From positions 620,001-683,012 of the forward strand of contig JAPETS010000015.1 in the NCBI GenBank assembly GCA_026023565.1: 63,012 nt of DNA, in the 5' to 3' direction. A model generated the notes under the pieces. The model was not told the origin of the DNA and searched no databases. It saw only the letters and a list, made by a program, of their open reading frames with translations. The DNA comes from Cirrosporium novae-zelandiae. Taxonomy: Eukaryota. Within the stretch, counting starts at the first letter, position 1, and every line of letters starts with the position of its first letter. Positions 1-63,012 of the stretch are shown here, piece by piece. The translations under genes were made by a program, and so were the position numbers.

Positions 1-1956
1 AAACGTATGGGTTGTAGTTTGGAATTGGCTCATTGAGAACGGTGTAGAAAAGAAAACCATGTAGAAGGAAGGGAAAATCGAAACTTACCACAGCCAACTG
101 CGTCGTTGCCCGTTTCTGGTTATACTGCACTCTTAGAAGCAAATTTCGACAGAATGATATATCATTTCCGATATCCTCCTCTATGATCTTCCGATCATGC
201 TCCATACGTTGTTTCCGAGATCCCTGAGTAGAATCCGAAATCTGGACGTTATACCTAAGGATCGTCTGGAAAAGTTGGATCAGGGCATTCACTCTCAGCT
301 CTATGATGCCGAGGGAATTGCTGCAGCTATTTAGGGATCGAGTTGTCTGGAGATCAACGGCAAATGGATCGCCCACTGGCCTCCATCGGAATGTGTGCAT
401 ACCTGTTGTCTCTTCGATGCTGTTCAGGCGGCGGTCAGCAGAGTCAGTTTTCTCGGAGCAGAGATCCAAGACAACTTCTGCAACTTTGAAGGGAAGGAGC
501 ATCGGGTGACAGGCCAGGTGTCTAGAGCCATTGAGGAGGACCCATACTTGAGCGAGGGCCATGGTTGTTTGGCCGAGGAAGATAGCCGTGTTCATGCCAC
601 TAGATACATCATGAGTTACCGCGTACGTGGCGAATCCTGTAAAATGGAGGCCGGTTTTGAATATAAATGCTGGGAGCTGTTAAGTGCTAATACCCAAGTG
701 CTCGAGTGTATATAAACTCACATAAATGGGTTGGTTTTCGGTCACTGCCATAGCTGGTTTGCTTCCCGCTGTGTGCCGTTCTTTGGTAGATAAGCTGTGA
801 ATACTTCCTGGAAATTTTGAAAATTTCCATAATGCTGCTGAAATCTGCCGAGGAAAATGGGATCGCTTCGAATTTTCTCTCGTTGTGGACTCGGTCGCTA
901 CAATTACCTATGCTACAGATTTTTGTAAATGAATAGTTCGGGACAGGGATCTAGAGGGTTCAAATCATACATCATGCGAAGACCTCCGTAAGGTAATAGT
1001 CCATCAAGTTTGCCTGGCCTCTTTGAGATATGTTTAGCTTTGGAGTTGAGACCATAGGGGCCCAATGGTGTCCGTCGGTTCCTATAAAATGGAAAAGATC
1101 ATACCTTCTTGAGCCAATTATAGATCCCATCATCCAAGACCAGTGATCTTGTCATTTTGGTCACATGCTGCGGAGAAGTATCAGCACGGTTTTCTGGGCG
1201 TTCTTTCGATCGAATAGTGGCATCTCGTACATCATAATTGTATATGTCCAATGTATCCATTCGAAAGTTCGTTTCTCCTCTAGTAGGATTCCTGGTGGAT
1301 CTAACAAATTGTATCTCAGACCCAGGCTTAATCGCCCAGTAGATATCATAGCCTGAATCACCCTTGGGTCTTTCATGACAGACAAAGATCTTGTTTTCAT
1401 TAAGCGTACGAAGGATATTCCTTTGCCAAGTGGTTCCATTTTTGTAATAGCTGAAGGTACAAGATATCCACGAGCAAATTTGCATCATGGTCTGCTGTCG
1501 GTCTGGCGCACGGAGAATCGCCATCCCTATGAGATTCGTCCAATTGTACGGTGGTTTTCCAAGCTCGTCTTCAACTGGAGGCATATCCTCTGGAGCAGGT
1601 ACTCCGTCGTGTTGCGAGGGACCCACCCATGAGTTCGGATTGATATTGCTGCTTTCTAGGATACGGTAGTCGTCGGGCAAATCGGCATCGTATGCATCAT
1701 TTTCGGAAAACGACGGCTCCTCGTCCGTTGGATTCAAGGGAGATTGCCTCCTTCGTCTCTTTAAAACCTTGTCCATACTTGGGGAAGCTGCACCATGGGA
1801 TTTTTCATCGGTAAATTGTTCAGTTGAGTCCTGGTCAGGGGATGGGTCCTCGTCAATTATACGCATAGAATTTGATATGCCTCTATGACTATCATTATCA
1901 GCAGATTCATCTGCTACGATCGTTGAACTGGCATAAGTATCGTCGAGATCAATCAT
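1..1956 (-). CDS. Chimeric gene: degenerate forkhead domain fused to a fungal CorA-like (Mg2+ transporter-like) protein; 3' end lies outside the window
   Basis: Exons 1956-1105, 1020-971, 912-722 and 669-89 join in frame through GT..AG introns (1104-1021, 970-913, 721-670; next donor GTAAGT at 88). Exon 1 carries a forkhead fold (KPPYNWTNLIGMAILRAP...WISCTFSYY...YWAIKPG, ~1557-1306). Later exons give WLKK/RPG..GGLRMI, IPFSS..F, HPMLLP, IEETTG and QKRATTQLAV, motifs I recall from the soluble part of fungal CorA-like proteins. Confidence 0.7.
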
Positions 1957-3221
1957 TGTAAAGTGATCGAGCAAAATAGTGTAGTTAAGTGGTACGGCAT
2001 ATGATTTATAATTGATACTTTAGAACAATCATGTCAAAATTAATAAAAGATGGTGATGAGGCTGAAGAATCTAATTTTAGTTACGCGGCTTATAGTTAGG
2101 ATCTTCGTTGGACGGCTTGTTGATAAATCGAGGAAGATCTATATTTCTATAATCACTGGGCATAAGGAAATAAGACAATATGTACAGTACATCTTAAAGG
2201 ATAGAATTAACTAAGGTCTCACAAGATAAGAGGCACGAAAAGATAAAAATAAACTTCTGTCCTACTGCTTTCGAAAGTAATCCCTGTAAGTAGTCTATAT
2301 GAACACACACAAAGTATCCATGACGTCGCGTAGAACATATAAAGTACGACTGTCAAATATGGAATATATTTATCTACTTTGATCAGTAGATATTAACTAA
2401 CAATGGATTAAAATCCGCTTTATCCATCATAAACATCATCACCACGTTTAAACATTAAAGCTTCGTTCTTCAAACAACCAACCCACAAGACATTTCTTCA
2501 TCATATTCTATAGGAACCATTCCCACACACCAAAACTCCACTGTGTCTTCCACTCGCACCGTTAACCACGTTTATTTGATATAGCCAAAGACAGAAGTTC
2601 CATCCCTAACGATGCTAGTCTTCATCGAATCATCCCCTTAGAGACTCGACTAGACCAAATCAATGATCCAAATGATCCTGGAATTCCCGACTTGCAATTA
2701 GTGGTTGATAATGCTACCAATGTCTCCCGAGTAAGTCTCTGTGAAGCATAGGACAAGAAGTCTGCTCCTAACTAGTCTAGCCAGAAAAAAGAAGATATGA
2801 CCGCGACTTGCGAGGTTATGACTAGCATAGGATACACACTACCGGTTTAGGTCGATGGTAAGCGTTTGCATTATGGAGCTAAGTATCCACTGAGCAAAGG
2901 TCACAATCGACGTGACAAGCATGCCAAACAGGAATGAAAGTGACATTGAGCGGCACGCTGCTGATGGTACCGGAATGGATCGAGCTCCTAGCTAAGAATG
3001 TCAAGGCATAAAAAGTTGCCGTTGAATAGGATGTCATTTTACCTCACAACGGCCATAGCCTCATAAATTGATGATAAAAATTGGCTGTTAAGTTTCAAAT
3101 TAAAATTCGTCCTGATGAGGCTCTAAAGATGAGATTTTGGCGTGGAATATGTACCAATGGTTCTAAAAGGAGATTGTAATGTTTCCACCCGATATGTTTC
3201 CTTCAGTTTAGCCAAAACACC

Positions 3222-4172
3222 TCAAAATGCTTGACCAATATACGGGTGTTGAATTTCATCAATATATTCTTGAGTCAAATGGGACATGGATATTGCACGT
3301 CCATGCGTCAAGCCTCGTGAGAAGTATGGAGGTGGGCTTTGAAATATGTTTGAACGCGATTCCGGACTACCCAGATCAGTTTCATCGGGCGACTGATCAG
3401 CATTTCTTTCTATTAACAAAGGAGCAGGTGGCGTTGTTGGCTCAATCGACCCAATTGAGTGACCAGAATAGTTACTTATACTATCACGATCAGACTGTGC
3501 CAATCTCATTCTCTTTGGGCGGTGAGGATTCTTTGGAGGTATAGCCGGTGCTGCCTTCTCTTTCGATATAGACATGAGAGGCTCTGTGGAATGAATGATC
3601 TCATCAGAAATCAAACTCTCTCGAAATGAGTCAGGGGGTATGGTTAATCCGTCCGCTTCTGGCGCGCTATACTGCAGGTTTGCTTGGTATCGAGCTTGCA
3701 TGATCGACTTTTTGACTAAACGATTGCGACGACTGCGTCGATGTTCTAGGTCGATGGTAGGGCTTTGAACTGGACTTGGCTGGGGAGAGTATTTTCCGTC
3801 AGGTCGCCAGGATGTTGTCCATTCTGGACAAGGTGATTTTCGTTCGAAGGGGTTTTCTCCTCTCTCTGCTCTATAGGCGGGGTGATCGGATATATCAGGT
3901 GCCGGGATGTCGGGGGGTACCATAAGAGCTCTTTCTTGACTGGATTGAAATCGATTTCGAGACGCTCTAAAAACACGCCAAGGAGAAGGACCGTCTTCTA
4001 TCATAGACGGATGGTTATGACGACCCCCTTGCCTTTTTGCACGAACGCAGAAAAATATCATTAGAGCAACAGCTGAAAGGATGGCAACACCGAACACAGT
4101 CGATAAGGTAATAATTAGGATCTGTATACTATCTGAGGAGCCTGATTTCGAAGTTGAGGATGAGGTAGTCAT
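3222..4172 (-). CDS. Hypothetical single-pass membrane protein with Pro/Ser-rich cytoplasmic tail
   Basis: Uninterrupted ~316-aa ORF: short Ser/Thr-rich N-terminus, hydrophobic helix (ILIITLSTVFGVAILSAVALMIFFCV), basic stop-transfer RAKR, then PxxP/PPPY-rich tail ending GQAF. First ATG is at 4172. Confidence 0.75.
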   Translation of the reverse strand: MTTSSSTSKSGSSDSIQILIITLSTVFGVAILSAVALMIFFCVRAKRQGGRHNHPSMIEDGPSPWRVFRASRNRFQSSQERALMVPPDIPAPDISDHPAYRAERGENPFERKSPCPEWTTSWRPDGKYSPQPSPVQSPTIDLEHRRSRRNRLVKKSIMQARYQANLQYSAPEADGLTIPPDSFRESLISDEIIHSTEPLMSISKEKAAPAIPPKNPHRPKRMRLAQSDRDSISNYSGHSIGSIEPTTPPAPLLIERNADQSPDETDLGSPESRSNIFQSPPPYFSRGLTHGRAISMSHLTQEYIDEIQHPYIGQAF

Positions 4173-6006
4173 GGCTGTCGCCAAGAACTAAACATTCATA
4201 GGTTGTGGGTAGCTCCAAGGAGACAAGAGGTAGAAACAATAGTCGAGATATTTGTAGACTCCCTTGAGGCGGTTTCAATCTCAAAATGCGATCCTACCCT
4301 AGCCACCGAGGAAGAAAGGCATCCATGAATTATATGAGAAGAGTGTCGTCCGATGTATAGGTGGAAGGAGCGTTTCGAGACGTGGCAGCCTCTTGCGCTG
4401 CAATGTGACCTGTAATTAGATGCTTCGAGGTAGAATGTGAACTTCTCATATCGGTTTGATAGGAAGCCAGAAAGGAATGAAAGGGATAATATATCTATCG
4501 GGGGCAGTGGGACATAAGAAAAGGGTAAAGAGAATCATTCAATCGTTAAAAAGGAAGTTCAACACAACAATAGGTTTATCGGTGAAAGTACGGAGGCTGG
4601 TGAGGGGGCAGCATAGCTAGATAAGAAAGGTTCACGGCGAAGGGCGAAAGAAAATGGCAAAAGAAAATATAGGCCCAAGTAGCCTCTATGAGTATTATTT
4701 ACGGAGGACCTCATGCTTTGTAGTAATTAGCTGAAAGGCAATGGCAAATTTGGTAACGAATAATAAAGTGGTGAGAGAGAAGTGAACGGCGACCGAAGAA
4801 TGCATGTTATTGATGCAATACCAATAGATCTGTTGTATCCGTCCTGTAAGTTGTAACTAATAAAAAATAAAGGTGGCGCTGGTGATCAAGGATGTCGGGG
4901 TTCTGCATCATGGCGTTGTCTACTGGACATTTCAATCGAATAATCTATCCAGAAAACGACAAACAAAAAGGAAGAAGGGAGTGAAGGGTGAGCACAGCCG
5001 GAGTAACCAGGCACGTGTTGGATTGGCCAGGATAGCCAGAAGGGCAGGAAGCTCGAACATGGATACTTTGATAGGAACAATTAAAAACCTGAAACTTGGA
5101 ATTTGTATTTGCGGGGGTGTTGTTACTGTTATCACCATTGGAAGAAGCCTCTTTGGCCGCCGCCACCAACCGAGTCACAGCCTCATGTGGGTGGGACTAT
5201 TTTAACGACCTTGAGTTGATTTGATCTCGACATATAGATCCTGAAGATCCTACAAGCAATACCCTACTCAAAGCATGTTTGATAAAGATTAGAACACATT
5301 CTCATCATTCATTACCCGCCTACTAAGTAACTAGACCAATGTAATGCTCGTTTGCGCATCACCTGCTTTTGTGTTCCTGCTCTATTCGGAATACACCAGG
5401 TCCGCAATAATAAACACACGCGCATATATTCTTTGCATACCATCCCCATTCCAATCCTTGCCATGTAGGCAGACCTTTCCTTTCCTGATTGAAAAAAAAT
5501 CTTTGTTCCTGAACATACTGGCAAGACTGGCATCAGAATCTGTCTCTGCTGTCCAGCAAGCCAGTACATTCATTCTCCCAGTAAACCCAACCGTTCCTGT
5601 CCATCCATCATAAATGCCCACTTCAAGAGACCAATGAAATAGGTATCAAGAAAAAAAAAAGACAAAGGGAAGTACTGTTTCAGCCCTTTTCCGTCCCATT
5701 CACCGAAACTAACGCCGAGACCCTTCGGCCTTTCCATCCGTTAGAGAAGAAGAAAAGTGAAAGAAATCCGCTAAATGTTGCCAGACGAAGGTTGGAAGAA
5801 AGTGAGGTGAGCCAGCTACCATGTAGCGCAATCGGTGGAGATCCCCAGTGAACTTCTCTCCTTGCCCGAATAGCTCACTCAGTAGAGAGTTAATGAAATT
5901 CTACGATAACAGAGGCCGTAATGGAACAAAGGGTAGGTACAGATACAGCATGTGGTTTGATTTGAAGTCATACAACTCCGTATAAGAAATCATTTCATTC
6001 CGTGCA

Positions 6007-9000
6007 TCATACAACCGTCATGACATTCATACTTGGGGCAGTTAGATCGTTCTCTCCTCCGCCCAGAGTTGCGCCGTGAGATAGATAGGCATTTGCGCTC
6101 TTACTCTTTGGAAGGCGTGGCTTGTTCAAAGGCGATTCATCAGGGGAAGGGTCGAAAATTCGGCATAAAGGAGAATCCGCAAGGGAAGGGGACGGAATAG
6201 AGGGGACTTGGGGATTCTCGGATTGACGCACGAGCTCTTTAAGTTCTCGAGTCACTGTACCGGCTCGTGCTACGAGATGTTGGAGAGAGGTTGTGTCGAA
6301 TGGCATCTTTTTATGGCCATCCTTGTGTGTAGAATCCCTAGGACTGCGCTGTTTATTAATAATTTCCAGAACAGACATTGCTTGTGCAATTGATTCTTTC
6401 CGAGGTCGATTTGGGGGTGGTGTAGTATTGTGCCCATGGATAGTTGAAACACGAGGTGAGACTTTTGATTCGGGGCTACAATGGCTTCCATGAAATGGAG
6501 AGTTGTCCGAAAGAACGGACTTTCTGCGACTCCGTATGGAGAATGTTTCCTCTTCGAAAGCATCGGAATTAAAACTCTGCGGAGAGGATGATCGTGGTGC
6601 AGGGATTAGATCTTCATCCAGTGTTGCTAAGTTCACAATGCCTTCAGCCTCTTTCCACAAAGCTGAAGAAGAGCCCGGGACAATTCCAAGCGAATTAGCC
6701 TGGACCCGGAGACGCTTCAGTTCTTCAACCAAGCGTGTTAACTCCTGGACTTGTCCAAATTGACCGTGAACACTGGCTTGTCGGTCAATTATAGATTGAG
6801 GAACTATCACCCCAAACTCTGAGTTCGTAGCGTCTGAAGTATCATTTCCTATGCTTTTTTCGCTTGACTCGTCAAATTCAAAATCGTCGTTCCAGTCCTC
6901 CGTAGCACCCCTATTTCCCAGTCCCCAAGTACCAAACTTAATGTTTGTTGGATGGGCATCACCAGAAGGAGGCTTTTGAAGTACAGGAACACTCTGACTT
7001 CGAAGATGTAGTGCATTTGGGGCGCGACGTGCAGGTGCACGGCTTCCACGGGAGTCTAGTAATTGTTTCCCATAAGAAGTCTTTGGCCGTGAAGATATAC
7101 CCTGACCATTATGCTTGTCGTTTTGTGATTCTGACCAGTCAAATATATTTGATTTCAGGTCCTTTGGTTTTTTGGAAGCCTTAGACGAGCTGTAATGAAG
7201 TTCTGTGGTAGGGCGAGAGTGTTGGTTGCTGATTTTCCGAAACATATCACGAAGATTGCGATTTCCCAGATGCGTTGCATTAGAAGTTTCGTTGTCTAGA
7301 TCCCAATCCTCGTCTTCATCGTCCTCGATCTTACTCTTGAGACCATCACGGTTTTGTTCGTGTTCTTCTAACCTGTCATCTGCAATCTCTAGACCGAGGA
7401 ACAAGTCATTGGTCTCTTCGAGTGCAAACTTTGGGGGCACGTCCCCCTCGCGATGAGACCTGTGGTGGCGAACTGTAGACGGGCTGTCTTCATTCCAGCT
7501 GCCTTTAATATTTGGGACTGGAGTAGCATTATTGTCATCGAATTCCGTTAGAACTGTCCGAGAAATATCCCTGCTCGTGGTGAATGGGTCATGGGATATC
7601 AGATCCTGTAATGCTATTAACTTTTTCTCGCCCATTTCCGAGGGCGGAGATTCGTCGAAGATTGTTTCTATTCTCGGCCCTCGAGCGCCCGAGTTGCTAC
7701 TGCTAGTAGCACGTGTAGGCAAAGAATCAAACACTGTCTCACTCCGAAAGTCAAGCTCATCATCCTCTCCCGAGGTAAAACCTCTCGTGTCATTATCAGA
7801 ACCTATTAGAGTCGATGCACGATCGGATGGTACGATAGAATTGCGTTTTATCTTGCTGGAAGAAACCTTCGGAGATGAAGATGATGGCGGGGAGGAGATG
7901 GATGAACGATCGTAAGGCCGAGTATCAGGAGACCCATCTGAAGACCTTGAAGCTACTGCAGGGAATTCGATTTCGAATGCTGACAGACGCTGCAAGGGGG
8001 GCAAGGGAGATGATGGGCGACGATGACTCGTGCTAGAAGCGGTCTCTGTTGTTAGGCGTGATAAGCTATACCTTGGATTGAGACCATCGCTTGAGGCAAT
8101 GCGGCGCGGTCGTGGAACCATCTCATCCATACTCCTACGGCCATTTTGTTCATTCGTATGGCGTGGTGATGGAGCCGATACAATCCTTTTCGTAGAAAAG
8201 AATTCAATCCGACTCCTTCTGTGGAGTTTCTCGACCCGATGAGCTTTGGCTGAGAGCGGGGAGACAGGCGACACCGTCTTCTCTTCGTCTGGTTGATTTT
8301 GGTTTAATTCATGTGATATGTCAAGTGTTGGGGGGGGTTGAGTTTGAGCGTGTTCTGTAATAGGAGAATGTTGATCAGGCGGGATAGCAGTTGATGGCCG
8401 CCTTCGTCGGTTCTCCCCATCGTCGCCCTGAGGAACGAGGTTGAACATGGAGCTGGCATCGTCTTGGGAGTCATTAGACATGATAGAAGTAGACATTAAA
8501 AGGGTAGGCGGCCCGTCCATAGTTGGTGCTATACGCCTGATAGGATAATTCCTGTGTATAGTTGTGCTTGTATATCGCCGTCGAAATGGCCCTTTTTTTA
8601 CTTTTGCAAAGAACGGGCTCCAAGAAAAGGTTGTTTTGGGTAGTGTTGGGTGTAGAGCTAGGGGGTTGTTGGGTGGGTGTTGACGTTGCCTGGAGACTGA
8701 ATCAGAGTCACAACAGGCGGCGTCTTCGCGAAAGAGTTCTTGTAAGGTGGCGCTCCGCTGATGACTTGTAGCGGGCCTTCGAAACGTCGGGACCTGAGAC
8801 CTGGGGGATGAACAGGTTGTGTCCCTACGTTGCGATGAGGATCTTTTCACGAGTTTGTTTGGAGATGAATGTTGAATATTGGTAACCGCATGAGGCATTA
8901 TCGGCGCTGTGGACCCATGTGAGAAGAATGAGATTGAGGCAGATGGAGGACGAGAATTTGAGGAAGCACTCTGATTATGAGAGGAAGAAATTGTTGACAA

Positions 9001-9485
9001 TCGTCTCAACCACGAAGATCTCCGAGTCTGGAGGTCAGGCGTTTGCGAATGACTCCTCAATGAAGAGGTCCTCGAATCTCCTTGACCTGATACAGAGCTA
9101 TCTTTCAACCCTTCAAGTGCTGAGATAGATCCTCGTTTCCGCCAGTCTTGTGTATCATTGGCCCCCCCAGATGTTGCTTGAGATCTTCGCCAGAGGATTG
9201 AGGAGGATGTATTGGCGCGCGAAATGCGATTCGGAGGTCGAACGGTACGATTGAAAGGATTTTGAATGGTGTTGACCAGGCCTTCCAAGCGATCATCGGC
9301 ATAGTCTGTTGTTTGTTCATTCAGGGTGGACAATGGGACTGTTGTTGTTGGTCTTCCGAAGGCGAGACCAACTGCTGCAACGCCGAGAGTACCAGCTGCG
9401 GAGAGCTACGGGAGAACATGGTCAGAAAGTGACGTTTACGATATAAGGTAATGGGCTTTCGGTGGGAGCTGACGCAGGGGAGCAT
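6007..9485 (-). CDS. Large Ser/Pro/Arg-rich, mostly disordered hypothetical protein (~1135 aa)
   Basis: The 3.3-kb ORF extends upstream to an acceptor (CTGAC...CCCGTAG, exon from 9405, reading LSAAGTLGVAAVGLAFGRP). A short first exon starts at ATG 9485 or 9509. C-terminal ordered blocks: FGTWGLG, EDWNDDFEF, RQASVHGQFGQVQELTRLVEELKRLR, LWKEAEGIVNLA. Confidence 0.85.
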
Positions 9486-12400
9486 TCGAGGGGCTTTGTT
9501 TACGGGCATTCACACAGCAGCGGATGACTATTTAAACGACAGAAAAAACCAAGGAGACTTTTTACTTACTGTTGAGACAGTGTCCATGCTCCAAAAGACC
9601 GGTATTTCAGGGCCGAGAGATACACATCTCAGCGGAATCAAGTACAACCATCAACTTTTTCTATCGTGGTGTCGAGCGTGAGTTCATAACATTATGAGCC
9701 GGGTGGGCGTTGTTTAATTGGATCATACAGTGAGAGGATGCACGAAACGAGTGACAGGAAAAAAGACCGGAGTTCCTCTCAAAACAAGCCAGGCGGAGAT
9801 AAAAGGCAGCATAAGAGCTTCTGGGGGGGAAGGAAGAATAATACAATAGGGTTAGGGGAGGATAAGGAAACAACAACACCCTTTTTTATTTTTTTTATTT
9901 TTATTTTTTTTGGCCCAGTGGTTTCTCAAATCTCGTATCTTTATGCAGAAAGGAAGGTTAAAGATGAGAAAGTGAGATATGGGTTTGGGGTTTGGGTTGG
10001 GTTGAGTTTGGGGGGGGGGGGGGGTGTGTGGTAAAGTCGTGGTAAGTTTAATGGGGAATTAATGGGACAACAGACGGTTGTGGATAAAGTTGAAGCGACG
10101 CCCAGAAAATCCAATTCCCAAAGAGCAGCGCGACTTTACGCCGCTAGTATCTTTGACAGGGACCCCCAAGTTCTACAGCCGAGTTTGATGATTTGATCTA
10201 AACAAACGACCTAGATAGGTACCTCACTAACTAACTAAAAAACTAATAAATCAACAACAATATATACCTTTGGTCCTTGAAATCATGGCTTAGCTATCCG
10301 TACAAAAAATAGGGTCCACCATTATCATCATCTTCGCACTCTTCCTCTTTTAAACAAACAATCTCTCATCGAGGTGGATTCCAACAAGATTGCTATCATC
10401 AATCACCCAAGTCTTCCCACACTCTCTTCCGTCATGGCAATAAATGCGTGCCAGTCTTTTATGTCTGTGCAACTACCAATAGGTGACCACCTGCAGTTTT
10501 TTCAGCATTTACCCTTCTTTTTTTTTCACGCATATCGTCAGGCCTCCTCCTAGATGTGCTGGATCGGATAGCCTATGAAATAACTCCCATTATCCATGGG
10601 TTCTACTAAGCTGTGCAACTGCTCTGCTGTTGGATGACATGGTTATCAGGATATCAATCCAACAAGCAAATTGAATCATAAATGGAAATATCATCCGCCA
10701 CTGTTCTTTTAATCTGCCGTCTTCTATGACGTTGGCTATCCCTAGATGCTTCAAGAGGGTAATAGCAAATTTCTATAGTCTTACTCTTGTCAAAAATACC
10801 AGTATCAAGATAATCATTAGACAAGTATCAGCGTCGCTGTCTTTACTGATACCAAATATATTCTGGAACGAGGCACAAGGGAAGAGTTTGCTGTGGTACT
10901 TGATCCATATTCCAGAGAAATTCCGTACACGGTATTTGCGTGCTTACCGGGAACATGCTTGAGTGCAGCAAGGCTTCAAACTTGGGCGCAAGTTCGATGC
11001 TTCAACCTGCGTCGCCGACTCGGACACAAAAAAGCCTTTTCGGCTGCCTTCTCAACAAGAGAGAGGGAGAGACAGACATACAGATACATACAGATAGGCA
11101 GAGAACGTCAGAAACTTACAACTCCTTACGTTTTCCCTTTTTGCCCTTGCATTGACATGTCAAATCAAGCCATATAGTTGGCAGATGAAGTTTGAGGGTC
11201 TAGCTGCAAGTTGCAAATCTTCCTGCGTCCTCGCTTATCCAGCAGTGCAAGCCCCCAAAAACTGGCCGGAGGACACTTCCCATTCTACACGGCATGATTC
11301 CATGAGAGTAAGACGGATGGCGGAGGGCTCGACCATCACTCTAAAGTAGGAAACTCCTTGCATGTCAGATGTACACAGCTTGGTATCCCTGGATGATGTT
11401 TGGTAGCTTAAACCTTCCAGAAAAGTAGGAAGCCGAGATTTGTTAGAGATGAATATGTTGTGTTCAATCACCAAGTCCCCGGATAGCGTTGGTTACAATT
11501 CCATGCTATTCAAGTTAACAATGACTACAATGAGCAGGCATTTGTACTGCTGATATGCTAATTCATACGGAAATATGCAAAGGCCTCCATTGTCCAAGTT
11601 AAGGGAGAAACATCAAGCCACAGTTTTTGGTACTTGGGTAGTGGGTAGAGGGACAATGAAGGCCGTGAAACCAATTGGCTATAGGGCTAATCGCCGTCGA
11701 TTACGTCTTGGTTCTCTGGGTTTTCCCAATTGACGCATTGGAATTCGCTAATTGTTGTTGAACGGATTTTTTTTTAAAAAACAAAAGGTTAGTCAAATAC
11801 GACAACAAAAAAGAGTTTACCATTTTGGCGAAAGATATGTTTCGTAGTGAACCATTTATACCATGATTAGCAATGGTTTGGATCAGGATTTCAAAGTAAA
11901 ATTGGAAAGAAGTTTGGTTAGAAAGAAGGACTCGAAGAAGTGTAATTGGTCATGAGTCCATGACACACAGAAAACGGGCAACTCAATCTGTAGTTTGAGT
12001 GAACTAGACCTGCTAGGCTATACGGGGCTCCCCTCCCACTCAACCCCTCATCTCTCTTGCAGCTTCTCATGATTGATTTCACGACTCTTGGCCTCTTAGA
12101 TTCACAGACCCTCAGACTCTTGGACCTGTTGAGGTCTGAGATTGTTTCTGAAAGGCCCAAGGCGCTTCGGATAGTTTAGGTGGTGCTTGGGTTAGTTGAG
12201 AAAAACACTCGGAAGGGCCGAAGAGCCATGTTCGCGATTAGACTGATCTTTCAATGTCACTAATCCTTTCACAGTTTTACGTCTAAGAAGTGTTAGCTTT
12301 TTACTTTCTACCTTCTACTTTCTAGATTTTCTGGGAACTTTCTTAGCATGCAGGGGCCAGGGTGAGAATTGATTAAAAAGTTGCATGTTAGTTGATTCAG

Positions 12401-14549
12401 AAAAGGTGTTCGTTCGTGTCTTTGCCCCAGTAACCAGTTCTTGCCAATGACGCGAGATCACGCCGTCCTTTCCCGTACTGCCCTGCCCTCTCCTCAACAC
12501 CTGTGTCTAACTTGGTCTTTGACCGTGGTGGAGAACAAGAGACTGTGCCACAGCCAAAGGATACTAAGATCCAAAAGTATACATACTAACTAGACTCCAA
12601 TGGTCATGGTGTTAATGATCTGTCAGATTCAAACATAACCTGCCGATTTCCAGCATACATATTTAATCAATTTCAGCTATCATCTCTCCCCCCTAGTTCA
12701 CCAGGCAATTCCTTCGAGTAGTAAATAACCAAGGGTGGAAGAAAGCTCCATGTTGGAAACGGTTCGTGTGACAGCCAATTCTGAAAAGGGTTTGCCACAT
12801 TTAACCTCGGCCCCAACTATTGGAATGATTTGCCCTTTAATAATGCCAGGGACCTTGTCTTGACACATTACGATCCTCAATGTCGTAATGTCCTCTATAA
12901 GTAGAAAGTTGATAGACGGAAAACAAGAAATCCTACTTGATAAAGCACCCACACCATATCCAATTGGCCAGTAATAATTTCCCCGGCGCTTAAGAGAAGG
13001 ACGCTTGGATACACTCAAGGCGCTTGTATTTATATATATCTCTCCATTAAGCGCATATACCATGTAGATGATTTCACTATCGACATTTGCCACCTTGGCA
13101 AACAAGGAGACCTAGTAAGGAGCCAGAGACATTCCGTAAATCTTGACTTCCATGCATTTATCTGCATGTACTGTACACGTGTTAATGGCTGAAAGGTTGT
13201 TGAAGTGAGAAGTCAGGTATTTCATTTGCCGGAACATTAATAATCCAGCGGCATATCAAGCATAAAGCCTTGAAATATTTATCCCTTCACGCCATCCCAC
13301 TTGAAGCCGCTTACGGAAGTTGCCAGTCCTTAATTTCCCCTCCTCCATTTCTTGATATCTTAGGCCAGGTCAATTCGTTTTTCCCTTTTGGTTATATTAA
13401 TAGACACCCAATACCATGGTTCACTGAGTCAGGGGACAGGAATCTACTTAGGTACCCAAGTAAGATAAAACAAGTAACTAGATGATGCGATCGTTACGAC
13501 TACTTTCCTTGCTTCTGAAGCATGAAGCCTTCCTTAATTAATAAATAATTAATAACAATCATGATTTATATTGTAAATGTCTTGTAGACAGAAGAGGTAA
13601 ACGTACCCTACAAACCATCCGAATATATAACTGGTGATGAGCGGACCAGTACCGGAATTATATGAGAAGGAATGGTTTCCTTGAGTTTCCTTGAATTACA
13701 CACAGCATGTTCCTTGCAATCATGCATTGCCATCGGTCATGCAAACAATCGTGCGAATATCATTCGATTATGAAATATTTTGTTTACCATAAAATGTAGC
13801 CCATGTAGCCTATGTATCCCATGTATTTTGTAGCACATGTCCGCTTTGACAAGGAGTCTATGTAGCGGGGGGGACGGGGAAAACCCAGCTGGAGATTAAA
13901 AAAAGGAGATAAATATTCGATCTTCCGAGGTGGTAAAGAAGATAGAGAAGGTTGAAGCTTGGAAATACTGTTTGATCTGGAAAATCCGATGGCAGCGATT
14001 TCAAGCGATCGTGAGGGACCAGATGGAGTATATGGACATGGATCAGTGAGTACTAATGACATGCTGAGTACGTAGAAAGTGGTTTCTTCGATAGATAGCG
14101 GCAGCATCATTTTAAGGCCATGTAAGGCCGAAGTTGTTAGTGCGAGGGAGATCAATGGCTGAATGACTTCGATGGCTCAACGACAGCCACACATATGGAG
14201 AGTAGGAGTGGGAGAGGGAGGGTAGTACCTGTGGCGGCCAAAGTAAACTGGTTTCTCTACGTGGACGAATTCGAAGCACCTCCACTTCATCGCATCGTAC
14301 TTGCAAAACTTATTGTATTCATAAAGGTTGGATATTTGGTAAACATTTCAATCAACTGAAAAAAAAAAACAAAACATCTCAATTCTCGACTGAGTTGCAT
14401 TGTCATATTTCAACACAAATCTCCTTCAACTCGTATTCACAAGCCTCCTCTCTTAAGCTTCCGAGGCTTAACCCGGGCTCTGACTGGCTCATCTCTAACG
14501 CCCGCTCCCCCAGTTCCAGCCAAACTGGGGATTGTGAAAGCTAACCCAA

Positions 14550-17500
14550 ATGAGTATCCGCGCCACACCTCTCGCAAAACCACGAGAGCCAGAACCACCA
14601 GCACGAAAGCGCATCGACATTGGCAAGTTGCCGCAAGTCATGGAGCATTCAGAGTATCGAAATAACGACTCCGAGGGCTCAGGTTCGGACGATTATCCCG
14701 TCGACCGACCTTTCCCTACTTATGGAGATGACAGCTACGAGGATGGAGATGGGCAGCAACATCTGACGCCTACCACTACTGTTGAGAACCTCACGCCGAT
14801 GAGCGCATATACACCCGGTTCTACTTCTTGGGGGACGTCTTCTCAAATGCGGGCACGAGCGGGGAGTGGAGGAGCTGACATTTCCCAATTATATGATGGG
14901 CCTCCTCCCCTCGATAAGCTTACCGTCTCCATAAAGGCCCAGCGACCAACAGGACCGGCCAGAACACCTTCTAATACATATGCTCCGGTGCGAAGACCTG
15001 CCCCTCAATTCGTTTCCTTTGGCTCGAGTCGCCACCGTTCGTCGTCAGCAGTCCGTTCATCCAAACGAGATCCAAATGCCCAATATAGAGCACAAGAGAA
15101 GGCGTATGTTGAGCGATTGCGACAAGATCCTACAAGCGATTATTTCGAGAATGATATATATACTCCGAGTCTCACTCTCAGTTCCGATGTCGATACCGAT
15201 GAGGATTCTCCATCATCCGATGTACGCTTCGAGAACGATCCTTATGACCAAGAAACCCAGCTGTTCTTTGCCAATGACAACAATAGCCCGTCTGCTGAAG
15301 AGATGCAGGTACCTGAAAACCGTGAACGGCTTGAATGGCATTCAATGCTGGCGTCAGTCTTGAAAGGAGACGTCGTAAAACAGGAAAAGCAGAGGCTGAT
15401 CGGAGTCTCTGACTCTCCCGGAAATGAGGCATTAAACAATGAACTCTGGCTTGGGGTTCGGGCGAAATATTTTGGAAGATCTTTGGCTGCTCAAAAACGC
15501 TTAGTAGATGAGGGAAGATTAGAGGTGGGGGCAGTTATTGAAGCTATCTGTGCATTCGAGGTCAAAGGAGAGACTGAAGCTGGCAAGCCTGCGGTCAAGC
15601 AGGTCCAAGACGTCGTAGCAAAGATTGAGAAAATCGAATCTCTCTATCCGACGGAGAAGGATATGCTTGTGAACAATAAGAGAGCGCGCGATGATCAATT
15701 CAAATTTAGCTGCAATACCGTTATAGCCTGGCACAACATCACTGAGCTAATCAACACCGAGCTTAAGGTACTACAATCTTGGGTGGGGAACGACGAACTT
15801 GATTTCAGCAAATCTAGAAGTAGATTTGCTTCAGAGGGAGAGCTCACTGATGAATCTTCGTTTCTCGATCGGATTCTGAAAGAGGATGTGCTCAAAAAAT
15901 TGCAAAATGAACGAGAGAGTATGCTCACTGGAGTAAACGAGGTTATTAGGAAGGCCAAGTCGACTCTCATTGAAAATTTTGAAGAATTTAGCCGGTGTCA
16001 TCTTCCATTCTATATTGAAGAACTTCTTATCCTCATCAATTTCCCTTCTCGACTTATTCAAGAAATTATACGCATGCGGTTATCTTACGCTAAGAATATG
16101 AAGGATACAGTACAACAGTCGTCGATGATTTCTGAGCAGTTGATTTCACAGTTTCGAATCCTACTGAGGCTTGCCGTTTCGATCAAGCTCGACTATATAG
16201 AAATATCACTGGCGCAGGATAACTGGGAACTTCCTCCATGTATTGACGATTGCTTTGATTCTGTCGCATTAGAGGCACTGAAATTTTATTTCAAGTTGCT
16301 CCACTCAAAGATGTTTTCAAACAAAAATTCTTTTCGAGAAGCCGAAATTGTTGAGCAGGAATGGGAGTTTGCCACGGACATTGGTCGCCATATCGAAGGT
16401 GGTGATGTAGTGGTAGCAGAGCAATTCAGGTAGGCACCCACTGCTGCAGAGGAAATGCAAGGCTAACAAACATAGTTCTTTGACAGCCAAAGCTCTTTGG
16501 CGGTTGACAACCCATTTTGAACGAGAACTTCAAGGACGTCCGGAACTAGGTGTTGATATGAATAAACGGTATAAACAGATCCTTGATTCTGTTCGAGTCA
16601 GACAACGCAAGCTTTTCCGATTTTCACGAGTACTTGGTCAAAAATTTGAGAACTCCACAGAGTATAATATTAGTTTAAACCATGGTCAACTAAAGTCATT
16701 CTACGATGCTCTAATGCTATCTAGACATGTTCTGGTGGAATACTCGAATGAAGGAAACCAGGGCATATATCTTATCGCCTCGCCTACTTTACAACATAGG
16801 CCAAGAGAACTTCGTGCTATCCTTGGTACTTCATTTCATGCGGATGATACCTCTGAGGATCCTAGCAACCCATATGTTTTGATCCTCAGCCCGGAAGAGC
16901 ATTTTTATTGGGAGGGAGAGACGATGGAAGCCGATATCCCTGAGCTACCAAAAGATGTCAAGAGGGGTCGCGCGCGTCTGGTTGCAGATGGTTCTCTACA
17001 ACGGCTACAGAATGCTAGAATAGCACTTGTTCAAGCTACAGGACTTCAGCTAGATGTTCTCACTGAGCAGCGTGCAAATCTGACTAGGGTCAATTGGGAA
17101 CTTTCAAGAATCAAGAAGACTACTTACAAGCTCTCGAACACCATTATGGAGAGCGTGGAGATTATTCAAAAGAAAACCAAAGGGAAGGATAGTCAAGATT
17201 TGATCCAGATGTGCTTTGCTTTTGCAACCGAGTTTGGTAAACGCTCAGTAATGTACATGGATGCGAACCGACGATTGATGAATAACTTAAAGCTCACTCG
17301 ACTCGCTCTTGACTGGGTGAGCTTCATATGTGACGATTGCGTTGCTTCCGACAGAAAGACGTTCAAATGGGCTGTGGTGGCCTTAGAATTTGCAATGATT
17401 ATGACCCGTGGACAGGGTATTCTTGTCATCAGTGATGAGGAATATGCACAACTCCGGATCAAGGTTGCTGGTTGCATGTCTCTTTTGATATCTCATTTTG

Positions 17501-18747
17501 ATATTATGGGCGCCAGGTCAACCATGGCAGCTCAAGCAGAAAGGCAGCGGATGGATGCAATTGCAGGTCAATTCCGGCGTATGGATATTCACAGACTAAA
17601 AAATGACGAGGAGGCATCAAGCTATGTGCAAGAACAGCGTTTGTCCCAACTTGCGGATATTGACGAGGCGAGGAAACAGAAGGAGGCAGAGAGACAGGCT
17701 CTTGGACGAGTCTTAGAAGATACAAACGAGGCTGATCGCTCCTTGACATTCCTTTCCTCGTCTGCAACCAATGTCACCATGAGATGGCAGCAAGGGCAGT
17801 ACATTGGCGGTGGTACATTTGGATCAGTATGGGCAGCTTTCAACATTGACTCGGGTTATCTGATGGCTGTGAAAGAAATCCGTCTTCAGGACCCACAGCT
17901 TATTCCAACAATCGCCCAGCAAATTCGTGACGAGATGGGTGTCTTGGAAGTTTTAGATCATCCTAACATTGTTTCTTACTATGGCATTGAAGTCCATCGT
18001 GATAAAGTCTACATTTTCATGGAATATTGCTCGGGTGGGTCCATTGCTGGCCTCCTCGAACACGGCCGCATTGAGGACGAGACGGTACTCCAAGTCTACG
18101 CGCTTCAAATGCTCGAGGGTCTTGCTTATCTCCATGAATCCGGTATCGTCCATCGCGACATTAAACCTGAGAATATTCTTCTTGACCACAATGGTGTCAT
18201 CAAATATGTCGATTTTGGTGCTGCAAAAATTATTAGCCACCAAGGTAAAACCCTTGCACGTGAAAGTCCAATGCATAGGCCTGGTGGCATTCCCACCAAA
18301 ACTCGACCCGCAAAACAGAAATCCATGACTGGTACTCCCATGTACATGTCGCCCGAAGTGATCAAGGGTCATGATGAAGGCCGGCTTGGCTCTGTCGACA
18401 TATGGTCACTCGGCTGTGTGATTCTTGAAATGGCAACCGGTCGGCGTCCTTGGGCATCCCTCGATAACGAGTGGGCTATCATGTACAATATCGCCCAAGG
18501 CAACCCTCCATCGCTTCCTTCAAGAGATCAGCTAAGCGATGCGGGCATCGACTTTCTCAAGAGATGCTTCGATAGAGATCCAAAGAAAAGGAGCAGTGCG
18601 GCAGAGCTACTGCAACATGAGTGGATTCTGCAAATTCGAAGACAGGTCGTCGTCGATAACCAGTCTCTAGCAACCCCCAATGGAAGTGAGACTAGTAGTG
18701 GGGGGCCGAGCGGAATGGGCTCAAGACAGAATAGTGGGCTTGATTAA
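14550..18747 (+). CDS. SSK2: HOG-pathway MAP kinase kinase kinase (Ssk2/SskB/Os-4/Wis4 family)
   Basis: Exons 14550-16429 and 16476-18747 (intron GTAGGC..GCTAAC..TAG). N-terminal RERLEWHSMLASVLKGDVV motif. C-terminal kinase with WQQGQYIGGGTFGSV, MAVKEI, HRDIKPEN, DFG, GTPMYMSPE, LDNEWAIMY. Confidence 0.96.
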
Positions 18748-19740
18748 GTCGGTTAGGAAGGTGGTGCCTGAGATTGGAGAATGAAAATCACAATAAAAGT
18801 GGCGGCTACCCAAGACCGAATAAACCACAAACTGGTGATACGAGCAAAAATTCCTATCACTGCAATATCCCCTCGATATCATTCATATTCCTCTTCGTTG
18901 TTTTTCATACCCTAGCCTACTAAAATGGTGCTTACTTTTTACTGTTTATGCTTCATACAAATGTTTGGTGAAGAAATCTCTTGGAATTGGGATTGGGAGA
19001 TGAGAGAATCCTACATGAAGACATACACACACGAACACAAACGCGCACAAATCTAAATCATACGCATACACGCACGAATTGATACCACTTGATCTTTTTG
19101 TCAGTCAGTCAGTCAGTCGGTCGACGCCCCTCCCCCCTGGAAATACGAGCGTGGAGTTTTGGTGAATGAATGGGGAACCCCCAGTTTCTACCTATCTATT
19201 CTCTTTTTTTTGTTTCATAATGAAGATGATACAAACGGCTATGAAGCAAAACAAATCTCTTGTTTGTCCGTTCGAATGTTATTTTTTTTCCCCCTCGGAT
19301 GGATAGACATGTTTCATGATGATTTATGGGATTTGGGATTTTTGCATTATTTTTGGGGGGAGAAGGAGGGGGGGGGGCTTTTTTTTGGCATGGGATGGAT
19401 GGATGGATGAGATGGTTGTACCTAGTTTGTATATCTAGAATGGAAACAGAAATAGATACAGATACAGATGCTGTTGATATACTATATTATACCATACCAT
19501 GCCATGCCTTTGTTATACTTAAAGAATAAATAAAAATGAGGGTTAGTTTGGTGCTTGGGTATTTGTACCATATGTATGTGCTTTTGTGTAGTCTAGCTGG
19601 GTTGGGTTGGGTTGGGTTTGTTTTTAGGGATGTTATGAATGATGATGATACATGCGTAAGTATCCATCATGATGGTTTTGTTTGGTGGCTTTTTTTTTCG
19701 ATTGGATTGGATTGAGTTGGATTGAGGTGGTAATTAGGTA

Positions 19741-19970
19741 CTTTTGATAGGTAGAAATGAAAGCGAACCTAGAAAAGTGACCTTAAGGGAGGCTTTCAAA
19801 CAAAATCAATTTTCGATAACAATTCAATTGAAGGCCTCCCCAAAGCCCTAAAAATAAATTAATCATAAATATACAAAAATTGATTTTTGTTTGAAGGCCT
19901 CCCTCCTTAAGGTCGCATTATTCTAGTTCTATCTTTGGGTCTGGTCGCTTTCATTTCTACCCGTCAAAAG
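19741..19970. mobile_element. Non-autonomous foldback MITE, Tc1/mariner-type (TA target site)
   Basis: TA|CTTTTGATAGGTAGAAATGAAAGCGA ... TCGCTTTCATTTCTACCCGTCAAAAG|TA (24/26 terminal match). Inverted similarity continues inward (CTAGAA..GACCTTAAGG..GAGGC.TTCAAACAAAA.TCAATTTT). AT-rich core, no ORF. Confidence 0.8.
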
Positions 19971-20258
19971 TACAGTAGGGTAAGATTCGTATAGATAAGT
20001 TATTTGTACAGTACAATGGTTAATATAACATACCGCATAAGATATAACGTGTACGGTATATATATACACATATATTAAAGAATTTATTCAAGCAGGTAGG
20101 TATCTATCTATATATAGTCTATGTAAAGAGAAAGGGAACCTACCTACCTACCTTTCTTTCTTTCTTTCTTTCTTCTACAGTACAACTCCTAACCAGGGGG
20201 GTATTAAGTTGTCAACAACAAATTCCACCAACCAACTCAATCAACCCAACCAGTCCAA

Positions 20259-22951
20259 TCACCCAAACCCCAAACCCTTAACCTCAACATCATCCTTCAA
20301 CGCCAACCTCACCTCATCTTCCCCAACATTCAACCTCACCTTCCCCGTCCTTCCCCCCTTCCTCATTTCCAAACTCACAATCCCGGCCTCCATGAGCTCT
20401 ACCGCCGCAGCACCCATGCTCAACACCCTCGGCACCTTTCCCATCCCCATTCCTATCCCCCCACTCCCACCTAAATAGACATTTCCATTTCCCTTGGCGT
20501 TTACGCCACCATTGGAATAAGGATTCCCCTCCCCCAAAAGAAACTGCGAGATTTGGGGATTCGAGGCCATGGAGGCAAGGTTCCGGGCTTCGGATAAAAC
20601 GTCACTGAGGACGGATTCGGCGAGGCCTGTGCGTCGGACGCGGGAGAGGAGGCTGGAGAGGAAGAGTTTTGTTGAGAGGGGGAGGGAGCGGAGGGATTGT
20701 TGGAGGGGGGAGGTGGTGGCTTCGGTTATGGCGGTTTTGATCGTGCTTATTGTTACGCGGCCGTGGTTGCGGGTTGCGTTGGTGGTGGAGTTGTTGTTTT
20801 TGTTGTTGCGGCCGTGTTTTGAGGGGGTTGGGGGGTTGGATGCGATTGCAGTTGTGGTTGTGGATGTTAGGGCGGAGGCTTCGGATTCGGCGATCTCGAC
20901 TGCCCGGCGGCAGATGTCGAGGGCGCGGCGGGCGTCGCCTGAGACGGCGGCTACTTTTCGGCTGGCGAATTGTACGGCGTCTGGGTCGACGATGTTGCCT
21001 GGGACGCCCTCGAGCCGCGCTTCGATGATCTTCATTAGCTGCTGTGGTTTGTATCCCGGGAAGGTGATGCGCGTGAGGCCCAGGCGGCTGCTGATTTTGT
21101 TGGATAGGGTTCGTTCTGGCAGGTCCATCGTGTTCGCCACGGCTAGCACGATCAGCCGCGAGTGTGGCGATACCGGCCAGTTGAAGAAGTTGTACATGAC
21201 GGATTGGTTCTTGGTTACTAGCTGGTCGAGTTCGTCCATAAGCACGACGCAAGGAACGCGGCGCGGGTTTGGGTGACTGAATTCGAGATCTAGTAAGGAG
21301 AGCGCGTGGGAGGGGGACACGCGCTCCGATTTCAGTGCTTCCCACAGGAGTGAGTAGGATTGATGCGGGTCCGTGACTTTCATCCCGTTTATTTCTACGA
21401 ATATGAAGTCGTCTAGTTCGTCTGCTTGCACGGCGCCGTTTAGCTGCGATATTACTTCTCGGACTGTAGCTGTTTTCCCCGTGCCCGGTGTGCCGCTGAT
21501 GTAGATGCAGGAGCCTGATCCTGAGATGATGGCTGATTCGAGGCAGTCGTAAACGGTTTGGAATTCAGTTTCTCGACCTGGGAGAGAGGCCGGCACCGAT
21601 GAGACGTGAAGCTGGTGGCGGGCTAGTTGAAATGGAGAGGATATAGCTGTGGGGGAAAGTAGGCGGGTTGATAGGGGGGTAAATGTGAGGGGAGCTTTTA
21701 CTTGGATTCTGTCAAAGGTTTTTGGTCAGAGGGTGTGATATAGCAGAAGGTGGTGGTGAGAGGGCTCTGTTGTACTGGACGTGTGTCGTTTAAACATAGC
21801 AAAGCAATAGAGGAAACGATAAAGATACAGGGAGTAATCTAGGAATGCATGAAATGGGTTTGAGGGAGAGGGTCTAGGCATGACGATGGGATGCTAGAGA
21901 TAGGAAATAGGGTACATACCGCTTGTGAGAAGGAGTAGTAAGTTTTTGCCTCTTTCGGGACCCTGGGGTGGATGCAGCAGAATTTATCTTCCTCTTCTTG
22001 GGCGTTCTAGGAGTAGTTTGATACTCATCATCGTCCTGGTCGTTCGGCTGATATCCGTATCAGTATACAAACATGTTCACACAGCCAGTGTCCACAAACC
22101 TCGTAATGGCCGTCCTTATCTTCTGCACGAGTTCTACGGTTTTCTTTTGCCTCCTTGGCTTCTCTCAGTTTCTGCTTTTTCTGAGCGGTTAATGCTTCCA
22201 GTCTCTCAACCATTGCATAAATATCCTCAGGCGAGCCAGAGTAGATATCCTCCCAGATGAAGTCATCCGTATAGATTCCAGCTCGTGCTCTTGGCAAATA
22301 TCCCCTCCTACATATAAACACTTTTTCCTGCTGCCGCCGTGGCACTTTGCCATTGGGATACTTATGGTCAAACACATCTTTTGACATGATTCTTGCACTT
22401 CCATTGACACTTTGAAGCGGATTTTCATCATAAGCATGAGTAATATAAAGCTCGTTTGGTAGTAAGTCTGAATGTTTCTTCCTCTTTTCTTCCACCGCTT
22501 TCGCTCGGTCGAACCACATGAAATTGGCCATCTTTTCTCCATCATCTTCTTCCCGAAACCCGATTATTAGACCAACATACGCCTCTCCCGCATTCTCACT
22601 TTTAAGCAGTACGGGATCGCCAAGCTTGCACTGAAATATTGGACCCATCTTTGCCCCGATAATCTTTTGCTTCTTGGATGGCTCGCGAGCCAGTTTTCTC
22701 TTTCTCCTTCGATCATTCTGGCTCTCTGGGCTTTCCAGGAGTTCATCTTCCTCTTCGTCTGGAGTCTGTTCGGGTGACTTCGACTTCGGCTTCGGCCCGT
22801 CGTCGGGGGGCTCAGTTGTATCCTCGTAGATCCACTCCCAGGGGTAGTCCTCGGTTCCCAATTCATCGTCGGAATCCTCCCTTGTTATCCCAGCGCCCTT
22901 TAAGGCCTGACGGGCGCGCTCAGCTCGATTGTCCTTTTTCGGACGAGGCAT
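20259..22951 (-). CDS. ORC1: Origin recognition complex subunit 1
   Basis: Exons 22951-22100, 22047-21920, 21708-20259. N-terminal BAH domain (LGDPVLLK...YVGLI...NFMWF...NELYIT). AAA+ domain with YISGTPGTGKT, VLMDELDQL, AVANTMDLPER, SGDARRALDICRRA. Confidence 0.96.
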
Positions 22952-23003
22952 GGTTGTGGATCAATTGGGCCTTAGGACAGTTTGTGTCTGAATTGGTGGT
23001 CGA

Positions 23004-23025
23004 ACGCGTTTGGCGAGCGACGCGT
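23004..23025. promoter_or_regulatory. Two MluI cell-cycle boxes (MCB, ACGCGT) upstream of ORC1
   Basis: ACGCGT at 23004-23009 and 23020-23025, 53-74 bp upstream of the ORC1 ATG. MBF-type control of DNA replication genes is established in yeasts. Confidence 0.65.
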
Positions 23026-24100
23026 CGTTACTTTATTTCTATTAATGGACGTGTATAAAACGGTCCGTGCGCAAATGATCCATAATACCTGGTATCTTCA
23101 ATATTATAATCAACTTCAGTAGATGTCAAGAGTATTGTTGAATTGCTCAACCTGTCTTTCTTTAGTATCGTTTCCTTTCTTTCAGAAACTATAATTTCAA
23201 TAAATCTTTCACATACACAAGATTTGAAAATATCTATATCCGCCAAAACTTTCCAGCAATTTGTGAATAATATGCAGGTCTCCCCGTTTCTCCAGGCTCC
23301 TTTCTTTCTTGCTTTTTTGTCCGGATTTTCTTTGCAAACGGAGGGGCGAATAGTGAAAAGTATTATTCTAGGCATTACGACACCTAAAAATTAAATCAAT
23401 TTCCAGCATGCCGTAACTTTATGCGTGCATGAACAGTCTCTTGTATTTTATATTTTCGACTACGTGATCCTTAACAGCTAAACGGGAGGTACGGAAGGGC
23501 ACAGTCTCTTTCTATTAACATAAATATGAGTCTAAGACTTCACTATGCAACGGGCCTCGTGGTCGCAGCTTTCTAAACCCACTATAAACGTGGTGCTCTG
23601 TTCCGGAAATTCTTTACCCTTTTTCCCTTCCTCTCTACATTCACTTTATCTTTTCTTTCTTCACATTTACTTCATCCCTTCCATTGACTAGAAATCAATT
23701 ATTTACTTTCTCTCTTCCTCGCCTAAAATTCAATATTTGACCAGTATTTCCAGAATAAGCTGTCAATATCAGACCCGTCATTTGGTCTTTTAGGCAATCT
23801 TCCCCAAGTCCCAACTCTTTTACGACAAAGCAAGCAGATGTTTCCATCGATTCAAGCTATATTGCTTTAGCTTCAACTTGATACAGTTGTAAGGCAATTT
23901 TTTCCCCTTGTATAACATGTTTTCCCACCTTACTCCTGAAAGTAGTAACCTACGCTCATATCAGCTAACTCATGTATCCTAGGGTTTTGTTGACCACCTC
24001 AGCTCTTTCATACACAAGCAGGTTAGCCACTACTTCATAGCCTCTTAACCCAGAACCGTCTGATAGAATAACTCTGATTCATAGTATTCAATCAATTACC

Positions 24101-26896
24101 ATGGCGCCCCCACTTCAGTCTCAAAACCACCCTGATGCCAAGGGCGTCGAGTAAGTACCTCTTCATCTTCGATTAGCTTAATATAGTCTAATTGATGACC
24201 GTAGTCAGGAGATACTCAACGCAAGAGGTACGTTAAAAAAGAGAGGGCCAGTTGTTTTATCTCGATATGAAGAGCTTGGGGTTTCCTCTCGTGTTGAAAG
24301 AACCTAGGATTCATTAGAGTTTACGTACTGACAGAGTGTTCCGATAGAATGGCAAATGGCCGATGACCCCACTCTTGGAGAAAACCAAATAAATGGGCCA
24401 TCATTTGCTTTGCAACGACCTGTTGGTGAAGCGTCTAACCCGTCTACTGGAAATCAAAGACAAAACGCAAGGGGACGTCGCAGACCATTTGCAGACTACC
24501 ACTGGTCATCATCAGGCCCAGGAAGATTTTTGCGGCCATCTAATCATAGACTATCTTTAGCCCCGAACAATCAAGCCCATTCGGGGGAAACAACCTCTCT
24601 TGTTCCAGTCTCTAGCTCTACCTACAAAGCGCCAAATATTCCTAATCGTAAGTGGTCTATGAAACTGGACGATTGGTGATCTAACTGTCATCCTTCAGAT
24701 GAATATGCACTTCCTGTTCAATATTGCGAACTCGACAAAAGGTATTTAATCTTACGAAAGAAGATGAAAGATTTGCTAAAATATTATAGTTGTTATCGCG
24801 GCTTTGACCCTCGTAACACGGCGAGTTTGGCTACCAATGTACAGCCATATGCACCTCTGGTATTCATAGAAAAGCAGACTAGCGTCAAATTCCAGATTCC
24901 TACATTGGACGCCAAAGTATGCAAAAGCTTAAGCAAATATCAATTATATCTCGAGGAAGCTGATAATCAAATAGACTCTCTACTTCTTTAGCCATGATGA
25001 AAACGATGTCATGCATGCTACTAGGATGATTGGCTCCTGGGTTAAGAGGAGCCTGGCATCAGCGCAACGTGGTCCACCCTCTACACAGCAAAGCACTGCA
25101 CATAAAGGCACTCTGCAGCGACCCAGAACATCTCTCCAAATGAGAAAGCAAGCATTGGAGAATCAGCAGCTGGTGCTATTTGAGGAGGCGAAAGGCATCG
25201 AGTCACGAAATTTTGCCAAAGTCTATGCTCACACAATAGAAAGGGACGAACGTGATCGAAAAGATATTCAGAAAAAAGAGGTACTTTTGACGCGTCGTAG
25301 GGAACCGCCGCCCACACAAGGGTTTCGTTGGACTGTGAGTTTGCTGATCAATACATTTGAGAAATTTCACTTACAGAAACAGGGTCACTTTTTATGGCCA
25401 GTCGATGAGGTGCCTATTAGTGTACTTGGCCTAAAGCTGGAGGTTTTGGACACGCTTCGTAAAAAGCAGAACTGCTCTATCACCTTTGACAGTGAGCGGC
25501 TGACTATTAAAGTCTGTGCTGATTCGCAAGAGATCGTAGAGTTCATTTTTGGCGGGATACGTGTCATTTTTCTTGAAATCATTGCCCAAGACCGCCAGCC
25601 TCAGAAACTCATAGTTGTCAATCCTCCAGCTACAGACAAAATGCGCAAGATTATCGAAATGGTTGATGAAGGTACACAAAGGAACGACGAGGGTGATTTT
25701 GACCTGGTTATAACCAGATCTATGCGGCTCATTGGTGACAAGCTAAGCAAGACCGAGCAGCAAGAATGGAATATAGAAAGGGAGACGATAGCAGAGCGAG
25801 ATCGAGACCGAATTGAGTTGAGGATTAAGAGTGCTCTCGCAAGCTTGCAGGTTCACCGTGGCTACATACGGATGCGTGTTGACTTTGGCCGTTTTGTGTT
25901 TACAGACTATAAAGCGCCCAAGAATGAAATACCCCAGGATGGGAAAAGTCACCGATTCACCATTCATGAGGTTATGGAATGGGTCGGCGACTCCAGAACC
26001 AGAGGCTATCTCATGCCCAGGTGAGTGATCTTCATTCTTCACAATGATTTGCAGCTGCTGACCGATTTACAGCTTCGACAATAATGCAACAGGAATGAAC
26101 CCACTAGAACTTTGTTATTCACGCCCACATTTGTTTGTTCCAGCGGATAGCACTTTGGAATCCTTACGTGATGTCCAGCCTGTCTATTCAGCAGCGATAG
26201 ACCTACCTCAAAGGGGCCAGAATAATGTTCGCTTAATTTCCGAAGTTACTATCTCAGATACAAATGTGGTCACGCCCTCCTCGCAACGATGTGTCAGGCT
26301 AGGCCCTGGACAATCTGCTTTGGAAATCCATGTCGTAGATTTTGAAAGGTTGATACTACATCCCTACATATAGGTTGGCCATCACTAATACCGGCGACAG
26401 GGCGGCGTGGCGTTTACAGATAACAGCACAGAGAACCGTTGGAGCTACCAAGGTTCCTCCCCAGTTTAAACTAGCTCTGGAGTCCCTTAAGTTTGATGGC
26501 AAGGTTGCGAGGTCCCAGACCGGCCAAATATATGTCAATGTGAGCAATGCGATCTACCTCCGAAACATTGTTCGGCTACAGCAGATGGCCACATGGAAGT
26601 TCAAGACAAGGGGGCTTGATTTCGAATTAACAAGGTGCGAAACATTTGAGAAGAAGGACCTTCCTAACTTTACTGACCAATCGCCTCTCACAACTTGGAG
26701 TGCCGTTCTTTACGATCAAGAATGGGACCAGAAATTTGCGGTGAGTAATGTATTGAAAGCAGGCCAACGTGCAAGCTGGATTCCAACTCCTCGAGAGTTC
26801 TTCAGCACATCTGCTATCAAAACGGGGAATGAATCTTCATTCCAGGCATTCTACAACAAAGTTGGCGAGATCGCAGCCCTTCTTCAGACGAAGTAG
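24101..26896 (+). CDS. Uncharacterized fungal protein (8 exons) with a possible degenerate KH-like segment
   Basis: In-frame exons 24101-24150, 24205-24227, 24348-24647, 24699-24741, 24790-24916, 24975-26020, 26073-26348, 26401-26896, all with GT..AG introns. Motifs VLGLKLEVLDTLRKKQNCSITFD and GYIRMRVDFGRFVF. Confidence 0.8.
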
Positions 26897-27325
26897 GTAT
26901 TCTACCCTTCCTGAGTGAAATTATAACCTCAACACATATTTTCCTTTCGTTATTTAAATGATGCTCTCTGGGAACCGTCACCCTTTGGTCAAATATTAAA
27001 TACCCATTCTATTCAACCCATTTTTCTTTTCTCTTCCTTATTTACGAGACAAGAGCAGTGATTGTTGAATGGGAAATTACGAACGGTGTGAAATCACTAG
27101 TTTGCACTAGGACTAGTCGTGACGATATCGTATGTACCTTGTGTACTCGCAATGCGTGAACGTTATTTCGTATCTCATACCGATGAGGATGTGCTCGTCC
27201 CAGCAAGAAAGGATGTCTCGTGATCCACGAGTCTTTTTTTTTTCTTGTAGAAAGTCGAGTGAAACTCCATTCACCCCCTCCTCTAGCCTAGCCAAGTAAT
27301 AGACAGTTTTGTTTTGCCCCTACCT

Positions 27326-28013
27326 CTACCTAGCGGCCGCTGCAGAAGGACCAGGTGCTGCCTGACTTTCCGTAACTTTTTGACGTAGGACTATTCAACA
27401 TGAAGTCAGCATGGAAACAAGGCGAATCTTATATAGAACCAGGGACATTGAACCCACCATCCTCTACAACCCTCATACTCTGACTTTTCCCCTGTATTAT
27501 CTTCTCCAAGTCCCCCAAATTCCTCCCCAACTCCTCGATCTTGCCTTCATAGAATGTAATCGCGTCCTTGGTACTCTACTCACACACAAAAATGTCAGCA
27601 CACCAAACTCATTCATTCCCAACCCATCACCCACATAAAAAAATTCAAAGACATACCTTCTCAACAAAAAACCCCGTCCCCACATCCACAACCACCTTTT
27701 CCCTATCCGCCAACCTCCCCGGAACATACAAACTCGTCGTCAACGGTACCAAAATCATTTTCCTATTATCCTTCTCCCCTCCAACCTTACTATCACCACC
27801 ATTCCCACTTCCAGGACCTAACAACCCATCCCGAATACTCCCAATACAATCTTTAAATTTCGTTTGTGCTTGTCGTAGTTTGGAGAAAGAGTTTGTAAGG
27901 TGTTCGAGTTCGGCGTCGAGTTGTTTTTTTAATTGGGTTAGTTGGGGGAGGGTTAGGGTTGTTATGTCGATGCCGCCGCCGTTGTTGCCGCTGGGAGTGG
28001 TGGGGGTGGTCAT
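27326..28013 (-). CDS. GIM5: Prefoldin subunit 5 (alpha type)
   Basis: Exons 28013-27657, 27575-27458, 27390-27326. Motifs LTLPQLTQLKKQLDAELEHLTNSF, ILVPLTTSLYVPG, VVVDVGTGFFVEK, VLRQKV. Confidence 0.95.
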
Positions 28014-28568
28014 TTTTTTTGGTGGGGTAGGGGTTTGGTATGAACGGAGGTGTTGTGTTGTAAGGAGGCGGGTGGGAGGTATATGTCGTATGTGGGTGTT
28101 CAATGGGAGGATGCTTCGAAGGAACTTGTGAAGGTGAAGGTAAAGTTGGAAGGTTTTGGTTTAAAGTTGAATGTGTGGATTTGTTTTCGGTTTTCGGTTT
28201 TTGGTGGGGAGATTTTTTGGGGGAGCTTCGGGGGTCGGTTATTATGGGATCGAAGGGAGGGAGAGGGGCCGATTGATTTGCCGATCTGATGGATGTGTAC
28301 TGTAGGGCTGAGGAGAGGATGAGGGGTTTTTTTAATTGAGAAAACAAAAATACTGTGCTGTGTATGTGTGAGGGATATATGGGATATGGGATGGTAATTA
28401 GATAAATAATTATAAATAATGGAGCTGAGGATGTAATAGAAAAAATTTTAAATTTGATGATTAATATGTGGCATAAGCTACAGGATATACCGATAATTTA
28501 TATGTATATGTCTACAGTAAATCTTACGTATGTATACACAACGTGCAACCTGCAAAAAAAATTATTCT

Positions 28569-30824
28569 CTAGAGTTTTGCCAGTAACCTACTTACAAACT
28601 CCCTTAGTTCTTCCAATGGAACTTCTATCCTGATATTATCGAGCCGTCGGCATTGTACTTCGCATTTCTTACTTTGCTTCCACGATCTTCCTAGCACCAC
28701 GATCACGGGGTAGCCTACCAAATCTGCATCCTTGAGCTTCCAGCCAAACTCCTTGTTAGGTCGATCATCTAGGATTGCATCGATGCGGTTTAAGGATGGT
28801 ACATTCATACCATTGTCATCGCTTGCCTTCACGTTGGCATTTGCGTTTATCAAGGTATCGTACACCGTTTCCGCATCTCCTTCGCAGCCCTTGACTGGGA
28901 TGATTATGGCTTCATATGGCGCAATTACTCTCGGCCAGTTTAGTCCTTTGTTATCGACCAGCGCATCTGCCACTGCTGCTATCATGCGGGAGACTCCGAT
29001 GCCGTGACAGCCCATTTGCATGGGGATCTGATCGGTAGAGTCGCGCATCGCAATGGTGGCATTGAGTTTGGAGCTGTACCGCGTTCCAAGGTAGAATGTG
29101 TGGCCTAGTTCTACGGCCTTTTGGACGGTGAGATGACCGGTGGAGCAGGAGGGGCAGGGGGAGTTGTCATGGATGCAGAGAAGGTCGAGTGGTTGGGTGG
29201 AGGTAGAGGTGGAGGGGGAGGATTTGGTTTGGATTGTGTGGTTGATTTGCTCGAGAGAGTTGGTTGGAATGTTGGAGAGGCGTTGGCGGATGAGGAATTC
29301 GATGAGTTGGTCTCCCATTTTTGAGAGGGTGGGGAGGAGGCGGTAGTCTATCAGACTGATGATGCGGAAATTTTGCAGTGTAGAGGCATCCTTTGACGCA
29401 GACTTTTGGAGAAGGGTAGACCATTCCTCGACGGGGGTTTCGATGCCGCCCGCAAGAGAATCAACAAGTGGCTTTATGGCGTGGATATTAACTTGATGTT
29501 CTGGTCTTTGAGCTTCTGCAGCTATGTTTGGTGAATTGTTAAAATCAGGTTCGCGGAAGCGTGGGTAGAATGCCACAATGAGGGTTTTCTTATCCCGAGT
29601 CACGCCGGACCAAGATGCAATGGCGTCCTGGTTCCTGATTACGGTATTCTCCCATTCTTCTAGAACAATTTTACTTTGTGCGAGTTCTTCATTGGCTACA
29701 TAGTCGCAATCTGAGCAGCTCATGATGTTATCCTCACCCTTAGAAGAAGGGAAGTGGTATTCATGGCTCAAATCGCCTCCCATACTACCAGAGTCAGCTT
29801 TAGCGACTAGATATGGGATCTTTAGATCGTTAAAGAAGGCCGTGTATGCTTTTCGAACGCTCTTATAGGTTGCTAGAGCATCGGGGACACTTTGGTCAAA
29901 GGTATAGAGATCTTTCATTAGGAATTCTCTACCTCGGAGAAGCCCCTGTCGCGGGCGAGGTTCATCTCTATACTTGCGCGCTTCAGGGGATAGTTAGTGG
30001 AAACACATAGAGTAGATTAGAATTGCGAATTTGACGCATACAGATCTGATAAAGTCGAATTGGAAGCTCTTTGTATGATTTAGTAATTCCACCCACAAGT
30101 GTGGTTATTTCTTCTTCATGGGTTGGAGATAGGAGGTACTTTGCACCTTTCCGATCCTTGAAAAGAAATGCCTGCAAGGAATAAGAATCATGTTACGAAG
30201 GATCGTGGAGGTTAACACACATCTGAGTCTTCAGGATCTAGCCTACCGGATTTCTCCCATAATTTCTGTGATGATATCGAGGATAAGGATACCTTTGAGG
30301 CCCCTAATGGTTTTAGCGCCTCTTTCAGACGACAATGGGGATAGAATACCCAAAGTTCTCATATGTTTGTCAATGAGCTTTTCTAGCTTGTCTTGTACCC
30401 TCAACCCAAGAGGAAGAAAATGGAAAATGCCAGAATAAACCTAGGTTAAATATCAGGGAAATATTCACAAGTCTAATCTCCAGATCTTCATTCACCTGGC
30501 GAAGGAACCCTCCCCTGACCAGCAACGAGTGAGAATCCTCTAGCTTGAATGTTAGCTATACACGAGCAATGTAAGAGATTGGCCTTACCTTTGCCACCAA
30601 CATTTTCAGCAATACCTCCAGTTGGGACCCAGACATTGGAAAGTCGATTTCGGAAATCAACCTGGGCAGCTTTATAAGTAACCATATATCAATTGAAGAG
30701 ATATATCAAATACGTGATAAGCGCGCAAGTTACATAGTGTCTTATTCAGCCGAACGGTCCGATATAAAAATGGACGGTTGACTCCATGCGGAGAGACTCG
30801 AAAAGAACTATGGACAAACAGCAT
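28569..30824 (-). CDS. AIM10: Mitochondrial (bacterial-type) prolyl-tRNA synthetase
   Basis: Exons 30824-30734, 30669-30589, 30539-30496, 30440-30350, 30303-30221, 30171-30042, 29980-28569. Arg-rich presequence. Motifs LSPTHEEEIT, RKYRDEPRPRQGLLRGREFLMKDLY, ADSGSMGGDLSHEYH, ELGHTFYLGTRYS, MGCHGIGVSR, and an anticodon-binding domain. Confidence 0.93.
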
Positions 30825-31122
30825 GAACTGACTTTGAACAAGTAATTTCTAAATAAATATTGAAGGGAGAGGCTTTAGTTAGAATTAGAAAAGTAGCAAG
30901 TCCTAATTAACTTATTTGGAATAATTTGTCTTGGTCTTGCAGTTCAACACAACTGTGGAGGGCGGAGCTACTAAAATTTAACTGCAACTTTAGGCGAGGC
31001 TGCCGGGGGAATAGCTCCCTGCGACAATTTTACGCGAAATATTTTTTCACATTTACCCAAGGTCATGGACCTCAGTTTAAGAATTTCCTTGTCACCATAC
31101 CTATCTCCATTCTCATAATACG

Positions 31123-34100
31123 ATGGGGAAAAACAATAATACAAAATCGCTAAAGGAGGCGAAACACATTTCTGAAAACGAAGTGGTAGCACCAGCAGAA
31201 CCAAACGATGATGAAGCTCTTCCAACCTTCGATAAAGATGCCCTCTCCAAATTGACCGATGCGATCTCGAAGAAATTAGATAGACCGCATACCGAAACGA
31301 AGCCCATATCTAAGAAACAGTCCAAGAAAGGATCTAAAGAGCCTAAGAAGGCTTTGATAACTGGGGATGCCAATGGACCAGCGAATGACGCTGTTGAGCC
31401 AAAGAACAGCGTCAAGCCGAATGTTAACAGCCCCAAACGCGGCAAAAAGCGAGATAGTAAGGGGGAGATCAAACCCTTAAGGACCGAGATTATTAAGTCC
31501 AAGGGCAAAGAAGGGCGCCCAGAAAATGGCAAGAGTTCAGAAGGATCCGCCTTGGAGAAGGAGATATTGGCTCTTGGTGGCTCAAAAGAGGATTATGATT
31601 TGATAGGAGAATTGGAATCGGAATCGGAGATAGAGGGAGACAGCATTGCTCAGACAAAAAACAAGTCATTTATCAAAGACAAAACCCTTGGGAAAGAATT
31701 ATCAAATTTCCTAAAAGATCTTGATATCCCAAGCTATGTCCCAGATGACGACCCTTCCGACGATGGAAAGGCAGAGGATAGCGAAAAAAACGTTGTGGAA
31801 CTTGCTATGAAGTCGGAATCCTTAGAGAAGCCAAAGCATCATACTTTTGACGAGGAAGGCAACTTGCATGCAAAGCTAGTGTCGGAGTCAAAGAAGGATG
31901 CGCGGAGTGCATTACATCAAAATTTAAAGGGCTTGGTTAGTCTAAACCCTTTGAGCTGCATTGGGATAATACACGACTAATTTCTTTTTTTTTTTAGCTT
32001 GTTGAGCCTCGTCCTGACTGGTATGCCGCTGATTTACCAGCAATTGCCAGTCCCACAGACAGAGTTCCTATTCTCCCATCAACTCTACTAGATGAACTCT
32101 CTACGTATGCTTCATACCTCCTAGAAAAAGAGAATAGCGCGTACTCTTCAGCACAGAATGCCTCGACATCCCATCAGTTCTACACGACTATTATGACATC
32201 TGGAACATTAAGCGACAAGATATCTGCATTGACGTTAGCTGTCCAGGAATCTCCTATCCACAATGTAAAGGCATTAGAGAGCTTGGTAAACTTGGCTGGG
32301 AAGCGTAGTAGAGACCAAGCAATTAATGTACTCCAAGCTTTGAAAGATCTTTTGGCTCAAGGCTCTTTGCTCCCCCCCGGTCGGAAACTGAAGACATTTG
32401 CAACTCAACGAGACCTAGCAGCCTCCTTCAAAAAGTCGGATTATAATTGGAAATCTGGTGGCGCCCTACCTTCTGGTTTGACTGATGTTCACTTGATACT
32501 CTGGGCTTATGAAGACTTGCTTAAAAAGACTTACTTTGAAATAGTCAAAATACTTGAGACATGGTGTAACGACGAGATCGAGTTTGCTCGATCGCGAGCA
32601 ATTAACTTTGTGCAAGAACTCCTGGCAGAGAAACCAGAACAGGAGGCAAATTTGCTGCGTCTTCTCGTCAATAAACTTGGAGACCCTAGCAAGAAAATTG
32701 CTTCCAGAACGTCTTACCTCCTATTGCAAGTCCAAACGATTCATCCTGCCATGAAGCCAACCATTATATCTGCCATCGAGGAACAGCTCCTCTTCAAACC
32801 AGGGCAGAGTCCTCATGCAAAGTACTATGGAATTCTTACGTTCAACCAGACCGTCCTAAGCAACAAAGAGGCGTCTGTTGCTAAGCAGCTGCTCAGAATC
32901 TACTTCAATTTGTTTGTTATTCTTCTAAAACCTGCGGAGGAAGCCTTGAAGGTCTCAAAAGAGCCCCACGATGCTAAATCACAGAAGGACCGGCAAGCTA
33001 GCCGAAAGAAAAATTCCAAGTATTCGGGAAATACACAGGATGATGAGTGGCGAGAAAAAATGATATCTGCAGTCTTGACTGGTGTCAATCGTGCATATCC
33101 ATATTTAATTTCTCCTGGCGACGAGTAAGTCTTGCTTCTAAATTCACGTCAATAAAGTACTAATATGCTTCTCAGGACCAACCAACATATGGATACTTTA
33201 TTCAAGATCACACATTCTTCTAATTTCAATACCAGTATCCAGGCTCTTATGCTAATACAACAGCTAACTTCAGCGAACCAACTTTCGGCAGATCGCTTCT
33301 ACAGGACACTCTACGAATCCCTTTTTGACCCAAGACTACTTACTTCTTCAAAACAAACTATGTACCTCAACCTTTTATACCGAGCCCTAAAAGCTGATCT
33401 CAGTTTGAGTCGCATTAAAGCATTTATCAAGCGCATAACGCAGGTTCTTTCTCTACATCAGCCACCTTTCATATGTGGCGCCTTCTTCTTAATCCGTGAA
33501 CTGGAAAACACTTTTCCTGGCTTGAAGACGTTTGTAGACCAGGAACAAGATTTGGATAGTGACGAGGAGGAGGAATTCCATGATGTTCCAGACGATGATG
33601 ACGAACAGGATCTTCAAGAGACTACTAAACAGCTTACTTTAAAGGAGGTCCCTCGCCTAAATGTCTATGATGGACGAAAACGGGACCCCGAGCATAGTAA
33701 TGCTGACAGAAGTAGTTTATGGGAAATTGTAAGACAATAAACAATTGAGCTTCATGAAGCAGAACGCTAATCAGCACTATAGTTACCACTTCTGGCACAC
33801 TTTCATCCCACTGTATCTGTGTCTGCAGCTCAGTTACTCCGGCATGAAGCCATGCCTGGTAAACCTGATCTTACACTACACACAATGATTCACTTCCTCG
33901 ATCGGTTTGTCTATCGAAATATGAAGTCGAGTTCCAAAACTACCCGAGGCGCCTCGATTATGCAGCCTCTAGCAGCTACCGATTCGTCTGGTTTGTTGGT
34001 CTCTGCAAGTACCGGTAACAAGGGGCGGACCCCAGTCAACTCACAGTGGTTCCGAGACCTGAAAAGTGAGGACGTCAAGGCTGAAGATGTTTTCTTTCAT

Positions 34101-34643
34101 GACTACTTCCGTCGCCTTGGTAAGGGTAAGGAGTCGAACAAAGCAAAGGAAAAGAAAACAGGGGAAGAAAAGGAAGGGGATTCCGAAGATGGAGAAGAGG
34201 AAGAAATTTGGAAAGCACTGGTTGACTCAAGGCCGGAAATTGAAGCTGACGATGACGATGACGATTTTGATATGGATGGCCTGGATGATCTCTCGGATGA
34301 AGACTTAGAAGATGGAGGATTGATTCTAGATCCCCAGGATCAAGAAGTTGATTGGGATGTGGAAATGCATGATGAGAGTCAAGATGATGAGCAAGACAGT
34401 GAAAATGATTCGGTGGATTTGGACGATGAAGATGAGACAGCCTTCATGGATGATAACGAAGACCTACCATCTGATGTTGATGAAGCTATCGCGAATAAGG
34501 ATGAATCAGGGGAAGCGGCAGAAAGTTCAAACCAGAACTTGTCTTCAAAGAAACGGCGTAAGCTCAAGCATCTTCCTATATTTGCATCTGTGGACGACTA
34601 TGCTACTTTGTTGGAGAAGGAAGGTGATGGAAATGATTATTAA
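31123..34643 (+). CDS. MAK21: Ribosome biogenesis protein Mak21/Noc1 (CBF/Mak21 family)
   Basis: Exons 31123-31935, 31998-33124, 33176-33728, 33783-34643. Motifs [49 protein letters not shown], acidic tail, [14 protein letters not shown]. Confidence 0.95.
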
Positions 34644-35086
34644 ACATGGAACTGATTACCGAGGGATTCCTGTATCCACTAAAAAGCTCTAGTACTTAGT
34701 TTTGTGCATAAATAAATAGCCGTAGAAGGCACTTTCTACACTACGACACTTGGGTAATATCAATGGCCTAGTGTGCTTGGAAGGTACTTCGTACCGTGTA
34801 CGAATCTCGTAGTTGATGGAATGGGCTAGGAAGTAGTGTGATAGAAATGAAGTTGCCGAGGCAATTCTGGAAGGGTCTCTCGTAAATCTAGTCTAATTAC
34901 TTTTCCCCGACGAAACTCTTCCCGGTAATGAGGTTACCGAATCCCTGCATAATAACTCTGACGCCTTGAATAGAGATTTCTGGATGCTAGTGAGTCCAAG
35001 AGTTCGTCGACTTTGAGGCTTCGACCCACCTTAAAGCGGTCAACTATCCCTTCTCAAGAGCCCTTATCGGTGCTGGTGATGCTCCG

Positions 35087-36110
35087 ATGCCGCATCTATA
35101 TCATGGGAGAGTTCTTTCTCCCTTTCCCTTATTTTTTCGAAATGCGCCTTTGAAGCTTCAACCTAGTTCAGTTGGTCCTCGAACAATAGTTAGAAAATAC
35201 CAGCGGTACCAATCTACAGGTATAGCATTAACACTCCTCTCAATAATCAATAGACCTCACGCATTTCTTAGTCATTGTCGAATCCCACAAGCCATCCATC
35301 TTTAAAAGATTTGCAAAGTTCACCGTGCTTGCAGCCCTTTCCGCAGGCGTTGGCTTCTACTTAGCAGTGAATCCAGCAATCAAACTCAGAATGGCGTTCA
35401 TGAATCCACCATCGGATGCGGAAACCCTTTCGATGTGGGAACATACAGATGAGACATCTAGAGAGGTCGATGAATATATCAAGAACCATCCCTTGGCAAA
35501 AAGTCTACGAGCAAATCCTAACTACGTCGAATCAATACCGCACATGAAGATTCCGGAGTCCTATAGAAATAAGAGTTTAACAGGCGGTACCCTGATTGGG
35601 AACACAAAGTTTCCAGTTCCCCCAAGAAGCTTCAGTGAAAGAGGGGGGAAGAGCCTGATCCAGATACAATATTTGGGCTCCGACCTCTGTGGCCATCCCG
35701 GCATTGTCCACGGGGGGCTCCTTGCAACAATGCTAGATGAGGGTCTAGCGAGATGTTGCTTCGACGCCCTTCCCAACAAAGTCGCAATGACGGCAAATTT
35801 GAATATCAACTATCGTAGACCTGCTGTTTCAGGTGGTTACTATGTCCTAAGAGCAAGAACAACCAAAATCGAAGGACGAAAAGCGTGGGTAGAAGGCCAT
35901 ATCGAAAATCTTACACAAAATGGAGAGGAGAGAGTGATCTACGCCGATGCAGTTGGTCTTTTTATAGAACCAAGAAACACCGTAAGTCTACCCCTGCATT
36001 TTCCCTTCTTACACGGCAGTGTAGTTTCTTGACGATTGTTTTAGGGAATGTTGGGAATGTCCAAAAAAGCGGCAGACAAGTCTGGAACACAGCCTGCGAC
36101 GGCAGGTTAG
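35087..36110 (+). CDS. Mitochondrial hotdog-fold thioesterase (PaaI/4HBT, Fmp10-like)
   Basis: Exons 35087-35219, 35272-35981, 36045-36110. Presequence plus TM helix, then LCGHPGIVHGGLLATMLDEGLARC, TANLNINYRRP, EGRKAWV. Confidence 0.9.
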
Positions 36111-36531
36111 GATCGAGAATAACCTTTATCATCATTGATACTACAACATGAATTAGACGATCATCTGCATTCGATCGTACGATTTGAAGCCACATGCGGG
36201 CGCAAATGGAATGAGGTTAGAACATATGGGGGAATTTTCTTGAATATACCTCTTAATAGACTAATGAGAATAAACTTAGAAGATCAACCCAATAGGCTAT
36301 CATTTGGCCTTTTTGGCAAATATCATCAATAGATAATTAATGCAAGTAGGTATGTAGTTGTAGTCTGGAATGATAGAGAGTATTTCTTAGGGCAAGGCTC
36401 AGAAAGTACAAGTTCCTCAGGCAAGGACGCTAGCCGAAGCCTATCTGACGTCGATCGGATCCCAAGCTCGAGGGCTCCCAAGAACCCAAGCAGCTTTGAG
36501 CAAAAGCTCTCCACCACACCTACCCTTAACC

Positions 36532-37958
36532 ATGTCTAAAGGCACGAAATACATTCTGGTGTCTCTTCCTACATCCATATCCACCTCGAATGACCGGGAA
36601 GAGGCTTTTAACGCTCTACAAGCTACCGTCGCGAACGAAAATGGCGAATTGTTCTCTTTCAGGATACCGGAATTCAAGATCGGAACTTTAGATGCTCTAG
36701 TTCAGCAGGCGGATGAGCTTGCTAAGCTCGAGTCAAGCTGCGAGAATGTTGTTGGCAAGGTTGGGGATTCCTTGAAGAATATCTTGGATGGGGATGAGGA
36801 AAAGATTGCAGAACAGAAGACGGTGAATGATAGTATGAGCATCAAACATGGCTGTTGCTACTAGAAACGCTTATGATTTATGTTACAGAGCCTGTTGACC
36901 AATATCTTCGTACGTTCATGTGGAATAAAGTGAAATATCGTGCGGATAAGCCGTTGGCAGAACTAATCGATTCCCTGCAAAAGGTACTCACTGAATCCCT
37001 ACAGTATACTCAATATATAGCTGACAAACACAAAAAGGAGGCTTCAAGCATCGAAAATGACGTGAAGGGCAAATACAATCAATACAACCAAGTGAAGACC
37101 AATCTCGCAGCCTTACAACGAAAACAAACGTAAGAATCAAGATCAAGCATAAATACCCCACCACACAAACTAACCAACTAATCTTCCCATCCTTCACGAC
37201 AGCGGCAACCTCTCCACCAAGTCCCTAACCTCAATTGTTGACCCCTCTCTCATCATCCAAGACTCCGAGTATCTCGAAACACACCTTATCGCGGTCCCCA
37301 ATAATCTCATCAAAGACTTTCTGCGCAGCTATGAAACCCTCGCCCCCATGGTTGTGCCCCGTTCCGCTATCCTTGTCGAGTCCGATTCCGAGTACACTCT
37401 CTATACGGTTACTAGTTTTAAAAAGCATAGTTTGGAGTTCGTACATAAGTGTAGGGAGAGGAAATGGGTCCCTCGAGATTATAAGTATAAAGAGGGCGGG
37501 AGGGAGGAGGAGAGGAAGGAAATTGATAAGGTGGGCGCTGATGAGAAGAAATTGTGGGGAGAGGCTTTGCGGTTGGGAAGAACGGGCTGGAGCGAGGCTG
37601 TTATGGTGTGGATACATGTATTGGTTCTGAGAGTGTTTGTGGAAACGGTGCTGAGATATGGTTTGCCATTATCATTTGTTTGTGGTTTGGTTAGGGTGAG
37701 TAACCCCTTTTTTGTTGTGCATTTTCCCTTGGTTGGATTGATCCCATAACTAACTCATCCCAGGTCAATCTCAAGCAAGCAAAGAAGGTGAAGTCCGCCC
37801 TTGACACAAACTACTCCTACCTGGGCGGTAACGCCTTTACTCGCGACAAGAAAGGCCGGATAACAAACGACAACGCTGGTTCTTCAGAAATGCATATGCA
37901 AATAGGCGAGAGTGGTGACTACAGTGCTTTTGTATGCTATGAGTTCGAGGTCAACTAA
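36532..37958 (+). CDS. VMA5: V-type H+-ATPase V1 subunit C
   Basis: Exons 36532-36832, 36889-36983, 37038-37129, 37203-37696, 37764-37958. Motifs IPEFKIGTLDAL, FMWNKVKY, MVVPRSA, LRVFVETVLRYGLP. Confidence 0.96.
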
Positions 37959-38209
37959 TTAATGGCTGAGAGTCTTGGGACTTCGTGTCTACGGTCTGAG
38001 CTTGCGAGCGGAGCTCCCTTGGACTCTTCGGAATTGGACATGAATAGCATCAAGGAAGGGTTTTTTTTATAAAGACTAATCGCATCGCATCAATTCTAGC
38101 GTGCTGAATAAGGATATCTCAAAAGATATGCAAGGCACCAGGCCATTGCAAGCATCGATCTATCTCTAGCTCTACTTCACAAGCAATGCTTTTGTAGTTA
38201 AATACCCGC

Positions 38210-39034
38210 TTAATTAGCAATGGGTTTCAAATAGCCTTTCTCCTCTAGATAATCCAGAACCATCTTGACTGAATCTTCCACGCTCGTTTTCTCTCCGTGG
38301 ATGTGAATTTCAGGGTTCTCGGGTGCCTCGTACGGTGCAGAGATACCTGTAAATTCCTTGATGATGCCAGCTCTTGCTTTCTTGTATAAACCCTTAGGGT
38401 CTCGCTGTTCGGCTACCTCAACGGGGACATCGACGTAGACCTCGATGAAGGGAAGCGGGTCGTCGTTGACGTCCTTGTTGACCGCAGCATGAAGCTCTCG
38501 AGCGGTCTCACGGTCCGCACGGTACGGGGAGATGAAAGAGGTAATGGCAATGGTTGAGGAATCAGCAAATAATTTGGAGACCTGTAATTAAAATGTACCT
38601 CATGTCAGCCCTTCTCATAGCTTATTATCAGGAACCAATTTCAAAAAAAAAATTCATACTTCAGCAATGCGTCGAATATTTTCATTCCGATCCTTCTCGG
38701 AAAAGCCTAGGTCTTTGTTCAGACCAAAGCGTACATTATCGCCATCAAGGCGGTAGGCAGCAAAACCGAGGTGGAGCAGATGCTGTTCGAGTGCCGTAGC
38801 AATTGTAGATTTTCCAGAGGCAGAGAGACCCGTGAACCATATTGTCAGGCCGCGTTGCTTGCGGAAGGTATTTCGCTCCCGGCGAGTGAGGCCTGCATGC
38901 CAGGTGATGTTCCTGGCAGGATGATGCAGATTAGCAAATTGGATACGTGAGGGGGTTGTTATTATAGGCTTTCGAAGGATGGATGGCGGGGCGCTTCTTG
39001 AGTGCCGTGTCTTGGAGCATACCTACGTTGCCAT
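38210..39034 (-). CDS. MET14: Adenylyl-sulfate (APS) kinase
   Basis: Exons 39034-39027 (ATGGCAAC), 38912-38660, 38581-38210. Translation: MATNITWH...[14 protein letters not shown]...[19 protein letters not shown]...AITSFISPY...[13 protein letters not shown]...[15 protein letters not shown]. Confidence 0.96.
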
Positions 39035-41257
39035 GGCTAGAATTTTTCTTTCAAAAAAGCAAGGATCGGGAAAAAAGTCGTGAAGAAGTTCTTCAAAGCG
39101 TTGGGGTTGTGTGGAGTTTGGGAGTTTTTTGGGACTCGACTTCTTGTAAACTTGGGAGTCCAGTTAATCGGCGTGCGTGTCCACTATGATAAACGCAATC
39201 GTGATTAATTAAAGTTTGCTCAGTTTGCATGTCTCCATATAGACTATATCATTGGCAATCAATGGGATGATCAAGATCAACAATAATAATATCGAATACA
39301 CAATAAGATCTTTATCCAATTTCCTTTTAGTCCTCCCGTTTATTGAAATTTATAAAGGGATTCCTTGATATTTTCAGAATATTTGTCCTGCCATCTCATG
39401 GATTGTCTCGTTGCACAACTTCTCCAAGGCTTTTCACGTTGGGCATCACCCCTTTTTTGGACTATGGCTCTTTTATGCCCGGTTTCCGATGGTTGTACGC
39501 ATGACGCTTCAATCCCCTCGAGGTCCTAGGCTTTTCATTCTTGGTATTACGTCTGGTTCAGGTAATGCAGGACATTTGGCGACTTAACAAGTGAAGATGG
39601 AAGCCGTCTTTCAATGTCGAACAACATCAATTGAATGTTCAACATGTTCGACCAACTGGTCTCAAACAGCTATAGATCAGGCATATATAGTCGATTATTC
39701 CTCAATAGACCGGCAATCCGCAGAGGCTACCCCGGGCATAATTGAAATCGGACAAATGCCGTGTCGACAAGGCACCTCTTTCTAGGATCCGTTAGCTAAT
39801 GACAGATTCGATATTTCAACATCGTAGAGGAGAAAGCGTTCAGATGATGGACGGCCTGGCACACCCATGTCGATTCCTTTTCCATTTCCTGGTTGGCAGT
39901 CATACTCGATTTCGGGCTATTTGGAGCAAATTTTTGCATTGTGTATCAATCCTAGTAGCCACAGAAGTCTCAAACATTATCAATCGGCTTAGAAATCTCT
40001 GCCATCTCCTCAAGCCTGAATGCTTCCTATCCCTTCCGCTTGACCAAACGATAGCTGTCCCTGAATAATGCTTTGTGGCGTACTGGAATCTATCAGTTCA
40101 GGTGGCAACCAGCCAATATGGGAGACCTTTCCATAGCGCAATCACACACCAAACCCTTGTTTCCCTGTCTCCCCGTATCCCTGTCTCCCTGTCTACGTTT
40201 CAAAAATATCGCATTGCCGGTGGTTGTCGTCCATCAATGCAGAACAAACGTACCAAGGGCCATAATAATTGATCTGATGTTCAAACGAGATGCACCAGCC
40301 AGCCGCCTGTTTTCACAGATTGCCAGAAATTACTAGAAGTCCACAAGGTGGTTGTATTCACAAAGAAGGCTGAGTATCCGGCAGTCAGCCGCACTGGCAT
40401 GGCGACGCATGCGCCGCTGATAGGAGCCAACATCAAGATGCTTGGAGAAGTCTCATCAATTTATCTCTTTATCAGTAGGCCCTCGATCTTCATCTGCTTT
40501 TAACTCAAGACAATGCCACCACCTTCATTAAGACATTTACTGCTCCTTTCTTCTTTTGTGTTCCTCAAAATATGTCTTCATAATATCCTCCATACAGTTC
40601 ATTACTTACTAACATTTACTATTCTGGCTTTCAAAGCCTTATCGGTATCATCCTTTGCTGCTATTCATATTCTGAGCTATTCCTCTTCGTGGATTTGTGG
40701 TTAATTGTTTTTTTGTTTATATAAATTTTGAACTTGGCCGTCGGATCGTTCAACTTGACCCTAACTTGATGTTTGCTCAGGAATCAACAGCACACTCCTC
40801 GTACAGGGTCCAATTCTCCTTTGCTGATTTAATTAATTGATTCGGTCCATCGAGATGCAAAGGTTGAAATGCTAGGTTTGATGGGTTGAGTCACTTGCAG
40901 TTGTAACTTTGTGTTGATAGGGGGTATTGATATCCGGGCTTGGCATAGTGGTTGAGATCAAATCTAGAAAATGAAGAAGAAAAGGAAGCACGACCTCACA
41001 GTTGTGATTGCAAACACCTTAACCTCCCCACCTTGACCCCCTCGCTACATTCACTCAAAGCATGTCTTAGCAGATGGTCGCAACAGAGCTTGTGCTTAGC
41101 TTTTCAACCTCAGTCACTTAAAAATCATCTTAAACTACTACTCCTTGAGAATCAATCCTCTTCACCACACATATTTGCTCTAAGGCCTATTCGCGTTCGC
41201 ATTCCCATATGAGGCACCAGAAATAAAGTACCCCGTCAACGCCTGTTTCCTCTTTCC

Positions 41258-42780
41258 ATGGCGACGAATCTTTGGGATACCCTTGCTGAGAAAATCGCAG
41301 GCAAAGGTGAGACTCGTTCATCATATTCACACCTCGACCTTTGAGCTAACATCACCAAGGACCTGCCTCGCGCATGCAGAATCGCATCATCAATTTAGAC
41401 CTCCAGCGCTCCGTTGAAAATTACCCCAATAATACCACTCGCGACTTTGCGACTAAAGAAGCTCCACGAAATGTCTCTCACGCCAGTGAACGTATTCGGC
41501 CAATGTTAGCTCATGTAACTACGATGCTAGATGCAGCTTCTCAAAAGACTCCTCCAGCTACGCATTTCCCAGAGCATACAAGAGCGCTTACCCCAACTCA
41601 TTTCTCTCCTCATCCAAGCGACGAATCAATTGCTTCAGAGACATCGCAATATCCAAGGAGAAGAAGCAACATTTCTTTTAGCTCACTTCAGCTGCCACCT
41701 CGCAACAATTCCATTTCTGGTTTTCCAAATGAAGTACAAACATCAATAAGACATTGGCAGAGCACACCAACCTCGCCAGTCCGCAGGTCTTTTCCCTCTG
41801 AGGATAACCTTATTCGGCAATCTTGTTTATACCCGGCAGTTCCACTAGGGCCAATGATTGGTGGTTTTGGACGTTACCGACGCTTTGCGGGAGCTTCCCA
41901 GGACTGGATCGAGAGTAATGCAGTCGATAAGGTTGGCGATCTAGCAGGTCTTTATCCAGAGCAATATCATGCCGAGCTCTCAGGTAGTAAGACATTGGAG
42001 TTTGTGCAGCGACGACTGAGCAAAGACTCCACAAAGTCCTCTTCTTCTGGTGGCCTCGAGTTTGAGATTGATCCAAAGAATGGCCATATTATCCAAAGGG
42101 GGTTTACTCGTTCTGAACCAAACAGTTTTGGGGCCAGGCAGGATAGGCAAATTCAACGATCCCTCAGCTACCTTTCGAATGGCGTCGCCTCCGCCTTTGA
42201 TTATGAAAAAACTACGGCTGAGAAGAGATTGTCAAATCCCATTCTACCTGCAACAGAAGAAGTTGATGAGAATACCATTGATGAAGCCGAAGCAACAACC
42301 CTTGAGCAGTCTCACCAGCCAGATGGACAACTCGCTCTGATCGGCTCAAGCGAGAACCCTGGATATCATGATTACAAGGCTGTCCGACAGGAGCGCATGA
42401 AATCCATGATGGCCATGCAAGCAATGCACACAGTTGATGCTTCTCCAAAAGACAAAGGTCATGGTTTCAGACTCGACATGAATCCAGCGAACACAGACAG
42501 CGCAATCGACGATAACGATGAATTTGAAGACGAACCAGATTTCCCATTCGCCATCCCACAACCAAACGAGAACCAAACTATGCATATTAAACCCGGTGAC
42601 AAGAAGAAATCCACGGTAATACCGCCAGTTATCAAAAGATCAACAACTGGTGGTTCTAGCAAACGCACCGTCAGCGCTCCGGCTAGGCGTGTACCTCAGA
42701 GGTCACTCCGTCGACGATCTGTACGGGAACCTCTGAAAGATAACCCAAAGCTGGTTCGCCGTACTTCGGCACAGCACTAG
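41258..42780 (+). CDS. Hypothetical disordered protein (~490 aa), no recognised domain
   Basis: Exon 41258-41306 (MATNLWDTLAEKIAGK), intron GTGAGA..GCTAAC..AAG, then exon 41360-42780 containing the 468-aa ORF. Confidence 0.75.
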
Positions 42781-43651
42781 ATCCCAACGCTGAGAGTTTG
42801 GGATAATTTAGGATATATCATATCAACAAAGGGCCTTTTGGTCACGATGTTCATGAATATCCTATCTAGGCTAACGAGGATGAAGTTATGGTGGTCAATC
42901 AGAGCCGATATGATGAATTGATAGATATGAAGACTGTAAAGATGAACATGAACTTGATAGTGGACAATACAGCAGCTAATGGGTAATAAATAACGGAGCA
43001 TGAACGGGATGATGTGGAGTTTTGCTGAAAATATGATACGGTCGATGAGAGGAGACAGCTTGTTTATGCGGTGGGCACTGATGGCAATACCAACGGCCGT
43101 GCTTGAGGCTACAACAGCATGGCAACATGAGCGTTGGATATGTTCATCGATTATGCTTTACTTTCTAATGTATTAATTATATTCCCGACACAAATGCAGA
43201 CAGCAGGTGGATATTTACTCGAGTGGATATCAGCGTCACTTCAAATACGACTGATACGAGATATTCTCTGCCAATGCAAGTAAGGGTATACTTTAGCGGC
43301 AAATAGCTAATGTTTTATGTACATTAATTTTTTTTACTCTCAAATAATATTCCTATGGACACAATGGCTTTCTAGATGAATAGATACATGTAATTATAAA
43401 ATGATAAAGAGGACAAAGTACTTAGGTATCTAGGTAAAATAGAAAATACTTTGATTGGCTTGAGGAGTCTCCAAGAGCGTTGGCCCAAGCTCCCTCTCTC
43501 CCTCGAGCCGAGCACCGAGCACCGACCACTGACCACAATCAATTAGAGTCGCATGAGTGGCACGGTGGGAATCTCGAAATCGTAGAGGTGTGATTCTTTC
43601 GAGTGCGTTTCTCAGCCATCTGGTGTCTCCCACCAGTAACCATCTTTGAAG

Positions 43652-45327
43652 ATGAATAACTCCAGGTTCTTACATTCAATTACTCGTCGTTCGTATAACC
43701 ATGTTGCAACAAGAGCACTTCCCCGTACTGCATGGTTGTCGACCATAGCACCTCCGGTGACTCGAGCTATCTTCAACACCACCAAGACCAGCTTCCCTTC
43801 TCCTTGTTCATTGTCTTCCTCCCTCCCCCGGCCAATCCAGAGCTCACAGCCATGCCGTTACTCCTCTGCCGATAGCCATGCCTCCACGCCGCTATCCAAA
43901 ACGGCATTATACGATGAACATGTTGCACATGGAGCCAAGATGGTACCGTTTGCGGGGTACACGATGCCGCTCTACTATAGTGATCTGTCGCATGCCGAAT
44001 CGCACCAGTGGACAAGAGAGAAGGCTAGCTTGTTTGATGTAGGGCATATGTACGTCTTTGGATCTAGACCTATTCGTGATATACAAAGTTCTTTCCATTT
44101 CAGGACGGCGAGATATTGGGTATACTATCTGCTCGGTCCTACCGACTGATTTAGAAGCAATTGTCTTCCCAATTGAGCATAGAGACAACAGTCTTGGCTG
44201 TTACGTAGTTATATATAATTACTAATTTTTTAATTACATTCAGGGTTCAGCACACTTTCACCGGTGCACTCGCTCTCTCATTCCTCTCCACCATTACTCC
44301 CGCTTCTCTCTCCGGTTTAAAGCCCTACACCTCCACTCTCTCCACCCTTCTCCATCCTAAAACAGGTGGCATTGTCGATGATACAATCATCACCCGTATT
44401 GGCCCCGAGTCCTTCTACGTCGTCACCAATGCTGGTTGCCGTGACAAAGATCTTGCATACTTATCTGCACGAATTAAAGAATTCCTAGCATCCCAGCCAG
44501 AAGTTCGTACTCCCGCAGCTCTACAGTGGGATGTCATATCTTCCAATGCTCTTCTTGCGCTTCAAGGACCCCTTGCAATGGAGGCCTTGCAACCCCTTGT
44601 CCCCCCCACCGTAGATCTCAAATCCTTGTACTTTTCCCACAGCCTGCACACCCCTCTTGTTCTTCCTTCTGGTGAACCAAGCTCCGAAGCCGCCCTCATC
44701 TCTCGAACAGGCTACACCGGTGAAGACGGGTTTGAAATATCCCTACCGTTCTCTTTCGCAGTCCCCTTTGCTCAGGCCCTTCTCTCCAATCCCTCGGTTA
44801 AGCTGGTCGGGTTGGCTGCAAGAGATAGTCTCCGTCTTGAAGCTGGGATGTGTCTTTATGGTCATGATCTTAACGATGACATCACACCTGTAGAGGCAGG
44901 GCTCAGCTGGATTATTGGAAAAGATAGGAGGACGAAGGACGCTGGATTTCATGGTGCAGAGGTTATAGCTTCTCAGCTAACACCAAAGAAAGATGGTGGT
45001 TCTCCTCCAGCACGGAGACGTGTTGGTTTGGTGGTCGAAGGAGCTCCAGCCAGAGAGGGAGCGACAATCGGTATCTCCAAACCGGATGCTCCCGCACCCA
45101 CTGCAGGTAAAACTCCCGCGGAAGATAGCATTGAGGAGATTGGCCACGTCACAAGCGGTGGCCCAAGCATCAGTCTTCCGGGAACAAATATTGCGATGGG
45201 ATATGTGCGCCGCGGATTCCAGAAGTCAGGAACAGATGTTTGGGTAAAGGTAAGGAAGACGTGGAGGAAGGGAACTATAACGAAGATGCCATTTGTGGAG
45301 GCGAAATATTATAAGGGTGAGAAATAG
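43652..45327 (+). CDS. GCV1: Glycine cleavage system T protein (aminomethyltransferase), mitochondrial
   Basis: Exons 43652-44049 and 44244-45327. Presequence, then [65 protein letters not shown]. Confidence 0.96.
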
Positions 45328-46314
45328 GATTGTTGAACGAATGTGGTGGCTTTTTGGTTATGAGATCTTGAGAAGATCAAGATCAAATTTTGGATTCCCT
45401 TTTTGGATGATGTTCAACACTCTCCATTATATATATCTCCCATTGAAGTAACAGATGTAAAAATTATGATATTGAACAACTGTGAACCTGCATATTGTTG
45501 TATTTGTCAGCGAGGTTAAAATTGCCATACTCTAAGATGTATGCTTCATTTGGAGTAGCTAAGGTATGTAGCCTTGACAGTGTTTTCAGCGTTGACACTT
45601 GGAAGTTTCTCCCACCGGTCTTTTCAACTTCGATATTTTGGTCGATTCATTGAACCAATGCCAAGAAGCTGGAGTCTTGGTAGTAGAAGAGATATTTTCG
45701 GAGAACCCAGAGCCCGTAACCCGCAATGGCCAAGTACAACCACCAGTTAAAGAAACGGAGGACATAAGTCTTTCAGAAAGTGATAATCCATCACCAGAAC
45801 CTGTCCTGTACTGTTGCCTGCATTGGTCCGCAATTACCCCTATGAGAATAGGAAATGCCGTTTGCCAATAACGTTCATAGGCTCATGGTTTCGTTTCCCC
45901 TTTGGTCATATATTGAATATCCACCCAATCAACAGGACGGTCCTATTTATCGACACTCAGGAACACGGTACCAACCAAGACGACACGGCTACCGTATCTG
46001 CAGGTACAACCGCCCGGATATTTTTGCATTGCTCATCTTCAGCCCTGGTTAATGTTAGACCTGTCTATTTTCTCCAAGGTGATTGGTGCGACTTCTCCAG
46101 ACATTGGTCCATCTCTCCCCACCCTCCATCTCCATGTCAAGTTTCCCCGCATATACTCAACGAGCATCACCAGAGAATTACAAATATCTCATGTCTTCGG
46201 TAATGAGAAATTCCGAAGCAACTCTCGAGTAAATACCTTCATGTGAATATAATAGATAGATGAGCATGATGCCGTTTCAATGGGATCCCAGCCAGCGCGA
46301 ATTAGGTGGACAAG

Positions 46315-48681
46315 ATGCTTACTCGACAAAATCTACTGAAGTTATTTATTTTTCTGAATAGCCTTCTGGCTGTTCAAGCAAGACCAGCGCTGAAAACCAG
46401 AACGGATAATGGCCTTGCGTTGACGCCTCCTATGGGATGGAATTCCTACAATCATTACTCATGTTCTCCAAACGAAACGATTATAAAGTCTAATGCCGCT
46501 GCTCTCATTAGTCTAGGGCTTGCGGATGTTGGGTACGAGTATGTGACGCCAGACTGTACGATCCTTTTATCCATACTGTCCGAGGTCAATTGAATAACTT
46601 AGCCCGCAGGTGGATGGACTATCCCGTCCAGACTTGAGAATGGATCTTTAACATGGAATTCGTCGCTTTTTCCCAGCGGGTTTCCCGCCCTTGGTGAATA
46701 TATACATAACTTGGGTCTGAAGTTTGGCGTCTATTCGGATTCTGGAGTCCAAATGTGTATGACAGGAGGTGTAGACCAAGCAGGATCCTTATGTCGGTTC
46801 TTTTTTTCAATCATCCCTAACTTTAAACCACTAACCCTTCCGCAGATCACGAAGCGGAAGATGCAAAAACCTTTGCTGGTTGGGGGGCTGACATGCTCAA
46901 ATGTTACTACACCTATTTGCCATGACAAAGAGCTTCATTTGCTAATCGACCTAGACGATAACTGCTACTCCGACGCGGCGTCAGGCTACCCAAACACCAA
47001 CTATGCGCCCTCTACTTCTCCTGCTCCACGCATGTATAACATGTCGCAAGCATTATTAGCTACCGGTCGAGATATTGTTTTTGCTATTTGCGAGTGGGGT
47101 GTAGGTATGTGAAGCCTGCCCAGGAGTTATCAAATTAATCACCGCTTACACAGTCATCAAGATTATCCTACTGCGTGGGCTCCATCCATGGTAAGCTACG
47201 AGCTTCGTAACATATTGTTGTTCACGCTAATTTTCATGTTAGGGCAATACCTGGCGTGTCACCAATGATATTATACCTTATTGGAAGACAATCTGGAGAA
47301 TTCTAAACCAGATTGTTCCTCAGACAGCAGCTGCTTCCTCTGGCCAATGGTTGGATTTAGACATGTTGGAAGTTGGAAATGACATTTTTACTGAAGCTGA
47401 GGAACAAACACATTTCTCTCTCTGGAGCATTATCAAATCACCGTTGGTTATTGGCAGCGCATTGAAAGATGAGTACACAGCCATTAGCGATACTTCCTTG
47501 GCAATCCTTAAGAATGAGGATGTTATTTCCTACAACCAAGACTCTCTTGGTGAAGCTGCGAAATTCCAGAAGCGATATACCGAAGATGGATATGAAGTCT
47601 GGTCAGGCGATCTATCAGACGATCGCGTCGTTGCCGCACTCATCAATTGGCAAGATAGCGAGCGAGACCTAACGCTTACGCTCCCCGATATTGGACTTCA
47701 GACTGCAGGGAGCTTGAAGAACATCTGGCTAGACACTTCAGCAAGCGATGTCCTCACAACCTACACTGCAAGCGTCCCTGCCCATGGAACTATGTTGTTG
47801 GAATTAGCAGATACGACAGCGGCAGGGGAATATAGTGCGGACCAATTCGCTACCACCTCGGGGTATGTATTCGAATTTTAATTTCCTAGATGAGAATAAT
47901 TCATTAACAGCGATGCGGAAATAGCAAAACCACAAGATTCAGTAAGATCTATGGCATTACGACCTCGAGTTCGTATTCCATCACTATTGCCTTCACATCC
48001 TCTCTTTCGGATTCGTCGACAATAACTCTTGGCACATCCGCTTCCTCGGATACTGCTACATCTACTCTGGCCGCTGGTTCCAAGAGTCTCACCAGCACCA
48101 TCACTCTCCAGGCATCAACTAATAACACAGTTACCATCACGCATCCCACTGACCTCACAGTATCTTCTATCTCCATCACTGCTCCCGATGGCACGTATTA
48201 TGCAGCTTCATCCTTTACACTTTCAGGCAACGCAGTCCTCGACACATGCGAGGCTGGCCTCTGCCATCCCACTGGCACCAAAGTCGGTTATGTCAGCCCA
48301 TCCGGCAGTGCAACGATTTCAATAACCCGAAATTCTACCTCGAATGAATCCTCGAGCACGGTTTCCAAATACATCTGGCTCGACTACACCAACAACGACA
48401 TTGCCTTTTCTACAGCTTGGAATGATGGTACCAACACGAGAAATCTCACCATCAAGGTTAATGATGCGGAAACTACGAGGGTGGAACTCCCATTGTCGGG
48501 ACACAGCTCAGAGCTATTCAGCCCAGAAAATGGGTGGCAAGATTCTGGTACCTTTGGGGTGCTGGTTGGTGGATTCGGAACAGGCAGTGGATCAGACACG
48601 ATAGTGGTAAGCAACGAAGGAGGGAGCGCCGGGGTAGAGAGTTACGGGGCAGACTTTGTAGGATTTAAGATTCTGGGGTAG
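46315..48681 (+). CDS. Secreted GH27 alpha-galactosidase with C-terminal CBM35-like modules (AglD-like)
   Basis: Exons 46315-46555, 46610-46792, 46846-46902, 46955-47104, 47162-47190, 47243-47862, 47925-48681. Signal peptide, NGLALTPPMGWNSYN, PDCGW, LKYDNCY, WRVTNDI, DLDMLEVGN, then Ser/Thr-rich beta-sandwich C-terminus. Confidence 0.92.
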
Positions 48682-49645
48682 AGGAATTCCAGGCAGATGA
48701 TATAAAAAATTAATGATATAGTATTGAGAGTTTGCCTTGGTGCGCCTCGCTTCTATGATTGTGGAAGTAGAACTCGGCTGGCTAAATAATAATCCATGCC
48801 GAGTATAACACAGGATGACGGGTTTGCCTTTCACCGAGTACTTTGCTTTGAGCTTCTAGATGCGAGGCAGAAATAATGGATGAAATAAGGTGCTAGACAC
48901 CTACATAGATATAGGAAGGTGCGAATTAATTACACCAAGGCCACCATCCGAAAAAATAATTCAGCCTCGAATCCTTGGATTGATTATTTATCTGATGTCC
49001 ATTGGTTATTTCAAAAGCATCCACGTAAGGATCCCTAGTCCATTAATCAACCTCGATGCTCATCTCTGAATCCTTCAAACAGTTCGAAAGGAAGGAAAAC
49101 CCATTTCTCCCCCCCCTCCTCTCTCTCTCTCGAAGAAAAAGTCAATTGTAATATAGCTACAAAATATGCTTCTCTTCTCATACGATCTAAATGATTATAT
49201 TTCCTTTCAGATCTTCATCAACTAGGTTATGATGCTCGATAATTTTTCGGTGACCGGAACACCCCGCAAAAGTATGGGAAGATGTAAGTAATTGTAAGTA
49301 ATTAAATGGTCCCCATAAGGCTAACCGGTACTTCGAGGTTACATTTTTGGTAGGTCTTACAGCGACACTTACAGCAACAAGTACTTAGGTAGCTATAGCT
49401 TGAGCGGTAGCACACAGTTCGTTCGTTTTTATTGTCTGTGGGGTTGAGTGGCACCGGAGGTTCGGGGACACCGTAAACTTAGTCAATTATGACGCCACCG
49501 TAGTCGTTGCTACTTTTAAAAGCTTTCTACCAAGTGGAGAGAACAGGTCCTCGGTTGCCCTGAATTGAGGCTCTCGTTGACCCAGGGAAATTGTTTCGTT
49601 GAAGAATGCCGAAAAGGAAAATGTAAAGGTAGAAGAGCTTGATCC

Positions 49646-49863
49646 GTCTTGGATGGTCTTGGATGGTCTTGGATGGTCTTGGATGGTCTTGGATGGTCTT
49701 GGATGGTCTTGGAAAGGGTCTTTGGTGGATGATGAGTGGCAGAGGCAGGTGGGTGGCAGTGGGTGGCAGTGGGTGGCAGTGGGTGGCATTGCTTGGGACG
49801 GCTTGAGACGGCTTGGAGTAGCTTGGATTTCTTGGATTTCTTGGATTTCTTGGATTTCTTGGA
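49646..49863. repeat. Compound minisatellite cluster
   Basis: (GTCTTGGATG)x6 at 49646-49705, (GTGGGTGGCA)x4 at 49749-49788, (TTGGATTTC)x4 at 49824-49859. Confidence 0.9.
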
Positions 49864-50457
49864 CATTGATATGCAAGGTTGAACATCATTTTTGATCAAC
49901 TTTCCCTGCTTCACTTCAAGCCTTTTGTTTTCTTGGATTCTTAACAGACTCATTAATTATTTTATTATCTAATTAACTAGGACTAGTTACCCCATTCTTG
50001 TCTTTCGCCCCGAGCTACGAAAATCATCTCTTATTGGAGGCTTATGGCGTCTTTTTGTCTTTTTTTTCCCTTGGTATCTTCCAACCATCCACCCATTTGG
50101 GGTACTACAACCTTATCGATTTGTATCCATTGTACTCCCATGTCGATGATACCATTAGTTGCTCAATCCCAGCATCTTTCAAATGTCTGTTCTAATGCCT
50201 GTCCCTAATGCCTGCTCCTTCTTAAGAGCTCCTCGATCCTTTCCTCTCTTTCTCCTCCCTCGTAAAGTTACACGGTTGGATCCACAACATTATCGTCTTT
50301 CCCTCCCAGCCCTTGAACGAGCGGTATCATCTCCCTCGAACAAGTGCTTTAAAACAGCAATTCATATCGCTACGGCTTAGTGGTTAATGCACTCTGCTGC
50401 TCTCAATCGTAATCCTTTCTATTATAATCCCCTCATCCAAGCCATACGGGCAGACAA

Positions 50458-52366
50458 ATGGCGGAAGACCCCAAAAGCTTTGCCGATAAAGGCACAGGTG
50501 CTCATGACTCCGACGAGTACGATGCTGAGAGGACAGATCTCCATGGTCGCAGGCATAGTCGAATCACCCTGGAAGAAGATAGTGATTCCTCGATGAGTGT
50601 TGGGAAACAGATTGAATTGGAAGGAAATAATGCAATTAAGTATAGGACATGTAGCTGGCCCAAGGTGATTTAGAATCCTCCGCTTCTCGTCGCTCTCTTC
50701 TTTCCTCTGGATATAACAACGACATCATCGTCATCGATCTCAGAAGAGATCCCCGGTTTCCCAATGGCACGCCTTCAAATTTCTAGTTTTCTTTGAATGT
50801 CTACCTTTGTGGTGGAATTGATCTGATAATGTGACGCTAGACTGCTGCTCTACTTTTCTCCGAGTATATTTGTCTGGCTATTATGTCATTCCCTTGGTCA
50901 TATTCGATATTGGGCTTGGTTCCAGGTCTAATCATGACAGTTGTCGTGGCAGCCTTGGTCCTATACACCTCCCTGGTAGTCTGGTCAGTTCAATTCTTAG
51001 ATTCCATAAAAGTAACATTATCTCATTCTTGTATTAGGGAATTCTGCCTCCGACACCCAGAGATTCGCGATGTATGCGATATTGGACAAATGCTGTACTG
51101 GAATTCCAAATGGGCATGGTGGCTAACGGCAGTAATGTTCATCCTAAACAACACCTTTATCCAAGTGAGATAAGACACTCCCATACCCTCAAAGTCAGCG
51201 GACCTAATCCCTCTCGATCAAAAAGGGCCTCCACGTTTTAACGTTTGCCAAATACCTGAACACCATGAGCAGCCACGGCGAATGCACGGTCGTCTTCGCC
51301 GTCATCAGCGCCATCATCTGCTTTGTGTTCTCACTACCGCGGACATTTTCCACGCTGGCAAAACTAGCTTCAGCATCCGCATTCTTTACCTTCATATCCG
51401 TGCTGCTCGCAACCATCTTTGCGGCCGTCGAACCCCACCCGGCCAATTACCACGCGGACCCCAACTATATTGACCCATCAACCGGAACCAACTACGGAGG
51501 CGCGCCCAAGGTCCTCGCGGTCCCCGCCGCCGGCACTACCTTCGTCGCGGGGATGAATGCCTGGCTCAACATTAGCTACACCTTCATCGGGCAGATTACA
51601 ATCCCATCCTTCATCGCGGAAATGAAAAATCCGCGCGACTTCCCCAAGGCCCTCTGGGCCGTCACAATTTGCGAGGTCATCCTCTTCTCTCTCGTTGGCG
51701 CCATCATCTATGCCTACACCGGCACCCAGTACATGACCGCCCCAGCCTTCGGCTCGCTAGGAAATGTCGTCTACAAAAAAGTCTCCTTCAGCTTCATGAT
51801 CCCAACCTTAATCTTCCTGGGCGTCCTCTACGCCTCCGTGTCCGCGCGTTTCGTCTTCTTCCGTCTCTTCGATAACACCCGCCACAAGGGCAACCACACG
51901 ATACTGGGCTGGGGCAGTTGGATCGGGATCCTCGCCGCCCTCTGGGTCCTCGCTTTCATCATCGCCGAGGTCATTCCATTCTTCTCGGATCTCCTCAGTC
52001 TCATGAGCAGCCTCTTCGATTGCTTCTTCGGGTTTATCTTCTGGGGAACGGCATATCTGCGCATGCGGCGCAAGGATTTTGGTCCGTCGTTTTACAAGAG
52101 TAGGGGCGCCAGAGGCTGGATCGGGTTCGTGTTCAATTGGATCTTGATCGCAATTGGCTTCTTCATGTTGGGTGTGGGAACTTATGTAAGCTTCTTCTTC
52201 TTCTTCATCTACACCCCATCACTACAATCACCAATTACCACAACCAAAAAACCCACTCCAATAACTAACACTTTCCCCCCCTTAGGCCTCCGTAGACCAA
52301 ATAATCCTAGACTACGAAAGCGGCTCCGTCGGTGGTGTTTTCACCTGCGAAGATAATGGAATATAA
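50458..52366 (+). CDS. Neutral amino acid permease, Mtr/AAAP (Aa_trans) family
   Basis: Exons 50458-50664, 50841-50983, 51038-51164, 51226-52185, 52286-52366. Motifs IKYRTCSWPKTAALLFSEYICLAIMSFPWS, HPEIRDVCDIG, SFIAEMKNPRDFPKAL, and many TM helices. Confidence 0.93.
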
Positions 52367-52853
52367 GCATCGCGTATATACGTACTCATAACAAAAAACT
52401 TATTATCATTAGAAGATATCCCATATTGAAGATAGAGGAGCGGGCGGGGTGAGAGGGAGGGGATGAAGGAGATTTTGATAATGTGATGAAACAATAATAT
52501 GGATATTGATATTGATATTTGGTATTGATATTGATTTGGATATAAATACGGATGTAAAATGCTTATTTATTTATTCATTTATTTGTGCGTGTGTGGATAT
52601 ATATATACCCATGATGAATTGAACTGAACTAGACCTCTTCTATCTCTATCCTATCCCTATCCTATATTTCCCCATCAATACCCAAGACCGGACCTAACCT
52701 AGCCTGAAGCCAAATAAAACCCCACATCAGCGAAACCCCTCCCCTCCCCCACCAAGTCGAGATTTTTATTTTTATTTATTTATTTTATTCCTTGGGAGTT
52801 TGTCGGAAAGGTATATAGATATAGATTGATATAAATGGGGAGGTTAGTAAATT

Positions 52854-53760
52854 AGTAAATAGGATGCATGGATGGATGGTTTATATAGAAAAGTAAATAG
52901 GATGCATGGATGGATGGTTTATATAAAAAAGTAAAAAGGAAGAAGTAAAAGTAAAAAGGAAGTTGGGTTAGGTTGATGAATTGATTTGATATTAACCTAG
53001 GAACATATATCTATGCCTACAAAATGGATATCGAACTCAAGGCCAAATTCCAAATCCCAAATCTAGAACTAGATGGGGCATAAAACACAAGCAAGAAGCA
53101 AGAAGCAAGAAGCATATAGGGATGGATATAAAACACAAGCATAAGCACATAAAAACATGATAATATTTCATATAATTTCATATAATTTCATATAATTTAT
53201 GTACTGTATGCCACACCCCTCCCTCCCCCTTCCTTCCCTCTCCTCCTCTTCTAGATCCAAACCCATCTATCCCCGTTTCAGGATCTCAGATCTCGAACCC
53301 CCACCCCTTCCTCCTCCTCATCATCAGGAGCCAAGTCAATGTTTCGTTTCTTTTACTATCCAAGCATGCCTGCCTAGCAAAAGTCCCTAACAAAGCCGAT
53401 CCCCCGATCTAATCCGATGAATGGATGAATAGATCTGATGGATGGATGAATGAATGAATGAATGACATGCTTAACAACGAGCTCCAGGGTTATCCGAATG
53501 TATTGTATTGCATTCCATTCTCTGTCTTTTGTTTCTGATTTCTTGTTTCGTGTCTGAGGAACTAGGATATAAAAAGAAGAAAGGAAAAAAATAATACTGT
53601 ATTTGTATTGTAATAATGGATGAATAATCTCTACAACTACTCCAACTACAATGTCCAGGGTTATCCAAATGTATTCGCATTCGTATTCTGTTCTTAAGAA
53701 ACGGAAGAAAAGAAAGAAAGGAAAAAATAATATTGTATTGTAGTAATAATGAATGAATGA
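52854..53760. repeat. Low-complexity intergenic region with local direct duplications and microsatellites
   Basis: AGTAAATAGGATGCATGGATGGATGGTTTATATA occurs twice (~52854 and ~52892). Also (GCAAGAA)n and (TAATTTCATA)x3. An imperfect duplication CCAGGGTTATCC.AATGTATT...AAGAAAGGAAAAAATAATA.TGTATT occurs at ~53485 and ~53655. Confidence 0.8.
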
Positions 53761-54072
53761 ACGAACGAATCAGTCCTATTCCTCTTCCTTATTCATGCGT
53801 CTGTCTACTGTACTGTAGAAAGGAAAAAAAGAAAAACCCCTAACCCCAAATTTTGGTTATCGAAACAATCCTTTCCTTTTTCTCAACCCAAGCCTCCTCG
53901 TTCTCTCATGCTCTCGTCGTCATCGTTGTCGTACGATCATGCTCATGTTCTCTCATGCTCGCGTTCCCTCGTTTCTCTCATTCTCATGCTCTCATAATGA
54001 ATTCATGGCACATCAAAAAAAAAATTAAACCGTGGTGGTGTAGCATGTATGTATGTATTATTGGGGGTTTCA

Positions 54073-55813
54073 TCATAACCTCCTAACTCCAATCCTTGCT
54101 TTTGGTCTTGGTTTTGCTGTTCGGTGGACTAGGGGTATTGTTTTTATTGTTGTTGTGGGATTTGTGGGTTTGAGGGTGGGTTGGGGTTGGGATTGTGGAG
54201 GGGGGCTGTTTGGTATTGTTGTCGTTGTGGATATGGGTTTTGTTGTTAGGGGGGTGGAGTTGCTGCTGTCATTTCTAGCTTCGTGCGCGGTTGGCATTGT
54301 TGAATTTTCTTTGCTGTCATCTGCAATAGCGATGCTGGTGCTGTTGGTGTTGTTAACTGCTGCGGCTGGTTTGGCTAGAGTCGCGAGGTCGTCTGATGCG
54401 TTCTCGTTGTCATGTAGAGTATTAATATCCTTCCTAATCTCCGATAACTTCAATGTTTTCCTAGGTGGCTCGGCCATTGTTAGTGCAGGTCGGGTGGCGT
54501 TTAAACCAACTCTGTCAAGTTGATGACTGCGACTGCGATTGTGATTGTGACTATGTGTCGATGGTGGATATGTCTCTTGGGTAATGTTTTTGGCAATGTT
54601 TTTTTCCGATGATGTTAGGCCAGGCATATTCTCGTCATCTTCATCGTCCTCGAATTCTGATTCCATGGGTGTGGGTAGGTCAGATAGCGGACGCTTGCCG
54701 AGGACGCTTTTTCGGGGGCTTGGTGGAGGGGGCACAGGGGAAGGAGAAAGTGTGGGGTCATTTTCTTTGCTGGCTGATTCGGCGTTCTCTTCGTCCTCTT
54801 CGTCTTCATCGTTGGATGTCTCCGCTGTTTCCGTTGTACGTGATATATTGCCGTTGGTGATGATTTGAGTAGGTCTATCCCGAGTAGCGTGGAAGGAGTT
54901 GTCTGCTTTGCCGATATTCTTCATGATGACTTTATGCGTTCCCCCTGTTGTTTTACGATTGGCCTTCGTCTTTACTTCTCGGTCCTCGTGGATAATTGCG
55001 CCGATGTCGTCTCCTCTGCTTTTCGCTTCCATGACGGCTGATTTGAGATTGGGTGGTATGGAAGCGTGAATCGAGGTCATAAGCCGAGCATGTTGCGCGA
55101 ATTGTTGGTAGTCTTCTTGCAATAATTGGCCCGCAATTGGGTTTAGTGCTGAGTCGGGGTTAGGTTGGATCAGGAGGCAAGATATTGTCTATAGAAATGA
55201 GAAGTTAGTAATGGCTTATTGATGTAAATAATATGTTGGGTAGAATTTCAAGGAACCAAATTGAGTCGTAGTATAAAATACTCTTCTGGTCTGCTTGGAA
55301 CCACCAAATGCGTTCAACTTTGATATGAATGTCAATTGAAAATAGGTTGCATACAATAAGAATATCCCTCAACGTCAACTTTGGATCCCAGTCCCTCTTC
55401 AGCGTATCGACGCATATACTACCAGTGGATTCTTCCACATTGGGATGCCATATGCGCGTTCGAAAGGAAGCTTTGGGAGGGTTTTTTGGATAATCATTAG
55501 GAATCCTCAAGAAAAGTTTCCATACTCCTTGGGAATACGGTGTACCCGACGGACCCGTCAAGAGGATCATGAGTTGTGTAAGGTCGTCAGAAATATCCGC
55601 CGACTCTGCGGGGAAAAGATAGTAGGGCGGGAGGTCTTTTTTGTGGAGAGCAGCATGGTCGGAGGCGAGCCGTCGTAGTGTTGAGGAGTTCTGAGTAGAA
55701 TGTGTATCAGTAATTAGACATGTAATATTTTGACGGTCAAGCAAGAACAACAAAAAAAATAACCAAATTATTGCAGCATGTAAACACGACAATTGCATGT
55801 TAGTGCTCACCAT
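54073..55813 (-). CDS. Ubiquitin-conjugating enzyme E2, UBE2S-like, with long disordered C-terminus
   Basis: Exons 55813-55811 (ATG only), 55690-55355, 55188-54073. Motifs [45 protein letters not shown]. Basic terminus ARIGVRRL is typical of UBE2S. Confidence 0.9.
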
Positions 55814-56444
55814 GATGACGATGCGGCGAATACGGGAAGTTTGAAAGTATAGCCAAAATGCAATATCTGTATTAATGACAGGATTGGTAGAGTAAGATAT
55901 GTGCAAAAAGGAAGTATAGTTTAGTAGGTACTAGGGACTTTATAATTAAGTAAAGACAAATGCAAACAATGAAATGGCCCTCGGACGCGACATCAACATT
56001 GTTATGATCTGCAGGAGCTTTGTATCCAATCGGAGGCTTCCCGTCAGCCCTAGCAACTCACGAGCGCGCGACCCGTTTAACGATAAACAAACGATATCTC
56101 AAACAAAGATAAAGCCGATAAAAAGCCTCGACCACCTCGTTCTCTCCATCTATGTACTACCTCATCTGTTCTTGGAACACTTCTTGTAAATTCAAGTTTC
56201 AAATCTCACGTTGCTAAATAATGATATCAAACCCTAATCAATCTGATCATAGATCCCCCCCCCCCCCCACATAAAGCCACCAAATTCCAGCCATAATCCG
56301 ACCACGCCATTGCTTTCCATCAAAATTCTATGCACCATCGTACAAATCATTCAGCCGAAATGGATAACGCCCCATGAATTTTAGTGTCAAGTAACCAGTA
56401 CTGGCACGGTAAACAAAAATCAGATGAAACCTCCCTGTATCTCC

Positions 56445-56663
56445 TTAACCCCTCACTTTCTTGACCTTGCTTCTCCTCGATAGCTCCTTTCCTTTTGGAC
56501 CTGCGCAGTCGTTACACTCAGCGCAGGGGTCTCCTAGTGCAATGGTTTGCCAGACTTCCTTTTTCCCGCAGGGAGTTTGAATTAATCCAGCCTTTTGGCA
56601 ATATGTTGCAAATACAAATCGGGAACATCCACATTGCCATTGGTGCTTGTAGTATCGACACAT
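56445..56663 (-). CDS. Small Cys-rich putative metal-binding protein (72 aa)
   Basis: MCRYYKHQWQCGC...FATYC...QTPC...WQTI...CAECNDC, followed by a basic tail. Good Kozak context (GCCACGATG). Resembles small fungal proteins that begin MC-x8-CG[HC]. Confidence 0.7.
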   Translation of the reverse strand: MCRYYKHQWQCGCSRFVFATYCQKAGLIQTPCGKKEVWQTIALGDPCAECNDCAGPKGKELSRRSKVKKVRG

Positions 56664-58192
56664 CGTGGCTCAAGATTTGTCTAATGCAATTAGATAAGTC
56701 AACGAAATAGGGGAAAACACCATTTACTAGTTGAGAGGCTTGAAGAGGGGCTTTGAGAATTGGTATAAGCTGGCAATCTTCCTGAAGATGGCTGCCCTAA
56801 GAGGTGGATTTGAATGATTGTAAAAGGAGGATGACTTCCAGAGTCCCAGAGCTTAAGAGAATTTGGGAGCTCCTTTGAAATAGAAGAATAGAAATGATCA
56901 AAGACTTTGCAGTTTGAATAATAGATGGGAAGATCAAGATGTGGAGACATGGAGGGCCATTTGATAACCTTTATATAAACCCCTGGCTCTTTCAATCTTT
57001 GAGGAAGCAAGTATCAGCATTAACAGCAATCTTGACAGTCTGTCGGACATCTTGGTTACAGGAGACCTGGAACGTCTTTCTGGTCCAACAATGGGATAAC
57101 TTGAAACAAAGTGATATGGAAAGCAAGGCGGTTTGTTTGCACAGAATGTAATTTGCAGTTACTTGCCGTGTAAAAACTGTGTGGGACAATCACGGATCTT
57201 GTGTTGAAACTCAATGGCAATAGCAGCAACCAAACAAATACCCAGAAGAAAGAGCAGGGATTATGGAATCGAGTGTCATGGCATAGTCGAGACTCGGCCT
57301 CAGTGTAACAAGGACAAACCTGTGTTGTGAGATATGTACGATGTACAGCACATGTCGAGAAAGGAATAACATAATTCTGAAGCAGGGCAGGTGTAGGGTT
57401 TTGTTATTGTCCAAAGTAGTGGGATAATGAACAAAGTGATATTCAAGCCTTTTTGAACATTATTCAGCGCTGACATGATATCTCATATATCCTGGGATTG
57501 GAATCCATGATAATTTCCAAGGATGTAGAATGACACAAGGGATCTTTGAGTGCTTGTTACCGCTCAAGGGCTTTGATTCTTGAGTCATTTTCCTTGACTG
57601 TCTTGACCAAGGTAGGTACCTTGACTACCGTGGGTAGACAGTAAAGGGCAAACTTGAAAAAAAAAGTAACCAAACGTCAACTGTGAGTCTGTGACAAACC
57701 GAGCGTGTAGTTCTGGGACTGCTGCCAGCCATTCGGGCGGTATGTACACCGCTTCATCCCTTATTTTCTTCCGCTGTATTTATACTCTAGTTAGCGGGGG
57801 TCATGGAGGAGGAGTAGTTGATGGTTATCATGGTTTGGTAAAGATGGAATTTGTAGCCACGGTAACTGAGAGTAAATGATATATAAACAGAAATGTTTTA
57901 TCTAGTTGAAAATGTTAGAAGTAAAACGTTGAATAATTATTGTGTAGCACAACACAACGAGCTAGTAGGACAAAGCAAAGGGACGATGAATCGGGTGGGG
58001 GAACGGATTATCAGCATGGTCAAGGTCTAAGGAAGTTCGGGAGAGGCGCCGGGGACTGGGACGGGGTGTTTTAGCCTTTTGGTTGATGGTTGCTTTTTCA
58101 AGCAACCGGAGACTCGGGATTTAGGTAGCCACAAGAATGAACCGAACCAAACATAGGAGCCACAGGACATTTATTACCGTGGTATTTTGTAT

Positions 58193-58306
58193 GCCTGAGG
58201 CCTGAGGTCTGAGGTCTGAGGTCTGAGGTGCCCAGGGTTTCAGGGTGTGGTGTCTATGGTGTCTATGGTGTCTGTGCCAAGGCGTCAAGGTGTCAAGGTG
58301 TCCAAG
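58193..58306. repeat. Compound short tandem repeats
   Basis: (G[C/T]CTGAG)x5, (GGTGTCTAT)x2-3, (CAAGG[C/T]GT)x3. Confidence 0.85.
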
Positions 58307-58589
58307 ACTCCGAGATTAAATTAATTCCTTCAACATCCGCTTGTTTTTGCCTGTTTTACTTGTTTTGCCTCTTTTTGATTAAGCAACTGGTCCGATCGGA
58401 TGCCACGTAGTTTGTTGATTTAATTCCCTGGCTCTAAAAAATAATCCAACTAAGCCTCCATGCAAGAACAGCTCAAACCAATCGAACTATTGTTCAATAC
58501 TGCAAATCTGTATACTACCATAACTTCATAGTACTAGTTCTCTACCACAGCAGCCAGCTAACCTGATTTCGCTGGTGAACACAGCTTTG

Positions 58590-58652
58590 GCACTTAATGA
58601 CACTTAATGACACTTAATGACACTTAATGACACTTATGACACTTATGACACT
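58590..58652. repeat. Tandem repeat (CACTTAATGA)x4 followed by (CACTTATGA)x2
   Basis: Read directly from the sequence; the unit shortens by one A part-way through the array. Confidence 0.9.
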
Positions 58653-60030
58653 TTTCTCAAATTCTCAGCCTCTTGCCTCCTTACCAAAAAAAAAAAGATC
58701 CTTTAGTTATCTTTAAGTGCAGCTGTCCATATCTTCAAACCTCCAATCTGCAGTGGAGCGTTGATTTTTCCTAAAGCATAACTCATGATTGAAAGAGTTG
58801 GGCAGCAGTCGATGCCATTATTCCCTTTTACCTTTCTTACGACAACAGTTTTAGCAGACATTAAATTTCTCTGCTGACATGGTTCGATAGAGCCTTGACC
58901 AACTCTTCACCGCACGCCACAAAACTTGACATCAATATGCTTAGGATTCCTCCCCAGCGCACACCATGAATTGCTGTCCCTCTACTCTGTATAACTATTT
59001 ATTCAATATTTTTTATCTTTCATCCTGTCCTGTGATAATCAACACCTCCCGATAGCCCAACGACCAAAATTCGTATAACGTTCATCTTCAATTGAATCCA
59101 TCCATGGTTCGTCTCCAACTCTCGAATTCTCTTTAACATTCCGGGTATGCTTCTGAATATGGTTTGCCAATGCCTCATGCGGTGGCTGACTCTTTGTGAA
59201 TAGTTATTAAAAGATACCTTGTACAAACAATCTACCATTTGTGATTATAGTCTCCATCCGCCTGCGTACTGTACATCCTTTTATGGTTACTACTTTGATC
59301 GAATTACTCTTTCTCGAACATACTTAACTTGTATAATACGTCATTTTGTCGTTTCGATGCCCGAATTTTCTGTACCATCAGCACAGCGTACATATCTCAT
59401 ACGTTAAAGATCCGAAACAACTGGCCCGCGGAATTCCAGGCCTAGAGTGAAAATCAAACCACATTTATTGCCGCCAACATCATCTGCCAACTTGCCATTG
59501 TATCTTAATCCTCAAATCCCACATCCGAAAACTTTCCATTGCGCTCGACATTCTGAGGAACAGCCACCTTACAATCTCCATAATTGACTTCTTTGGTTTC
59601 AAAAGAAATTCCTCCCTCAGGTCACTACAGGTATCTCCGCCTAGTATTGCTTTGGAGTGATTCTGGTTTTCACGTGAAATCCAGTAAGGTTGGCGATTCG
59701 CTCGAATAATAGCGCGCGCTTAAACGGGTAAGCGCGTCTTATCTTCTCTTTCCGTGTCTAAGTCGAGGATGCATCAATTTCTATTTTAAAACATGAGCTC
59801 CATGGATTTACCCACGCGCGAAATGATTATGCGTTGTCTTTGAGCTACTTATTTCATGCTATTGGTCCCCTCCGAGGACTTTCTCAGTGCCCCACCTCAA
59901 ATCGTTCAATTTACTTTTCCCATTAGCCATGACTTCACCAAATGTTGAACTCCCGAGAATGAACCCCGAGCTAACTTATCTCTCCCGAGAATGGGAGGAA
60001 AGAATAGATCCAGAGTATTACTCTGTTTGG

Positions 60031-60996
60031 ATGGCCTCCTCAGAGGTTGATCAGAAGTACTTGGGGCGATTCGCCAAAAGTACTAGCGAAGTGAATCCGT
60101 TTCTCTCTGCTATGCTATACAAAGTCCTTGGACTATCTGTCATCTTATCCAAGAAGCTCCTTCGTGCTCGACAAAAACGGCGCCTTGACACCTTACGCGA
60201 TACGAAGTCGTTGCAACTGTATCATCATATTATCTGGCTATCGAGAGAGGGTCTGATTCTTGTCGAACAATATGTTCTCCCGATGGTCACAGAATATGTT
60301 GAACTGAGGGTTCTAGCTTACAAGCTGCAAGCATCCTTCTATCACATTTTTGTACTCTTTCACAATCAGCCAACCATTCACCATGCGAAATTTTCAAGTT
60401 CTACCGCCTCCAGCACATCACCCACGAAACCTGAAACACCATTTTTAGACGGAGGGGGCAAACCCTACGATCGAGGCTCGATTCGTGCTACTCCACCCTT
60501 ATCCTTCCCTCAAGGTGGCCCCGTCGGCGGGTCTGCTCCACCGGGGCTGTCACCAATCTCTCCCACCAAACCTGCAGCAAGTTTCTTGCTACCCGCTAAA
60601 GATTATATTCCGACAACAACCCAGTGCTTCAAGGCAGCAGTAGAGCTTTCCGAGGCTTTACTACCAGGTTCGCACCCAATCAGACTCAGTGTCAAACTAG
60701 AATATGCCGCCTTCATGTATGACTGCCTTCATGAAGGGCCTAGTTCGCGCCGTTTAGCGAAGCAGGCAATTGCGGATGTCTACAACGCGCCAGAAGGGAT
60801 GGACGACGATACATTCGAGGATGCAGCCGAGTTGGTTGGAACACTAGCAAAGATGATGAAGAGGGGTTTGAATGGATCCACCTCGAGAAGCACTCTTGGA
60901 CCGGGAAGTGAAAGTGGGGAAAGTAGAGGAAAAACATCCACAGGAAAAGTACTAGAGCCTGCAATACCAAGTATCGGGATGGAGAACCCCATATGA
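60031..60996 (+). CDS. Divergent 14-3-3-like protein
   Basis: C-terminal LPGSHPIRLSVKLEYAAFMYD...LAKQAIADVY...DDDTFEDAAELV matches 14-3-3 helices 7-9 (canonical THPIRLGLALNFSVFYYE). Likely start MASSEVDQK at 60031; in-frame upstream ATGs exist at 59929 and 59959. Confidence 0.85.
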   Translation: MASSEVDQKYLGRFAKSTSEVNPFLSAMLYKVLGLSVILSKKLLRARQKRRLDTLRDTKSLQLYHHIIWLSREGLILVEQYVLPMVTEYVELRVLAYKLQASFYHIFVLFHNQPTIHHAKFSSSTASSTSPTKPETPFLDGGGKPYDRGSIRATPPLSFPQGGPVGGSAPPGLSPISPTKPAASFLLPAKDYIPTTTQCFKAAVELSEALLPGSHPIRLSVKLEYAAFMYDCLHEGPSSRRLAKQAIADVYNAPEGMDDDTFEDAAELVGTLAKMMKRGLNGSTSRSTLGPGSESGESRGKTSTGKVLEPAIPSIGMENPI

Positions 60997-61734
60997 CAGG
61001 TGAGGGTATGAATATCTGGAGTTTATGATAATGCAGCATGATGTGAGCCTTGAGCGTTTTTTCGCATGGAGGGGTGTTTGGGATCAAGAGATTTCCCTGA
61101 AATTCACGTGGGTCTCCAATTATGATGTATGTGTTTTGAGATCTTTTGCGTAATTGTACGATACAGCCGTTCGCTTCTTGTTGAGAATTGATGAGACTTC
61201 GATTTCCAAATCCAAATGATTATATCTTCATCGACTACTAAATGATCAACTTTTCTGCTGGCGTTTCAAACTTAAGGAGGCAAAATCCTTTCCAAACCAA
61301 GGACACAGATCATGTATTTCTAGATCACATGTATGTAGTATACCCTACCCTAACCCTTCATACAGTTGAGTGTATGCTTCAATCAAACATTTCCCGACCA
61401 GCTATAGACTATCCTCGAAATCGTCCCCGTGGACACAAACAAACATATCAATCCATCAATCCATTAGCCATGAAAACTTCAGTTTTCTCTCCTCCCCTCC
61501 TCTCCCTCCACAACCAACCAACCACTTTAACAAAACAACTTTCCAGCAAAGAGCCTTTCATTTATTTTGCACAATCAATCAATCAAGATATGCCTATCAG
61601 AGAGAAGGGTAGCCACTCAGCCCCCCCAAATAGATAATCGATAATCGATAGCTATAGAGGCGAAATCAATAGCACACACACAGCCCTTGATTTGACTTGA
61701 CTTGACTGAAAAATCCACCTACTTGGTACAACAA

Positions 61735-62010
61735 TTCGTTTCATTCGTTTCGTTCGTTTCGTTCGTTTTCGTTCGTTTTCGTTCGTTTTCGTTTCGAGGT
61801 CTATGAGATTGTTGTATCCATATATGGAATAATACTTTCTAGAAAGCTCTCTTCGTCTTCGTTTTCGTCTTCGTTTTCGTCTTCGTTTTCTTCTTCATCT
61901 TCTCCATCATATTCTCCATCCGTTTCCTCTTCCTCTTCCTCTTCCTCTTCCTCTTCCTCCTCTTCTTCTTCTTCATCCTCCTCATCTTCCTCATCTTCCC
62001 CATCTTCCCT
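61735..62010. repeat. Pyrimidine-rich microsatellite tract
   Basis: (TTCG)n and (TTTTCGTTCG)n, (TTCGTCTTCGTT)n, (TCCTCT)n and (TCT)n runs. Confidence 0.85.
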
Positions 62011-63012
62011 ATCCCCATCCCTTTCTATCCTCTCCCCAGCTCGAGAGAAAAGATAAGAAGAGACTATTATGTATGTACATGCATAAACCCATTCGCCTGA
62101 CATCATCAAAGATATTTAAGAAATATATACTTATTGTAAATAATTAGGGATGTTTTTTTTTGTGGGTGCGTCTTTGGAATCCTTAGGGGGGGGAAGGAAG
62201 GGGGGAGCTATATATATACTTGGTAAGTGGATATTTTAGATGTTTGGGTTGTTTTGTTATTTGGAGGGGAATGGGAGGGGGGAAGGGGGAAGTATATTTT
62301 CTCAAGCAAAACAAATCCCACTTACCTACCTACCAATTCAGCCCGTCATCGGCGTCCGTCATCATCATGATTACCGAGACAATGGAAAAAGATAAAAGGT
62401 TGCTGGACGCTGGACGCTGGATGGGGGGTTGCCAACAGCGACAACAATATTGGGATTGGGAGATGAGGGAAATTCAGGAAGACTGGTTGGTTTGGAAGCT
62501 AGATTCTTGTTCTTCGGTCATGATCGGGGTAATAACAATAACACTGTGGAGGAGCTCACATAAACAATAAACAAATAACAAAGGAAGACAATTTTTCTTC
62601 ATTATTATTATTATGGATTATCTAACGACGGCATTTTAGACTAAGTCCCACCAAGTACAAGTACGAGTACAAGTGAAAATGTCCCCTACTATCTACTATA
62701 CTACCATATAGTCTACCAAGTACCTTGATTTGTCTTGCTAGAGCCATCCTGATTCTGATCCCCAAGGTCCAAGGTTCAAGACATCTTTGACATTTGATAT
62801 GGACATGCTGCATATTGATAAATAAATATTCCCGAACCTGGTATCAAATTATTTATTTATTTATTTATCAGTTCAAAGTTACCAAAATTACCAAAATTAC
62901 CAAAAGAGTTTGATTTGGTTTCTTTTTCTTTCTTTCTTTCTTTTTCCCATCTAATTATCTACCTCGGTCCCCCCCCCCCCCCGGGTCCAGATTTCAAGTT
63001 AAATCCTTAAGT

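Follow-up and report, generated by a model that had tools for sequence, protein, structure and literature searches.

At the left end of the window (the whole 63,012-nucleotide stretch of Cirrosporium novae-zelandiae DNA that was analyzed), the minus strand carries a reading frame in which a forkhead domain is followed by the beginning of a CorA-like protein. This frame has no stop codon from position 2019 to 1102 and holds both parts inside one open reading frame (ORF). Its ATG, confirmed from the sequence, lies at 1956-1954. Exon 1 (1231..1956, minus strand, as for all features given here) is Hcm1-derived down to about position 1261 and then continues for 10 codons into the CorA-like part. 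The ORF passes an internal ATG (1260-1258, reading MDTLDIYNYD) without a stop and reaches a GTATGA donor at 1104. A first-pass annotation of this DNA had placed the apparent stop of the forkhead ORF inside that donor, and this is where we found it (TGA at 1101-1099, within the GTATGA starting at 1104); every coordinate it gave was verified on the minus strand. A basic run, KRRRR, read from the sequence at 1747..1761 (residues 66-70), is a putative NLS-like element. Once spliced as described below, the frame has no stops over 537-553 amino acids, down to base 89. In every part of exon 1, frame 0 has higher codon log-odds than the other two frames. The N-terminal 133 codons score 0.33 and are clearly of the coding type; inside the forkhead domain the value is near zero (0.001), which we counted against reading the locus as a fusion.

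The forkhead (winged-helix) domain occupies 1306..1557 (residues 134-217) and matches PF00250 over profile positions 2-87 of 88, with an E value of 9.8e-19 and 67.7 bits against a cut-off of 27. Solved forkhead chains match it as well, 29 of them at E≤1e-5 (best, 2hfh at 4.8e-15), and an Atlas search with exon 1 led to forkhead clusters only. All 48 long forkhead relatives contain PF00250 as their only domain and 9 of them bear the JGI name HCM1, bearing out the earlier proposal that this is a Sep1/Hcm1-like fragment. Identity to Hcm1-type relatives is 50-57% in the domain. Similarity to them also covers about 15 residues upstream of the domain (PEDMPPVED), extends about 12 residues past it, to approximately residue 228, and includes scattered N-terminal columns. 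All 7 aligned relatives have conserved C-terminal Hcm1 blocks, none of which occurs in the ORF or anywhere else in the window, and in tblastn comparisons of two full-length relatives with the window, the forkhead domain was the sole match. As judged from these alignments, the window carries a truncated copy of Hcm1 type and not a full-length Hcm1 architecture. Among the columns that are invariant in Hcm1-type relatives, 20 of 54 are changed in the window, and the hydrophobic core columns of the domain are mostly retained. In a substitution-only simulation to the same divergence, which treats all divergence as neutral, the 232-codon frame stayed open in 2 of 400 runs. Together with the codon usage, this simulation argues against the forkhead part having been dead for long.

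In the recognition helix (helix 3, WQRNILRTLNENK, located by sequence alignments at 1390..1428), the window retains the buried W, I, L, and K and has other residues in place of every one of the polar N, S, R, H, N, and S found in Hcm1-type relatives. The N(S/A)IRH motif is absent: RNILR stands at the aligned columns, where 7 of 7 aligned Hcm1-type relatives as well as the solved FoxD3 and HNF-3 chains have NSIRH. A one-residue shift of the helix 3 register that keeps the N..R spacing was ruled out, since no gap is needed to align W, I, L, and NK. Wing 1 reads GYD in the window versus GKG in the relatives. Of the relatives' invariant columns, 4 of 10 are kept in helix 3 versus 30 of 44 elsewhere in the domain, an excess of change that is not significant (Fisher p 0.15). 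According to PMC8501956, the N and H of the N(S/A)IRH motif in H3 make direct base contacts and the R is also base specific. Given that RNILR takes the place of NSIRH, canonical forkhead DNA reading by this domain is doubtful, which weakens the first-pass suggestion of a membrane-tethered transcription factor.

The remainder of the frame resembles an Ascomycete family of 460-514 amino acids whose members go by the label "hypothetical" or "CorA-domain-containing" protein; they include P0020 from Acephala macrosclerotiorum, P0002 from Loxospora ochrophaea, and the product of locus L001, a 500-amino-acid member encoded together with its TM exons. The relatives hint at lichen-forming Ascomycetes such as Loxospora. 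A phmmer search with exon 4 retrieved 121 relatives at E≤1e-3 (best, 57% identity), and identity to L001 in this exon is 54% over 193 of 193 residues; a word-index search with the downstream frame, at "longer" lengths, gave 680 candidates, none at E≤0.001. Family homology starts at residue 232, next to the ATG at 1260, in agreement with the idea that MDTLDIYNYD marks the ancestral start of the CorA-like gene.

Pfam returned no family at E≤1 for the window frame 679-2. Within the family, PF01544 is found at E≤0.1 in 14 of 17 members, weakly, with the best of two scores at 26.1 bits against a cut-off of 27, and PF26616 ("CorA-like") is named in the Atlas output alone, at rank 11 with a score of 0.90; none of the Pfam scans, whose library may not include it, matched it. 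PDB sequences compared with the family profile were not significant, the top ones being unrelated coiled coils and CorA appearing at E 7.7-9.6. The AlphaFold2 model of P0020 (pLDDT 69, pTM 0.63) matches T. maritima CorA in Foldseek at E 1.9e-8 over about 400 columns, with TM 0.42-0.60. Going by this predicted model, the downstream family is CorA-like at the level of the fold only. In the relatives, AMP is aligned to the GMN of CorA, its P being near-invariant in 17 members (consensus FAMPLFNW); in the window protein this position would fall beyond the edge. With AMP in place of GMN, the membrane part is unlikely to be a canonical Mg2+ channel. The CorA-like assignment made earlier thus holds for the fold, as seen in the relative P0020, but falls below the Pfam cut-off and meets AMP where GMN should stand. 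TM helices are present in L001 (exons 5-6), P0002, P0010, P0011, P0020, P0029, and P0051. Because the two helices of the relatives come after an exon border at QLAV, those of the window protein would lie past the window's edge, the sequence present here stopping short of the C-terminal third. Their C-terminal placement beyond the edge, already proposed in the first-pass annotation, is consistent with the relatives, from which the presence of the helices in the window protein is extrapolated.

The evidence for the spliced model comes from HMMER and BLAST runs on the spliced protein, with a family profile built from 15 full-length fungal relatives. Starting at residue 232, the profile alignment crosses all junctions unbroken and reaches the exon 4 end (E 1.6e-37, HMM positions 32-349), and L001 shares five intron positions and phases with the window. 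Scored against the family profile, the exon-1 tail together with exons 2 and 3 alone reaches 20.9 bits (E 7.8e-6); 200 shuffles of this segment gave at most 2.4 bits, so the family match is beyond chance.

Exon 1 is followed by a candidate intron of 63 nt (1168..1230, GTACGA...CTGATAC...CAG), which is in frame, so that the frame holds whether it is spliced or not. With it removed, the profile alignment begins at HMM position 32 instead of 53 and scores 113.5 instead of 108.7 bits, and L001 is interrupted by a phase-0 intron at the corresponding point (LDLWISA precedes it in L001, LDIYNYD in the window). The profile alignment assigns the next segment, exon 1b (1105..1167, HVTKM...GIYNWLKK), to the N-terminal region of the family. 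Intron 1 (1021..1104, 84 nt, GTATGA...AAG) contains the in-frame TGA, and its position and phase are common to L001, where the phase-0 junction after WLAG equals the WLKK junction in the window. Its acceptor at 1021 is the only AG, among those checked by hand, that restores the family frame; it is AAG and not YAG, and the branch-point match is imperfect. An acceptor at 1014 was ruled out, as it leads into a stop.

Exon 2 (971..1020, RPGKLDGLLPYGGLRM..) matches the GGLRL element of the family, and the border of this exon coincides with a phase-2 junction in L001. For intron 2 (913..970, 58 nt, GTATGA...TGTAG), the acceptor at 913 gives a profile score of 125.3 bits versus 113.5 bits for an alternative in-frame acceptor at 898. 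Exon 3 (722..912, ..ERKFEAIPFSSADFSSIMEIFKISRKY..) was placed by the profile alignment; when N-terminal pieces of the relatives were compared with the window frames, 5 of 13 fell on the exon-3 frame, with weak matches (best E 0.007, Z=1000). Intron 3 (670..721, 52 nt, GTGAGT...CCCAG, phase 1) agrees with L001 in position and phase, lying between HL and G in L001 and between HL and S in the window. Exon 4 (89..669; HPMLLP, EETTGMHTF, TTRSLNS, YNQKRATTQLAV) holds the conserved soluble core of the family. It is followed by the start of intron 4 (1..88), with GTAAGT at 88-83 and a possible acceptor AG at 30-29; the 28 nt after this acceptor translate to PIPNYNPYV, which fits the family's exon 5 start (VYNF...) loosely. 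An intron after QLAV is found in L001 and shows up as in-frame read-through in P0001 and P0004. The three-intron model of the first-pass annotation stands as a linked open frame in which the intron at 1104-1021 restores the reading frame, with two amendments: intron 2 is better drawn at 970-913 than at 970-898, and there is a further candidate intron at 1230-1168.

Among the long forkhead relatives, the fusion was found in 0 of 48, a count from which close orthologues called as single exons may be missing. A forkhead was seen in 0 of the 72 listed relatives from the CorA-like family, both parts occurred together in 0 of 28 scanned phmmer matches, and there is no forkhead within 5 kb upstream of L001. 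The architecture was likewise not found in a full-text literature search. That no relative has the same domain combination accords with the first-pass remark that this architecture is not known to have been described; among the relatives compared, the fusion is, to judge from their sequences, known from this window only.

We favor, with moderate confidence, a lineage-restricted gene fusion of the 5' part of an Hcm1-type forkhead gene and a CorA-fold family gene. The chimeric gene proposed earlier is retained in this form, as an Hcm1-type fragment in frame ahead of a CorA-fold member. The 5' part of a duplicated Hcm1-type gene (about 232 codons) would have supplied the start codon, the acidic/basic N-terminal region with KRRRR, and the winged helix, replacing the poorly conserved N-terminal tail of the family and being linked in frame to the family's first structural element inside a single exon. 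The predicted product of about 700 amino acids would carry the forkhead module at its cytoplasmic N terminus, followed by the family's soluble alpha/beta and stalk domain and by two C-terminal TM helices encoded off the window. With the base-reading N, R, and H of helix 3 apparently lost and the hydrophobic core kept, a cytoplasmic interaction or regulatory appendage is likelier than a canonical FKH-site transcription factor; we infer that the forkhead more likely serves as such a fold-retaining appendage. Overall, the sequence evidence supports the continuous-frame architecture and does not support a function as a membrane-tethered transcription factor.

The alternative that survives best, although we consider it unlikely, is that overlapping units yield two products, with a CorA-like protein translated from the ATG at 1260 on a transcript starting inside the forkhead ORF, and the upstream frame being a partial-duplication relic, an upstream ORF, or a 5' leader. 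Such an arrangement is consistent with family homology starting exactly at this ATG, with relatives that are normally 460-514 amino acids long and have no forkhead (0/72), with the use by L001 of its own ATG, and with the missing DNA-reading residues and the codon log-odds of about 0 in the domain. However, there is no stop between 1306 and 1260 and no space for a terminator plus promoter, an unconstrained 232-codon frame would be unlikely to remain open (2/400), and the N-terminal 133 codons have coding-type usage (0.33). As a weak point on the same side, the -3 base is C at ATG 1260 versus A at ATG 1956. It is improbable that the locus chiefly yields a short, 285-amino-acid forkhead protein, with intron 1 retained, translation ending at the TGA at 1101-1099, and the downstream exons untranslated or decaying. 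The unspliced ORF does close neatly at a KKV-stop, and the AAG acceptor at 1021 and imperfect branch point would suit intron retention, but exons 2-4 are open and carry family motifs at 54% identity to L001, the position and phase of intron 1 are conserved with L001, and the last 52 codons of such a protein would be the family N terminus without a function of its own. Finally, it is very unlikely that the locus is an assembly chimera or a fused pseudogene whose expression has ceased: the architecture occurs a single time and the last 28 nt of the window are odd after the possible acceptor at 30-29, but a diverged forkhead (50-57% identity) joined in frame is not the expected outcome of mis-joining two live genes, each of the four exons is open, base composition at the locus is the same as in the rest of the window, and the neighboring genes are ordinary fungal ones.

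If the fusion is expressed, it would place a forkhead domain within an integral membrane protein and provide a natural winged helix that keeps its core but has lost its base-reading residues, a possible case of a DNA-binding fold being reused elsewhere. If it is not expressed, the forkhead part would be a mere partial-duplication relic ahead of an ordinary family member. The locus also draws attention to a large uncharacterized Ascomycete family with a CorA fold and without the GMN filter. We give very little weight to a genuine membrane-tethered forkhead factor, in which five Hcm1-derived winged helices with their NLS would sit on a pentameric CorA-fold protein, an ion or metabolite signal at the membrane or funnel domain would release them or shift their position (at the nuclear envelope, for instance), and chromatin coupling would depend on a non-canonical specificity of the rebuilt helix 3.

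Compared with Hcm1-type forkhead factors (about 720 amino acids; Fonsecaea, Cladophialophora, Endocarpon, and others), the window protein shares the domain at 50-57% identity but has only the first ~232 residues, without the C-terminal blocks, and carries RNILR for NSIRH and GYD for GKG. With the CorA/Mrs2/Alr1 superfamily (PF01544; pentameric Mg2+ channels), the model of the relative P0020 shares the overall fold, and TM1 of the relatives (FLPGTFIA) aligns with FMPLTFIA of T. maritima CorA, whereas the relatives remain below the Pfam gathering cut-off and have AMP where the superfamily has GMN. The window protein also resembles the Ascomycete family of P0020 and L001, with which it shares the profile match, the intron positions and phases of L001, and the conserved motifs; the difference lies in the variable N-terminal tail (residues 1-29 of the P0020 model have pLDDT <50, and L001 has 53 polar residues), which in the window is swapped for 232 Hcm1-derived residues. 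SREBP/Sre1 and Spt23/Mga2 are membrane-tethered transcription factors released by proteolysis, and a full-text literature search found no forkhead example of this class. Like them, the window protein has a DNA-binding-type domain at its predicted cytoplasmic N terminus, an NLS-like basic run, and, by extension from its relatives, C-terminal TM helices. Unlike in them, no cleavage site or processing is evident and the DNA-reading residues are lost, and its membrane part would be an oligomer with the CorA fold and not a plain anchor.

The minus-strand ORF that carries the forkhead domain is open from 2019 to 1102, with an ATG at 1956, and matches PF00250 over residues 134-217 (nt 1557-1306; Pfam E 9.8e-19; 67.7 bits, cut-off 27; positions 2-87 of the 88 in the profile). 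Solved forkhead chains match it at E<=1e-5 in 29 cases, the best being 2hfh (4.8e-15). The other landmarks reported in the first-pass annotation were all found in their places by reading the minus strand: a KRRRR basic run at 1761-1747, PEDMPPVEDELGKPPY directly ahead of the domain, and an internal ATG (MDTLDIYNYD) at 1260. The ORF's stop, TGA at 1101-1099, indeed lies within a GTATGA that starts at 1104. About 50 nt upstream of the ATG at 1956, an AT-rich stretch holds TATAAA at 2004-2009 (minus), a consensus match only.

The forkhead part had been taken for an Hcm1-like fragment, and its relatives bear this out. Nine of the 48 forkhead relatives of 498-2000 aa (most ∼720 aa) are named HCM1 by JGI, and all 48 carry PF00250 alone. 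When the ORF was aligned with 7 of the 48 (the top four and three named species), similarity to these Hcm1-type transcription factors covered the domain, ∼15 residues ahead of it and ∼12 after it, while the Hcm1 C-terminal blocks were absent from the ORF and from the entire window. The window domain is 50 to 57% identical to its relatives, compared with 68 to 98% among the relatives themselves; of the 54 columns invariant in those relatives, it retains 34. Helix 3 shows the clearest change, reading RNILR versus NSIRH in Hcm1-type relatives (W, I, L, and K are kept; N, S, R, H, N, and S are replaced), and wing 1 reads GYD versus GKG. The changes are not significantly concentrated in helix 3, where 4 of 10 columns are kept versus 30 of 44 elsewhere (Fisher p 0.15). 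According to PMC8501956, the N(S/A)IRH motif contacts bases directly through its N and H, and its R is base specific too; canonical reading of FKH sites by the window forkhead therefore seems doubtful.

Joining segments 1956-1105, 1020-971, 897-722, and 669-89 yields 553 codons without a stop, so that the proposed introns do link the forkhead ORF to an open downstream frame. The exception is the acceptor of the second intron at 898: both 913 and 898 keep the frame, but 970-913 (58 nt) is preferred, since the family profile scores 125.3 bits with acceptor 913 versus 113.5 with 898. This local profile, built from 15 members of at least 402 aa picked by length, aligns continuously from residue 232 of the spliced model to the end of exon 4 (669-89), over all junctions (E 1.6e-37). 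The spliced piece from M1260 through exon 3 scores 20.9 bits by itself (E 7.8e-6 at Z=1000; best of 200 shuffles, 2.4 bits). A further candidate intron is the 63-nt stretch 1230-1168 (GTACGA...CAG): with it removed, the profile alignment begins at HMM position 32 instead of 53 and scores 113.5 rather than 108.7 bits, and the frame is intact with or without its splicing because 63 is divisible by three.

The exon-4 frame has no Pfam match at E<=1, and a word-index search for longer proteins with the downstream frame found no relative. Against 1.84 billion representatives, exhaustive phmmer found 121 relatives at E<=1e-3 (51 at E<=1e-10, 6 at E<=1e-30), the best with 57% identity. Among the 28 longest, which we scanned against Pfam, none has a forkhead and three have a sub-threshold CorA match. 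Many of the 121 are single-exon calls; family proteins P0001, P0004, P0014, and P0048, for example, read through the intron after QLAV, which translates as VS... and fits GTnAGT, so that protein lengths taken from such collections are a poor guide to the real length of a gene. A 17-sequence profile retrieved 72 proteins, from Leotiomycetes, Eurotiomycetes, Sordariomycetes, lichen fungi, and two Calocera species, whose full-length members have 460 to 514 aa. PF00250 occurs in none of the 72 and precomputed PF01544 in 5; a few carry the label "Mg2+ and Co2+ transporter CorA" or "CorA-domain-containing" from their sources.

The sole confirmed relative among 178 pattern matches is the metagenome locus L001 (54% identity across 193 of 193 residues), whose gene assembles to a 500-aa family member (E 2e-102). 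Its intron positions and phases are those proposed for the window: after LDLWISA (window LDIYNYD) and WLAG (WLKK) in phase 0, after GGLRL (GGLRM) in phase 2, after HL in both in phase 1, and after QLAV in both in phase 0. Two additional exons contain ...DSSAMKTIAVLTMVFLPGTF... and two hydrophobic helices, in line with the two C-terminal transmembrane helices expected past the window edge. In the window, positions 28-1 (minus), after a possible acceptor AG at 30-29, translate as PIPNYNPYV, which resembles the family exon-5 start (VYNFM.QKD in L001 and in P0002 from Loxospora ochrophaea) at YN only; either the intron beginning at 88 exceeds 88 nt, or else exon 5 is atypical or has been damaged.

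Upstream of the L001 gene lies a divergent gene, at 2350-3336 (minus), for a glycosyl hydrolase catalytic core (PF11790, E 2.3e-39). In the window, the gene's upstream neighbor at 3225-4187 (minus) is a 321-aa, Ser/Thr-rich open frame with one hydrophobic stretch (ILIITLSTVFGVAILSAVALMIFF) and no Pfam family at E<=1e-4; the neighbors being unlike, the loci are not obviously syntenic. The neighboring genes in the window are ordinary fungal genes, and base composition is even across it. One of them is a 1132-aa open frame at 6010-9405 (minus) that matches the Etd1 septation-protein domain at its C-terminus (E 1.5e-13). At 14538-18747 (plus), two adjoining open frames match the N-terminal part of MEKK4 and a protein kinase domain (E 1.1e-66); they probably belong to a single MAPKKK gene of the Ssk2/MEKK4 type, interrupted near 16417-16433 by an intron or a frame change.

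Within one uninterrupted exon, the forkhead domain extends to residue 217 and Hcm1-type similarity to about 228, and family homology starts at 232, so that a stop, terminator, and promoter would not fit between the two parts. The main rival to a fused product is an internal start at 1260. The L001 protein begins on its own ATG with 53 polar residues, and a tblastn search with the window model, whose sole match there was exon 4 (E 4e-64), detected no forkhead in the 5 kb upstream. On the other side, the Hcm1-derived 232-codon frame has stayed open despite its divergence. In simulations with substitutions only, indels ignored, and all divergence assumed neutral, such a frame was still open in 9, 2, and 1 of 400 runs at amino acid distances of 0.30, 0.37, and 0.45, respectively. 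In codon log-odds, with 12 long window ORFs as the training set, frame 0 also ranks first for every part: 0.33 for the N-terminal 133 codons, 0.001 for the forkhead domain, 0.16 for linker and tail, and 0.13 for exon 4 (held-out control ORFs, 0.10 to 0.38). Because of the missing boundary, the open frame, and the codon log-odds, we consider the sequence-predicted fused gene reasonably probable. The chimeric gene proposed at first is thus supported, with forkhead part and family homology in one exon and an open spliced frame, apart from its reading as a membrane-tethered transcription factor; release of such a factor is possible, and the reading found no support, helix 3 being RNILR for NSIRH.

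That the family of the downstream part is CorA-like holds for fold, as modeled, and weakly for sequence. An AlphaFold2 model of P0020 from Acephala macrosclerotiorum (17 sequences; mean pLDDT 69, pTM 0.63) has Thermotoga maritima CorA chains as its top Foldseek matches (E 1.9e-8, probability 1.00, TM 0.42 to 0.60, ∼400 to 435 columns), and 18 of 18 among the matches listed are CorA. PF01544 is matched at E<=0.1 by 14 of 17 members, the better of two scores noted being 26.1 bits against a cut-off of 27, and with the family profile as query, CorA appears among PDB sequences at no better than E about 8. With the C-terminal 111 residues of family protein P0051, CorA is reached at E 0.018 (7 of 8 matches are CorA), with FLPGTFIATIFAMP opposite CorA FMPLTFIAGIYGMN, so that GMN, described as the main sequence feature common to the CorA, Mrs2, and Alr1 subfamilies, corresponds to AMP in the family (consensus FAMPLFNW, P nearly invariant).

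Both parts are of known kinds, and we know of no description of their combination, as the first-pass annotation had supposed: narrow searches turned it up in 0 of 48 long forkhead relatives, 0 of 72 family relatives, and 0 of 28 scanned phmmer relatives, and in no paper of a full-text literature search. By analogy with CorA, the predicted product of ∼700 aa would be an oligomer with both termini cytoplasmic, in which the Hcm1-derived module would sit at the cytoplasmic domain's far end, in place of the variable N-terminal tail that family members have there. Since RNILR replaces NSIRH, the forkhead is unlikely to read DNA in the canonical way; most economically, the winged helix would have kept its fold and taken on a new role in the cytoplasm, as an interaction or regulatory appendage. 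Alternatively, this could be a young fusion in which drift is ongoing. Compared with T. maritima CorA, the family, whose transmembrane part in the window's own gene would lie beyond the window edge, shares the fold in the P0020 model but fails the superfamily's sequence hallmark, since AMP stands for GMN, a replacement that also makes canonical Mg2+ selectivity unlikely.
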